Source of the DNA: Octopus vulgaris
Lineage: Eukaryota
Assembly (NCBI GenBank): GCA_951406725.2
Contig: OX597819.1
Span: 81,096,001 to 81,160,000, forward strand
Length of the DNA stretch: 64,000 bases
Reading direction: 5' to 3'
The notes under the pieces are model-generated. The model did no database searches and was not told where the DNA came from. It saw only the letters and a program-made list of their open reading frames with translations. This document shows, piece after piece, positions 1 to 64,000 of the stretch. Positions within the stretch are counted from its first letter, which is position 1; the number at the start of each line of letters is the position of its first letter. Made by a program: the position numbers and the translations under genes.

Positions 1-55
1 AAATTCTTCTCTATTAAATTGGGTATTGAGCCAGTGAAAGATCGGATGTTTTCAT

Positions 56-142
<87 letters not shown>

Positions 143-145
<3 letters not shown>

Positions 146-469
146 TAAGTAATTAAGGGTTTAGCAACGAATTGCCTCACCAACACACCGAATTTAGAAA
201 TAGCAGTCAAAGAGATATAGCTATTCCTTCCACTAAAAGGGGGATCTCAGTAAAAACACAGCACTGAGATCCCCCTTTTAGTAGAAGGAATAGCTATATC
301 TCTTTGACTGCTATTTCTAAATTCGGTGTGTTGGTGAGGCAATTCGTTGCTAAACCCTTAATTACTTAGTATTACTTAAATTTTCCTCGAATGGGGCTTT
401 TACATGCCGAAATCTACTTGGTGTAATTGATAATTATTCCAAATTAATTAATTTCACCCTTTATTATTA

Positions 470-473
<4 letters not shown>
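143..473. mobile_element. Head-to-head inverted fragment of a (TA)n-embedded Penelope-LTR/retrozyme-like element
   Basis: About 143-251 is a near-perfect reverse complement of about 263-372. 263-473 is homologous (reverse complement) to 31823-32040. (TA)n lies on both sides. Confidence 0.7.
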
Positions 474-553
<80 letters not shown>

Positions 554-894
554 TGTATGTATGTATGTATGTATGTATGTATGTATGTATGTGCGTACGT
601 ATGTATGTACGTACGTATGTATGTATTTATAAAGTGTACTTGGCACATTTTGCCAATCATCTCTCGGAGAACTCTACTCTTCAATTTGAAACATTTTCAT
701 TGAGAATATGGATTGCTTTTGGAATATAAGTTTTCCAGTGACACTGCTTCAAAATGCGATGGACACTGGATTCTGGAGCTCTTAACTAACGACTCGCTAA
801 TAACTCAAATTTTCTTGAGCACTGGCAATACCCTTCTAGTATATTGTCTTGGCCTAGTGGGCTCTTCGATATTCCCGCTCATATATATATATAT

Positions 895-1690
895 GATGCT
901 AAGATGAATATAGAAATTGAGTCGTGAAGGCAAGCTCTGCTTTCGGTGACCGTTATCACAAGCTTTGGAGTAGCCACGACATATCGTTGAAGGTCGATGT
1001 ATATAAGTCGGGGGTCTTGACAACATTGCTTTATGATGCTGAATCTTGGATTTTGTGCCAAAAGCATATCAATCATTGACACTTTTCATATGCGATGCTT
1101 GCATACGATCGCCAACATTAAACTGATTGACCATATACATAATAAGGAGGTATTGACAATATGCAACATATCAGGTATTGAAGCTATCCTCATCAAAATG
1201 CAAATGGTCAGGTCATCTCTCATGTATAAGTGATATCAGAATTCCGAAGCAATTTCTCTTTGGTCAATTCTCAACAGGAAGGTCAGTTGGACGACCACTC
1301 TTGCACTTTAAAGACAAACTAAAAGGCAATTTGAAGCGATGCAACATTCCCTTTCTTTCTGGGAAAACAAAGCATCAGAATGCAAGACCTCGCGCTAGTC
1401 CTGCTTCTCCTCAGGTCAAAGATTTGAGCAAAGTCGACTCCAACATCAAGATCAACTTCATGCAAGTATGAAGGCACGGTGGTAAAACGCTGCTCCTCTA
1501 AATGGAGCATTGCCTGTCATTGTGTTTTTGTAGCACGAAGCAAAGCAAACATTGCCGTCTACTCAAGAAAACCAATAGTGAATGATCCACAGGCACTCAA
1601 GCAAATTGAGTTCTCAATTTGTCCCATTTGCCAAAAGGTTTGCAAGGCCTCAAGAGACACGTTCGTGTCCATAGAACATGATTAATAATA
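895..1690 (+). pseudogene. Decayed RTE-clade LINE, C-terminal RT region
   Basis: Frameshifted peptides VYKSGVLTTLLYDAESW, DTFHMRCLHTIANI, SGIEAILIK, RIPKQFLFGQ, GRPLLHFKDKLKGNLKRCNI are typical of the RTE/BovB ORF2 end. Confidence 0.8.
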
Positions 1691-1790
1691 TATTTTACTG
1701 AACCCTCATTTGTCGTCCACGATAGGAGAATCCATAATTTCATATATATATATATGAAATTATGGATTCTCCTATATATATATATATATA

Positions 1791-2183
1791 TTAATCAATA
1801 TAGGGTGGCAAAAAAATTTTGTAGAATTCTTTTGCCACCAGCGGCCTAGTGGGAAAAAATTTAAATAGTCATAAACCATTTTTAAGTTCAACATCACAAT
1901 CAAGGAACGGCCATAATAGGCCATTCACCCACTAGAAATAACAGCCAAAAGCTTCAACCGCAAAATAACATCAATTCCGTAAACCAGGAGAAAATTAAAA
2001 AACATTTACCCTGTAATTTCTTATACGATGCACCGTTTCATCTACTGTTTAATGGTAAACTAACCTGATTAAATTAAATCAAGCCAATCTACCATAGGCC
2101 CTTAGATTCATCAGTAAGAAATAGCCAAGTCGGAACAGATATTTTTCACGAGGCAATCCCGTTCCTGCCTCGTCAATATCTGA

Positions 2184-2186
<3 letters not shown>
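1791..2186 (-). mobile_element. About 400-bp hammerhead-containing element between two (TA)n tracts
   Basis: Bounded by (TA)n. Contains the hammerhead at 2016-2122, the shared motif at 1933-1948 and a terminal hairpin at about 1804-1839. Confidence 0.7.
2016..2122 (-). ncRNA. Type I hammerhead ribozyme with extended helix II
   Basis: Minus strand: AUUUCUUA-CUGAUGA-AUCUA...UAGAU-GAAA-CGGUGCAUCG-UA-UAAGAAAU. Helix I is 8 bp, the core is intact and the triplet is GUA. A 19-bp inner stem contains five G-U pairs. Confidence 0.9.
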
Positions 2187-2239
<53 letters not shown>

Positions 2240-2269
2240 TATGGTGGTTGTCTACACTTTATGCAGGGT

Positions 2270-2527
2270 TTGACGTTAATCCGTTAATCCGCCATTCGAA
2301 CATTATGGCCACACCATCTCATTTGGTTTCTCGCGTGTGTACCGTTGGCGATTTTTTTCCCTCTGTCTTCCCTTCTCTGGATCTTTCCTTCTCCTATGTT
2401 TCCGACGAAGAGCTCCGCTCGAAACGTTAAACCCTCCCTCTTTCCTTCTTTCCTGAGCGTCCAATAATACTATATTTGTTCCACGTCCTCGCGTTGTGTT
2501 TTTTGTGCTTTCATGTTTGGATTAACT
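2270..2527 (+). mobile_element. Short repeat with a minimal hammerhead-like motif (CCGACGA family), ending in (TA)n
   Basis: Near-identical to 15439-15630 and, inverted, to 17262-17470. Motif at 2398-2432: GTTT-CCGACGA-A-GAGC-TCC-GCTC-GAAA-CG-TT-AAAC. Confidence 0.75.
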
Positions 2528-2678
2528 ATATATATATATATATTGGTTTCAAACTTTGGCACAATGCCAGTAATTTCGGTGAGTGGGTAAGTCAATTATA
2601 TCGACCACAGTACTCAACTGGTACTATTTTATCGACTTTGATGGTATGAAAAGCAATGTCAACCTCGGCAGAATTGGA

Positions 2679-2709
<31 letters not shown>

Positions 2710-2772
2710 TGTATGTATGTATGTATGTATGTATGTATGTATGTATGCTTGTATGTTTGTATGTATCTATAT

Positions 2773-2831
<59 letters not shown>

Positions 2832-3126
2832 TATATGAACTTGAAAATAAAAATGGGAATACATGCTGGAAATTATTTTTTCCAAAAGATGTAAAACTTC
2901 TGCTAGCCCGCCACCTTTCAGTGTCGTCAAACAAAAGTATTATTAGTCAAGTAATGCCAGCAATTTAATCTGCTATATTCCACTACAAAAAGAAAAATAT
3001 TAATAAGTATGTGTGCGTATATACTTACATAAGAAATGAATGCTAAATAATTTTGATAAGCTTTCGTATACTTCTTTTAACCGTTTCCCTGAATTTTAGG
3101 GTTACCAATATGTGTGAGTGTGTTTA

Positions 3127-3187
<61 letters not shown>

Positions 3188-4403
3188 TAGATATATATGT
3201 ATATAATGTTAATTAGCAATGCAAATGTTAATTACCGTTACAAATTATTGAACTTTATTGCTAGATATTAACTTATTTGTATTTTTTATAGGCTGCATTC
3301 CACAGATTTTTAAAAATCAAAATTTTTTTTGTTTTGTTTTTGCGTTGCAGAAGCTTTATGATCATTTGCCAACGCTTGTCCCCCTTCTCCCGCTTCTTTC
3401 AGTGCCTTCTACAAACTTTCTCTCTTCGTCAACACACTTCAACTCCGTCCTTGCAATTAGTGTCAGTTACAATCTGCCACCCCAACAAAATATCACAGTT
3501 ACATTGTCTTAAATTGACATGAAGGGCTGTTGAAGTCAATTAAAAAGAAAATGATACTCAATAAAAGTATCAATAAAAGTATCAGGCCTCATCAAGAACA
3601 TTCAGCTGATGGCCATGTTTGTACCATAAATATCATTTGCGGGAAATTCGCCGAACAATCTTGGAAGCAATGTTTATGCGTGCGTTCCGTTATATCCTTC
3701 GCCTTCCTCCTCACCTTTTCTTCATATTGATATTCTTATTTGTTTTGACAGATGGTGGTGGATGATAGAACCGGTAGAGTATCATATACAATACTGCATT
3801 GGGGTATTTAGTTATGTATCTTTATGTTCTGAGTTCGAATCTAGTCGCAGTCAATCATAGTTCTCTTCCTTTCGATATTCGGTAAAAATAAAGATCAACT
3901 GCAAATTTCTGGTCCTGCGTCAATTAAGAAATCAATATACGTCCTGTCAAAATTTGTAGAGTATCAAAAATGATAGAATGTTGGAGTAAAATCTTTACAC
4001 TTTGAGTTCCAATGTCATTGAGGTTAATAAACTATGAATAGTAATACACGGAAAATCAATTAAAGTTCTTGCTAAAAAATGTATAGATAGCTTTGTGCTG
4101 ACACATTAAAGAAATATCAAGACAAGATATTGAAGTGGTATAGATGGTGCAGTGCCTATTTAATCCCGTCTATTATATGCTGAGTTTAAAACATTCTGGA
4201 GTCGATATGGATTTTAATTATTCAGTGGTTCATATATTTGTTTCAAATTTTGACACGAAGCCTACAAGTTCGGAGGAGGAGTTAAGTCGGTCCCAGTGCT
4301 CAACTGGTACTTATTCTTTCGACCCCGAGAGGATGAAAGGCAAAGTGTCAACCTTTGGAGAATTTTAACTCAGAATGTAAAGAGCAGGACATGCTAATGA
4401 TTC

Positions 4404-4817
4404 TTATTTCTTTATTGCCCACAAGGGGCTAAACATAGAGGGGTCAAACAAGGACAGACAAAGGTATTAAGTCGATTACATCGACTCCAGTGCGTAACTG
4501 GTACTTAATTTATCGACCCCGAAAGGATGAAAGGCAAAGTCGACCTCGGCGGAATTCGAACTCAAAACGTAACGGCAGACGAAATACCTATTTCTTTACT
4601 ACCCACAAGGGGCTAGACACAGAGAGGACAAACAAGGACAGACAAAGGTATTAAGTCGATTACATCACTCCAGTGCGTAACTGGTACTTATTTAATCAAC
4701 CCCGAAAGGATGAAAGGCAAAGTCGACCACGGCGGAATTTGAACTCAGAATGTAACGGCAGACAAAATACCGCTAAGCATTTCGCCCGGCGTGCTAACGA
4801 TTCTGCCAGCTCACCGT
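4404..4817 (-). mobile_element. tRNA-derived SINE family A, tandem dimer
   Basis: A-box-like GAGCTGGCAGAA, B-box-like GAGTTCAAATTC and core GACTTTGCCTTTCATCCTTTCGGGGTCGATAAATTAAGTACCAG (resembles the Meta-type SINE domain). Older copies flank it at about 4240-4385 and 4845-5050. Confidence 0.85.
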
Positions 4818-5383
4818 TTTATCGACATAATTAATAATTTCAGATTTTGGCACAAGGTCAGCAACTTTAATGGAAGGGGCAAGTCGATTACATTGACTCC
4901 AGTATTCAACTGGTACTTATTTTATCGGTTCCGAAACGACGAAAGGTAAAGTCGACCTCGGCCGTATATGAGAACAGAATGTAATGATATACAGAATGCT
5001 ATTAAGCATTTTGTCCGGCGTGCAGGCGATTCTACTAGCTCGACACTTTATCGACATTTATAATTGACAAAGCCTAAATGACAATGTCAAGGAAAATCCT
5101 TTGCAGGATTTAGTTGCATCGCATTATATTTTGAGGTAAATTTTTCTGATTTCAAAGTCAATTTTGCCTTTAACCCTTTCGTGGTTGATAATAGAAAATT
5201 ACCGATTCAGCATTGAATTAGTTTTATCGCCACCGAACCCCATCAGAAAAATCCTTCCCACCCCGGCAAAAAAACCCAAAAAACCCCAAAAACTGTAATC
5301 TTGTATCAATGCTTGAAATAAATATTTATCCCAGAAATGAGTTAGTGTTTCGCTTCGATTCCAGGTTGAAACAATTTTATATT

Positions 5384-5598
5384 CTTTTCTACTGTAGGCA
5401 CAAGGCCCGAAATTTTGGAGGAAGGGGCCAGTCGATTAGATCGACCTCAGTACGCCGCTGGTACTTGATTTATTGACCCCCAAAAGAATGAAAGGCAAAG
5501 TCGACCTCGGCGGAAGTTGAACTCAGAACGTAACGGCAGACGAAATACGGCTACGCATTTCGCCCGGCGTGCAAACGTTTCTGCCAGCTTGCCGCCTT
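5384..5598 (-). mobile_element. SINE family A
   Basis: Same head and core, with the CCCCTTCCTCCAAAATTTCGGGCCTTGTGCCTA-type tail. Confidence 0.85.
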
Positions 5599-5750
5599 AA
5601 ACCATTTTATATTATATATGTTACAACCGCCACTGGGATAATATAAGTATTACACTTTATTCTTTGTTTATTATTTTAACACACTGAAATTTCGTCGTAT
5701 CTTAAACTGCAGTGGTGATACTTTAACTCTTTTTTTCCCAACCAGTTGTA

Positions 5751-6950
5751 CTAATCTCTCCCCTCTTTCTCTCTGCAATAGCACGCCCTTCTTACCTTCT
5801 TGATAACATTTTTCATCGTGGTTACCCTCTTTTCGATTTCAACATTTTTTTCGTATATTATGCGGTTTCGTAAATTTCTCCCTGTAGGCATCTCTCTCTG
5901 ATATCTTTCACCACTGTCTTCGTCTGACACATATTCCTCTGTCTCAAATTCGCTGTCTCTTTCGTTTTCATTCTTCTGTCGTGCTCCTTCTTCCTTACTG
6001 GTTGAAGGCAACGGTTTCTGAGTTCGTATTTCACTTGATTTTACATTTGATTTTACATTTCTCTTCTTTTCTTTCTTGTTCTCTTCCACGTTTCTTTTTC
6101 TTTTTCTCCTTGGGGCTTTTGGGTGGTGATTCTAAATTCCTTTTTCTTTTCACTACCGTAAATTGCTGTACTCTCTTCTTGAATTTCTGTTTCTATTATT
6201 TCCTCCTCGTGTTTCTGGGACACTTGGTCTTCATGTGTCCCATTACTCCACACGCAAAACATATTGGAGGTCTACCCTTCACAACAATCCTTAATCTGGT
6301 CTCGTCAGGTAGCACCAGTTCTTCCACAATCTTATGGAGGTCTGGCAGGCTTATATGGACTATTACTTCTAGCCCATATCCCCATCAGTTCACCTCCGTA
6401 GTCTTCGACATTTTTAGAGCTTCTGTATATTCCTCTATATGATAGAGGATGGCTGCCACCAGCAATGCCTCGTCAATTTCAGGGGGCAATCTACCTATCC
6501 TTACTCTGGCCTCACGCTTGCCACAGTGGTAGTGGTAAGTAGGTAGTAGCCCACACCGCTGATTTCAAGGCTACAATGGAGTACTTATTTGCTTCATTCT
6601 CGTTTACGAAGCGCACCTCCACCGTGCCAAACTTCCGTCCTCTGCTGTAGAACGTGGTTGATTCTTTTATTTCTTTCAAACACTCCTCAACCGCTTCTAC
6701 GGATGCCATCTCTGTCTTTTCCGATGCTATGTTTAGCTTTCTATATATGATAGTTCTCATTTCCGTATTCTCAATAACTTCCTTGGGAGGTATCAGCCTT
6801 AGACAGTCTCCCTCCTTTTTTAGCAAGGTGTTGTATTTCTTGAAGTCCTTGTCATTGACTTCTAATTCACGGACTTGCAGTAGCTCTGCTGACAGGCTTT
6901 TGCCAGTCACTGCAGCATAACTGCCTGTTTGCACTGATCTATTCTCCATA
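5751..6950 (-). pseudogene. Gag/ORF1-like zinc-knuckle protein of a non-LTR retroelement, frameshifted
   Basis: N-terminal SYAAVT motif, then VVKGRPPICFACGVMGHMKTKCP (CX2CX4HX4C at 6220-6261), then a long charged tail. Several frameshifts and stops. No ORF2 follows. Confidence 0.75.
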
Positions 6951-7794
6951 ATAATATTCTTCCCAACTTCGCCCATAAATGGGGAAGACAAATAAAAATT
7001 GCAACAAATTCAAGTAATAACAATAATTCAAAAATTCAAGAAATAACAGGTTTACAATAACTGGTTAACAATAACAGGACTTACATGGAGTGTACACGCT
7101 TTCTACTCAAAGACAACGACAAACGTTTCTGCCAATTCACCGCCTTACAACACTGGCAACATTATGTGATCAACATGATATACCGATTTATTTGGCCGAA
7201 TCGTTAGAAAGTTGGATACATTACCCTGCTTTATTCGTCCTAGCTCTTTGCCCTTACTTTTTCTAACATCCTAGCTAATTTCACACTTAGCTATTCTAAC
7301 GTCCCTATTCTCTGCTCTCTGGGCTTAACTACTGGGGTCAACTTTTCTTTTCAAGTTATCAGGATTTATAAATACACTATCAATCCTGTCCTGGGGATAC
7401 ATTCTTGGAAGAAATCGACAGTACTGAGATCTTGAGCTGGATGAACCTTGCCAGGAAAATGACTTCAGTATTTGAGTGGTACATTATGCTTTTCGACCCC
7501 GGGGGTATGAAAAGCAAAGTTGACCGCAGTGTAATTTGAACTCAGAACGTAAACCCCACTAGAAAAAAACCCCGAAAAGTAGCTTCGACGCTTTAACGAT
7601 TCTGCCACCTCGCTGCCTTACAGTATGTAGTAACAAACCCGATAAAGATACATCAGGACAAAACACGTGTGATGCCTGGATAACAACTTAAATCGCATTC
7701 AAGGCCATTGTAAGCTGCTGGGGCCTACCTGCCTACATACATGTATACATTTATGTATCTGACAAAAAAAAAAAAAAAAAGAGGTAATGTTTAT

Positions 7795-8480
7795 ACCTGT
7801 TCCAGGCGAACTTTATGTCGAACCAAATATCGTAGAATACAGCTCAAGATTAGATGTAGTGCGATTGACAGTTTTGTTTACCTGGTTTGCATATTGTTGA
7901 GAGACGGCTTCCTATGTATTGCCCATAGAAATACATCTACGCATTTAGAAAACATCTGTGTCATTTGGGAAGCGCGAAAAGATAGTCTAGGCAGGTCATG
8001 GCACCACCAGCAATGCCAAGTTACGTGTTTACAAGGCTTGTGTACTAACAGTTCTAGTGTACTCTTCTGAAACATGTACAATACACTATTGGCATCTCAA
8101 GTTGCTTGAGCGCTTTCATAAAAAATGTTTGAGACGTATGCTCAGCATCAAGTAGCAAAGTAAAACACCTGACACAGAAGTCCTTGTAAAAGGTAGGATG
8201 CACAAACATCGGGTCACTCATCAATTTACTCAGATGCATTGAACATGCCACGCTGTACATATAAAAAAATGAAAAGGTGAATTGTACACTGGAAGCGTCC
8301 TCAGTATAAGCCAAGAAAAAGGTACAAAGACTAAATAAATGTAAGGTGAAGGAACCGCAAATCGATGTAAAAAAAACTGGGAAGAACTAGTTTTGGAAAA
8401 TGCTGAGTAGAGAAAATATATAAGGTAAGGTGGTGAAACTTTCGAAGAAGGCTGCCTTGAGCACAAAAGGCTTAAGCGTT
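7795..8480 (+). pseudogene. Decayed RTE-clade LINE RT fragment
   Basis: Peptides DSFVYL, KLRVYKACVLTVLVYSSETC, HLKLLERFHKKCLRRMLSIK, TPDTEVL, RPQYKPRKRYKD. Confidence 0.8.
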
Positions 8481-8721
8481 GGTTTGGGAAGGGCTGTCAT
8501 CAGAACCCCGATGAAAATATAAAGCATGTACCCGTATGCACTTTTCTAAGGTTGGGTATTTCAACCATTTGAAGTACCTGTGTATGCATGTGTGTACGTA
8601 CGGATGTATGAATGTATGAATGCATGTATGAATGTATGTTATGGTTGTTATGGGAATGTGAATCATCTTTATTGTTTCTAGAAGGTAGATATGCCAGAAT
8701 ATTTGCTAGTTCACTTTAAAT

Positions 8722-9032
8722 CAGAGGTTTCCAACCGTGGTCCATATATGACTTTTGGAGGCCCACAATAGCAAAATAGTAAATTGGTCACCCACAAAGT
8801 ATTTTAAGGGTCCATGAAAAGTTTTGATTTAAATTTATGTATTGCATCAAAGAACTAGCCTTCTTTATCTATCATTTTACTCTATCTATCAAGTGAATGA
8901 GCGAAAAACAAAATGGGAATTTTGAAAGAAATAACTGTAAAAATTAGTTTTTAAATATCGAATGAGTTCACCACAATAAAATAGAAATCAAAATGGTCCA
9001 TAGATTAAAAAAAAAATGGCTGAGAACGACTG
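8722..9032. mobile_element. hAT(Charlie)-type MITE
   Basis: Imperfect TIRs CAGAGGTTTCCAACC / GGCTGAGAACGACTG, with 8-bp TSD CTTTAAAT (8714-8721) / CTCTAAAT (9033-9040). Confidence 0.7.
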
Positions 9033-9565
9033 CTCTAAATACTTAACACGGTTTAGAACCATTAAGACGAAAAATGAAAATTTTTAGAAACCTGCTTCAC
9101 CACTGAATAATTCATTTTCACGTGGTGTATCGAATGCAGGTCGGCTCTGTGAAGCGCATCCTTCTTTATATTAGCGACTATGAACGGGGATAGAAAAGTT
9201 TGAAGTGGATGGCTTTTTCAAATATCGAACATACGACATAGGCTATTAGAATTCGATTTTTAAAGAAAAAAACAAATGAAGTACGGCCTGAGATTTATTA
9301 ATCTTGAAGTATTAAGATGTAGAGTAATGAGTTGATAAAAAAGAAGTTTAAATCACTGGAAGAAAGGTAAGATTATTTAGTAAAGTTTGTTTACGTAATA
9401 ATATTTTTTTAGACGAAATTTGGAAATAAACCAAACAAGAAGGCATCATTTCCCACTTCTACTTCCCTTTCTCCTCCTCTTCCTTATCTTCGTCTTATCA
9501 TTATTCTCTCCTTACACTACCTCTGCACTTTTCCAGCCCTTTTCTACATCCTCCAACTCGTTGTC

Positions 9566-9566
<1 letters not shown>

Positions 9567-9622
<56 letters not shown>

Positions 9623-9630
9623 GTCGTCAT
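9567..9630. repeat. (TCA)n microsatellite
   Basis: Direct reading. Confidence 0.95.
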
Positions 9631-11442
9631 TACTAGTTGAATTGCTTGTCTGAGTAGGGTGTGGCTGGAGAACAAACAATTTCCATTTCTTTTCTCTTTC
9701 TTTCTTTCTTTCTCTTTTTTTTTTGGCTCACTCTCTCTCTCTCTCTCCCCTCGTGAATCTAGTCTGTGACAGCCGATGCATATTTTCTAATTACTAGGCC
9801 GTGTTAGCTTAATTAAACTTATTGATTAGACAGCGATATAGAGAAAGAAAATTACATTTGCTTACGAGATGCGAGAAAATGTGACACAACAAACATAAAA
9901 CAAATGGCTGTGATTGAATAATTGAATAACAAAGCACCTATAATATTAGTTGTATTAATTTAGGTTCGCTGACGCCGAAAACAGAATGATTTATACAAAT
10001 CAGTCACCATTCATCGATTTTTATATCCACGCAAATAAAGACATAGTGAAGGTGGAATGCATTGCGCTTTTTTTTTGTTACACACACACTCATATATATA
10101 TATATATATATATACACGTTGGAAACCATACGTGAAACCAAAAAAACATTGATAAAAACATAATGTTTTGAAGAACGAGAGAAAATCAAAGTTAACGAAA
10201 ATATACGGTAATCAACACGAGAGAGATGCAAAAAACAATCTAATACTATTATTGCAGTTAATGATATTGATGACATACATACATACGTACATACATACAT
10301 ACATACATACATACATACATACATACATACATACATACATACATACATACATACATACATACATACATGTGAACAGCCTGCAGCTATCATACTGTTGACA
10401 CGATCGTATGTGTGTATCTTCACTGTGATGATAAATGATAAAATGAATAAGTTTGTGTCTATGATGGACGCTGAACGCACGACGCAGTTTATTAAAGCGG
10501 TGGTTGTATGTAAGAAGAAAAGCGATATAATGATTATGTTGGAAACTATAATCACACAGTCAAGGCATGAAATCAGAAAAGAGCGAGATTCGGGGATCGG
10601 TCGAGGACATTTGCCGTTGGGCAAATGTATATCGACAGGGAGTAAGCAGAAATGTCCCTAGGGAAGGTGAAGTGCATAAGTTAGTATGGCTTCCGCAGGG
10701 TCTCTTATGAAGTTAAGATTGCTTGGTCTTAGTATTTACCGGTTTTCTTTTCGCATCGGCAACATGTGACCAGCAATTTAAGAAGACCTGCTCTCTTTAT
10801 GTTATTAAAGCTAAGGAATATCTTCATAACGATAATTTAGTATATCGTTTCTTTCGATATTTCTCTTCAATCTCCAGTCATTTTCACTCTTATCATCGCA
10901 TCTCTCTCTATCTATCTTATTTTCCCATTTTCTTTTTGTTTGCATCGTCTTGCAAGCCTTTGACGTCTTCCCCACCAACCAAACACAATATATAATCGAT
11001 TAGTCCTACTGTATTTCAGTCGAGCTTCTACAAACAACATTAATGATTCCTAAGTAGCTGTGTTCAACTCTTACTCGAGTTACAAGAAGCGACGAAGGAA
11101 AGAAAAAAAGAAAGAAAGTAGTAAAGAAAATATTTTGGTTCGAAATAAAAACAAAAATATACGTTAAGTGAACCGAACAAATATAGGAGCCTTTGGGTAG
11201 TTGCTGGGCTGGGCCTCTTAGAAATAGCCACCAAATCTCCTTAAACTCATATCTCGATGTCTTAGAAACCGACACTACTGAATACTCTGTACAAAGGAAA
11301 AAGACGGTATGTTTATGACTGGAGGTCAGCTCAGTCAGGGCTAAACTACAACAGCAACAGCAAAAGCAACTATATCAAACAGTGTATTGTATAGGCTCGG
11401 GTGAAATGAAAATCAATATGCAATAAAACTGGATTTGTTCCT

Positions 11443-11660
11443 AATGGAGGGAGTAACAGATGTTTAAAAAGAGCTTTTGGTACCATATTTAAAGGAAATG
11501 AAGTATTTCTTTTTTCCTGATGACGAGAGCATTCCTTGGCAGTGAATCGTAAGATTCACATGTACTCTTTGAATGAACTCTAGAAATGATCGTCGGAATA
11601 CTTCATTTCCTTTTAAAATGGTACCAAAATCTCTTTTTAAACATCTATTACTCCCTCCAT
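11443..11660. repeat. Inverted repeat (arms about 66 bp) around an 87-bp spacer
   Basis: AATGGAGGGAGTAACAGATGTTTAAAAAGAG...GAAGTATTTC is mirrored at 11596-11660. Confidence 0.85.
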
Positions 11661-12074
11661 TCCATAATTTATTTTGAATTTTTAAAAGAAATGTCTTTCT
11701 ATATTTCATTATTCTTATCTATATTATTTATCTATACTCTATTATATTTATATATCTATATATTTATTTATCCTTGCATATTTTTAACATTCATATATAT
11801 TTTTATATTTCTATATCTTTATATTCTAAATCTATTAATATATGTTTTAGAGACAATTTTATCGTATTAAATCCGTATATGTACACATCAATCGTAGTCT
11901 CCTTGAGTTGAACTTCTCTGTTTCTTTTGCACTTGTCTAGCGTCTCGGATTTGACTCAAGCACTTACATGCTTTCTATGCGTTTCTAAAGAAAATTTATA
12001 ATTACATACATACATACATACATACATACACACATACATACATACATACATACACATACACACACACAGACACA

Positions 12075-12185
<111 letters not shown>

Positions 12186-13123
12186 AGAACGATTGAATAA
12201 GTATCAGGATTAAAGAAAAGTCCTTGGGTCGATTCATTCGACTAAAAATCCTTCAAGGACTTGCTCCAGCATGGCTGCAGTCTAGTGACTGAATCAAGTA
12301 AAATAATAGTAATGTTAGGTAAGAATAGTAATGTTAGTTGCTGGTTAACCAGCTGGAGATGTTCTTCTGGAGTTAAAAAATAGTAGGAACGTCGATCCGT
12401 ACGGAACAGCCATGTTGAAGTGGCAACAAACATTATTTTTCTGTAGAGTTACTACTTGCATTTCTTATAGAGATTTTAGAACTAGCTTCTTTACTTGTTT
12501 AAAAGAAGGGATGCTTTAAAGGAAGGAATCTGAATAATGACTGTTCTGGGATAAATATAGAAAAGCCCTTCTTCCTGAATGAATATATAAACACAAGGAA
12601 TACTTTGAAGCATTCTTACCAATACTTCAACCAACTGCAAACATTACACTCAAGATATTGTTGTTTGAGACAAAAAAAAAAAAAGTATGTACGGTCATGC
12701 ACGTCAACTGTCTTGCTGATGTGAATTTTTTACTTTGAAAATCAAAGAGAAAGACTCTAGCTTGGAAACATCTGACTTCTAGACCTAGATTTAAATTCAT
12801 ACGTATATTAAATTCATACGTATGTCAATAATAAGTGGTGCACTTAGTTAAGTGAGTAAATACCTCGGTCATTATCTGGATAAACTGAAGTTTTCAGATA
12901 AAGAAATCACCCAGTTAACTCGTACATTAAAAACACGATCTGTAAGCGGAAAAGTAAAACTATACAAGACTTTTCTCAAGTTCAAATTGTAAATTTGCTT
13001 TTCTATCAACATTCTAACGATGGGGCTTTGTATCTTTGTTAGAAAACAGCTCCTTCTTACAAGACTTCAAATAATTAAACACAGAAGAGAGCAATCATAC
13101 ACATACAAACAACACTCCCCTCA

Positions 13124-13470
<347 letters not shown>

Positions 13471-14232
13471 TTATACATATTTAAGAGATAGAAAAATACA
13501 ACGAACCACACCAATAAAATAACTCTATCATTCTTACATGTGTCTCACTGAAAGAAACAAACGCTACCTAACTATGAAATAAAATAAATTGACATTAAAA
13601 TGAATTAATGTAAAGGCCATTTTCTCTAGACAAAACATTGTCTGTAGAAAACGGCCTGTTTACTAGAAATTATGTTTTGAAAAAATAAAACAAGGAAACA
13701 AAGAGAAAAAGAGATATAAGAACTAAGAAAACACAAGAACAAGAAAACAATTACCAAACTAAGAACCAAACTAATTTCCTTTTGAAAGCCAATATCCATA
13801 AGCTTGTGCTGGTGCTTGGTTCTTGGTGCGCTGTTGTTATTTTTCATTTGTCTTACATTAAATGCTTTGTTGTTCTGACTGAGCCCAAGGGTAAGAGCCT
13901 CGGTGGTATCAGTGTAAATGCATTTATCACAGAGGGCAACGTTGCTGGCGTCAACATGTCAAAGATTAATCACAAGTCACGAGCAGACGTCATCGCGCTG
14001 TCAAGAGATGCTTAGTGGCGTGCGCTTTACACAGAGCATTCCGACGGGATCTCGGTGCTTGTATACATGTACGTTGTACACATGTACATATAAGCGACAT
14101 GTGTATACAAGCATATGCGAGTGTGCAATGTGCAATACAAAACGGCACAAAAGGCCGCTGTGTGTGTGTGAGTGTGTGTGTGTGTGTACAAAATAATATC
14201 AAAAAATACTAACGATAATAACAATAATGATG

Positions 14233-14294
<62 letters not shown>

Positions 14295-14456
14295 CCTGAA
14301 ATTAGGAAGAGGGAGATAGTCGATTACATCGACCCCAGTACGAAAATAACAACAACAACAACGACAACAACAACAACAACGACGACAACAACAACAACAA
14401 CGACGACGACAACAACAATAACAACAACAACAACAATAAAAATAATAAAAATAATG

Positions 14457-14509
<53 letters not shown>

Positions 14510-14900
14510 CCTTTCTACTATAGAGACAAAGCCTGAAATTTTGAGGGGAGGAGATTAGTCGATTACATTGACCCCAGTGTTTCAAATCGACCCCGAAAGG
14601 ATGAAAGGCAAAGTCGACCTCGGCAGAATTTGAACTCAGAACGCAGCGATGGGTGCACCCGGCGTGCTAACGATTCTGCAAGCTCGCCGCCTTATACAAT
14701 AATGAAAGTAATCCTTTCTATCAGAGACACAAGGCCTGAATTTTGTGCGGAGGGGAATAGTCGATCATATCGACACCCTGTACTCGACTGGTACTTAATT
14801 TATCAATACCGAAAGGATGCAAAGCAAAGTCGACCTCGGTGGAATTTGAAATTAGAACGTTGAGACGGACGAAATACTGCTAAGTATTTTGTCCGGCGCG
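14510..14900 (-). mobile_element. Two adjacent SINE family A copies next to (AAT)n/(AAC)n tracts
   Basis: Core CGAAAGGATGAAAGGCAAAGTCGACCTCGG occurs twice. Confidence 0.8.
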
Positions 14901-14911
14901 CAAAATAACAA

Positions 14912-15308
14912 TAATAATCGGTTGTTCCGTCAGTTTCCTATGTACGGCAACGTTTGGGGCACTGCGTTGAAAACTTTAGTAGAACAAAGCTCGTTTAATT
15001 TACGGGCGGGAACGTAAACAAACCAACACCACTTGTCAAGTGGAGGAGGGGGCAGTCACAATACACACACACAAACACACACGTATACCTTACATGCAAA
15101 AACTTCCGCAGCCCCATGCAGATATAATTATTATCAAACATTTTCATTTCGCATTTTTCGCAAATTATGCTGTCAATGGAATCATATCAATGTTTGAGAA
15201 TCTGCTCTCACTAGCGTCCTGACTATATAAATGTTTTATGCACATAAACACACATACACGCACACATACACACACACATATACATACATAGAGACATGCA
15301 TAAATAAA

Positions 15309-15346
<38 letters not shown>

Positions 15347-15846
15347 CAAAAATGCATGTGCACTTACATACATAGATACATGCATACATAAACGCATACA
15401 TACATATATATATATACAATTATGCATGTGCACATGTGTACCGTTGGCGATTTTTTTCCTCTGTCTTCCCTTCTCTGGATCTTTCCTTCTCCTATGTTTC
15501 CGACGAAGAGCTCCGCTCGAAACGTTAAACCCTCCTTCTTTCCTTCTTTCCTGTGCGTCCAATAATACTATATTTGTTCCACGTCCTCGCGTTGTTGTGT
15601 TTTTTTTTGTGCTCTCATGTTTGGATTAACTTTACATACATATATACATACATACATATATGCATACATACATATATAGTTATGCTATATTCGGTTAGGA
15701 TGGTGACTACCCCCACCTCCACTTGACAAGTGGTGTTGGTTTGTTTACGTTCACGCCCGTAAATTAACCGAGATTCGTTCGGATAAAGCAACGCAGTGCC
15801 CCAAACGTAGCCCCACATCGAAATCGACGGAACAACCGATTATTAT
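14912..15846. repeat. Inverted pair of about 150-bp diverged SINE-B-derived segments
   Basis: 14912-15060 is approximately the reverse complement of 15702-15846. Confidence 0.75.
15439..15630 (+). mobile_element. CCGACGA-family repeat with minimal hammerhead-like motif (15496-15530)
   Basis: Near-identical to 2339-2527 and embedded in TA/CATA microsatellite. Confidence 0.75.
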
Positions 15847-16284
15847 CGTTAGTATTTTTAAAAATTATTTTGTACACACGCACACACACGCTCACAATTA
15901 CCCAATTACCGGTAGCATTATTGTATATTTCCAAGTTTATGTTTGGGCATTCGTCGTGTATGAATATAAAATTGAAGAAATTGGAGACAACAAGAAGGAG
16001 TACGGTCGGACAGTTACGTTTTAATCACTACAATTGTTTCCACACAACGTAGTTCTCCAAGAATACAGGTATTTGATCATGCAAGTGTTTGTTTTGATAA
16101 TGAGGTCTTGTTGTGTTTCCTCAGGTGATATTGTAGCGTTGCCTCCGTTAGTTTAAATCTTCGACTTCAAGGTCATCCCATCCGTCCATCTTGTTTTAAA
16201 TTTAGTAGCAATGGGTAAATTCATGCTGTTTATTGCCAGAATGCTTTGGGCGGTCTGCTATGAGTGTTACTGGATGGCTATTTT

Positions 16285-16412
16285 GTGGCGAGCTGGCAGA
16301 AACGTTAGCACGCCGGGCAAAATGCGTAGCCGTATTTCGTCTGTCGTTACGTTCTGAGTTCAAACTCCGCCGAGGTCGACTTTGCCTTTCATCCTTTCGG
16401 GGTCGATAAATA
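16285..16412 (+). mobile_element. SINE family A, 5' part
   Basis: Head plus core, truncated at the Helitron fragment. Confidence 0.8.
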
Positions 16413-16722
16413 AATGCATTAAAAATGGAAAAAAAATGATGGTAAATTTTTTTTTAAATCGTTGACTCATCGTAGACATTTTTAGAGAGGTACTTCCCTT
16501 ATATAATAGCGAAAAAAATGCATTAAAATGGAAAAAAATGATGGTAAATTATTTTTTAAATCGTAGACTCATCGTAGACGCGCGCTAATACCCAGAAGGG
16601 CTCGATATGAATCACGACTATAAGATACCCGGTTTTGGTTAAACTGCACCGCAAAATGTGGGAGTAGTTAGGAATCTAAATCGTAGGAGACAGACACACA
16701 ACTTGACTTTTATATATAAAGA
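16413..16722 (-). mobile_element. Non-autonomous Helitron, 5' part with internal tandem repeat
   Basis: The 5' end TCTTTATATATAAAAG and about 70 bp match the complete copy at 30824-30978. Confidence 0.75.
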
Positions 16723-16987
16723 TTAAAATATGCCTAGGATTTCTGAGAAATTGATACAATAGTGCTTAAAGCACAGGCACAGACGCGCGCATGAGTGAAC
16801 AAAGAAATGAAAATGACAATCAAAATATTTGGTAGGGAGTTACATATATTTTCTAATAACAATTGACCCAGCTCCATATGACGGACATATCTCATCAGAT
16901 ATCTTCTGCCGATGTCAAATAGGGTGACTCTGTCTAATTGAGCTAAGTCAAACTAATTTACACACACACACACACACATGTAGATTC

Positions 16988-17213
16988 TTTTACCTGTTTC
17001 GGTCATTTGACTGCGGCCATACTGGAGCACCGCCTTAAAGGGTTTTTAGACGAAGAAATCGCCCCCAGGACTTATTCTTTGTAAGCTTAGTACTTATTAT
17101 ATCGGTTTATTTTGACGAACCGCCAAGTTACGGGGACGTAAACACACCAACATCAGTTATCAAGTGGTCGGGGAACAAACACAGACACAAAGACACACGC
17201 ACACACACACATT

Positions 17214-17265
<52 letters not shown>

Positions 17266-18160
17266 TAATCCAAACAAGAAAACAAAAAGACAACAACGCG
17301 AGGATGTGGAACAAATAAAGTATTATTGGGCGCTCAGGAAAGAAGGGAAGAAGGAGGGTATGACGTTTCGAGCGGAGCATTTCGTCGGAAACATAAGAGA
17401 AAGAAAGATCCCGAGGTGGGAGGACAGAGGGTAAAAAAAAAAATGCAAGTGGTCTTCACGAGGTCACATACTGAAAAGGCGGAAGTGGTAAAAAAGAAGG
17501 AGTAGGTTTTCAAAAACAGGAGAGCGGAATCAATGAAGGAATGGTAAACAACGGTGTGCGAGATGACAAGGGTGTGTGTGTAAGTGTGTGCGTGTGTGTG
17601 TGTATGTGTGTATATGGTGGGCAAAGGCTAGTGGCAAGCAGCAGTAGCGAGTCAGGAAGGCAGGTCAGAAACAGGGAGGAATGTGTGTGTGCGTGTATAT
17701 GTCTCGAGTGTGTGTTTTGTTGTAGTATGTGTGTGTGTGTACGTGTGCGTTTTTTTGTGTGTATGGCGAGTAACTGTGCTTAACTAAGTGTATATGTGTG
17801 TGTGTGTGCTTGTATGTGCGTATATGTATAATTGTGTGCATGTATGTATGTGTGCGTGCGTATGTGTGCGCATGTTTTGGTGTGCGTATGTATGTGTGTG
17901 TCTATGCTTATATGTGTGTACGTATGTGTATGTGTGCGTGCGCGTGGAGGTATATGTTGTGTGTGTGTAAGTGCGTGGGAGTGAATGTATGTATGTATGT
18001 GCGTGTGTGTATATACATATACCACGGGCTTCTTTCAGTTTCTGTCCACTAAATCTACTCACAAGGCCTTGGTTGGCCCGAGACTATAGTAGAAAACATT
18101 TGCCCAACGTGCCAGGCAGTGGGACTGAACCCGGAACCATGTGGTTGGGAAGCAAGCTTT
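16988..18160 (-). mobile_element. tRNA-derived SINE family B split by an insertion in its internal microsatellite
   Basis: The 3' part is at 16988-17210 and the head at 18022-18160. Uninterrupted copies lie at 47930-48340 and 60940-61270. Confidence 0.7.
17262..17700 (-). mobile_element. Longer CCGACGA-family copy with hammerhead-like motif (17358-17392)
   Basis: Minus strand GTTT-CCGACGA-A-ATGC-TCC-GCTC-GAAA-CG-TC-ATAC. The 3' end abuts (TA)n. The 5' boundary is uncertain. Confidence 0.7.
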
Positions 18161-18166
18161 CACTTG

Positions 18167-18221
<55 letters not shown>

Positions 18222-18299
18222 TGCGTGTGTGTGTGGTGTGTATTTATATATATATCTGTTACTTGTTTCAATCATTAGCCTGTGGCCATGCTGGGGCAC

Positions 18300-18530
18300 T
18301 GGTGACGCGTGGCTTTGTGGTTAGGAACTCATGATCGTATGGTTGTGGTTTCGATTCCTGGACCGGGTGACGCATTAAGTTCTCGAGCAAAATACTTCAT
18401 TTCACATTACTCCAGTCCTCTCATCTGGCAAAAATGAATAATCCTGCGATGGACCGGCAGACCATCCAGGTAGTGAATATATACGCCATGGAAACCGGGA
18501 AACTGGCCCTCTGTGCCTATATGACTAGGG
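18300..18530 (+). mobile_element. tRNA-derived SINE family C
   Basis: Head GCGTGGCTTTGTGGTTAGG...GGTTTCGATTCC and V-domain-like CCTGCGATGGACCGGC. Confidence 0.75.
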
Positions 18531-19029
18531 ACGGATATTTATCCTGTTATCTATTTTAGTGCGGTACATATACAAACACATGAGATCACATCTAAAAGAC
18601 AGATGTGTTGCTTTACCCCACCCCTGTGTATGGTACCATTTTACAATGCCATCTCTGTTCTGAAATAGCTACCTGCATACCCAGTTTTCTCAGGCTCATT
18701 CATCTCACTTATTCCCATCATCCACTTCGACTGTAACCCTGATCAGATAATACTGCTCGAAATATTTTGTCCAATTATTTGTCCCAGGAACTAAAACCCT
18801 TTTTGACCAGCTTTTTTCTTGTTGTTATAAATCTACAATTAAACACCATCGATTTCACTCGTCAAGAAATGTGGCAAATACTATGGGCACTAGCCATCTA
18901 ACTAATAAAAGGGAAAACAAACAGTTAAAACATTTTCGGAACGTTTCATTTTTCTGCTTCTCAGAAAATGCTATAGCCCTCAACAATTTATAATACCGTG
19001 TAGCACATCAGGCAATACGTCAGTCTCAT

Positions 19030-19443
19030 AGGTGGCAAGCTGGAAGAATCGTTAGCATGCCGGGCGAAATGCTTAGCGGTATTTCGTCTGTAGTTACGTT
19101 CTGAGTTAAAATTCCGCCGAGGTCGACTTTGCATTTCCTCCTTTCGGTGTCGATTAAATAAGTACCAGTTACGCACTGGAGTCGATATAATCGACTTAAT
19201 CCGTTTGTCTATCCTTGTTTGGTTTCTCTGTGTTTAGCCCCTTGTGGGTAGTAAAGAAATATGTATTTCGTCTGCCGCTATGTTCTGAGTTCGAATTCCA
19301 CCGAGGTCGACTTTGCCTTTCAACCTTTCGGGGTCGATCAAATAAATACCAGTTACGCACTGGGGTCGATGTAATCGACTTAATCCCTTTGTCTGTCCTT
19401 GTTTAACCCCTCATGCTTAGCTCCTTGTGGTCAATAAAGAAAT
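19030..19443 (+). mobile_element. SINE family A, tandem dimer
   Basis: Full unit followed by a head-truncated unit. Confidence 0.85.
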
Positions 19444-21654
19444 AAATACGTAGTCTCATAATCATTGCAAAAGTACTTGACATGATACAGGAATTCCTCC
19501 ACATACACGAAGATGCGTAAACGTAACATGAACAGATACTCACAAGCTCACTACAAATCGTACTCTTCGATAAACCTGTTAAACAAGTTTTTTATAGGTA
19601 AGCTGACGTTAACATATTAAATGAGAGGAGCATTAACAATATAACAAGAGATAACTGTACAGTGAGTAAAGAAAACACAACAGTCTTAACTAATGTAAAA
19701 AAATATTTTGATTATTCAATAATAATGGATAACATCTTTTGAACAGGTTTTGCGTTTATTATGACCTCACCAGCAAAGCATAGATTCCATCGTCTTTACC
19801 AAAGAAGCGATGAAAGTATTATCAGAGTTAGTAGATAGCATCTACTTAAAATTTTACTGGCAAGAATATATGATACAGATGAAGCAGAAAAAGCTGTGGC
19901 GAAGTTTGAAATGACTCACTATGAAAGCATCTTGTGACCTCAACTACATCTTTACATATCAATATAACTATCAATACTCTTCAAAACTATTACTTACAAA
20001 GTTTAGAATATTTTATCTAAATATGTTATAATTTACCCATAACTAAATAAGTTTTTGACTCGCTTGTTTAAGGGTAAAACTTAACGAATTGTGCTGAAAT
20101 ATTCTAAAGTTTTTCCTTCAGCTTTATGAGAAAATGTCATAAATACAATGAATAAGAATATAAATGTGTAGCCCAAGATGAACTGCAAAGTTTTATTAAT
20201 GTTTAAAAGTTAGCCAGCAACGTGTGCATCACACTTAGGGTTACTAACTTGCAAATTATGTCTATTGGGAACAACCTATCATTGCTTCTTTTATTGATTC
20301 CATCTTTAACCGGCAAAAATTGAATTTAGACAATAAATTTAGCAGTGTAACACATCTTATGTAAAATGTGTTGCAATTTGACCTCTCGTGGTAATATATG
20401 TTCAATAACCACGTCTGACGTCCAGGCTAGCTTCAATTATTATATCTGTGACGAAAAGAATTATTAATTATATGTTACATTGCAAAGACAATTAGTGTTT
20501 TCTAATGTCCCTTTGTGGATACACTGGTCAGCAACGTATACAGTTGTATATATTTATTTTAGAATACGATACTAAATTCTTCGTACATAATCACATAGAG
20601 TCAGAACTTCGAACCAAATATTACGCTGTATTTTCTTCAAGGCCTTTAATAATAATTGCTTTCTGCAACTAAATTGATGCTGGAGGTTTCCTGATCGCAT
20701 CACTCATCTTTTGATAATTTATAGTTATCAAACTTAGAAAGAGTTCTTGTTAGTAAGACACTGACAGTTCATTCTGTGTGAGCAAAACTATGTGATTACT
20801 ACTTTTCACAAGATACAATGCAAACTAAATACTGTTTCTTCAAATACAATCTAAAATCAATCATAAAGACGATAAACATCATTATAAATAGATAAAGAAT
20901 AGATGAAAGGTTTAGAAGTTCATATTGATCAGAATTCACATTAAGGAGCATAGATTTTTGAACAGGGGCTGAAAAGCGTTAGATGAAATTAATATAAAAA
21001 TACTGATTGCAAAGCTAGTATAATGGTATACTTAGATAATATATCACAGAGCAACTAAAGGAACAATCACACTTGAATATATACATAGCTACGCATAAAT
21101 ATAAGTGTGTGTGTGTGTATACATATATGCACACACTTATTACTTATCTTTACTTTTATCGATTTAAACTCAAAGCTGCGGCCATGCTGGAGCACCGCCG
21201 TTTTGCTACACTGTTATTAGTGAGAGCCTCCTCTCATATGTGGCATTTGGTGAATAAGCGAGTTTGATGTTGCTGCCTTTATTTAGACCCCCTGTCGTGA
21301 GGTAGCTTCATTTGGGACTCTCGACGGGAAGAGGACCAGTTTTGTTTTGAAAACACCTACATCCACTTTGTGTAGGTCCCTTAGGCTCTTTAGGAGAATA
21401 TTAAAAACTCCTGTGGGATAGCAAGTCAACTGTCCTAAACCGTATAAAGCCGCATGCGCACTGTCAGTGAGGACAAGTGTGATGAGTGCAGGCGCTTTGT
21501 GAAAACAGTCGTAGAAGTCGTTGAGAAGAGATATTGTTTGTTAGGTATTGTTTCTGATTTATATTTGTATTGTTATAACCTTGTTATAAGTCCATGTTAT
21601 AAAGTGACATATACAGTGAGTTCAAAGAAGGACATAACAGTGTCGACGAGACAC

Positions 21655-21760
21655 AACAAGCCAGCCAGCCGTCTGCACTTTGTCGCCATCTTGGTAATGT
21701 GCACTCGAAAAGAGGTATCATCACTCATGTTGATACCCAGGTCATGCACTGACTCAGGTT
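21655..21760 (-). pseudogene. CR1/Jockey-group LINE RT fragment
   Basis: ESVHDLGINMSDDTSFRVHITKMATKCRRLAG resembles the RT thumb motif RDLG...F..HI. Confidence 0.6.
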
Positions 21761-21764
21761 CGCT

Positions 21765-21932
21765 AGCCACTACACATTCTTTATTTTCTCTCCTTGTTTC
21801 TTTCTGTGTTCCTTTCTGTGGAAGAGCGTAGGCTCGAAACGTTAAAGACTTTTTCACTTCTCGAGCGTTATACTAATACATTTTGTTTGCTGTCTACACC
21901 ACCTGTCTTCGTCTTTTGACTTTTTGTGAATT
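21765..21932 (+). mobile_element. Related short repeat with degenerate minimal hammerhead (21812-21847)
   Basis: CTTT-CTGTGGA-A-GAGC-GTAG-GCTC-GAAA-CG-TT-AAAG. Helix I differs from the CCGACGA family but still pairs. Ends in (CT)n(TA)n. Confidence 0.6.
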
Positions 21933-21995
21933 CTCTCTCTCTATATATATATGCATATATATATGTATATATGTATGTATATGTATATATGTATG

Positions 21996-22081
<86 letters not shown>

Positions 22082-22173
22082 CATACATGTATATATGTAT
22101 GTATACATGTATGTACACTCACATACATGTATATGTATGTATGTTCTTTCTCTTTAAATTAGAATAAATTTTG

Positions 22174-22217
<44 letters not shown>

Positions 22218-22384
22218 ATTTGCGGCATATGAATAAAATCTAACCATCGTATCAAAATCTAACTGAAATATTTACACGGTTAAAACTAATCAGAATCCAT
22301 ATGGTTTCAACTCTAGGTTATAGAGCGATTTTTGTAAACACACACCACTAATAAAGAACATTATTATACAGAGCTTTAAAGAAA

Positions 22385-22762
22385 GCGAGATGACAGAATT
22401 GATAGCACGTCAGGAAAAATGCTTAGCGGCATCTCGTTGTCTTGACGTTACGAGTTCAAATTCTACTGTGGTCGACTTTGTCTTTCATCCTTACGAGTTC
22501 AAATTTCGCTACGGTCAACTATATCTTTCATCCTTTCGAGGTCGATAAAATAAGTACCAGCCAAGCACTGGGGTCGATGTAATCGACTTGTCCCTTCCCA
22601 CCAAATTTCAGGCTATGTGCTTATAGTAGAACTTTAAAGGCGGTGAGCTGGCAGGATCGTTAAGCACGTTGGACAAAGTGCTTAGCGACATTTCTTCTAG
22701 ATTTATGCTCTGAGTTCAAATTCCACTGAGGTCGACTTTACTTTTCGGGGTTGATAAAATAA
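22385..22762 (+). mobile_element. Cluster of older SINE family A copies
   Basis: Repeated GAGTTCAAATT...GTCGACTTT...TTCATCCTT cores. Confidence 0.75.
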
Positions 22763-23018
22763 TTCCTATAATAAAAAGATTTATTTTGTAGACTTCATAA
22801 CTCCACTGTATTGGACTCCATCTTCATCTTAGACTTTCACGCTAACCATAAGAAATTTTGAACACGAATAACGCTGATCTAGAATACATTACTGTATGTA
22901 ACGAAGTTAGTAGTAACAATTTTAATGCAGTGAGCATAAACAGTCTAATTCGAGATATTTAATCAGCGAAGAAAGGGCAGTATTAGCTCAATGATAATAT
23001 TATTTTAAACACTTTGAA

Positions 23019-23205
23019 GGCGGCTGACAGAACCGTTAGCACGCCGGGCGAAATGCATAGCCGTATTTCGTCTGTCGTTACGTTCTGATGCCTTTCATCC
23101 TTTCGGGGTCGATAAATTAAGTACCAGTTACGCACTGGGGTCGATGTAATCGACTTAATCCGTTTGTCTGTTCTTGTTTAGCCCCTTGTGGGTAATAAAG
23201 AAACA
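23019..23205 (+). mobile_element. SINE family A with long TSD
   Basis: Flanked by GATAATATTATT(T/C)TAAACACTTTGAA at 22993-23018 and 23206-23231. Confidence 0.85.
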
Positions 23206-23526
23206 GATAATATTATTCTAAACACTTTGAATAGTACAAGAGATAATTTTTCAAGTGTTCTGTTATTATTTGATTTACTGAGCAAAAGATAGACTTCACT
23301 ATACTTGTGGACGTATTTGAGTGCAAGATCTCTCTCATGACTCAGGCGATTGAAATCATTTCAGAATATTACAGTTGATTCTGTTATTAGTGTCTGAGAT
23401 ATGATGGTGAGCTGGCAAAACCTTGAGCTTAGCGGCATTTTTTCCGACTCATTACATCAACAGTTTAAATTCAATCGAAGTTGACTTTGTCTTTCATACT
23501 TTTGGCGTCGATAGAATAAGTACAAG

Positions 23527-23758
23527 TTTCTTTATTACCCACAAGGGGCTAAACATAGAGGGGACAAACAAGGACAGACAAACGGATTAAGTCGGTTACA
23601 TCGACACCCAGTGCGTAACTGGTACTTAATTTAACGACCCCGAAAGGATGAAAGGCAAAGTCGACCTCGGTGGAATTGGAACTCAGAACGTAACGGCAGA
23701 CGAAATACGGCTGCGCATTTCGCCCGGCGTGCTAACGTTTCTGCCAGCTCGCCGCCTT
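23527..23758 (-). mobile_element. Young SINE A nested in an older SINE A
   Basis: CGTCGATAGAATAAGTAC is duplicated at 23506-23523 and 23761-23778. Confidence 0.85.
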
Positions 23759-25430
23759 GTCGTCGATAGAATAAGTACCAGCTGAGCACTGAAGTCGATG
23801 TAATTGACTAGCTCATTCCCTAAAACTGATGGCTTTATGCCAAAATTAGAAACCATTAACATATAAAAGACAAAACCACCGCAGTCAGATTCCAACGGTG
23901 GGTGGAGGGAAACCAAGCTTAAATCTGCACAGGGTTTGAATAGAATAACAGAGACAGTTGATAGCTCTTGTAAATTATTCTTCATAATCAAACTCAAAAT
24001 AGACAAAGAAGAAAATATTATTGTTAAAGCCAAGAAAACATCACAAGCCGTATCCAAAAATGTAGTGTTTAGTGACAAATTTTGAACACTAGGACTACAA
24101 TAGTTTCCACCAGCACCACTAATACCATCTACTATTATTGACATTAGGTCATAAGCTTGACTGATATATATTTTATTAAATACGGAAGAATACAAGACAA
24201 AGAAGATCTTGCTATGAAATGAACTCAGAACACAGAGGAACATTTCACTCCTTTTTCCTTTGACTTGGTCGATTACATCGACTCTAGTGTTTAACCTATA
24301 TCTGTTTTATCGAACCTGAGAGGAATGAAAGGAAAAATCGGGAAATTTGAACTGAAAACGTAAAGACGGATGAAATCCTGCAAAGCATTTTGTACGGCGT
24401 GCTAACGATTCTGCTAGCTCGCCGCCTTAACTCCATTTATTATTGATAAAATACAGGATGGCGGCGAGCTGGTACAATCGTTATCGCTCCGGTAAAAATG
24501 CTAAGTGGCATTTCTTTCGACTGAGTTAAGATCGTTTTTCAAAGAGTTAAGATCGATTTTCACTTTCACTTGAAAAGGAAGGTGTGGTTGGAGAAGGGAT
24601 ACCTGTCGGAGAGTGTGTTCAAAAAAAGATTGAAGCCTGTTGCACGAGTGCTGTGCGTGCAAGGAACCATGTGAATAAGACAAAAAAAAAAAATAAATAA
24701 AAGGTACCAGCGATAGATCGGGGCTTGTGGGGTCGGAGGGTGGCCTTATCATCGCTTCATTTGTATTGTCTCTGTATTGTTAATTTCATTCGATTTTTTA
24801 ATATTTTATTAACATTTTTAAAGTCACATTATAAGTAAAATCATATCGTATTACTGATCCCATCAGTTGTTCTGTCCATTTCTATGTTTGGGCAATAAAG
24901 AAATTGGTATTTCTTTCGACTTTACGTTCTGAGTTCAATGTTTATTAACTCCTTTCGGGAGTTAATAAAATAAGTACCAGTTGAATTTTGGGGTTGATGC
25001 AATCAACATACCCCTCGCCCGAAATCACTGGCTTTGTACCAAACTTTGATACAATTATTAATAGAATATATTAATAACTGACATATATTTGAGAAAAATA
25101 GGAAATGGGTGTTCTGACGTACAAAAGACAGTAGCATCGTAAGTGAAATGAAATGGCTTCAGTCAGGAATTCAAAATGCGATCTACGACGCATGCATTTA
25201 CTGTCAGGATATATTACTCGAAAATTTTCTGAGCATTGTGTGCGTCTGTATTTGAATATTTTATGTTTTGAATGAAAAAAAAGTGGTGCGAGGGTATATG
25301 TTTTATATATTATTGTATGTATGTTCATTCCCAATAAATTAGAGTGTATGTCGTTATTTTTACGTCAACACGCCAGTGTATAATATGCAGCTATGTGCAG
25401 TACATACATATGTATTTATGAATATTTGTA

Positions 25431-25472
<42 letters not shown>

Positions 25473-25513
25473 CGTGTATGTATGTATGCTTGTATGTATG
25501 TATATATATGTCT

Positions 25514-25552
<39 letters not shown>

Positions 25553-25611
25553 TATATATACGTGTATATATATGTATATATATGAGTATATATATACGTA
25601 TAAATATATAA

Positions 25612-25645
<34 letters not shown>

Positions 25646-26357
25646 ATGTGTGTGTGTATATACATACATACACGCGCACAAACACACACACATGCATACA
25701 TGCATATATATATATATATATAGAAAGAGAGAGAGAGAGAGATATATGCATACATGTATAATAATGTATATATGTTTACATATGCATGTGGGTGCATGTA
25801 TATAATATGTATTCTATCTATATGTATAAAAAATGCACTCTCTCTAACATACGTGTATGCATGTAGATATATACGTATGTATGCAAATACGTATTTATGT
25901 CTGTATGCCTCTATGTATGTGCAAGTTCATGCGTTTGCAAGCGAGTATCATTACAAATACGCATGTGTCAGTATGTATGTCGAAATAAGTAAGGAAAAAA
26001 TGTCTTTTATATCGTATGGCAATACGCGATTCCTGATTTGAATATATTGCCCACTCAGAAGACGAAGGTTCAGTCATGTAGATGATGACGACAACGACGA
26101 CGAAGGCAACAATGACGATGAAGACGGCAGCGACGACAATGATGATGATGAAGATGAAGATGAAGATGTGGATGGTGGTGATGAGGATAACTGCGATGGT
26201 GATGGTGCGGTTGGGTGGTCACGATTTGGTAGAGAAAGATGCGTTAAAAAAGTTTAATTAAAAAAGCTCGGGTTGTGAGTTTCTACTTTGTGGTAGATCT
26301 GGTTCGTCATTTGTGGTTGTATGATAATTCTTCTTCTTTTAACATTTCTTCTTCATA

Positions 26358-26573
26358 GGGCGGTGAACTGGCAGAGACGCTAGTACGCCGGGCGAAATAC
26401 TTAGCGATATTTCGTCTGTCTTTACGTTCTGAGTTCAAATTCTGCCGAGGTCGACTTTGCCTTTCATCCTTTCGGGGTCGATAAATTATATACCAGTTGC
26501 GTACTGAGGTCGATCTAATCGACTGGCCCCTTCCCCCAAAATTTCGGGCCTTGTGCCTTGAGTACAAAAGAAT
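26358..26573 (+). mobile_element. SINE family A
   Basis: Full head, core and tail. Confidence 0.85.
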
Positions 26574-26621
26574 ATTTCTTCTTCAAGAAGTAACGGTGTA
26601 TATATATATATATGTGTGTGC

Positions 26622-27300
26622 GTGTTTTAAATAAAATGAGACAACAAAGCCAAGGCAGTGTGAAATTTCGAGGACATTCTATAAAGAGAAAGGTAGTCTT
26701 ACAGCTGTTTCAGGGATATAAAAGATATCCCATCATCAGAGACGATATAAGAGACTTAAATTGAAGGACGTAGTAGAGATCAGTATAAGAAGTTATTTTG
26801 GAAAGGGAGAGACATAGGAAGTATAAAGGGAAATATAAGAATAAAAATAAAAATATATGTTGGATGTTAAACTTTAAACTTGTCGTTCCATTATCCAAAT
26901 AATGTTTTGTGTAGAATGGGTAAAAAGGCTTCTTGTCCATGGTATGTAAGTTCCGGTGGGTGTTTATATTTTGTTCATTCATTTGTAATAACGAAATATG
27001 AACTCATGCCGGAACTTACATGCTATGGACAAAAAAATTTTTTTACCCATTCTACACAACACACATATTTTTATTTTTATTCTTATATTTCCCTTTATAC
27101 TTTCTATATCTCTCCCTTTCCAAAATAACTTATTATATTGAACTCTACTACTTCCTTCTATTTAACTCTCTCATATCGCCCCCGATGATGGGATATCTTC
27201 TTTTATATCCCTGAATCAGCTGTAAGACTAATTTTCTCTTTATAAAATGTCCTAGAAATTCCACACTGCTTTGTCTTTGTTATCTCATTTTTATTTAACA
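26622..27300. mobile_element. Head-to-head inverted pair of a hammerhead-containing repeat
   Basis: About 26622-26975 is a diverged reverse complement of about 26990-27300, and each arm has a hammerhead. Confidence 0.8.
26696..26743 (-). ncRNA. Type I hammerhead ribozyme
   Basis: GUCU-CUGAUGA-U-GGGAUAU-CUUUU-AUAUCCC-U-GAAA-CAGCUG-UA-AGAC. Helix III is palindromic (ACAGCUGU). There is a U-U at the base of helix II. The mirror copy at 27178-27228 (+) has CCGAUGA/GAAU changes. Confidence 0.8.
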
Positions 27301-27428
27301 TATACACGTTCACCTGCTTTAGACTCCTCACTCTTACTGTTATCGAACCGGGAGTCTAACAGCGGTCCTTCCGTAGCACTTACATAGCCTTATACCTGCC
27401 TTTTGGATCTTCTGGATACCAAAAACCT

Positions 27429-27586
<158 letters not shown>

Positions 27587-27769
27587 TGTGTATGTATATA
27601 TGTATATATGTATGTATGTATATATTTATATATATATATATATATATATAGATATATACATACATACATATGTGTGTATATATATATACACAGACACACA
27701 CACACATATATATATATAGGTATGTTGATTCAAATACAAAAATAGTAGGACTCAATATATGAGAATATG

Positions 27770-27887
27770 TATATTTTTATTAATACTTAACGGAAGTATC
27801 AGATTGACAAGGTCCGAAGGTTTCATGAGTTGAAACTCTCGGACCTTCAATCACCGTGTTACTTCTACTAAATATTAATAAATATAT
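27770..27887. repeat. Imperfect palindrome of about 115 bp between microsatellites
   Basis: AAGGTCCGAAGGTTTCA / TGAAACTCTCGGACCTT inner stem, with outer TATTAATA and GAAGTA/TACTTC pairings. Confidence 0.65.
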
Positions 27888-27900
27888 CTGTGTGCGTGTA

Positions 27901-27974
<74 letters not shown>

Positions 27975-28172
27975 TTTGCATCGTGAAGCTTTTTATACAC
28001 ATACAGACACATACGTACATATATATACATGCACCCATGTATAAGCATACATACCTATTTGTATATTTCTGTATGTGCGTATAAATGGATGATGTATTTA
28101 TGCATATATGTGTATGTTTGTATATATGTGTTTAAACAGTATATCTATACATATACGTATGTAAATATGTGT

Positions 28173-28218
<46 letters not shown>

Positions 28219-29227
28219 GTGCGTGTGTGTATGTGCGCATGTGTGTGACTTTGAGTGTATGTATGTATTACGTATACACGTCCTAACTGCCCACCTCTCT
28301 GTACCAGTTTCAGTTTTAGCCATAAATTGAGTGTTTTAAGTTATGAGCTAATGTACGTAAAAACCGAAACCTTGACCGCCTATCTTAAATATATAAAATG
28401 ATGTATACAAAAACATGTAACGTGTATGAGCGCATGTGTACATCGGTTTGTGCTTGTGTGTACATATATAGATATTCGTATGTGTGTGTGTGAGTGTGTG
28501 TGTTGGCAAGGGATAAAAGTATTGTGCAAGAGGAATATGCCAATTTTGGTGCATTGGGAATTCTTGTCACGTTTGAAATTTGTATTATGCATGTAAATGG
28601 GAGCTGTACTGGGCGGATTGAAGATAATTTACTCGCTTCTTCTATCAGTCGTTACTGCCGTTGGTGGCTGCCACTCGCTACATAATGGATATACTTCCAG
28701 GCAGTTCCAGCCACTTGTTAATAGCAATTAACACACTCAGCAGCCAATTTCTAATACCAGTAATCCAACTGGCCTGTGTTTGCTGACAGCTCAAGGGTAA
28801 TCACAAGTGTGTCATATTCCATATTTTTATCATTCACTTTCACTGAGTTTTCGGTTCTTTTTTGGAATAACTTAAGAATATTCCCATTGTTTAGCTTTAT
28901 CAAATCTAATACAACTACTGCCTCTTTCGAAAAATGATAGAATATTGTTCTTCGATTAATCTTGAGTTACTAATTAAATGTAATACAAGCTATACTCTAA
29001 CCACTTTTTTTTGATATATGCTTTGTAGACCATAGTTATAAATTTGCGTTTTGAAAGAAACGGCTATTTTTCTTTCCCAGAACATTCTAGTGAATTTTCC
29101 TATGTAGCTTTTTCTTTTCCGTGTTTATTTTCTTTTCTTTTCATTCATTTTTTGTGGGGGTTTTTCCCCTTTTTTTTATATTTTTAAGGCTTCTTATTTT
29201 GAATAAAGCATTTTTATTATCACTATT

Positions 29228-29375
29228 TGTAGTAGTAGTAGTAGTAGTAGTAGAAGTAGTAGTAGTAGTAGTGGTAGTAGTCGCAGCAGCAGTATCATCA
29301 TCATCATCATCATCATCCTCAGTTGTAGTAGTAGCAGCAGCAGTAGCAGTTGTATCGTCATCCTTATCATCAGCT

Positions 29376-29418
<43 letters not shown>

Positions 29419-29520
29419 CAGCAGTACTAGTAGCAGTAGTAGCAGCAGCAGCGGTAGTAGTATCATCATCATCACCATCAGCATTATCAGCTGTAGTAGT
29501 AGTAGTAGCAGTTGTAGTTT
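29228..29520. repeat. Compound (GTA)n/(TCA)n/(GCA)n microsatellite
   Basis: Direct reading. Confidence 0.95.
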
Positions 29521-29968
29521 TTGTGGTCTTTGTTATTTAGCACCACGACAGCCCTAATAGAGCTTTCACTTCGAACTTTATGTATTCAGAACTGCCTTTA
29601 GACTGCTCTTCACCAGCTTTCATTCGGCGAAGGACTTACATTTTATATTCAAACGTTTTAACTCAACGTAATTTCCTCTTATCAGATATGACATATTTTT
29701 CTGTACTTTAATTATTAAACAATATTTTTAAAGTGGCGAGCTGGCAGAATCGTTAGCACTTCGGACAATATGCCTAACAGCATTTCTTCCGATTTTACAT
29801 TCTCAGTTCAAATAACGCCGCGATCGACATTACCTACATTCCTTTCGAAGTCGATGAAATAAGTATCAATTGAGCAGTGGGAGCGATGTAATTGAATAGC
29901 CCCACCTACCCACCCCACGTGCTCTACAAAGTGGTCAAGCCTATAGTAAAAAGAATTATTGAACAATA

Positions 29969-30002
<34 letters not shown>

Positions 30003-30095
30003 GTATTCAAATTAGGGACTCATAGAGTAACTGCTGCATTTGTTGAGTATATAAACAGTTTGGTTACTTTTTCCCTGGAGATTGTCAGAATGATG

Positions 30096-30149
30096 TGAAT
30101 ACCTCTGATGAGAACCCAGTAAGGTTCGAAAATCTATTAAGGTTGTTCA
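30096..30149 (+). ncRNA. Minimal type I hammerhead ribozyme
   Basis: UGAAU-ACCU-CUGAUGA-GAACC-CAGUAA-GGUUC-GAAA-AUCUAU-UA-AGGU-U-GUUCA. Lies in an about 210-bp insert between microsatellites. Helix III is weak. Confidence 0.75.
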
Positions 30150-30234
30150 TTTTTTTTTCTGTCGGTGGAGAAATGGCTAAAATTTGCCCTGTCTATAAAT
30201 ATACCATATGTTACACACACACACACACACACAC

Positions 30235-30266
<32 letters not shown>

Positions 30267-30399
30267 ATATATATATTTCCATTTCCTGAGCGCCTATTAA
30301 TAATAATACTGTAATTGTTCCATTGTTGCTGTTTTTTTGTTTTCCCGTTTGGATTAAAATTATATATATATATATGGATATACATATGTATATACGTAT

Positions 30400-31690
30400 A
30401 TAAATTATAAATATTATCGCAATACTTGTTATTTTCCAGCACCGTGAAGGTAAAATTATAAATAGAAAATAGTGGTACAAGTAGGCACCAATGTTTGCTG
30501 GAAATAGCAGTCGATAACATTACGACGCTGAGTAAAGCTTCACTGAATGTATATTGGCGAAGATTGTGCGGGCAGCAAATATAAAAAATTTCGTTTTACA
30601 TCTAATAAGAACACCAGATAGATGGACAAGCTAGAGTGGATAATCTAGCGCTCGAGTTTCGAACTTTCCTAATATGCCTGTTATCGTAAATTCGGTTAGT
30701 CCTCATCTGCTAGGTTCACCAGAGACGAAATTTTAAAATAGTCGTTACACCAGTGCCAATATATTCGATTGAACGCCTAGCCGTAAACAGAACCGAGATT
30801 AGTGAAAAAGTTTTATATAAAAACTAGCAGTATCGCCCGGCGTTGCTCGGGTTTGTAAAGGAAATAACTATGTAAGCATTTTTAGAGAGTTATAGCCAAA
30901 AAAATAGCAAAATGTGGGAGTAGTTAGGAATCTAAATCGTAGGAGACAGACACACAACTTCACTTTTATATATAAAGATTATAAATATTATTGTAATACA
31001 ATAGTATTATTTTCCAGCTAAATAAAGCACTGTAAAGGTAGAATTATAAATAGATAATAGTGTTACAACAAGGCACCAATGAGTCGATAACAGTACGACA
31101 CTATGTAAAGCTTTACTGACAAAAATGTGTGCGGCAACGAGTATAAAAAATTCTCGTCTTACCTCTAGTAAGAAAATCAGAAAAATGGACAACCTAGAGT
31201 GGATAATCTAGTACTCGAGTTTAGGACTTTCCTAATGCATCTGTTATCATAAGTTTGGTTAGTCCTCATCAGCTAGATTCACCGGAAATGAAATTTAGCT
31301 AAAAATAATACTATTGTATTGCAATAATATTTATAATTTCTATATAATATTTTTTCACTGATCTCGGTTCTGTTTACGGCTTGGCGTTCAGCCGAATATA
31401 CTGGTATTGATGTAACGAATATTCTAAAATTTCGTCTCCGGTGAATCTAGCTGATGTACTAACCGAATTTACAGGCGTATTAGGAAAGTCCGAAACTCGA
31501 GTATTAGAGTATCCACTCTAGGTTATCCATCTATCTGGTATTCCTACTGGAGGTAAGGCGAACATTTTTTATATTCGTTACCTGCACACATCTTTGTCAG
31601 TATACATTCAGTGAAGCTTTACTCAGCGTCGTACGGTTACCGACTGCTATTTCTAACAAACACTGATGCCTTATTCTACCACTATTTTAT
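30400..31690. mobile_element. Array of an about 410-bp hammerhead-containing unit: about 1.7 tandem copies (-) plus one inverted copy (+)
   Basis: Units at 30400-30823, 30979-31296 and (inverted) 31297-31690. Hammerheads at 30642-30716(-), 31205-31279(-) and 31444-31510(+). Confidence 0.85.
30824..30978 (-). mobile_element. Complete 155-bp non-autonomous Helitron
   Basis: Minus strand A|TCTTTATATATAAAAG...CCCGAGC-AAC-GCCGGG-CGATACTG-CTAG|T, with no TSD. Removing it restores the host repeat as seen in the inverted copy. Confidence 0.9.
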
Positions 31691-31693
31691 ACA

Positions 31694-31727
<34 letters not shown>

Positions 31728-31751
31728 CATATACATATATTTATATATATA

Positions 31752-31822
<71 letters not shown>

Positions 31823-31826
<4 letters not shown>

Positions 31827-32436
31827 ATAATAACAAAGGGTAAAATTACTTAATTAACTAGTAATCAATAAATAATTTCACCAAAGTAGAATTCGGCATG
31901 AAAAAGGACCATTTCTCTGTAAACCTAAGTAATATTTTATAATTAGGGTTCAGCAAAGATTTGCTTTACCACATACCGAAGTTTAGAAATAGCAGCCAAA
32001 GAGCCTTAGCTATTTCCTCTACTTTAAAAAGAGACTCCCGGACAAAAACAAAGTACTTGAAAACAACCCACGTAGGCAGAGAGGAAAAATAACGAAACTC
32101 AATCGGTATTTGATTACCTATGGACGCGTTTCGGAATTAGATCAGTATAAAGAATGTAGAATTTATACTTTACCCAAACATTTTCCTCTTCAGCATGGGA
32201 CTTCACAATATTAAATCCGAAAGCACTGGAAGAATTGAATATACCTCCCCAACTAACAGTATCAGACAGATCATATTCAACGTCCAGTACCGCCGAATTC
32301 AAAACATACTTGCCCATCCACGTGTGTTGTCAAGTAAAAATACGACAGAAAAAATCTGTAGTTTATTATCAGGGAGAAAATTATATTATCAATAATAACA
32401 AAGGGTAAAATTACTTAATTAACTAGTAATCAATAA
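31823..32436 (-). mobile_element. 565-bp hammerhead monomer plus about 49-bp terminal direct repeat, abutting (TA)n
   Basis: ATCAATAATAACAAAGGGTAAAATTACTTAATTAACTAGTAATCAATAA occurs at 31823-31871 and 32388-32436. Confidence 0.85.
32117..32199 (-). ncRNA. Type I hammerhead ribozyme with extended helix II
   Basis: CCCAUG-CUGAAGA-GGAA...(AGUAUAAA/UUUAUACU inner stem)...UUCC-GAAA-CGCG-UC-CAUAGG. Helix III is palindromic (ACGCGU) and the triplet is GUC. Confidence 0.85.
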
Positions 32437-32556
32437 TTGCTGCATAAAAAATCTCTTGGCTGGAGGAAAGGTTCGTGATCCACTTATATACATACACTTA
32501 TTTCGGTTAGTGACTTATTTGCGAATATACCAACACTAGCGCCGCTGAGGGTAATA

Positions 32557-32830
32557 TTCTCTGGGAATGCACATAAGCCCTTTTCAGAGTTATTTACTTT
32601 GAATTGTTATTAACTCATACCTGATTAGCCTGTTATTACGTAACATGCTTCACGATTTTAGTATGCCTACCTTATTAGTATTCCCTCATAAGTTCTATAT
32701 ACTCTGGGAACGCTTTAAAGCCCTTTTCTGGGCTACTTTATTTGAATTCTTACTGTCGGGTAACTAATTTCATGTTATTACATAACTGACTTCACAATTT
32801 GGATATTCATAACTTGCTGTGAATTCTTAA
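32557..32830. repeat. Diverged tandem duplication of about 144 bp
   Basis: CTCTGGGAA...AAGCCCTTTTC...TTTGAATT recurs at about 32559 and 32702. Confidence 0.6.
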
Positions 32831-33002
32831 AAACAAGATCCTGTGTAAGACAGTTTGGCATTCCCTGTAAATGCAGAGAAACCGTTTTAAGGGTCACATA
32901 CTTTGTATTGTTGTTATTGGATTAGCGAAACAATTATGAGAACGGAATCAAGGGATAGGACCCGATTTCCCGGAAAATTACTAATATACATGCATACATA
33001 CA

Positions 33003-33034
<32 letters not shown>

Positions 33035-33045
33035 CATACATACAT

Positions 33046-33125
<80 letters not shown>

Positions 33126-33332
33126 ATAAGATCGTTATTTAAATACCGATCTTATCAGGTGGCCAGCATGTGTATAAACCTTCAAAGGTAATGATTATTA
33201 TTAAAATAACACCCGCTAGTTTATTTTGTCTTCTCTTCTGGTACTGGATGAACATTTAATGTCGTTTTAGAGTCAAGTTTTGGCTGCTATTTCCAGCGTG
33301 GTAGTATCTCTTAGATACATTAATTATATACT

Positions 33333-33366
<34 letters not shown>

Positions 33367-33378
33367 GGTGTGTGTGTG

Positions 33379-33409
<31 letters not shown>

Positions 33410-33532
33410 AGAAATATCAATACATATTTATTGAACTATATGTAAGAAAATCTATCTATGGTAAACTCCAATGTTAATACAGTGTGTATACACACATACA
33501 CACACATACATATTTACGTATACACATACCCA

Positions 33533-33563
<31 letters not shown>

Positions 33564-34926
33564 CTGTCTGTCTGTCTGTCTGTTTGTGTCCGCTTGTGTG
33601 CTTGAGTAGCTATAAATTATAAATGTGCATGTACTAAACGAATTTATATATTGAAAATCGTTATATTAGCAACACGAAAGCTAAGATAAGTTCTGCAACT
33701 AACTAAAAGTTTTGAATTTATTGATACAATTGTTAAAACTCAAGTGAATTAGGTGAAACTGTCTTGCTGTATGTATGAAAGACTGAATCCACTGCTGTCG
33801 TAGGTAGGAATTTATCCCACCTTGTCGCTCTATATTTCTTTAGTTCTTCTTCCCAATGTATTTCTCTGTCACCGACATGATTTATTTAACTAGTGTTCTT
33901 CGCTAGCAGACTGCTATGGAGCTTCTTACTTTTCTTTTACTGAGTTCATTCTCTCAATAAGTTTTCGTTGATAAAAGTGTCCACAAGTTAATTAAACGAA
34001 CTGTTTAAGCGACACATCACATCGTAGTGTCCGAAAATTCAATCATAACTATTTACTGAAGACTTGTCGAAAACGGCAGAAGCCATGTTAAAGCCAGCAC
34101 GCATTTATTATCTTCGCAGCACGTTATTGAGTAGAGCACAAGAACATTTGTACATTGCAATTCTTCTTGGAGTTGAATGTCACGAATGTTTACGGCTGCT
34201 AATATATTTGTAAAATGGATGAATATTGTTTAGAAAATTGTTGTTGCTGCTTATATAAACATTTCTGGCCTTTTTGTCATCGATATGACTTTTCTTTTTC
34301 TTATAACAGATAAATGCAATAAGTATATGTTTTGTTTCCTTTTTTTTCCCTTTTGATTTTTGCTTTCGAAAACCTATTTTTGCTACACCAACAAGAGAAA
34401 GCACAGATATACAAGATTCACTAGACTTGTAATGGTTTTTATTGTTTATTGGCATATGTTAAAAAGTGCTACAACTATGATCACTCCGTCCCATCCAAGA
34501 ATACAATGTAGCATGTATCCATTCTCACACATTTTTTTAAGACAGTTAAAATATAATTTCAGGGAGATTTAACACTTATTTTCACATGTAGCACTTTCGT
34601 TTTCTTGTTTGATAGTAGTTTTAAACTCATGAACACAAAATTTAAAATGTCAGAAAATATAGATGAAGTGAATTTTTTCTTCTTTTTCTTTACATGAGAC
34701 TTACATTAGCTGACACTTTCTTAATGTTAACAGATCAACTGCTATTGATCTGAGATTACATGACAACACCAAATTTTACTTCGAACCAAAGAAGGAAGGC
34801 AACTGCATGAGTGTGAGATGTAGGATATAGCAGCAAAATTTCCCACAAATCACATCCTAGCGGTTTAAATTAGGATACAGTGCATTTCAAAATGTAGTGC
34901 CACATATGCTAACAAGCCAAGTAATA

Positions 34927-34968
<42 letters not shown>

Positions 34969-34999
34969 CATATATATAAGAGTAAAGTTATCGTCTCGA

Positions 35000-35185
35000 G
35001 TCATACCAACTCATAAGGGCCTGTTACCTGGGAGTATAAATTTCACAACTGGACGGGAAGCCAGCTGAGTGCACTGGAGCAAGGTGAAAAAGAAGTATTT
35101 TCCTCAAGAACACAACGCGCCGCCCGGTCCAGGAATTGAAACCACATTCTTACGATCAGGAGTCCGACACCTTAACCACTAAGCT
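35000..35185 (-). mobile_element. SINE family C
   Basis: CTCAAGAACACAACGCGCCGCCCGGTCCAGGAATTGAAACC...AACCACTAAGC. Confidence 0.75.
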
Positions 35186-35225
35186 ACGCTAGATAGAAAG
35201 ATAGATAGATATACATTATACATGC

Positions 35226-35282
<57 letters not shown>

Positions 35283-35413
35283 TAGAGAAAGAAGAGAAAA
35301 AGAAAGGGAGCATGAAAGAGAGAGGGGGAGAGAGAAAGAGGGTCAAACATATATCTATGTATATGTGCATGTGTAAATGATGACACACAAATACACACAT
35401 ACATGCACATACG

Positions 35414-35456
<43 letters not shown>

Positions 35457-35893
35457 ACACGCACATAACGATATATGCTTGCATGAAGGTATGCGCGCGT
35501 ACAAATAGGGAACAAAGTTTGAGATACTAAATTAAATAACTCACAAAATTAAATATGTGTGCATGTTCGACTCGTTCACGAGTCACGAATGTTGTCTTCA
35601 TGATTGTTTTTAATATAAACGATTCGCTCCACAGCTTTTTCCAATAATCGAGTTTATGTAGTTTCCCATATTCGATAAGAAAACTCCCCTTATCGAAATT
35701 TTGTACCGATTCGAATCCCATTGGAGGTCTAGTTCTGGCTTGTTCGAATCATATCATTCATTGTAAGGTACTTCATTACTATCACTTCTCCCCGGGAGCG
35801 AGTTCATATCTCGTCTCTGACTAATGACGTCGAAATCGTGAGATTTGTGGATTGGATTGCAAATGTGTACACACATATATAAGAAAAGATATA

Positions 35894-37180
35894 TTGGGTT
35901 GGCAACTAAGTTCCCGCCGTTTTTTAAAATTAAAATATTTTAAAAGGTTTAATAAAAGATAACAACTAATTAATCAAGAATGTATTCACCCTTGTTGTTT
36001 ACAACTTCTTCCCAGCATTCAACAAGATTTTCAATACCTCGTTGGTAGAAATCACCCGAATTCGACTCGAAAAATTGACCCAAGTTCTCAATTCTGCATC
36101 AGTATTGAACGAAACTCCGCGCATAGCATTTGAAAGAGATCGAAAGAGGTGGAAATCCGTTGGGGCCAAATCAGGAGAGTACGGCGGGTGTGGCAGCGCT
36201 CCCCAGCCATGCGTTTGAATGGCTTTCTTGGTCTTATTGGCGATATGAGGGCAGGCGTTGTCGTGCAGCAGAACTCCATGCTGCCGATTAGATCTTTTCT
36301 CTTGAATAGCCGTGTTGAGTCGTTCCATTGGTCGAACACAGAATTCTGCGTTGACCGCTCGGTTCCGTTCAAGCAATTCGTAGTGGATAATCCCTCCCCA
36401 GCCCCACCATATGCACAGCATCGTTTTACGCGGATGATCTTGTTTCACACGCGGTGTCGCTTGTTTACCGGGTGTAAACCATTCCTTACGCTGCTTCATA
36501 TTAGTGTACAGGCACCATTTTTCGTCGCCAGTGACGATTCGGTAAAGAAATCGTTGCTTGTGTCCGTGAGTTTAGCGGTGATGAGTAAGCAAACCAGAGG
36601 AGATTGTGGAGATTGTGGCCCGTTTATTTTTGTTGTTGTCATTTAAAGCATGCGGAACTCATGCCCCATACTTCTGAACCTTTCCCATCGAGTGAAGATG
36701 CTTCTCTATAGCAGTGTGGGAGAATTCCATTTTCTCTGCCAGTTCCCTTGTCGTTTGACGGGAATTTTCGTGCAAAAGTTGGTTTAATCACTCTTCATCG
36801 AACTCAACTGGATGGCCAGAACGAGGTGCATCTTTGAGTTCAAAATGTCCATTTTTGAACTTGTTATACTAATCACGCGCGATTCTTTCAGCTATGACAC
36901 CTTCACTATACGCAGCACAAATGTCGCGAGCAGCTTTTGCGGCCTTAGAACCTTGATTAAAAGCAAAAAGAAGGAAGTATCGAAAATGCTCGTTTTTCTT
37001 AACTTGACATTCCATTTTAATGATCTGAAAATAAACAAAAATTAAATTAACTAGGAAAAAAAAAAAAGATTCCAAAATGATTCAAAAATAGAATTCTCGA
37101 AAAAATAGATTCCAAAATTTAAAAACGCAATAAATTCCAAAATTTTTTTTTAAATGGTAGTAACTTAATTGCCAACCCAA
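35894..37180 (-). mobile_element. Full-length mariner transposon (1287 bp), mellifera-subfamily-like TIR
   Basis: TIRs TTGGGTTGGCAACTAAG / CTTAATTGCCAACCCAA, with TA on both sides (35892-35893, 37181-37182). Confidence 0.92.
35970..37015 (-). pseudogene. Mariner DD34D transposase with stops and frameshifts
   Basis: MECQVKKNEHFRYFLLFAFNQGSKA..., VPHAL, IVTGDEKW, LHDNACPH, HPPYSPDLAPTDFHLF, ending GEYILD*. Confidence 0.92.
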
Positions 37181-37386
37181 TAAATAATGGTTATTACATA
37201 TTTTTTCTTTATTGTAATAAATTTGACTTATAGCTGTATCTTGTAGTCATTATAGATTTATTTTTGGTAAGTTTACACACACACACACATATATATACGA
37301 GCATAGTGGCTTGCTACCCAATCACATGGTTTCGGGTTCAGTCCCACTGCGTGGCATCTTGAGCAACTATATGAAAGAAGTCCGTC

Positions 37387-37487
<101 letters not shown>

Positions 37488-38565
37488 CATATATATATAT
37501 AACATATAAAATGGAGATATGTGCGTATTCACTTTTCATGCGAAAACGGTTTCACCAATTCCTTTCATATTTGTGATGAACGAATAATTTGACTTCAGAC
37601 AAATAATAGGCTGTACATTTGATTCTTTTTTTTATTAACAATTATTAAAAATGAAAGATCTTGCTTTTTATATTACATTCCCGTCTTTGAAAGCTTTTAA
37701 AATATTTACTTCCGGTTTTCTAGCATTAGTGACATAACCTATTTCTTTATGCATATCTATGTATCCATGTTTCTCTATCTCTCTGTAACATATCTATCTA
37801 TATCCCACTATATATATCTTCTTATTTTGACTGTCATTTTTCAGACGCTATTCTTTTCACTTTCGATTTTCATACGCCATTATTTAACTTCCATATTATT
37901 GTTTTCACTGTAAGTTGAAGTTTTCAATAGCTATTTAAAAACAACGACAAATTACAGAAAGAAGTTTACAATTACTGATGTAAGTAATTTCATAATTTAC
38001 TGACAGAAGTATCTTCATAAATTTCAGTTCAATCCATACAGTCTTGTGTTTTTCTGTTGTTGACAGTTTCTTTCTGGTTCCTTCGATACTTCACTGACTG
38101 ACAAATTTCGCTTCAACTCGTACAATACTTTATTTTCCGTTAAAATTTATTTATTTTCTGCCCGTCGTATGAAGAAACATAATTTCTGTTACCAAGTTAT
38201 TTTCATCTTTACTATCTTCTGCACTCGTGTATTTCTGTATACATATATAAACATGCGTAGAAGGAAAGTATCAAATTTGTCGGGATAACTAGAGACTTTG
38301 GATGATCATAAGTTTCAGAAAAATGGATATTTTTAATTTTATAAGAATATGTGTTATATCATATAGATTCCAAATATACAAAATGTCGAGGGGTATGCGT
38401 TTTAGGAGGGGGTAGGGTGGGGAATCTCTGAAAATTCACCGGTGTCCACTTGAATTCGTCTTAACTTTCAAGAAAATGGATATTTTAAAATGAAATTCTC
38501 TACAAATATACCTCGGACTATGTAGATTCTGTGGACAGAGGAATTTTCGGAGAAAATAATTGGAT

Positions 38566-38877
38566 ACGTTATTTACATTTGACGGATATTTGTCCTCATC
38601 TTGTTAACACAACATTCCGGCTGATATACCCTCCAGCCTTCATTAGGTGTCTTGGGGAAATTTCGAACCTGGATTCTCATTCTCGGAATCTTGGTGTTAG
38701 TAGCCCGCGCTCCAAACCACTACGCCATATGCCCGTGGGCAATTATGGAATGAATTTTAGGGGTTATAAATCTAATATTTTCCTATGCTTCCTTAATACC
38801 GGTTCCCATATGCTATTCATATCTGCACTCAGTCTGCTTAGGAGGTTGTTGTGTCCTAGCATATGTGCTGCACATTT
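38566..38877 (-). mobile_element. Penelope-like 3' fragment: ORF end, tRNA-like head and hammerhead
   Basis: AAHMLGHNNLLSRLSADMNSIWEPVLRKHRKILDL* (38764-38877), A-box TGGCGTAGTGG (about 38717-38727), and a degenerate hammerhead at 38607-38650. Confidence 0.6.
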
Positions 38878-38887
38878 CAGGCAGTGA

Positions 38888-38953
<66 letters not shown>

Positions 38954-39604
38954 GGGTTTATCATAGCAGCTCAAGATCAATGCCTACCAACAAGAAACTA
39001 CCAGGCCAACATATTAAAGAACGGCAGTAGCCCAACATGTCGTGTATGCCGACAACAAAATGAAACCATTGACCATGTTGTCTCCAAATGCAGTCTTCTA
39101 GCGCCTACGGAGTACCTCAGTAGGCATGATAGAGCTGCACAATATATTCACTGGGTAATTTGCAAAAACCTGGATTTGCCCCATGAAAAAAACTGGTGGG
39201 AACACAATCCACCTCCTGTGCTTGAAAATGACCACATCTCACTCTTCTGGAACTTCACCATTCAAACTGACAGGAAGATAGATGCAAATAGGCCAGACAT
39301 TATATTGAAGGACTTCAGACAAAGAACATGCCTCCTCATTGATATGACTGTCCCAATCGATATAAACGTATCTGTCAAGACCTACCAAAAATTGAGCAAA
39401 TATAAAGATCTTGAAATAGAAATCAGCAAAATGTGGAAGCTGAAGACTAAAACAATACCTGTTGTCATAGGTGCCCTGGGAATGATAGCGAAAGGGACTG
39501 ATTGCTATCTAACTCAGATACCAGGAAACCCCAAAATGGCAGAAATTCAAAAGATAGTGCTCATGGGAACTGCTCATATCCTACGCAAAATACTCTCTAT
39601 GTAA
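38954..39604 (+). CDS. C-terminal CCHC knuckle plus restriction-like endonuclease of an R4/Dong LINE (partial)
   Basis: GFIIAAQDQCLPTRNY, CRVC...ETIDHVVSKC, YLSRHD, NRPDIIL...LIDMTVP, KLSKYKDL, PVVIGALG. The frame is uninterrupted. Confidence 0.88.
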   Translation, partial: GFIIAAQDQCLPTRNYQANILKNGSSPTCRVCRQQNETIDHVVSKCSLLAPTEYLSRHDRAAQYIHWVICKNLDLPHEKNWWEHNPPPVLENDHISLFWNFTIQTDRKIDANRPDIILKDFRQRTCLLIDMTVPIDINVSVKTYQKLSKYKDLEIEISKMWKLKTKTIPVVIGALGMIAKGTDCYLTQIPGNPKMAEIQKIVLMGTAHILRKILSM

Positions 39605-39810
39605 TCCCAAGGTTTAAAACAAACTTTTTTTAAAATTTTTTATTATTTTTTTTTATGTATTAGACATTCCCTAGTACAACACCAAAAAAAAAAGAAGGGG
39701 AAAAAACCCCCCAAATATATGGCACAGAACTTCCAGCCTGTTGTCTCTTGAGGTCTCTGGGTGAGACTTGGAGCCAACTTGTACAGACATAAAGCAAAAG
39801 TCAAACATAG
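38954..39810 (+). mobile_element. 5'-truncated R4/Dong-clade LINE inserted in (TAA)n
   Basis: Flanked by (TAA)n on both sides. Open frame to a stop at 39604, then about 200 bp of 3' UTR. Confidence 0.85.
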
Positions 39811-39839
<29 letters not shown>

Positions 39840-39843
<4 letters not shown>

Positions 39844-39977
39844 CAGCAACATCGAAAAATACCTTAGGAATGAGAATCCAGGTTCGGAATTTCCCCAAGA
39901 CACCTTATGTAGGCTGGAGGATATATCAGCCGAAACGTTGTGTTAACAACAAACAACATGAGGACAAATATCCATCA
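39840..39977 (+). mobile_element. Second, inverted copy of the hammerhead repeat seen at 38566-38682
   Basis: ACAC-CTTATGT-A-GGCTG-GAGGATATAT-CAGCC-GAAA-CG-TT-GTGT at 39900-39943. Confidence 0.75.
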
Positions 39978-40052
39978 AGACACCAGAAGCAAAAATAAGG
40001 AATATACACGCACAGTTAAATATAGAAGTGTAAAGTATAATTTGCTACATAA

Positions 40053-40110
40053 TCTCTATAATAAACATGATACTGAATGGAATAAGTACCAGTTTGAAAT
40101 TTATTAATTA

Positions 40111-40183
<73 letters not shown>

Positions 40184-42587
40184 GAAATCTACGGATGCAC
40201 AAACGCACAAAACGGAGAAAATGAAACAAATATGGATGACTTGTTCCGAAACACTCACGAGTGGTGAACAGTTCTCAAAAACTACTCAGAGTGCTACTAT
40301 CTAAGGCTTCTATTACACCATGTCAAGAGACCCATATCATTTACAGCCTTACGTACGGTTGATAACACAGTATGCTGAACATATCGCCAGGCTTGCCGTC
40401 ACAGAGGCCTTCTGGAAGATGATGCATACTGGGATGCCACTCTGACAGAGGCACAAATGTGCAAGTCTCCTATGCAGATCTTCTCCATCATGCTGGTGAA
40501 CTGTGGATTGTCAAGTCCAAATCAACTTTGGTACAAAACAAGGAGGGACTTTCTGAAGACATTTTTCAAAGAATCCAGTATCAGTGTGACGATGATGTCA
40601 CGTTCTAATTTTCAACGAGGCATTAATATTAATAGGTTCAATCACTGGGCAAAAACAAACTCGAAATCTATGATCTTCCAGTTCCTGTCAGAGATGTTCA
40701 ACACAGATTAGCACAAGAGCTAATCAGGGAACCATCATATAACATGGAAAGTTTGCAAGCAGTTGTCAATGAAAAGGAACCAATTCTGGTACAGGATCAA
40801 AAGGAGCTATACTGGCAAGTTCTTACATCTGTGGACAATAACACTGGTGGGGGGCCTTCTTCCTAGAGGCTCCTGGAGACACAGGAAATACATTATTGAT
40901 CAACCTGCTCTTTGCTAAGGTAAGACAGAAGAAGAAGATTGCTTTGGCTGTTGCATCTTCTGGAATTGCAGCCACACTCCTAACAGGTAGAAGAACAGCC
41001 AATTCAACATTCAAACTGCCTCTGAACCTCATCCAAAATTAATCTCCTTTATGCAACATATCCAAGAATACAGCATTAACAAAGCTCCTTATATATGCCA
41101 AACTCGTTGCCTGGGATGAGGCAACAATGTTCCATAAGGTAGCCTTTGAAGCACCTGATGCAACACTACAAGACTTCAGAAAAAATAAGATCATGGGTGG
41201 TGTTGCTCTCCTTATGGCTGGTGACTTCAGGCAAAAGCTGCCTCTCATTCCCAGAGGAACAAAGGCTGATGAACTGAGAACTTGTATCAAGTCATCATAT
41301 ATCTGGCAACATGTCAAGCAGCTTACTCTGACAACCAACATGAGGGTTTACATTCATGGTCACCCGTTAGGCGCACAGTTCTCCAACAACTTACTTGACA
41401 TTGGAAATGGAAAACTTCCACAAGATCCAGAAGATAGTCTGCACCACCTCCCATGTGGCAATATGGCTGCCTCCTTTGAAGACCTGAAGAGCAAGGTGTT
41501 TTCAAACATTGCCACAAACTATAAAAATCACAAGTGGCTATGTGAAAGAACAATTCTGGCACCAAGGAATGATGCTGTAGACAAGCTGAATCTAAATTTG
41601 CTATCTCAGCTTCCAGGACCTGAATATTCATATAGATCAATGGACTCTGTCTCTGATCAAGAACAAGCAACGCATTACCCAGTGGAGTTCCTCAATTCAC
41701 TTCACCCACAAGGATTTTCCCCACACATTCTGATCATGAAAACAGGCGCGCCTATAATGCTATTAAGAAACCTTGATGTATCAAGGTTCTGCAATGGAAC
41801 AAGGTTGGTTGTTAAAACAGCCATACCCCATGTGCTGGAAGCAACAATAATTACAGGCAACATGATGGGTGAGAATATATTCATTCCAAGGATACCTCTC
41901 ATCTCAAATGATCTCCCCTTTCAGTTCAAGAGACTACAGTTTCCTGTCAAACTGAGCTTTGCAATGTCTACCAACAAAGCACTAGGTCAATCTCTAAAGG
42001 TGGTGGGACTTAACCTCCTTCAACCTTGCTTCTCACATGGTCAGCTGTATGTTGGATGTTCTAGAGTTGGAGATGAAAAGAACCTCTACATTCTCAGTGA
42101 TAAACATGGCAAGACAGAAAACACAGTATATGAAGAAGCATTTACATGAATAGTAGGTCCATGTCATATACAAAAGTGTAAAACCATTGAGTGTTAAAGT
42201 ATTACTATTACACTTTCACTTTTCGACTGACATGCGTGAACGTATATCTGTGTGTATAAAAGTGAAAAAATTACATGATATATTCGCTGTGTGTATGTGT
42301 GTGTGGGTGTGTGTATTCTACGCGCAACCTTTCATTGTTTATAATCTGTACTTGTTTTTTGGTTACGAAATAAGTTAGACAAACGTGTTTTTACTTTATA
42401 TACATATATGAGTTGAAAACTTTCTTTCCACCTTTCACTTAACGTCTATGTTCCAGGCTAGCATGGGTTGCAGAGTTATGTAGAAAGTTGGTATCTCAAC
42501 TACTAGCAGTTGAGACCTACATAATCTAGACGGTGTTCTTAAATATCATTATTTTTTAAACCCAGGCAACGCCGGGTATTTCTGCTA

Positions 42588-42588
<1 letters not shown>
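40053..42588 (+). mobile_element. Internally deleted Helitron
   Basis: 3' hairpin CCCAGGC-AAC-GCCGGG then CTAG|T at 42585-42589. RepHel coding remnant inside. The 5' end A|TCTCTATAAT at 40053 is tentative. Confidence 0.8.
40290..42149 (+). pseudogene. Helitron RepHel: inter-domain region and Pif1-family helicase
   Basis: YYLRLLLHHV, RGLLEDDAYWDATL, FLEAPGDTGNTLLINLL (degenerate Walker A), AVASSGIAATLL, WDEATM, AGDFRQ, ILAPRN, LLRNL...CNGTRL, RLQFP..L.FAM..NK..GQ, FSHGQLYVGCSRV. Frameshifts lie upstream of 41041. Confidence 0.92.
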
Positions 42589-42633
<45 letters not shown>

Positions 42634-45600
42634 GTAACAGAGTTGTATGTATATATATATGTATGTATGTATATGTAACAGAGTTAGCGGTCTAAGAGAT
42701 ACTAGTATCCGTTCTTACTATGGGTATCATTTACCCATGCTATTCCTGGGCATGGGTATGCAAGCACACTATGCTCATAGGGTAGAAGTAAGAAAAGTTT
42801 ATGAGGAATCAAATTTAAATAAGCAGAAAATGGAGAAAACTTTTGATCAACAAACAAATTGACCAACATCGGTTGATTATTCTTTTATACAAAACATCAC
42901 AACATTTCTTACGGCCATTTCTGTTGCCAGTGTCAGTCGGTGCTTACGAAAGAAATTCCAAAAATAATATTCGCCATCTTCATAACACATTCAGTCTAGT
43001 ACATGTAGCTTCATCAGAGTGAATACAAATGCATAAAATAAACGAAGAGAAGATGGAAGAGGAAAGATCAGGGCTTCGAGATGAGGCCAGAAGGCTCAAT
43101 ATATTATAATCATACCATCTTGCAGCGTGGAGCTTGAAGTCGAAAGGCAAAAGAGTGAACTAGCAATGATCGAGGGAAATATTTATGGGCTATTTCTTTA
43201 TAAAAGGGAACCAGGATGTGTAAAAGGCAGTGAAATAAAACTAGTACTAAAATACAACCGGAATTACCAATATATCTAAAGAAAGAATAATACTTATGAT
43301 TTCGTAAATAGGGCTAATTAATACTTATCCAAAACCAAAAAAACTCTTCTTATTAGGTACTATATGCGATTAATTGGTCGTTTTCAGGCTTCCAAAGCAA
43401 TTACTGAGAATTAGTTTTTCGAAAGAGTCCTTTACACAAACCAAGACAGACATTTTTGTGACGCCAGGAAAAGACAACATCAAGCCCTTTGAACATTTCA
43501 TACTGGTAATATCTTCGCACTCGACAGCAGTAAAATACCAATATCAGTGAAAGACCAATTGGAAACTAGTAACCAATGAATCTATATTTCACAAAATGCG
43601 ATATCAATAAATTGTTGCTTTGAAATAGCGTCCACCATAAACTTTTGAAAGAAATTTTCAGTAAAGACATGAAAAATCAAAAAAATTACAAAATTTCAAA
43701 ATGAAAAGCGTTCTTTGTTGATTAATAGACCGGAATATTATTATCAATAGAAGAATTAAAGAGTTTTATAATTGATCTCTTGTTTAATGAGAATAGAATC
43801 ATAAATAGGACAATGAGCACTTAAAGGAAGATGACACATGAATTATCAATTTAAAGTAACATGCACCGAAGAGGCTGATGAAATAAAAAGCTCTTGATGG
43901 GTGAATGGCTCATCGGTTTCGATTGTTGGCAGAGTTAATTCTCTGTACATATTTTTAGTTGGAAATAATTTTTTATACATAAATGCAGTTAATGAAGGCA
44001 AGTATATTATGCAATTTCATTCACTTCCAACGTGTATTTGTGATTCACCATCTAAGTAAGACACTGTTTTTTTGCCGAACAGTTCTGTCGTGTTTTTAAC
44101 TGCAAATTTTTTTCTAGAAAGACAAGGAATAATTTACTTAGAATTAATTATCTTCTATGGTGTGTTGCAGTATTTCCATTAAACATTTCTTGTCAAACGT
44201 ATATATCTAAAGTATTTAGTTGGGGTAAATCATTAGATGAATTATTCAGAACGTTGATTGAGAGAACACATGTAGTACTAACTGCGTCTAAACTGATAAG
44301 ATTCGACCGGGTCAAAATGGTGTTACTACTTTTTCAAACAAAATATCAACAACACCGATCTATCTTACCTGGAAAAACCTTCAAAAGTCATGGTTCTCTC
44401 ATCATTCAACTTTATAAAATAATAAATATAAAAGGTCAGTACATTATGATAATATAAGACCACCTCTATCACATTTATAATTATGTCCTAACTATCTAAT
44501 GCCCATATTTATATTTAATATTAAGCTATATATTCGTTGAAAAACCCCAGCTTAATAATCTATTAATCTATTGATTCAGAATATCCCTACAGAAATTTCT
44601 TTTCGCATCCTTTTCACTCAGATAAAAGAATCTAGTGAAATTATCGTTGTAAATTAAGACAGAAAGCATTCCTTGCAACTGGAATGATACAAAATAATAG
44701 TACGGTATTGTTTCATGTCGTGTTTATTGATTTTATTAAATCTTTCCAACATACACAGAGAACATGTTTCGAATTCATAAAATTTAAACAAGCAAAGAAG
44801 TATGCAAATTTTAAGATGATGAAGTATGTTTAGAAAGATACACAAAACAGATAATTTTCTCAAATTGAGTAAGACCATAAAGTTTAATGTACTAAAAAAT
44901 CAGTCACCATGTACTTGATGATTAATATAACAAACTGTTGAAATAACAAAATAAAATAAATCTAAAGGTTGTTACTATTTATTGATAATGCTAGGAAAAT
45001 AAGTCGACAGCTCTCTGCATATATTCTGTTGCATGTATTGGTACATGTTTTATTGGAAAAAAAATTTTTTAATCCCTAAAAATTGTCAGTAAGACCAGTC
45101 TAGATGTCAAATGTCATACAGTTTTCTGTGTTTGATTTTCATTATGAACCCCACCGCCACAAAAAAAAAAAAAAAATCATCGTGTAATAGATGTAAAGCT
45201 GTAGTCACTACAATGTCTATGGAATAGATGAATGCTAACAATACCCCACTCATTTTAACTTATATTCTTTACCTTCATTCGTTTTACTTTAAGGTCCCTC
45301 GTGCATTTGCGAGATTCTTAAAATTTAAGGATAAAATAAGGAGCAAAACCATGTTATTTGATCAAGTTTATTTTTCTCGTGATTATAATGTGAAACACGT
45401 TTAGGGGTTGTTGATCTGTCTGCTAGTTTTAATCTTTTGCACAGTCTATTGTTCATGCTTGCTTTATATCCCACTGAAATTTGCATATTCCTTGATAGGT
45501 TCACACTGAATAATAACTCGAAACCAATCCGTATTCGAGTGTTAAGAAGAATGAAAAGAACTCAAACAATAAGTCATGCACACATTGGATTTTTGGGATA

Positions 45601-45865
45601 ATATTTATGACTTAAGCACTCGAAATTCGACAGCTATGCCCGGAACATGTACCTTTACAAAGGAATGTCAGACAGATTCTATTATTTTATCAACTCTCTA
45701 CTGTCATAATTTCATTTGGACGAAATATTATACAATGTCATTGTATTCTGACGATTAGCCCTGCCAACGAATTAATATGAATGTTAATACACTCACAAGA
45801 TTTCCATTTCAGAGAGATGTACAGACTCTAGGGTACGTTTCATGTATTCAAATATATCGAAATGA

Positions 45866-45920
<55 letters not shown>

Positions 45921-46455
45921 GATGGATGCATAAAAAGATATGAGTTCGCGCAAATACATACTTGATAACTACATACATATATGATAACTACATATATGAT
46001 AACTACATACATATACACACGCACAAACATACATGCATGCATACATATATATACATACATACGTACGTACATACGTACATACATACATGCATACATAATA
46101 CATACATACATGCATACATAGGAACGGAATTTGGCCAGAAGAAATCTTATTTAATTGTTGGACGGGGAAAATAGTTCCCCAGACACAAAACCTGTACTTC
46201 AATAGAGGTAGAATCAACATAAAAAGCACTCCATCCGGTGGAGCTTGTCCACTTGACCAGGTGTATATGATAAACTCCGTTATATACGAGGCTGAAGTTA
46301 AATATATATAACGCATAAACAGGACCTGAAAGATTGCTTTAAGATACATGGCGTACTTTATAAATATGCCTGTTCAAGTATCATCAAAATATGAAACTAT
46401 TAGTAGCTCTTTCCATTGTGTATTTAAATTGATATGTGTGAGTGTGTGTGTGTAC

Positions 46456-46487
<32 letters not shown>

Positions 46488-47929
46488 TTATATGTATAAA
46501 TATATTTATAAGTAAATGTATATATATGAAGGAGAAATAGAAAGACATAAAGTCAAAGGTATATTGGAGATGAAAATGATTGAGAGACGTGTCTCTAATT
46601 ACAATCTATGAAATACGTATATCTTTAACAGAAAGCTTAGAAATAATTCTCATATATTAAAGCAATTCTCATATATTAATGATAAACAACTTTATGGTAC
46701 GTAAGTAAAGGACATTGAATAAATAATCCACGCTTTTCTTTTAAGTTTTTTTTTATCCATACCGCAGATATTGATTTCTTATATCAGTGCAAGTTCTTAG
46801 ATTTATACCAGACTATAAATAATAGTATGTGGTGGCATGTTGTTCTCAAATTGATACAGAATTGTTTCAAGAATTGAGACCGAGTCATAGGGTCGGCTCG
46901 TGTAAGCTTGTTTTGCTATTCTTATTGTTGTTTAGCCCCAGATCAGCCCTGATGGAACAAACGTACATTGAAAAGCTTTCCAGATCTATTTGGATCTGCG
47001 TATTTGAGATTACATTATTCAATGCCTATACTTTCTCAAAACAGTAGGATGCAATTTGAGCAAAGTTTGGCTGGCTATTAACTGCAGATCAAGCGATCAT
47101 ATAACGGTTCCTTTATTGACCATTACAAAAACTTATCTTTTACGCAGTTGTATTATTTCTTATAGAAAATCAATGAACCTATGCTGTCAAAAGAAAAAAA
47201 ATGCGTGTGTAAATCTATATATATATTGCTATTGTTGTTATAAAGGTCGATTTTTAGCTGATTTAACTCAATAGCTATTAAATTTTCAATGAATGTTTAA
47301 AAATTTATAATTTCTATTTAAAAACAAAAATGGCTGCAATAACTCTGTTATTTAAGTTCATTAAAAGTTCTTAAACATAATTAATGAAAGTCTTATTTCG
47401 TCTCAGATATCAGTTATGAGGTCAATCTCCATTTGTTTTAATCAACGTGTGTGTTTGACCCTAACCTGCAAGAAATAGTAAGTAATTATTCCCCATGTAA
47501 CACTCTAGTGTCTTACAGTAAAAGACTCCATTGCGTAAAACGATTCAAAGTGCAATATCTCAGGTTGGATACGGCTGAAATGACTTTGATCACATGACTT
47601 TTTGATCAGGGATTATATGGAAGTATGCAACAATAATGACAGCCAACATGTGCTATAGAGTAGAAATTACTCTTAGCCAACTGAGTCCCTAGTTTTCCAT
47701 ATGTCGCAGCAATTTTAACTCTACTTACCTTGATTTTATATGATTAAGTTAATTTCCAATTTTTCAGTTTTCAGAAACACGTTGCTGAAAATGGATGCTC
47801 AACACACCAACGTATTATAACATTTGAAATACCTCGCCCTAAATATACAATCATATACAAATCATATAAAGCTTCATACCAGTATTTCCATGCAAAATAA
47901 AGAATTAAATGTTTGAGTTGAGTTGTTTT

Positions 47930-48340
47930 ATCTATGAATTGTTTCAGACATTGAACTGCGGCTATTCTGGGGCATCACCTTGTAGAGTTTTAGTGGAACA
48001 AATCAACTTAAGTACTCATTTCTGTTTTAAATCTGGTAACACATTCTGTCGTTCTTTTAGGCCGAACCACGAATTTAAGGAGATGTAAACAAACTAAAAC
48101 TCGTTGCCAAACGCTCGGGGACAAACTGATACAAAAGCACACACACATACACACACACGTACACGCACACACATACACACACATATACGACGAACTTTAG
48201 CTCAATTTCGCTCTCACATGACTTTGATCGGTCCATTGATATAGTAGAAGGTATTTGCCTAAGGTGCCACGCAGTGGGATTGAACCCGAGACTTTGTGAT
48301 TGCTAAGCGAGTTTCTTAACTACACAGCCACGTCTGCGCC
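47930..48340 (-). mobile_element. SINE family B (older, full length)
   Basis: TTGCCTAAGGTGCCACGCAGTGGGATTGAACCC head region and an internal (CA)n. Confidence 0.75.
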
Positions 48341-48534
48341 TATATGTCTAATAAAACTAAATATTTTTTTTTTTTAGATTTTTAGCCATATACGTAAAGC
48401 TGAAATATTTAATAACCGTGTTCCATCAGGGACCGGGATATTGTAAATTACTAGTGTAGCAAATATACTATTTATATGATTGAGTATTTTGGGTCAAATA
48501 TTTGAAAGCTTAATATTAAGATTTTGTGTAAGGG

Positions 48535-50650
48535 TGGAGAGTTGGTGGAATCGTTAACATACCTACAAAATGTTTAGCAACGTTTCTTTCGGCTCTATAT
48601 TCTGAGTCCAAATTCCGTCGAGATCGACTTTGTCTCTCATCCTTTCGGTGTCGATAAAATAAGAACTAGTTGCGCACTGGGGTCAACTAACCTCTTCCCC
48701 CAAAACATCAGGCCTTGTGCCTATAGTAGAAAGGAATATTAAGTTAGTCTGCCAAGTATACAAGTCTGTGATGGGTTAATATTTATTCTGTTTAAGTCCA
48801 CTTTTGTGTAGAGGTAAATACTAAAACTAAAGTTTCGTTTGAGAAGATGAGACTGACAATCCGAAATTATAATCTCAAAATATAAAATACTCAAGTATTT
48901 TAATCGACACCAGTGCTCAACTGATGCATATTTTATCGACCCCAAATAAACGAACTACGAATGTAACGAGCCGGAATAAATGCCGCTAAGCCTCGGCCAG
49001 GTCATCGCCTTGTTCAAAGATCACAAAATAAATTCTAATAGGCACCATAAATCACATTTTGAATTCATCATTTTAGCCTCTCTACTTCCCTTACGCTACT
49101 TAGGTCTCTACAAAAAGACATGTATATCACAGGGCCCATTTCAGTTCAAAATTAAATAGTTGTTGAGAAATCAATATATTCTATGAAGAAGCGGATTGGA
49201 GTTAATCGAAGTAGTAGCAGAAAAAAAGAATTTGTTCTGGGTTTTTCACATTGTGAATTAAAATCCCGCCAATGTTAACTTTACCTTTCAGGGTCGATAA
49301 AACACTGTACAAGTCAACTACTAGAATTCCAAAAGTTCGAGGACTGGCTGAATCATTATAACCTCGGATAAAATGGTTTGCGTTACTTACAGCTTTTTAT
49401 ATTCAAGTTTCAAATCCCGCCCATTTGACATCATAATTTACATCCTATTGTAAGGCTAAAGAAAAGGCGGTAAGCTGGCAGAATCGTTAGCGCGCCGGAC
49501 AAAATGCTTAGCGGTATTTCGTCTGCCGTTACGTTCTGAGTTCAAATTCTGCCAAGGTTGACTTTACCTTTCATCCTTTTGGGGTCGATAAATAAAGTAC
49601 CAGTACTGACTGGGGTCGATGTAATCGACTTAATCCGTTTGTCTGTCATTGTTTGTCCTCTCTGTGTTTATCCTCTTGTGGTTAGTAAACAAATAGAATC
49701 GTTAGTGCACCGGGCAATATGCTCAATGGCATTTTTTCAGAACCATTACGTTCTCATTTCAAATCCCACTGAGCGCGACTTGCTTTTCATGCTTCTAGAA
49801 TCTGTAAAATAAGTATCAGTGAATACTGCGGCTAATGCAATTGACTACTCCCTCCAACTAAATTTCAGGCCTTGTGCCTATATTAGAAATGATTATTAGG
49901 ATAAGTTTGGTTGAGTCAGTAAATAGCAGACAAATAACGCGTCTCTATGTTTTGAGTTCAAATTCTGACGCGTTTGTCTTTTTGTCATCTTTAGTGTTCA
50001 ATAATATAAGTACCAAAAACTAATTTATCCGTTTAATGGACCACATAAACTTCTTCCAAAATGTTCGGACCTGTGCCTATGTGATAAATTGTTATTTGTG
50101 TAGAAAAGCGACCTGTATTTAAATTCTACTCGGTCCGATTTTTCCTAGAACCACTCAAGTACTGGGGCCGATTTAATTGACTACAGCCTCTCCTGCCCAG
50201 CAAATTGTAACTTTGTTCCATTGCAAGAAACCTTTATAAGTTCTGTAATTTTTTCAAGCTGGAAAAACATTGGAGTGTTGGAAAAATGCTTTGCGGTGTT
50301 TGTTCTGTCTCTTTTCACATTCAAATTTCAATCATCACTGAGATTAACATTGCCTTTTCTCGTTGTAAGAATAGATCAAAAAGAAAATACCAATCAAGGT
50401 TCACAGCGTCGACAAAACCTTACTCCTCAGGAAAAAGTTGACCTTGTGCCTAAATTAGAAAAAAACTACTTGTTATCGTTAGAGAGTTGTACCCTGGCTT
50501 TTTACGTTCTGATTTCAAAATCCACTGAAATGAATTATATATTTCATCCTTTCAATGGTCGAATAAATAAAGAGCCGGTCAAGTACTATGTTAATAGTAT
50601 TGACTTAGCCATCCTTACCCCATTCCTCGAAAGATTTCTGACCCCCTAAC
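48535..50650 (+). mobile_element. Cluster of SINE family A copies of varying age (best copy 49465-49695)
   Basis: Multiple cores and GGCCTTGTGCCTA tails. Confidence 0.7.
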
Positions 50651-52268
50651 TATGCTAGAAACAATTATTATTGGTACAGCTTTTGTTGTTGCTGCTGGTG
50701 CTGTTACTGTTGTTGTAGCACCCGCAACTTTATTATATGTATGTTATACGTTATTAACATACATTTTTGGATATTCATAACAATAAAACACGAGTCATGT
50801 TGCGAGAAAAGAAGTTATTATATTTGCTATTGAATTGCTGCGAACTTTGCTGTAAATTTTTGCCGGTCAACAACCAGCAGCGACACCAAGAAATAGATTG
50901 AAACAAGAATGATTGACACTGATAAGAATTAGAAAGAGAAGAACTGAGAAATTCCTAATAGAAAACCAATGTCTCGTGTTTTCTTGCCAGAAGCAAAACT
51001 CTAAAACTGCACAGCGTTTCTCTCATTGAAAGATGGTGGGACTAGCTTTCTGACTGTTGATGACTGGTAATGTTTTCAACTCTGAGCACTATATTATGAC
51101 ATTGCTTATATAGCCTTTAGGGCACATCATGGGAACAACCTTTTCACAGCTGCTGTTACTGCTTTTGCTCTTTTGTTGGTGGGAATGATGCTTTTAACTC
51201 TGTTTATCCTGCTGATACCTTCCAACGCCAAAACATTAACAAACATAATCACAAACATATATACATATATAATTACATAATTATGTGCATACAAAAATGT
51301 AAACATTTGCATATGTTTAAATAGACAATATACACTTCTAGAAATATGCATACACAGCACTTAATTACATCTTTAGCTAACCACTATCACTATACTCAGA
51401 CTCGACAGCACGTCTTACGAAAATATGTCCATAAGCAAGAAGTATACAAATAACAAGCATACACAAGAATAACTATACTTCTTGAATATAGTTACATATA
51501 ATTTATTGAAACATATCCTCCATTTTTGTTGCTGGTTTTGTAGTCCCTTAGCTGCTATTTCTCCAGATATGAGTAATTCTCGAAGAAGCCTTCACAATGT
51601 TTTGACCAACCGCTGTTTTTATCAATAATTTGTTTTAAAAAAAACAAGGAGAAGGTAAGACAAAAATTTAATTCATGTGAATTTATTATGAATGTATTGA
51701 ATTATGATGTACAATATGTATACATTTAAACACCTAGTAAAATATTTTATGAAGAGATATTCAATCCGCAATTATGAAATATCTCCAAAATCCCGGGACA
51801 GTCATAATGACCATTATTTTACATTAATTTCTTCTATCCTTCATTATAATTAAATGTTAGTTTGTAGTTGGTGAAGTTCCCTATAATGCGCAACTTAGGC
51901 TGTTTAGAAAGATTGGGATTATGATATGAACGACAATGGTAGTTAATAAAATGCTGTAAATTCTTTTAGTAAAATTTTAGGGAATTCTAAATACAGGTAT
52001 GTAGCAGGAATAATAGGCAGAGTCTCAAGCACCTAGGAATTGAATCCAGATTGGTACATTCCAACGACGAAGATTTTGTTAGAGACTGATGACGTCGGTT
52101 AACCATTGATTAATCTCTGGCAGAGAGCGTTGTACCAGTACGAACGCCATTCGTTCAGTTATTGACGATGTCAGCAAAACAATGATCACTGGGACCTCTG
52201 TAAAACAGGATGTCGTCAACAAATTGACTTTTTGTGTGATATTCCCTTGACAGAAACAAACTCTATAT

Positions 52269-52501
52269 GAAGGCGGCGAACTGGCAGAAACGGTAGCACG
52301 CCGGGCGAAATGAGTAGCCGTATTTCGTCTGCCGTTACGTTCTGAGTTCAAATTCCGCCGAGGTCGACTTTGCCTTTCATCCTTTCGGGGTCGATAAATT
52401 AAGTACCAGTTACGCACTGGGGTCGATATAATCGACTTAATCCCTTTGTCAATCCTTGTTTGTCCCCTCTATGTTCAACCCCTGTGGGCAATAAAGAAAT
52501 A
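52269..52501 (+). mobile_element. Young SINE family A with 17-bp TSD
   Basis: AGAAACAAACTCTATAT at 52252-52268 and 52502-52518. Confidence 0.9.
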
Positions 52502-53849
52502 AGAAACAAACTCTATATAGAAGTGACTCTCTACTAGCTCTCAGTGGTGGCACACACTTATGGCCGGCCAGTTTCTGGTACAGACACCATTCACAACTAG
52601 ATTTACTCGACACGCAACAATCTAACAAACTGTTGAACACTTTAACTGGCATAAACATTTCTTTTCTGTCGTTGATCATAAGGGCAATTCATGATTTTGT
52701 TTTATGATTTATTCTTTTTATTCTTTTACTTGTTTCAGTCATTTGAGTACAGCCATGCTGGAGCGCCATCTCGATAAAAAAATACTTTTGTATAAAAAAT
52801 TTCGAACAGAATTTTTGCTCTTGTATCCATCTCTAAATTTAGTCAAATCATCACACTAATGACGACCAAGTAGAACTATTCTTATCGTTACAGGTAAAAC
52901 TACAGCTGCTCTGAGGTCCATTTTAACACAAGAAATTGAGTAAATGAATAAATAAATAAATATCAATCTCAGAGTAATGTTTTCTTATCATTTTTCTTTC
53001 TAGGCATGTGGTTATATAAAGATGTGTGTGGCCTGGCAAACAGAATATTTTACTAAACGTTTTTTTTTTTTGTCACTTATTTTACATGTAATGCTTCTGA
53101 CACCCGCATGCTTTAGATATTGCAGCTTCAGAGTAAAGCCTAGCTATGACAAACTCCCTAATTCTGGACTGCAGGTTACTAGTCCTACAGATTTTCTTGC
53201 AATTTTTTCTTTTGCTGAAGTGTATCATGCTTTTACGGAAGTGGATTGCTGGCTCAAGGTTAACAGTTTTTTGACATTTTTTTCAGTTACAGAAATCTGA
53301 GAAAACGTGTTGAAATAATAAATCTGTTAGGTATTCGGTTTAAGCTTATAGAAGAGGCCTATAAAACTACAAATAAAATATCTACCATACCTGGTTTTGT
53401 TTTTAATCATTTACTTTTTATTCTGCCGGTTTCGTTAAAAATATTGCAACTAATATATTGTAGTCGAAACAAACATACAGTAATAGGCTATATTTAGTCT
53501 CCCCTTTCAACATTAGTTTTGCTTGCTTTTGTGAACGAAATTGAGTAATAAACACAGTATAAGATATGAATATTTTGATTTACTATTTTTTTGTCATACG
53601 AAGTAATGATTTTTACGCACTTCTGAATATATTGTCAGTAAAAAGGGAAAACGATTCCAATTTCCTTTTGCATCGATTACGTTGTTGTTTGTTGATTGCA
53701 TGAAAAGAGTACGATTATAAATACAAGCGGTCGAAATGGGTTCTTCCGATGAGTCTCTGGAGTAACGTTACTCGATGTAGTTCATACTTTGGGGATCAAA
53801 GAGACTCTCAGGGCTGAGTTGCAACTGAGAGGTCACAGTTCCTATACTA

Positions 53850-54095
53850 CGGACATCCGGTTAGAATGTTGCATGAAAATACTACAGGGCAGATTATTCA
53901 AGCTGATCCAACTGGCGAAAGACCTATGGTAGACCACGAGTGAGTTGCTTGGATAATATCCATAGTTTCAGATGTTCACGTTTGGGAATCCAGCATGAAA
54001 GTTTAAGGACGGTTGCTTTTGATAGGAACTTATGGAGAAGATTCTTAAAGTCTCTATACCCACGATCTTCAGTAATTTTGGAAGAGATGGATGGA
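53850..54095 (+). pseudogene. 3' end of an RTE-type LINE
   Basis: IIQADPTGERP-GRPRVSCLDNIH...LRTVAFDRNLWRRFLKSL, followed by a short GATG repeat. Confidence 0.65.
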
Positions 54096-55288
54096 TTGTG
54101 TGAATTGTACATTGGAAAGTAATTGGAAAGTAATTGGAAAGCTTATATTTTACGTCTCTACGTTTCTCATTGGAAGGCTTATATTTTGCATCTTGACTGG
54201 GTCAGTTGAGACGAATTTGTTAGTTCCACATCATATTCTTCTCTTGACATCTAGAGAAAACAACAGGAGGATATCGGTTCGAGTACTAGACGAATATGCT
54301 AAGAATATTAGCGGGACTTTGTAAAGAGATTCTCAACTCATAAGCTCTATATGGCTTAAAGAAAGGTATCTGCATTACTTGCTCAACTACTGGACGTCAT
54401 ATAATGCGATGTTTTTATAGGTGTATTAACATATTTGATAATGCAAAACCTATTACACTGTATAACACGATTTTTGTCATCGGCTAGCAACTATTATTTC
54501 CTGTTTGCTTACCCCTAGAAAGTATGAAAAATGGTTAATATTTTCTTCAAACTTTGATCTTGTTACATTTATTCAAACCCCGCAGAACACCTCTGAACAT
54601 ATGGCTATGATGTCCCCCTACAACCTCTGTTCACGATCAGAGATGCACATATTGTCAGTCATTTAAGGGTATGCTCAAGTGGTGAAGGTCAAGCAACTGA
54701 CAAGCAAATCTATGGTATTAAACAGAATATTTGCTTTAACGATATTTCTGCTTCGGCAACTCAGCACTGAATCTGTCTGAAATGTAATGGAAAATAGTTT
54801 CAAAGCATTGATGTCCAGATCACAAAAGCAAAGTTTGAAGGGAATATGTAGGCATTTTCTTTGATTCATAGATAGAAGCAAATAGGAAATAAAACTTAAT
54901 GACCAAAGAAAAAAAATTGTCACAGTGTTATCATAGCAAAAAACATTTATGCACACTTACTATGAAATGTCCTTCTATTTCTTGTATTATATAAATGATA
55001 ACAAAACAAGTCATCTTTACTCGGACATTGAAAAACATGTTTGGTTCAGATTATGTAATGCTTAGATTTGTTCAACATTGAATAAAGTTAACATGTATCT
55101 ATTTGTAGTTTCCGTCTGTGGTAAATCTGAGATTATTCAAAGAACTATTTTTAGTTCTTACATAGTATTTGCACTTTTAAAGAAAATTATTGTCATGTAA
55201 ATACCTTTTAAGTGAATTATAATAATTTAATAATCAACAGATTTTATTAGGAATGCTTAATCTATTTTTCGCTTTCTTTTACCCTGTG

Positions 55289-55325
<37 letters not shown>

Positions 55326-56004
55326 TGTGTGTGTGCATGCGTCTAAACCTGCTTTTCACAAATTCAACATTTAAAAATAAATTCGATTAATTATTTAAAC
55401 TAATTATGATTTCGGCTAAATTTGTCTGTTAATTCTGGCGTCATCGAATATGCAGGGAATAAGATAAAATGATAAGAGTTTAAGGCTGAATAAAAAGAGA
55501 CAAATGAAATGGGAGAGAGATAAAGAGAGTGAGGGGGAAGAGAGAAACAGACAGAGGCAGAGAAAGGAAGAAAAAAAAGATGGAAAGAAAAAAGAAGGAA
55601 AGATGCGAGGAAAGAAAAGAGACGGGGTAAAAAGGACACGAGAAAGGTACAGGGGAAAGGTTATCTGCAATTAGAACATGCTTTCAAAAGGAGCAACCTG
55701 AAAACTGATGGTAGGCAAAAATGTTTGACTGCAATGTTACTTTAAATGAATCAAATTTTAAATCGGCATCACGGTTTTGAATCCATTAAATAGGTCAAGT
55801 TTGATTTACCGAATCGTTGGTCACCACATGGCACCAATGAAGTCATGAGTGAAATTCTTGCTAGCCCTTTCCTATAAATACAAACGCATCTAGATAAAAG
55901 TAAAAAAAAAAAAAACAAGTGGGGAAGGGAAAGTATTCGCGAGATAAGAACCCAGAGAGTTTGAAAGGTGTTTTTTTAAACCCCTAAAAAAAAAGTTAAA
56001 ATGA

Positions 56005-56102
56005 TGCTGACGATGATGATGATGACGATGAATGACGACGATGACGATGGCAGATGACACGGTTACGACGTCCATGATGATGATGATGACGACGACGACG
56101 AC

Positions 56103-56148
<46 letters not shown>
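56005..56148. repeat. (GAT)n/(GAC)n microsatellite
   Basis: Direct reading. Confidence 0.9.
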
Positions 56149-57412
56149 TAACAACAAGGGCGACTACAAACACAAGCACGATGATATAAATTTAAAATTA
56201 ATATCAATTATTCATGAAAATGCTTTTTAAAATATTTTGTTTGAAAAGTACTTCTAGATCTTTAAAGTTATTAAAAAAAAAATTTTTTTTGTTCTTTACT
56301 TGTTTCAATCATCGGACTGCGACCATGCTGGAGCACTGCTCTGAAGAGATTAGTCACACTAATCGATTCCAGTGCTGGTAATTATTTTATGGATCTCTTT
56401 CTCGAAATGCTAAGTTACTGGGACATAGACAAACCAATAACTGATGTCAAGCGGTCGTAACACACACGCACACGCACACACACGCACACACACGCACATT
56501 CTTTTTATTTTCCTGAACAAAAGGCCTTGGACGGTGAGAAAGGCAGCTGGCGTCGTTCCACCACCAGGCTGCCTCTTTTGACCGCCAGGTACCAGGTAGT
56601 GTATAAAAGTAGAATGAGGGAGATCGACGATGGGGCTTCCCTACCATTTGTCTAGTAGTACAGATCTTCCGCTTGGCCGAAATAACCCTCAAGCCGTTGG
56701 TCCAGGACTCCTCTGCCTTGTCGGTTATCCGATGTTCTGCGGCTGATGTATTTACCATGATTCTGGCACGGATGGCTAAAGGGTTAGCACTTGCCCAAGG
56801 TGCCATCCCATTCTACGGACGGAAGGAGCGACTTACTCTCCCTTTTACGGTCTGCCACTAAATGGGCATCACGACCAGCTTTTTTTTCTTTTTCATGATA
56901 AAAAATTGATGAAGAATTGAAAGGAATGCGACATCATGAAATGGTTTCTAATTTACACGGCAGGCCAACAGTTTTAATGTTAAGGCATTAAGTGATAGTA
57001 TCGACCCCAGACCTATCGCTCTTAAAAGAATGAAAGGCGAAGTGGGTCCTTGCGGGATTTGAACTTATAACATAAAAAACGAAAACAAATACTGTAAAGA
57101 TGTTTTTCTCCCGATGCTCTAACTATTTTGCAAAGAGGAGGTTTGCATGATTAGGTTTCAAATTCTGTTTATAATTTGATTTCGAATTCTGGCACATAGT
57201 CAGTAATTTGGGAGAAGGGGTTAAGTCGATAAAGTAGACCCCGGTATTCAACAGGTACTTATTATATCGACCATGAAAGGACGAAAGACAAAGTCAACCA
57301 TACCGGTATTTGAATTCAGAACGTAAAGTCAGAAGAAATGCCACAAAGCATTATTTTCGGCGCGTTAACGATTCTGCCAGCTGGCCGCCTTCAGTTAGTC
57401 TGTAAATTAATA

Positions 57413-57657
57413 TTCCTTCTCGAGCCATGCCAGGCTCATAAGGGCCAGTTCCCCGGTTTCAGTGGCGTAGAAATTCCCCACCTGTATGAGACGCCGGTCC
57501 GTCGCAGGATTAATCATTTTTGCCAGCTGTGTGAACTGGAGCAACGCGAAATGAAGTGTTTTGCTCAAGAACACAACGCATCGTCCGGTCCAGGAATCGA
57601 AACTGCAACCTTACGATCATGAGTTCAACACCCTAACCACTAAGCCACGCGCCTCCA
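57413..57657 (-). mobile_element. SINE family C with TSD
   Basis: Full unit. AGTCTGTAAATTA occurs at about 57397-57409 and 57659-57671. Confidence 0.85.
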
Positions 57658-58706
57658 CAGTCTGTAAATTAGATACAATTAAATTTAGCAATGTTAATGC
57701 TTTCAATCTTTTACGTTTCTAATGAAATCCAATATATTATAAATACATATATTTCGAAAATTAAGCATGTCAAACGAAGAACAACTTCACTTTAAAAGAA
57801 ATATAAAAAAAAACTACTCTTAGTGCTTTTGACTTTATCATACTTCCATATGCGTGCATGCAAAAAATAAACAAACAAACAAAAAACAAAAAGGATGTTT
57901 TCATATTAAGCATTAAGAAGAATATCACCCATTTCGGAAAATTTTCCTTGTAGTGCTTATAATAAATGGCATCCATTTCTTTTATACAAAGTGCTTATCT
58001 GTTCTTATCACGAGCGTAAGTACTAAATGATTTAGTGAGCCGCCATATTTGTTAAATGATTTATTTGGAAATACACTTATTTACATAGATATTATATTTG
58101 CTACTTAAAAAGAAAACATAAATATTATAAATATAAACACCTTCCACGCTACGATAAATATTATTTTCCAGGATTAATAGAATAGGTTTCAAACCTATAT
58201 GAAACTCGCAAAAGAATATAGGTAATGCCGTATTCCATCGATCTGATATTGTTTTGAGGTTAATTCACACTTAGTATGTCCAGTACGGCAAAGAAACAAA
58301 GCAAAAACAACAAAAATATAATGTTCGATGAAATTGATTTTATGTATTTGTGAATATACCTGCATACATATATGCGTGAGTGCGCATGTATGTGTGTATG
58401 TACGTGTGTGTGTATGTGTGTATACATATATATGTGTATATATTTTTTTAAAAATATAAATATATATATATATAAATAAAATATATATATATATATATAT
58501 TAGACAATAAAAGGCACACGCCCGCCTGCACACACACATGCACAGACACGCACATACACACATACGTATGAATATATGTGTATATGTTATGTGTGTTAAC
58601 CATTGCTTCACTTTTAACTCTATGAAACTCCATGTATATCCAACTTTCAATCAAGTTTTAGACATAATTGGTCTTCAGATTTTCGAATGTTTATTCGCGA
58701 TTAGAA

Positions 58707-58933
58707 TAAAACAGGAGATTCGGTCGAACTTTTTATTATAATATCGTATATTATAATTCTAATTTTGCTTTGCCTTCTAATCGACGTTGGTGATTAATGA
58801 TGGATTAAATTGCTATTTTCTTCGTCTATGTAACAATTAATGGACGACATAATAGTATATGGTAGTGAAATACGTGTAAAGGTTATACGGTTTATTAAAT
58901 TATAATAAAAAGTTAACCGAATCTCCTGTTTTA
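58707..58933. mobile_element. MITE-like element with about 35-bp inverted termini
   Basis: TAAAACAGGAGATTCGGTCGAACTTTTTATTATAAT / ATTATAATAAAAAGTTAACCGAATCTCCTGTTTTA. Confidence 0.65.
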
Positions 58934-58970
58934 CTCTGTACACACACATACGTATGCGCACACATGATTG

Positions 58971-59272
58971 TTCCTTCTCAAGCCATGCCTGGTTCATAAG
59001 GGCCGGTTTTCCGGTTTCCTTGGCGTATAGGTTCTCCACCTGGACGGGACGCCGGTCCGTCTGATGTGAGCTGCAAGATGCAGGAGGAAAGAGTGAGAGA
59101 AAGTTGTAACGAAAGAGTCAGCAGAAGTTCGCCATTACCTTCTGCCGGAGCCGCGTGGAACTTAGGTATTTCGCTCATAAACACACACACACATCGCCCT
59201 GCCTGAGATTCGAACCCGCGATCCCTCGACCAAGAGTCCGCTGCTCTTAACCACTAGGCCATGTGCCTCCAC
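58971..59272 (-). mobile_element. SINE family C variant with a different head and middle
   Basis: Shares the tail CCATGCCTGGTTCATAAGGGCCGGTTT and TGGACGGGACGCCGGTCC. Head GGAGGCACATGGCCTAGTGGTTAAG...GGTTCGAATC. Confidence 0.8.
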
Positions 59273-60371
59273 ATGCACACACATACACTTACACAATTAT
59301 ATATGCTTATACACACACACATACACACACGTCCAATACCAAGTCACTTGCGAGCTCTACCGGTAACATATAACCCAATACAGCCTATTGTATAGTCGGG
59401 TGACAGTGACAAAACTGGGGGACCCGCCGAACTTGTTTGGTGCGGAAAGTGATTTGCGGCACTCTTTAGGATAAAACATAAGACCTGTCAAAGAATGGTC
59501 ATCTACAAGTCTCTATTTATGCATGTGTATGCATTCGTGAATGTGCATGTGTGTTTGTGGAGGTGTACAGTTAGTGGAAGTTCGAATTTCATTTACATGA
59601 AGTTTGGAAGAAAAAAGTAACCTTCATCACAAGGCCTTCGAAGTTGCCGGCAACAAACCAAAGAGGGAGAGTACGGAAGACTGCAGCACGCTATCAAGTT
59701 AGTCTAGAAGCTGTGGTGCAAGGCTAACGTCTGTCATGATCGTCTGGGCCACACACCAAGTTAGATGGTGCTGTGAGGCACCGCCTAACCGGGCTTCTTT
59801 GGCCATGTTCGCATACTGCACGAGATTGCCATTTTTTCAATTTTTAGCATTCTTATGCAAGCTCCATTGTCTTGTCTAGTTTGCAACAAGGCATATCGTG
59901 TACGGTCATCGATTGAGTGTAATGGGTGCGCAGCACTTTCTCAATATATAAATATCTCGCGCTATTCTAAGAGGCAGCTGCTACGTCACAATCAAATTCG
60001 ACAAGTAGTCTCAGTCATCAGCCTCCAGCCATTTTTTCTACCGCGGAACGGTTTCAAGCAAGGCAATTTTTCCACTCACCAGGGGATCACGCGGATAGCA
60101 TAAAAACAATAAAGTGCATAATATATAATTTAATTATTACATATATAATGCATATATATTACATATACAATACTTATAAAAATGCAAAAACCCGCTACCG
60201 ATTGCGATAGTAAATAAAATGGAAATAAAATTTCAAAATCTATTTTTCTGTATGGCCTGGGTCCAAATGATCCACTGCCCGGTACTAGACCGCGGCCCAA
60301 TGACTGAGGTCCCCTGAGCTAAGCAACTTAATCGTTGCTACGATTGATTAAGCCACCCTCTTGTTACTTCT

Positions 60372-60765
60372 TATTTCTTTACTGCCCACAAGGGGCTAAA
60401 CATAGAGGGAACAAACAAGGACAGACAAACGGATTAAGTCGATTACATCGACCCCAGAGCGTAACTGGTACTTAATTTATCGACTCCGAAAGGATGAAAG
60501 GCAAAGTTGACCTCGGCGGAATTTGAACTCAGAACGTAGCGGCAGACAAAATACCTATTTCTTTACTACCCACAAGAGACTAAACACAGAGAGGACAAAC
60601 AAGGACCGACAAACGGATTAAGCTGATTATATCGACCCCAGTGCGTAACTGGTACTTATTTAATCGACCCCGAAATGATGAAAGGCAAAGTCGACGACCT
60701 CAGAGCGTAGTGGCAGACGAAATACCGCTAAGCATTTTCACCCGGCGGGCTAACGTTTCTGCCAG
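60372..60765 (-). mobile_element. SINE family A dimer with TSD
   Basis: CTCTTGTTACTTCT at 60358-60371 and 60766-60779 brackets both units. Confidence 0.85.
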
Positions 60766-60939
60766 CTCTTGTTACTTCTGGCTATTGAGAAGCTATGGGT
60801 AATTTATTACAAATTACAAGAAATCGCAATAACCTCATACATTACATGTGTTTGATGCTGTTTATATTTAACATATAACACTTATACACTATTAGGAATG
60901 TAGGGAATTAGGTCTGTTATCATTTATTTGATTTGGACT

Positions 60940-61270
60940 TTGGCCATGCTAGCACACTGCTTTGAAGGGTTTAGTCGAATTCAACTCCAGTACATATTTT
61001 AAGTCTGGTACCTATTCTAGCTAACGCTTTTTCCGAACCGCTATGATACGGAGACATAAACAGTCCAACACCGATTATCAAGCAGTGGTGAAGAACAAAC
61101 GCAAACTCAGACAAACGGGGACACACATGCTCCCTCTAACAAATCCACTCCTAAGATATTGAACCGCCCAGGACTACAACAGGAAACACTCGCCAGAGAT
61201 GCCGTGAAGTGGGACTGAACTCGAAAACAAGTGTCTACAAAGCGAGCTTCTTAACCACACACCCATACCT
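60940..61270 (-). mobile_element. SINE family B (old)
   Basis: GGCCATGCT..., CCGAACCGCTA, AAATCCACTC, GTGGGACTGAACTCG, CTTCTTAACCACAC. Confidence 0.7.
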
Positions 61271-61686
61271 ATAAAACCTGTAATATAATTTATTACAATA
61301 TAATACTATAATTTGTATGTATATAACCTATAATGCGACAAGGTTTTGCAGCTGGTCAGTCCACTCGTTTGTCAATGGCGATTTATTTAACAACTTTAAA
61401 TCAGGTGAGTTTTCAATGGTTTAGAGATCTCAATTAAACTGCAGCGGTATCTAAGTAAACAGTAAGTGTAAATTATTTGCTTGTCAGCGGGTAACATGAC
61501 CGGATTTTTGTGTCCTAATTTACTATACTCGTCTCTCCCTTTCCATCCATCTCTTTCTCTTTTCTCTCTGTAAATACACGCTGACACACATATACATACA
61601 CAGATATATAAGCTATACATACGTGTACATACATACGTACATACATACATGCAAGTATATAGATATATACATATGTGTGTGTGTAT

Positions 61687-61749
<63 letters not shown>

Positions 61750-61781
61750 TATATATATATATATATGTGTGTATATACACA

Positions 61782-61837
<56 letters not shown>

Positions 61838-61924
61838 GCTGAGAGCAGTAGTCCAGACGGCTGAGGACAAATGTCCTCCATAGGACCAGTATAGTTTTTT
61901 TGTCCCTTATTTACGATGGATGGA

Positions 61925-62112
61925 TGGATGTCCTCATCTTGTTTGTGGTTATCACAACATTTCGCCGGTTGTAGTCTCCAGCCTTCATCAGGTGTTCTGG
62001 TGGAATTTCGAACCCAACTTTTATCTCACTAATGGGGTACACAGTTCTCATTCCTAAGGTTCTCATTACTAAGGTATCCATAGTGGATAAGAGCGCGAGC
62101 TACTAGCCCTAA
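61925..62112. mobile_element. Third copy of the tRNA-head/hammerhead repeat, with an internal inversion
   Basis: Minus strand ACAC-CTGATGA-A-GGCTGG...CCGGC-GAAA-TG-TT-GTGA at 61952-61995. Plus-strand TAGTGGATAAGAGCGCGAGCTACTA (62081-62105) matches the tRNA-like head. Confidence 0.65.
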
Positions 62113-62573
62113 ACAGTCTTCGCCAGTGGATGACGGCAAACGAACAACCTTAACTTTAGAATTTTCCTCCCTCTATAAATTCAGCACATTAGCAAAGAAG
62201 CAGATTTTATTGCAAAATATAAACATCTTTTGAATGCTCCCACCACAGATGAAACTACTACAATAGTGTAGAACAATTCCAACCACTACTGCTGCGAGCA
62301 CAACAGTTCGCTTTTAGGTCATTTGACCATTGGAGAAGATTCCACGAACAATCTACTGTGTCACAATACTCGTGCATTTTTCTTTTCTTTTCTTTCCCCC
62401 TCTTCCTCTTCTTTCCCTACTCCTACTTCTCTCTTCATTCTTCTTCTTCTTCTTCTTCTTCTTCTTCTTCTCCACCTCCTCCCTCGGCTGCTCCTGCTTA
62501 AACTATCAATTCTCTGTACCCATAAAACTATTCCTTCAGATTTACTACTACCTACCTACCAAGCTTTCCCAAA

Positions 62574-62633
<60 letters not shown>

Positions 62634-63336
62634 ATTTGAAGACTATGGAAATATTTACAAAACATTTCACTTAATTTTTTTTCTCTAATTTAATTGTTTT
62701 TCTTATTTTAGTTGAAAAAATCTAAAAGACGGAAACGGGTACTAAAATGTACATCATGATAAAATATCTTATTTTTGCATTTTCTATTTTGTCTTATTTT
62801 CCTTATATGCATGTATGTGAACATGGACAAAGAAAAGTAAATCAAATACCATATTAAGATTATCTCAGCCTCTCTCTCTCTCACGCACACACACACTCTC
62901 TCTCTCTCTCTACACACACACTGATGCATAAATATAGGTATACACACATACGTATGTATATATATATATATATATATATATACACGTGTTTCATTTGTCT
63001 TTCCTCTCACTCTACTTTTTTTCATTATCCTCTTCTAATTCTTATTGTTCCACCTGTTTTATAAATTAACAGAAATCAAAAAGAACCTAATTTACCTTAA
63101 AGCATATTTTACATCGATAAGTTTCGATACTTGGGAAATGACATCTGCGATAGACTATTCTATTATTAATGGAAGCAAGACTTGTGTGTCATCCAGTTGA
63201 GGCGGTTATCGGAATTCCCCGTTGTCTTGGAAGTTTTTCTCAATGCACTTTCAACTAGCATAAAGAGGTACAGTAAATAAGAAAGCGAGATACAGGGATA
63301 ATGAACACAACTTTATAAGTTGTGAAATGCACAGTG

Positions 63337-63530
63337 AGAAGGCGCGTGACTTAGTGGTTAGGCTAATCAGCTCAAGGTCGTGAGTTCGATTCCTGGCGGC
63401 GCGTTCTGTTCTTGAGCAAGACGCTTTATTTCACGTTGCTCCAGACAACTAATCTGGTAAAAATCAGTAGTACCTGTCACATTCTGTCACGCTGAATCTC
63501 CCTGAGAGCTACGTTAAAGATACGCGTGTC
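63337..63530 (+). mobile_element. SINE family C-related copy
   Basis: GGCGCGTGACTTAGTGGTTAGG...GAGTTCGATTCC...TTCTTGAGCAAGAC. Confidence 0.7.
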
Positions 63531-64000
63531 TTATGTATAACTACATATCGTTATTTCAGATTCATCAAAATATTTGTAGTAGAGTAAGAAAAGTTGACTT
63601 ATGACAAATCAGTGAAGGAAGCTTCACGTTGTGTCTCCTCGAGCAACTAGAAATATGAGCCAAATTTCCATCAAATTATACAAGCTACATAGAACTTTAA
63701 TACTGAAAGACTTCTCCATGGATAAATAACGTTAACCGTACATTTTTGCATCAATTTAACTAAAATTAACCAATGATAAACTCTCTGGGTAAGTTGCTTA
63801 CGGTTCAATGATACGCGCATCAAATTTAACTAAAGCTTAAAAAAGCGAACTCTGTAAAGAATCAATACCAGGTGACTTATTTCATAAACAGGTCTTCTAA
63901 TAAAGATTTTTAATATCTTTAGGGTAACATTTCCGCATTTTCAATACCACTCATTTGGTTGCAGCTTGCAGTGTTAGAATTTCAACGTAAATATTTCAGC

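What the first reader, a model, noticed from the sequence alone, without database searches (positions are those of the whole stretch)
30400..31690. Tandem about 410-nt monomers whose consensus is a perfect hammerhead
Seen: each of three copies has different lesions (CAGAUGA and a changed triplet; UAAA for GAAA; a small deletion after CUGAUG). The majority consensus is AAUCUAG-CUGAUGA-GGACU-(about 32 nt)-AGUCC-GAAA-CUCGAG-UA-CUAGAUU. The first two ribozymes are 563 bp apart, or 408 bp without the Helitron. Established: non-LTR retrozymes are tandem non-coding monomers of a few hundred nt, each with one type I hammerhead, that yield circular RNAs. Inference: this is a fossil array of that kind, with an added inversion.
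Basis: partly seen in the sequence, partly recalled or inferred. Interest (0 to 1): 0.75.

Follow-up and report, generated by a model that had tools for sequence, protein, structure and literature searches.

The report
Fossil retrozyme with Penelope insertion scars
This is one decayed insertion of an old, widely scattered non-coding jumping repeat whose 435-base unit carries a predicted self-cutting RNA; its two fixed ends and back-to-back arms match those of Penelope-type jumping genes in the same genome, which likely pasted it in, so it is a new member of a known kind.

Summary
In detail: three hammerhead-bearing copies (two on -, one on +), each with the lesions described, the first two 563 bp apart and split by a 155-bp Helitron-type insert. 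Corrections: the unit is 435 nt, not 410 (copy 2 has deletions), and the locus is neither a satellite-like array nor a later inversion. It is one Penelope-style insertion: a 1.8-unit arm back-to-back with a 0.9-unit arm, between TA tracts. Across 135 loci, 142 of 186 arms end at two fixed points about 190 and 265 nt past the cut site. Back-to-back pairs combine one long and one short end in 26 of 30 cases. A young autonomous Neptune-type element in this genome shows the same pattern. Seven subfamilies show compensatory changes in helices I and II and keep loop 3 self-complementary, so the ribozyme was likely selected, although insertion ends ignore the cut site. All sampled copies are old (median 9% from consensus); no long array or autonomous parent was found; RNA, cleavage and circles are untested. 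The scan's unchecked notes report the same footprint for younger hammerhead repeats in this genome. New member of a known kind.

The parts
30397..31691 (.). Whole insertion: minus-strand arm of about 1.8 units back-to-back with a plus-strand arm of about 0.9 unit
30397..30823 (-). Copy 1, distal part of the minus arm; ends at the long 3' end (unit position about 265-268, counted from the cut site); 8.5% from subfamily A consensus
30642..30716 (-). Hammerhead 1 (core starts 30709; cut site between 30649 and 30648); U4A and GCG triplet, predicted dead
30824..30978 (-). 155-bp non-autonomous Helitron-type insert: 5' TC, 3' CTAG with a subterminal hairpin, between A and T, no target duplication; 72 nt recur at 16651-16722 (98.6%)
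   Evidence: the Helitron end rules are recalled knowledge
30979..31296 (-). Copy 2, 5'-truncated start of the minus arm (from unit position about 351); two internal deletions of about 11 and 15 nt; 7.9% from consensus
31205..31279 (-). Hammerhead 2 (core starts 31272; cut site between 31212 and 31211); G12U, predicted dead
31293..31296 (.). Back-to-back junction of the two 5'-truncated arms, 4-nt overlap
31293..31691 (+). Copy 3, the plus arm: unit positions about 216-435 then 1-188; ends at the short 3' end; 8.9% from consensus
31444..31510 (+). Hammerhead 3 (core starts 31451; cut site after 31503); 2-nt deletion in the core, predicted dead
31688..31822 (.). (TACA)n(TA)n tract at the right end, the inferred target
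30361..30396 (.). TA-rich tract at the left end, the inferred target

Best explanation
The locus is one old, decayed insertion of a dispersed non-coding 435-nt repeat with a type I hammerhead motif, likely written into a TA microsatellite by the reverse transcriptase-endonuclease of a Penelope-like element (most likely a Neptune type). Shown: unit length, dispersal, two fixed 3' ends, scattered 5' ends, back-to-back arms, TA flanks, common subfamily of arms within a locus, and compensatory changes in the ribozyme helices. Inferred: the endonuclease cut both strands of the target; each cut end primed reverse transcription at one of two internal AT-rich points (about 190 and 265 nt past the ribozyme cut site); each cDNA ran upstream through the cut site on a circular or uncut multimeric RNA and stopped after a few hundred bases; the two cDNAs were joined at a short overlap. 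The ribozyme likely cut multimeric transcripts to unit length, working as a dimer through its self-complementary loop 3, and did not set the insertion ends. A Helitron-type element later split the longer arm, and point lesions accumulated in each copy separately.
For: 3' ends: 71 of 93 arms at 60 loci fall in two windows covering 11.7% of the unit (windows set on these data), and 71 of 93 arms at 75 further loci do too (5 of these loci are duplicates of one insertion). 48 of 51 two-stranded loci are back-to-back; of 30 with both ends in the windows 26 are long+short, 4 short+short, 0 long+long (p 9e-6). 134 of 161 such ends run into a microsatellite against 21 of 51 other ends. 42 of 48 junctions have an overlap of 1-12 nt or a gap of 0-10 nt. 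Only 3 of 186 3' ends and 2 of 186 5' ends lie within 10 nt of the cut site. Control: 26 of 29 young Neptune-type copies end about 138 or 170 nt past their own hammerhead, before (TA)n, and 2 of 2 inverted pairs combine both ends. 91 of 94 same-locus pairs share a subfamily, and same-locus copies share three times more derived bases (0.018 against 0.006 per site). Ribozyme: 90.1% of cells paired, covariation score 0.251 against 0.181 in shuffles (0 of 500) and at most 0.111 when slid (56 of 138 copies). The geometry is that described for PLEs (PMC8557442, passages; PMC11167929).
Against: No autonomous element with this unit as its terminal repeat was found: no similarity to the Neptune unit or, beyond AT-rich chance matches, to 30 GIY-YIG loci, and no shared coding sequence upstream of arms. 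The tail is about 75 nt, not the 30-40 nt described for PLEs. The base pair that opens helix II is A-C in subfamilies C, E and G (unpaired in 26 of 56) and F tends to U4C. The number of covarying pairs alone is not above shuffles (301 of 500), and the changes are few events shared by descent. Core conservation alone is weak evidence (1 of 11 core positions variable against 145 of 435 columns; part of the core was in the search patterns). Loci were found through the ribozyme region, which biases arm lengths and 5' ends.
Confidence: 0.82

Rival explanations
1. Fossil tandem array of a retrozyme, inverted later by a separate DNA rearrangement.
For: Precise head-to-tail junctions exist (26 segments); 13 of 186 arms cross the cut site twice.
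Against: Back-to-back arms recur at 48 of 135 loci with paired long and short ends; no arm reaches three units; the 39 exact core matches are all far apart.
Confidence: 0.05
2. The copies are only terminal-repeat remnants of an extinct autonomous Penelope-like element and never moved as an independent small RNA.
For: Same geometry as PLEs; heavy 5' truncation leaves mostly terminal repeats; one subfamily-D fragment is fused to a truncated Neptune-type copy (L047).
Against: The unit closes on itself: sequence after the tail runs straight back to the ribozyme with no coding segment in 26 junction-spanning segments and in the arms that cross the cut site twice; no shared upstream coding flank at 60 loci.
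Confidence: 0.08
3. MITE or foldback DNA transposon with long inverted ends.
For: Inverted arms flank about a third of the loci.
Against: 84 of 135 loci have one strand only; the two outer ends differ by about 75 nt; inner junctions vary; units are circularly permuted and the ribozyme covaries.
Confidence: 0.02
4. Same element, but mobilised by a LINE through twin priming, with the ribozyme along for the ride.
For: Back-to-back 5'-truncated arms with short overlaps resemble twin priming (recalled knowledge).
Against: Two alternative fixed 3' ends, no poly(A) or repeat tail of its own, read-through beyond one unit and TA targeting match the Neptune-type control.
Confidence: 0.03

Closest known systems
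Metazoan non-LTR retrozymes (Cervera and de la Pena 2020, PMC7229834; passages seen)
   Same: Non-coding unit of a few hundred nt with one type I hammerhead, low GC (35-37%), predicted highly self-paired (z -2.7 to -7.0 for seven consensus circles), head-to-tail junctions; PLEs present in the same genome and proposed there as mobilisers.
   Different: Unit 421-435 nt, at the top of the 150-450 bp range; at most about two units per arm; long extended helix II (32-nt insert); all sampled copies old; cleavage and circles not shown. The passages read do not describe fixed double 3' ends or back-to-back arms.
Li, Clavereau and Pollet 2026, bioRxiv 10.64898/2026.07.22.740005 (parts 1-3 of 5 read)
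   Same: Same conclusion: animal retrozymes are likely non-autonomous partners of PLEs.
   Different: Their evidence is co-occurrence and terminal-repeat homology, mostly in vertebrates; 'tail', 'inversion' and 'cephalopod' do not occur in the text. Here the evidence is insertion geometry and no homologous PLE was found. This locus fails their 'active' criterion (two consecutive complete ribozymes).
Penelope-like elements, Neptune clade (Craig et al. 2021, PMC8557442, passages; Frangieh et al. 2024, PMC11167929, parts 1-2 of 4)
   Same: 5' truncation, partial tandems, inverted 5'-truncated copy, tail on one end only, (TA)n preference, internal start of reverse transcription at two sites, cut site not used as an end. 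Non-autonomous PLE derivatives with tandem insertions are described there (Chlamys, MRC1).
   Different: No RT or GIY-YIG frame; tail about 75 nt against 30-40 nt; no sequence match to the PLE families sampled here.
Canonical metazoan type I hammerheads that work as dimers (Cervera and de la Pena 2014, PMC4209133, part 1 of 4 read)
   Same: Helix III of 1-2 bp capped by a palindromic loop; helix I of 6-7 bp.
   Different: Much longer loop/helix II; A-C at the base of helix II in three subfamilies; loop 1-loop 2 contacts not assessed.

Membership tests
Type I hammerhead ribozyme | Core CUGANGA, GAAA, UH triplet | tested here: met
   Met in all seven subfamily consensuses (F tends to U4C); changes otherwise at N7 (U/A/C) and H17 (A/C). 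Each of the three window copies has a lesion. 70 of 138 complete regions keep the core (inflated by pattern searches).
Type I hammerhead ribozyme | Helices I, II and short helix III | tested here: met
   compensatory U-A to C-G at two helix I pairs, G-C to A-U in helix II, further ones in extended helix II; first helix II pair often A-C.
Type I hammerhead ribozyme | Self-complementary loop 3 for dimer cleavage | tested here: met
   CUCGAG, CUCGGG and CCUAGG in different subfamilies are all self-complementary; 16 of 81 and 2 of 12 random changes of the same size would be.
Type I hammerhead ribozyme | Self-cleavage at the triplet; loop 1-loop 2 contacts | not testable with these tools
   Needs in vitro transcription.
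Non-LTR retrozyme | Unit of 150-450 bp with one type I hammerhead, low GC, non-coding | tested here: met
   421-435 nt, GC 0.35-0.37; no Pfam match in the one long frame overlapping the locus; no PLE protein match in the window.
Non-LTR retrozyme | Tandem organisation, dimers to long multimers | tested here: inconclusive
   Precise head-to-tail junctions and arms up to about 1.9 units; no trimer or longer among 157 loci.
Non-LTR retrozyme | Two consecutive complete ribozymes ('active', Li et al. 2026) | tested here: not met
   Not met at this locus; one locus of 131 (L208) has two consecutive motifs passing my relaxed criteria.
Non-LTR retrozyme | Unit-length circular RNA accumulates | not testable with these tools
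   No read-level RNA data were obtained.
Penelope-like element | Two alternative 3' ends (optional tail) | tested here: met
   tail about 75 nt, longer than the described 30-40 nt.
Penelope-like element | 5' truncation, partial tandems, adjacent inverted truncated copy | tested here: met
Penelope-like element | AT-rich or (TA)n targets | tested here: met
   134 of 161 fixed ends run into a microsatellite.
Penelope-like element | RT plus GIY-YIG reading frame | tested here: not met
   None in the unit; so not an autonomous PLE.
Penelope-like element | Homology to the terminal repeat of an autonomous PLE | tested here: inconclusive
   None to the families sampled; only the best 30+30 loci of thousands of candidates were fetched.
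MITE / foldback transposon | Identical terminal inverted repeats and fixed internal structure | tested here: not met
   Unequal outer ends, variable junctions, 84 of 135 loci single-stranded.
Helitron (insert 30824-30978) | 5' TC, 3' CTRR with subterminal hairpin, insertion between A and T without duplication (recalled) | tested here: met
   removing it restores the consensus junction.

The most novel reading that the evidence does not exclude
The family moved as a ribozyme-made 435-nt RNA circle that one Penelope-type enzyme pair copied from both cut DNA strands at two fixed internal start points. Because the ends ignore the cut site while the dimer-type ribozyme stayed under selection through seven subfamilies, making the unit-length circle would be the selected job of the ribozyme, which bears on the open question of what PLE-linked hammerheads are for.
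Probability: 0.4. Interest if true: 0.6.

Novelty: new member of a known kind. Interest (0 to 1): 0.4.

Why it matters
That PLEs mobilise animal retrozymes has been proposed from co-occurrence and homology. This family adds insertion-level support, with an autonomous control in the same genome, and its subfamily series shows that the ribozyme fold and a self-complementary loop 3 were likely kept by selection although cleavage does not define the ends (in a purified PLE, cleavage was not needed for insertion; PMC11167929). The locus itself is a dead copy with no sign of host function, and younger families noted elsewhere in this genome are better material for experiments.

Tried and rejected
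Rfam (E<=5, 28000-35000): no hammerhead match, only microsatellite-driven hits. Search for a parent: monomer against 30 GIY-YIG loci and 30 Neptune-type loci and the full 4271-bp Neptune unit gave only AT-rich chance matches or the L047 fragment itself; 5' flanks shared between loci were SINE-like inserts (SINE label recalled); 56 of 250 flank frames scanned in Pfam gave two GIY-YIG hits, one adjacent (L047) and one 700 nt away (L056). Search for young copies: best genomic matches 83% to copy 3, 85% to copy 1, 84-91% for the top 30 matches to a near-consensus copy (40 candidates scored of 644, 991 and 1783); none of 137 units under 3% from consensus. An apparent pile of 5' ends near unit position 300-330 (a start site behind a TATA-like word) was largely an alignment effect of subfamily differences and was dropped. 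A cap at two units as evidence against a circle was rejected: an exponential tail predicts 2.0 arms over 870 nt, 1 seen. Sequencing runs: no RNA holder listed; no reads were laid, so expression is open. Literature searches for a published account of this family found none; Repbase and Dfam were not available, and no supplements were seen (the cephalopod PLE list in file S1 of PMC8557442 and the tables of the 2026 preprint may bear on the parent and on novelty).

Full report
Observation. The three copies are there: copy 1 (30397-30823) and copy 2 (30979-31296) on the minus strand, copy 3 (31293-31691) on the plus strand. The 155-bp insert (30824-30978) has Helitron-type ends on the minus strand and sits between A and T; removing it restores the family junction (end rules recalled). 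Rfam has no hammerhead match here and the single copies fold poorly.

Family. The genome (G000, 2.8 Gb; its repeats resemble those of an octopus, recalled and not tested) holds many dispersed relatives. I fetched 157 distinct loci through DNA and pattern searches (counted). The consensus of 36 segments is a complete type I hammerhead, and 26 segments spanning the junction give a precise circularly permuted unit of 435 nt. Seven subfamilies (A-G, 421-435 nt) were resolved; the window copies belong to A. 137 units of 200 nt or more lie a median 9.0% from their consensus, minimum 3.4%, with CpG sites at 18.9% against 8.1%. From exact-pattern counts (39, 17 and 168 matches) and this divergence I estimate, roughly, several hundred to a thousand ribozyme-bearing copies. 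Only 40 candidates were scored per DNA search, so a rare young copy is not excluded.

Insertion geometry. Numbering from the cut site, 3' ends pile up at 181-200 and 245-275. In the first 60 loci 71 of 93 arms end there (windows set by eye), and in 75 further loci again 71 of 93 (five of these loci are duplicates of one insertion on C28). The windows cover 11.7% of the unit. 5' ends are scattered. 51 of 135 loci have both strands, 48 of them back-to-back; where both ends fall in the windows, 26 of 30 pair a long with a short end, 4 are short+short, none long+long. 42 of 48 junctions show a 1-12 nt overlap or a 0-10 nt gap (alignment overrun contributes to overlaps). 134 of 161 fixed ends run into a microsatellite, against 21 of 51 other ends and 54 of 102 5' ends of single-arm loci. 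The window locus is typical: long end 268, short end 188, 4-nt overlap, TA tracts on both sides. Arms of one locus share a subfamily in 91 of 94 pairs and share more derived bases than arms of different loci, so each locus likely stems from one event. 54 of 212 arms exceed one unit and one, a sum of pieces, exceeds two; an exponential tail explains this, so circle and uncut multimer cannot be told apart. Only 3 of 186 3' ends and 2 of 186 5' ends lie within 10 nt of the cut site.

Control and partner. The genome holds a young autonomous family with a 775-aa RT plus GIY-YIG frame, a CX4CX2C linker (Neptune type by the linker, recalled and in line with PMC8557442), a 4271-bp unit and its own hammerhead. 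15 of 29 copies end 134-142 nt and 11 of 29 end 168-170 nt past its cut site, before (TA)n; both inverted pairs in the sample combine the two ends. This is the PLE structure described by Craig et al. (PMC8557442, passages) and explained by two internal reverse-transcription starts by Frangieh et al. (PMC11167929). Our unit has no sequence similarity to this family or to the other GIY-YIG loci sampled, and its tail is about 75 nt, so the actual mobiliser is not identified. One subfamily-D fragment ends 4 nt past the cut site directly on an old 5'-truncated Neptune-type copy (L047), which may be a template switch; it is a single case.

Ribozyme. Between subfamilies, helix I changes U-A to C-G at two positions (C and D; G), helix II changes G-C to A-U (F), the extended helix II covaries, N7 is U, A or C, the triplet is GUA or GUC, and loop 3 with its closing pair is CUCGAG, CUCGGG or CCUAGG, all self-complementary. 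For G the search pattern fixed only the 3' strand, and 11 of 13 alignable copies carry the matching C on the 5' strand. On 56 of 138 complete regions (the 8 best-scoring per subfamily), 90.1% of cells pair and the covariation score exceeds all 500 shuffles and all slid controls, but the number of covarying pairs does not (301 of 500), and the changes are few events shared by descent. Against: A-C opens helix II in C, E and G; F tends to U4C; core invariance alone is weak. Consensus circles fold better than shuffles (z -2.7 to -7.0, 30 shuffles each). A short helix III with a palindromic loop is the described dimer-cleaving form (PMC4209133). Cleavage itself is untested.

Mechanism. Shown: dispersal, unit, ends, targets, covariation, decay. 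Inferred: a PLE protein cut both strands of a TA tract, primed at the two internal points, copied upstream through the cut site on a circular or multimeric RNA, and the truncated cDNAs were joined back-to-back; the ribozyme processed multimers to unit length. The idea that one circle is copied from both strands was sharpened by earlier notes of this scan; searches are compatible with it but do not single it out.

Comparison and novelty. It works like a non-autonomous PLE and fits the non-LTR retrozyme description (PMC7229834) in unit, ribozyme and composition; long arrays are not seen and circles are untested. The PLE link is proposed in that paper and argued in the 2026 preprint. Six literature searches found no account of this family or of tail-and-inversion evidence for retrozymes; repeat databases and supplements were not seen. 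The scan's notes hold no look-alike of this sequence but report the same footprint for young 360- and 485-490-nt families in this genome (unchecked). Verdict: real, a new member of a known kind, dead at this locus; interest 0.4.

Noticed in passing
window 31822-32436 (-): A second, unrelated hammerhead repeat shares the TA tract at the right end: 565-nt unit plus an exact 50-nt terminal repeat, core at 32193, GUC triplet, palindromic CGCG loop 3. Its family also has two 3' ends about 100 nt apart and back-to-back pairs, with matches up to 95%.
   Followed up: partly
window 30105-30139 (+): A third, small hammerhead-like motif between CA/TA tracts; the descriptor found 2 hits in the window and 0 in 30 shuffles.
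   Followed up: no
L145 (G000:C1:27839500-27849400), L115-L143: Young, near-identical Neptune-type PLE family: 454-aa first frame, 775-aa RT/GIY-YIG frame, 4271-bp tandems, hammerhead with a U4C core.
   Followed up: partly
L047:1412-2665: Subfamily-D fragment fused, 4 nt past its cut site and across a 14-nt palindrome, to an old 5'-truncated Neptune-type copy.
   Followed up: partly
L085-L110: Another PLE family (781-aa frame) whose 3' region has a hammerhead-like motif with UUGAUAA in place of CUGANGA, and also two 3' ends.
   Followed up: no
L084 and L089: Two further hammerhead-bearing repeats with long loop II seen by chance; the one in L089 is a back-to-back pair.
   Followed up: no
window 32554-32930: Three diverged copies of a 143-161-nt repeat.
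   Followed up: no
window 41043-42146 (+), 36002-36571 (-), 38954-39601 (+): PIF1-type helicase (Helitron-like), mariner-type transposase and zf-RVT fragments; no other Pfam match in 40 of 56 long frames scanned.
   Followed up: no
L201-L206 (G000:C28): One subfamily-E insertion present six times on one contig, apparently by segmental duplication.
   Followed up: no

What the first reader, a model, noticed from the sequence alone, without database searches (positions are those of the whole stretch)
31823..32436. 565-nt monomer plus exact 49-nt overlap, anchored on (TA)n
Seen: identical terminal direct repeats, one intact hammerhead (GUC), the shared motif, and no convincing ORF. Inference: a slightly-more-than-unit-length copy is what reverse transcription around a circular RNA, or across tandem Penelope pLTRs, would leave. 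Identity of the repeats suggests it is recent.
Basis: partly seen in the sequence, partly recalled or inferred. Interest (0 to 1): 0.72.

Follow-up and report, generated by a model that had tools for sequence, protein, structure and literature searches.

The report
Non-coding Penelope-type hammerhead mini-element
This is one of many scattered copies of a protein-free, roughly 580-base mobile element with a hammerhead-ribozyme fold; its short end repeat is likely left when a borrowed Penelope-type enzyme copies the same stretch of RNA twice, and its mirror-image insertions nearly always pair one long end with one short end, but no circular RNA has been shown.

Summary
There is a 50-nt exact direct repeat at a 565-nt period, a minus-strand type I hammerhead fold and no conserved ORF. 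It belongs to a dispersed family of 563-601-nt head-to-tail units, so the repeat is a pseudo-LTR, not target DNA. The family shows Penelope-like (PLE) hallmarks: (TA)n targets, variable 5' truncation, fold-back insertions and two fixed 3' ends about 109 nt apart (known tails are 30-40 nt). Fold-backs join one long and one short end in 47 of 48 cases. The scan noted that rule before in a shark genome. Within an insertion the overlapping copies agree at 147 of 149 subfamily-diagnostic sites, and none of 125 hammerhead motif hits forms a tandem dimer. The overlap is therefore likely made during reverse transcription. That slightly favours strand transfer on a linear, terminally redundant RNA. 'Recent' is unsupported, and the index hammerhead carries a stem I mismatch. 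Intact Neptune-like and Hydra-like PLEs are in the genome, but neither shares sequence with the unit. Verdict: new member of a known kind (non-autonomous PLE / retrozyme-like).

The parts
31823..32387 (-). One complete 565-nt unit (family units 563-601 nt, one of 543); non-coding, strongly structured RNA
   Evidence: fold z = -7.7; 9 units z = -2.4 to -6.6 on the sense strand, weaker on antisense in all 9
32387..32436 (-). 5'-truncated upstream copy of the unit's 3' end (pseudo-LTR); 50 nt identical to 31822-31871
   Evidence: both copies carry a variant shared by 1% of other copies (unit position 539)
31822..31871 (-). Downstream copy of the repeat, ending at the long 3' end (inferred RT start site L) next to (TA)n
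   Evidence: 85 of 179 arms end in this class, 67 with (TA)4 within 40 nt
31823..31931 (-). 'Tail' of about 109 nt between the short and the long 3' end
31932..31945 (-). Short 3' end (inferred RT start site S, unit position 456); internal in this copy, terminal in others
   Evidence: 76 of 179 arms end in this class (50 exactly at 456), 66 with (TA)4 within 40 nt
31984..31996 (-). Motif GCTGCTATTTCTA in the best-conserved part of the unit; its core is shared with unrelated repeats; possible protein-binding site (untested)
   Evidence: (region 381-456 mean majority fraction 0.95)
32117..32199 (-). Type I hammerhead fold with 6-bp stem I (one C.A mismatch here), long stem-loop II and 2-bp palindromic stem III; predicted cut after 32123; activity untested
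32207..32302 (-). Predicted long hairpin in the 5' part of the unit
   Evidence: MFE and centroid agree; covariation not tested
31688..31822 (.). (TACA)n(TA)n target microsatellite
32437..32475 (.). 39-nt filler at the 5' junction with no match in the fetched loci; no TA run and no target-site duplication on this side
32476..32981 (.). Neighbouring, unrelated high-copy repeat, truncated at the junction side (the family continues at least 160 nt further)
145..474 (.). Diverged family member in the same window: fold-back with a short-end arm (about 145-265, minus) and a long-end arm (263-474, plus), TA runs on both sides

Best explanation
This is a copy of a dispersed, non-coding 563-601-nt head-to-tail element with a hammerhead fold, likely mobilised by the reverse transcriptase-endonuclease of a Penelope-like element (PLE), and its 50-nt repeat is a pseudo-LTR likely made by copying one RNA segment twice. 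SHOWN: family structure, (TA)n targets, two fixed 3' ends about 109 nt apart, variable 5' ends, one-long-one-short fold-backs, concordant overlaps, no tandem dimer among motif hits. INFERRED steps: (1) a locus of slightly more than one unit is transcribed from within its upstream partial copy, giving a linear RNA with repeated ends that is used uncut; (2) a PLE protein, probably a dimer, cuts both strands of a (TA)n run; (3) the two DNA ends prime reverse transcription inside the RNA, one at site S and one at site L, which gives fold-backs with one short and one long end; (4) a cDNA that reaches the RNA's 5' end transfers to the repeated 3' part and runs on, so the overlap is copied twice; (5) this copy is a single L-primed arm that stopped, or was later cut back, 50 nt into the second round. 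I put the class (non-autonomous PLE derivative) at about 0.9 and the two-site, two-strand priming at about 0.7. Linear strand transfer is about 0.45, against 0.3 for a circle.
For: Own-genome search: 3186 candidates, 40 scored, 79-95% identical for the long matches; 122 distinct loci mapped. 3' ends of 179 arms: 85 long, 76 short, 18 other. Fold-backs: 60 in 122 loci, 48 with both ends classed: 47 long+short, 1 short+short, 0 long+long, binomial p 2e-13. In the motif-selected set (overlapping loci): 43 fold-back loci, 33 classed, 31 long+short, 2 short+short, 0 long+long. Overlaps within one insertion agree at 147 of 149 diagnostic sites in 25 direct pairs (81.5 of 146 expected from other insertions) and at 480 of 517 in 62 inverted pairs. 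125 exact motif hits (control 0), with no same-strand pair one unit apart. 5' ends do not pile up at the predicted cut (5 and 6 arms in the flanking 20-nt bins of 217), so the template is continuous there. The stop rate follows template position alike for short and long arms (0.35 per 100 nt rising to 1.4-3.3). The genome holds intact-frame PLEs with the same layout: a 781-aa RT + GIY-YIG frame with two ends about 35-40 nt apart, and 894-994-aa frames with a hammerhead motif and two ends about 175 nt apart. One fold-back seen in each also joins long with short (L143, L179). In vitro, a PLE protein cuts and extends both strands, starts RT at two internal sites that define the tail, and does not need hammerhead cleavage (PMC11167929).
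Against: No autonomous partner was found. The unit has no blastn match to the 3' regions of either intact family. Local alignment scores were 60 against a shuffled mean of 71 (Hydra-like) and 56 against 46, maximum 67 (Neptune-like). The limit at the second cut site is not absolute: L212 passes it by about 14 nt and L198 may pass it. In the junction-selected set 2 of 19 pass (p 0.06), and upstream lengths there fit an exponential (KS p 0.23). 5' ends show no sharp pile-up that would mark a single transcription start. Long direct repeats may be lost by recombination or assembly collapse, which would mimic a limit. Most samples are similarity-selected, and genome counts are lower bounds. No expression, cleavage or empty-site data.
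Confidence: 0.72

Rival explanations
1. Circular template: the unit is cut by dimeric hammerheads, ligated into a 565-600-nt circle, and the PLE enzyme copies more than once round it.
For: Overlaps are concordant (147 of 149). There is no extra stopping at the cut site. Stem I covaries, and variation falls at tolerated core positions 7 and 17. The unit folds strongly. L212 and perhaps L198 pass a second cut site. Slower second-round copying could come from displacing its own cDNA.
Against: No locus with two hammerheads in tandem among 125 motif hits, so no genomic source for double cleavage is seen. This hammerhead type needs a dimer and cuts weakly (PMC4209133). The stop rate tracks template position rather than one-round length (small numbers). 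PLE hammerhead cleavage was dispensable in vitro (PMC11167929).
Confidence: 0.3
2. Hidden tandem masters: a few satellite-like arrays, or partial tandems homogenised by gene conversion, give linear multimeric RNAs. The overlap is then simply inherited.
For: Metazoan non-LTR retrozymes are typically tandem arrays with dispersed monomers (PMC7229834; bioRxiv 10.64898/2026.07.22.740005). Arrays can collapse in assemblies.
Against: The longest colinear arm is about 900 nt in 122 loci. No dimer among 125 motif hits. Every subfamily sampled would need its own unseen array. Multimeric templates would let arms pass the second cut freely.
Confidence: 0.12
3. Stub of an autonomous PLE: the unit is only the terminal repeat of a longer coding element.
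For: Many PLE insertions are short terminal stubs (PMC8557442). Most arms here are shorter than one unit.
Against: All 47 arms that extend past unit position 1 continue into position 565 of the same unit. tblastn of the two PLE proteins against 40 motif-picked loci with 2-3 kb flanks hit 3 loci; L273 and L282 are not sense-upstream of the unit, and L297 was not examined further. No conserved ORF.
Confidence: 0.05
4. The 50-mer is a target-site duplication or a local duplication unrelated to transposition.
For: The repeats are identical and flank the unit.
Against: The 50-mer is the conserved 3' end of the unit at dozens of unrelated sites, and overlap length varies from 8 to 425 nt.
Confidence: 0.01

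Closest known systems
Endonuclease-positive Penelope-like element insertions (pLTR, tail, inverted 5' copy; PMC8557442, PMC3846280, PMC11167929)
   Same: Partial tandem giving a pseudo-LTR, 5' truncation, adjacent inverted copy, tail at one end, hammerhead in the repeat, AT-rich or (TA)n targets.
   Different: No ORF. The whole unit is 563-601 nt. The tail is about 109 nt, against 30-40 in these papers. One-long-one-short pairing is counted here (47 of 48); the passages I read say only that the tail is often at one end.
Non-autonomous Chlamys elements such as MRC1 (PMC8557442, passage)
   Same: Non-coding PLE derivatives that make pLTRs and head-to-tail insertions.
   Different: Those are often multicopy tandems, generally resemble their autonomous family at the 3' end, and come from a clade mostly without canonical hammerheads. 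This one has a hammerhead fold, stays below two units and has no identified partner.
Metazoan non-LTR retrozymes (PMC7229834; bioRxiv 10.64898/2026.07.22.740005)
   Same: Non-coding, type I hammerhead, GC below 45% (33% here), stable fold, presumed PLE dependence; the length is within the 51-972 bp range of the preprint.
   Different: They are defined by tandem arrays with at least two hammerheads and, where tested, by circular RNAs. No dimer was found here and no circle tested. About 300 bp is typical.
PLE hammerheads with short palindromic helix III (PMC4209133)
   Same: Type I, palindromic 15.2-16.2 region, G10.1-C11.1 in many copies, predicted to work as dimers.
   Different: Six-bp stem I with an approximately 300-nt-or-longer open loop, and a long interrupted stem-loop II; the first stem II pair is unpaired in 34 of 78 copies.

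Membership tests
Non-autonomous Penelope-like element | Partial-tandem insertions forming pseudo-LTRs with variable 5' truncation | tested here: met
   47 junction-crossing arms, upstream part 8-425 nt
Non-autonomous Penelope-like element | Adjacent inverted 5'-truncated copy | tested here: met
   60 fold-backs in 122 loci; 46 of 116 arms in the motif-selected set
Non-autonomous Penelope-like element | Optional tail (two 3' ends) | tested here: met
   85 long and 76 short ends of 179; about 109 nt rather than 30-40
Non-autonomous Penelope-like element | Hammerhead motif in the repeat | tested here: met
   motif and stem I covariation; no Rfam hit
Non-autonomous Penelope-like element | No RT/endonuclease ORF of its own | tested here: met
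Non-autonomous Penelope-like element | Sequence similarity to the terminal region of an autonomous PLE | tested here: inconclusive
   none to two intact families or 30 GIY-YIG loci; thousands of candidate loci and other clades were not examined
Non-autonomous Penelope-like element | Mobilised in trans by a PLE protein | not testable with these tools
   inferred from insertion anatomy
Non-LTR retrozyme (strict) | Tandem array with at least two hammerhead-bearing units | tested here: not met
   no same-strand pair one unit apart among 125 exact motif hits; longest arm about 900 nt; diverged or unassembled arrays would be missed
Non-LTR retrozyme (strict) | Type I hammerhead in a non-coding, low-GC, structured unit | tested here: met
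Non-LTR retrozyme (strict) | Self-cleavage and accumulation of circular monomer RNA | not testable with these tools
   only contigs of runs not on record as RNA were available
Autonomous EN+ PLE (stub) | Coding region upstream of the terminal repeat | tested here: not met
   upstream sequence is the unit's own 3' end
Plant-type LTR retrozyme | Type III hammerhead in true LTRs of fixed length, 4-bp TSD | tested here: not met
   type I fold, variable repeat length, no TSD seen at this locus

The most novel reading that the evidence does not exclude
The unit lives as a covalently closed 565-600-nt RNA that has no genomic dimer to come from. It would be made by hammerheads pairing between two RNA molecules or kept by RNA-to-RNA copying. 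A PLE enzyme dimer primes both cut strands of a (TA)n target on it at two sites 109 nt apart. This would be a viroid-like RNA feeding a Penelope enzyme, and the first genomic fingerprint that PLE pseudo-LTRs come from going round a circle.
Probability: 0.2. Interest if true: 0.8.

Novelty: new member of a known kind. Interest (0 to 1): 0.42.

Why it matters
How PLEs make identical pseudo-LTRs, inverted copies and tails is still open, and so is what their hammerheads do (PMC11167929, PMC8557442). This family is a compact, protein-free substrate with a short unit, so many insertions exceed one unit. Three constraints can be counted on it: the two arms of a fold-back use different start sites, the overlap is copied from one template segment, and copying rarely completes a second round. 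A 600-nt RNA plus either intact PLE protein of this genome would let circle and strand transfer be told apart in a tube. As an element it is ordinary in kind.

Tried and rejected
Rfam: nothing at gathering score, only microsatellite-driven miRNA hits at E<=10. MFE folding of the hammerhead alone does not give the active fold (z 0.16), as expected for a 2-bp stem III. Partner search: 30 GIY-YIG loci, 10 Neptune-like and 12 Hydra-like long loci; family copies near these sat in separate TA runs, not as their 3' ends. Expression: no RNA holder listed. Contigs of 8 coded runs were laid; none spans the locus, so there is no empty-site or circle test, and cover is dominated by related repeats. A pile-up of 5' ends at the hammerhead cut was looked for and not found. 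Apparent pile-ups at unit positions 79-84 and 172 coincide with indels against the index copy. A direct gapped-pattern search for dimers could not be run; spacing of the listed hits was read instead. L205 was dropped from the junction-selected count as a self-alignment artefact, and L230 as a duplicate of L229. 4 of 121 distinct motif sites did not align to the unit and 1 had under 60 nt downstream; these were left out of the 116. The idea that the right-hand neighbour is a second RNA captured as the missing arm was dropped: it is an unrelated truncated repeat without a hammerhead core. Earlier-findings search by sequence returned nothing.

Full report
1. Observation. The repeat is exact over 50 nt (31822-31871 and 32387-32436) at a 565-nt spacing and touches a (TACA)n(TA)n run. 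The element reads on the minus strand. I number the unit 1-565 from window 32387 down to 31823. A type I hammerhead fold spans unit positions 189-271 with the predicted cut after 265 (window 32123). Rfam does not detect it. Across 78 aligned copies stem I shows two-sided changes at three pairs, C-G to U-A in 8 copies and A-U to G-C in 4. Most core variation sits at the tolerated positions 7 and 17. These counts are copies, not independent events. The index copy has a C.A mismatch in stem I. Stem III is only two pairs round the palindrome ACGCGT, the type reported to need a dimer (PMC4209133, passages). The unit folds far better than shuffles (z -7.7; nine units z -2.4 to -6.6, sense better than antisense in all nine, 12 shuffles each). 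No ORF is conserved among 30 unit-length copies.

2. The family. The genome is 2.8 Gb in 227 contigs. From size and repeat content I guess an octopus-like animal; that label is my inference. The element gave 3186 candidate places, of which 40 were scored. Further searches with parts of the unit and with hammerhead motifs gave 122 distinct loci. All arms map to one head-to-tail unit of 563-601 nt (one of 543) in several subfamilies, about 70-95% identical to the index. 47 arms cross the 565/1 junction with 8-425 nt of upstream copy. The 50-mer is therefore the element's own 3' end, and the target-duplication reading is refuted. So is a stub of a coding element, since upstream of position 1 lies position 565.

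3. Two 3' ends. Of 179 arms of at least 60 nt, 85 end at the long site (about 561 to 6), 76 at the short site (50 exactly at 456) and 18 elsewhere. 67 long and 66 short ends have (TA)4 within 40 nt. Both sites are AT-rich with a few bases matching (TA)n. Of 60 fold-back insertions, 48 have both ends classed: 47 long+short, 1 short+short, 0 long+long (p 2e-13). One query favoured long ends, which makes the lack of long+long the safer half of the result. In the set chosen only by an exact hammerhead motif, 31 of 33 classed fold-backs are long+short, 2 short+short, and 10 have an unclassed end (loci overlap with the first set). Frangieh et al. (PMC11167929; parts 1-2 of 4 read) showed that a PLE protein cuts and extends both target strands, starts RT at two internal RNA sites whose spacing is the tail, and does not need hammerhead cleavage. 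They saw no strand difference in start site in vitro, which is a point against my step 3. Craig et al. (PMC8557442; passages) and Arkhipova et al. (PMC3846280; passages) describe 30-40-nt tails at one end. The latter explains inverted junctions by self-priming on an antisense template, a rival I did not test. The scan has noted the long+short rule in a shark genome (e1-9987643); I had recorded it here first.

4. Origin of the overlap. Overlapping copies within one insertion differ by 5.1% (25 direct pairs) and 4.8% (48 inverted pairs), against a mean of medians of 7.6% and 8.9% to other insertions. That is about twice the median private-change rate of 2.4%, so the difference is what ageing alone gives. 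At 58 subfamily-diagnostic columns, direct pairs agree 147 of 149 times (81.5 of 146 expected) and inverted pairs 480 of 517 (322 of 511 expected); 19 rare variants are shared by both copies of direct pairs. If upstream and downstream copies were inherited separately from partial-tandem sources they would drift apart, so something copies one segment twice. Tandem arrays were not found: 125 exact motif hits (control 0) include no same-strand pair one unit apart, and the longest arm is about 900 nt.

5. Circle or strand transfer. 5' ends do not collect at the cut site, so the template is uncut or re-ligated there. In 116 motif-selected arms the upstream reach falls off faster than a constant rate: 15 reach 400 nt, none reaches one unit, and 6.3 were expected. 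The stop rate rises with template position in the same way for short and long arms. In the junction-selected set 2 of 19 pass (p 0.06; L212 by about 14 nt, L198 with an internal deletion), and an exponential fits there. This favours RNA 5' ends inside the upstream partial copy, with transfer of the cDNA to the repeated 3' part. The lead that short copies may be front ends of the RNA came partly from e1-9034159. A circle with strand displacement on the second round, or loss of long direct repeats, could give a similar curve. The circle was proposed for PLEs in PMC4209133 and shown for tandem retrozymes in PMC7229834 (passages). Here no two-hammerhead locus was seen from which to cut one.

6. 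Partner. The genome holds an intact-frame family with RT, a CX4CXXC finger and GIY-YIG (781 aa, Neptune/Nematis-type by the motif given in PMC8557442). It also holds a young family with 894-994-aa frames and a hammerhead motif, which I call Hydra-like from recalled motifs; Pfam gave it no hit. Both end on (TA)n with two ends, about 35-40 and about 175 nt apart (counted by eye). Neither is alignable to the unit. The partner is unidentified.

7. Age and this locus. The index has 7 private changes in 565 nt (1.2%), younger than the median copy, but its best full-length relative is 90% identical. Fifty identical bases do not date it. Its 5' side joins a 39-nt filler and a truncated unrelated repeat, so the 50-nt length may reflect a later deletion as much as the RT stop. 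18 of 60 single-arm copies have TA on the 5' side.

8. Literature and verdict. Searches found the class well described: non-autonomous PLE derivatives (PMC8557442) and retrozymes as non-autonomous PLE sequences (bioRxiv 10.64898/2026.07.22.740005; parts 1-3 of 5 read, abstract to discussion). I found no account of this family, of tails above 100 nt, or of counted end pairing in the parts I read. A 2026 octopus repeat annotation does not use the word ribozyme in its main text (PMC13282606, passages). Repbase, Dfam and supplements were not seen. It works like a PLE and passes the layout tests for a non-autonomous PLE. It fails the tandem-array test for a strict non-LTR retrozyme. New member of a known kind; interest 0.42, for the mechanistic constraints rather than the element.

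Noticed in passing
L178-L189 (e.g. G000:C8:21322200-21329200): Young Hydra-like PLE family with intact 894-994-aa frames, a roughly 2-kb AT-rich 3' region, a hammerhead motif, 97-99.9% identical pLTRs and two 3' ends about 175 nt apart, far longer than the 30-40-nt tails in the papers read.
   Followed up: partly
L138-L147 (e.g. G000:C6:133343000-133350000): Neptune-like family with many intact 781-aa frames, an upstream coding-like stretch, pLTRs up to 100% identical over 504 nt and a 35-40-nt tail containing a palindrome. I saw no canonical hammerhead in its printed pLTR, though no dedicated scan of it was run.
   Followed up: partly
window 31644, 30510, 33283, 51552: The core CTGCTATTTC of the unit's conserved motif recurs in at least three unrelated repeats, in at least two cases 40-60 nt before a TA-rich run; it could be a shared PLE protein-binding signal.
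   Followed up: no
window 32476-32981: High-copy repeat with internal 143-161-nt subrepeats; relatives end in CTAG next to TA runs and one (L311) is a partial tandem. Helitron/DINE-1-like by recall only.
   Followed up: partly
window 31133-31244 and 31471-31582: 112-nt inverted repeat pair (84%) around a 226-nt spacer, MITE-like.
   Followed up: no
window 26739 (minus strand): A second, unrelated hammerhead-like motif (CTGATGA ... GAAAC AGCT GTA) with a long perfect stem II.
   Followed up: no
L042 (G000:C21:38885367-38885449): A family copy in which the 3' half of the hammerhead is triplicated at a 33-nt period.
   Followed up: no
L094/L095 and L046/L047: Near-identical copies with shared flanks in inverted orientation about 105 kb and 810 kb apart: segmental duplications or assembly duplicates.
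   Followed up: no
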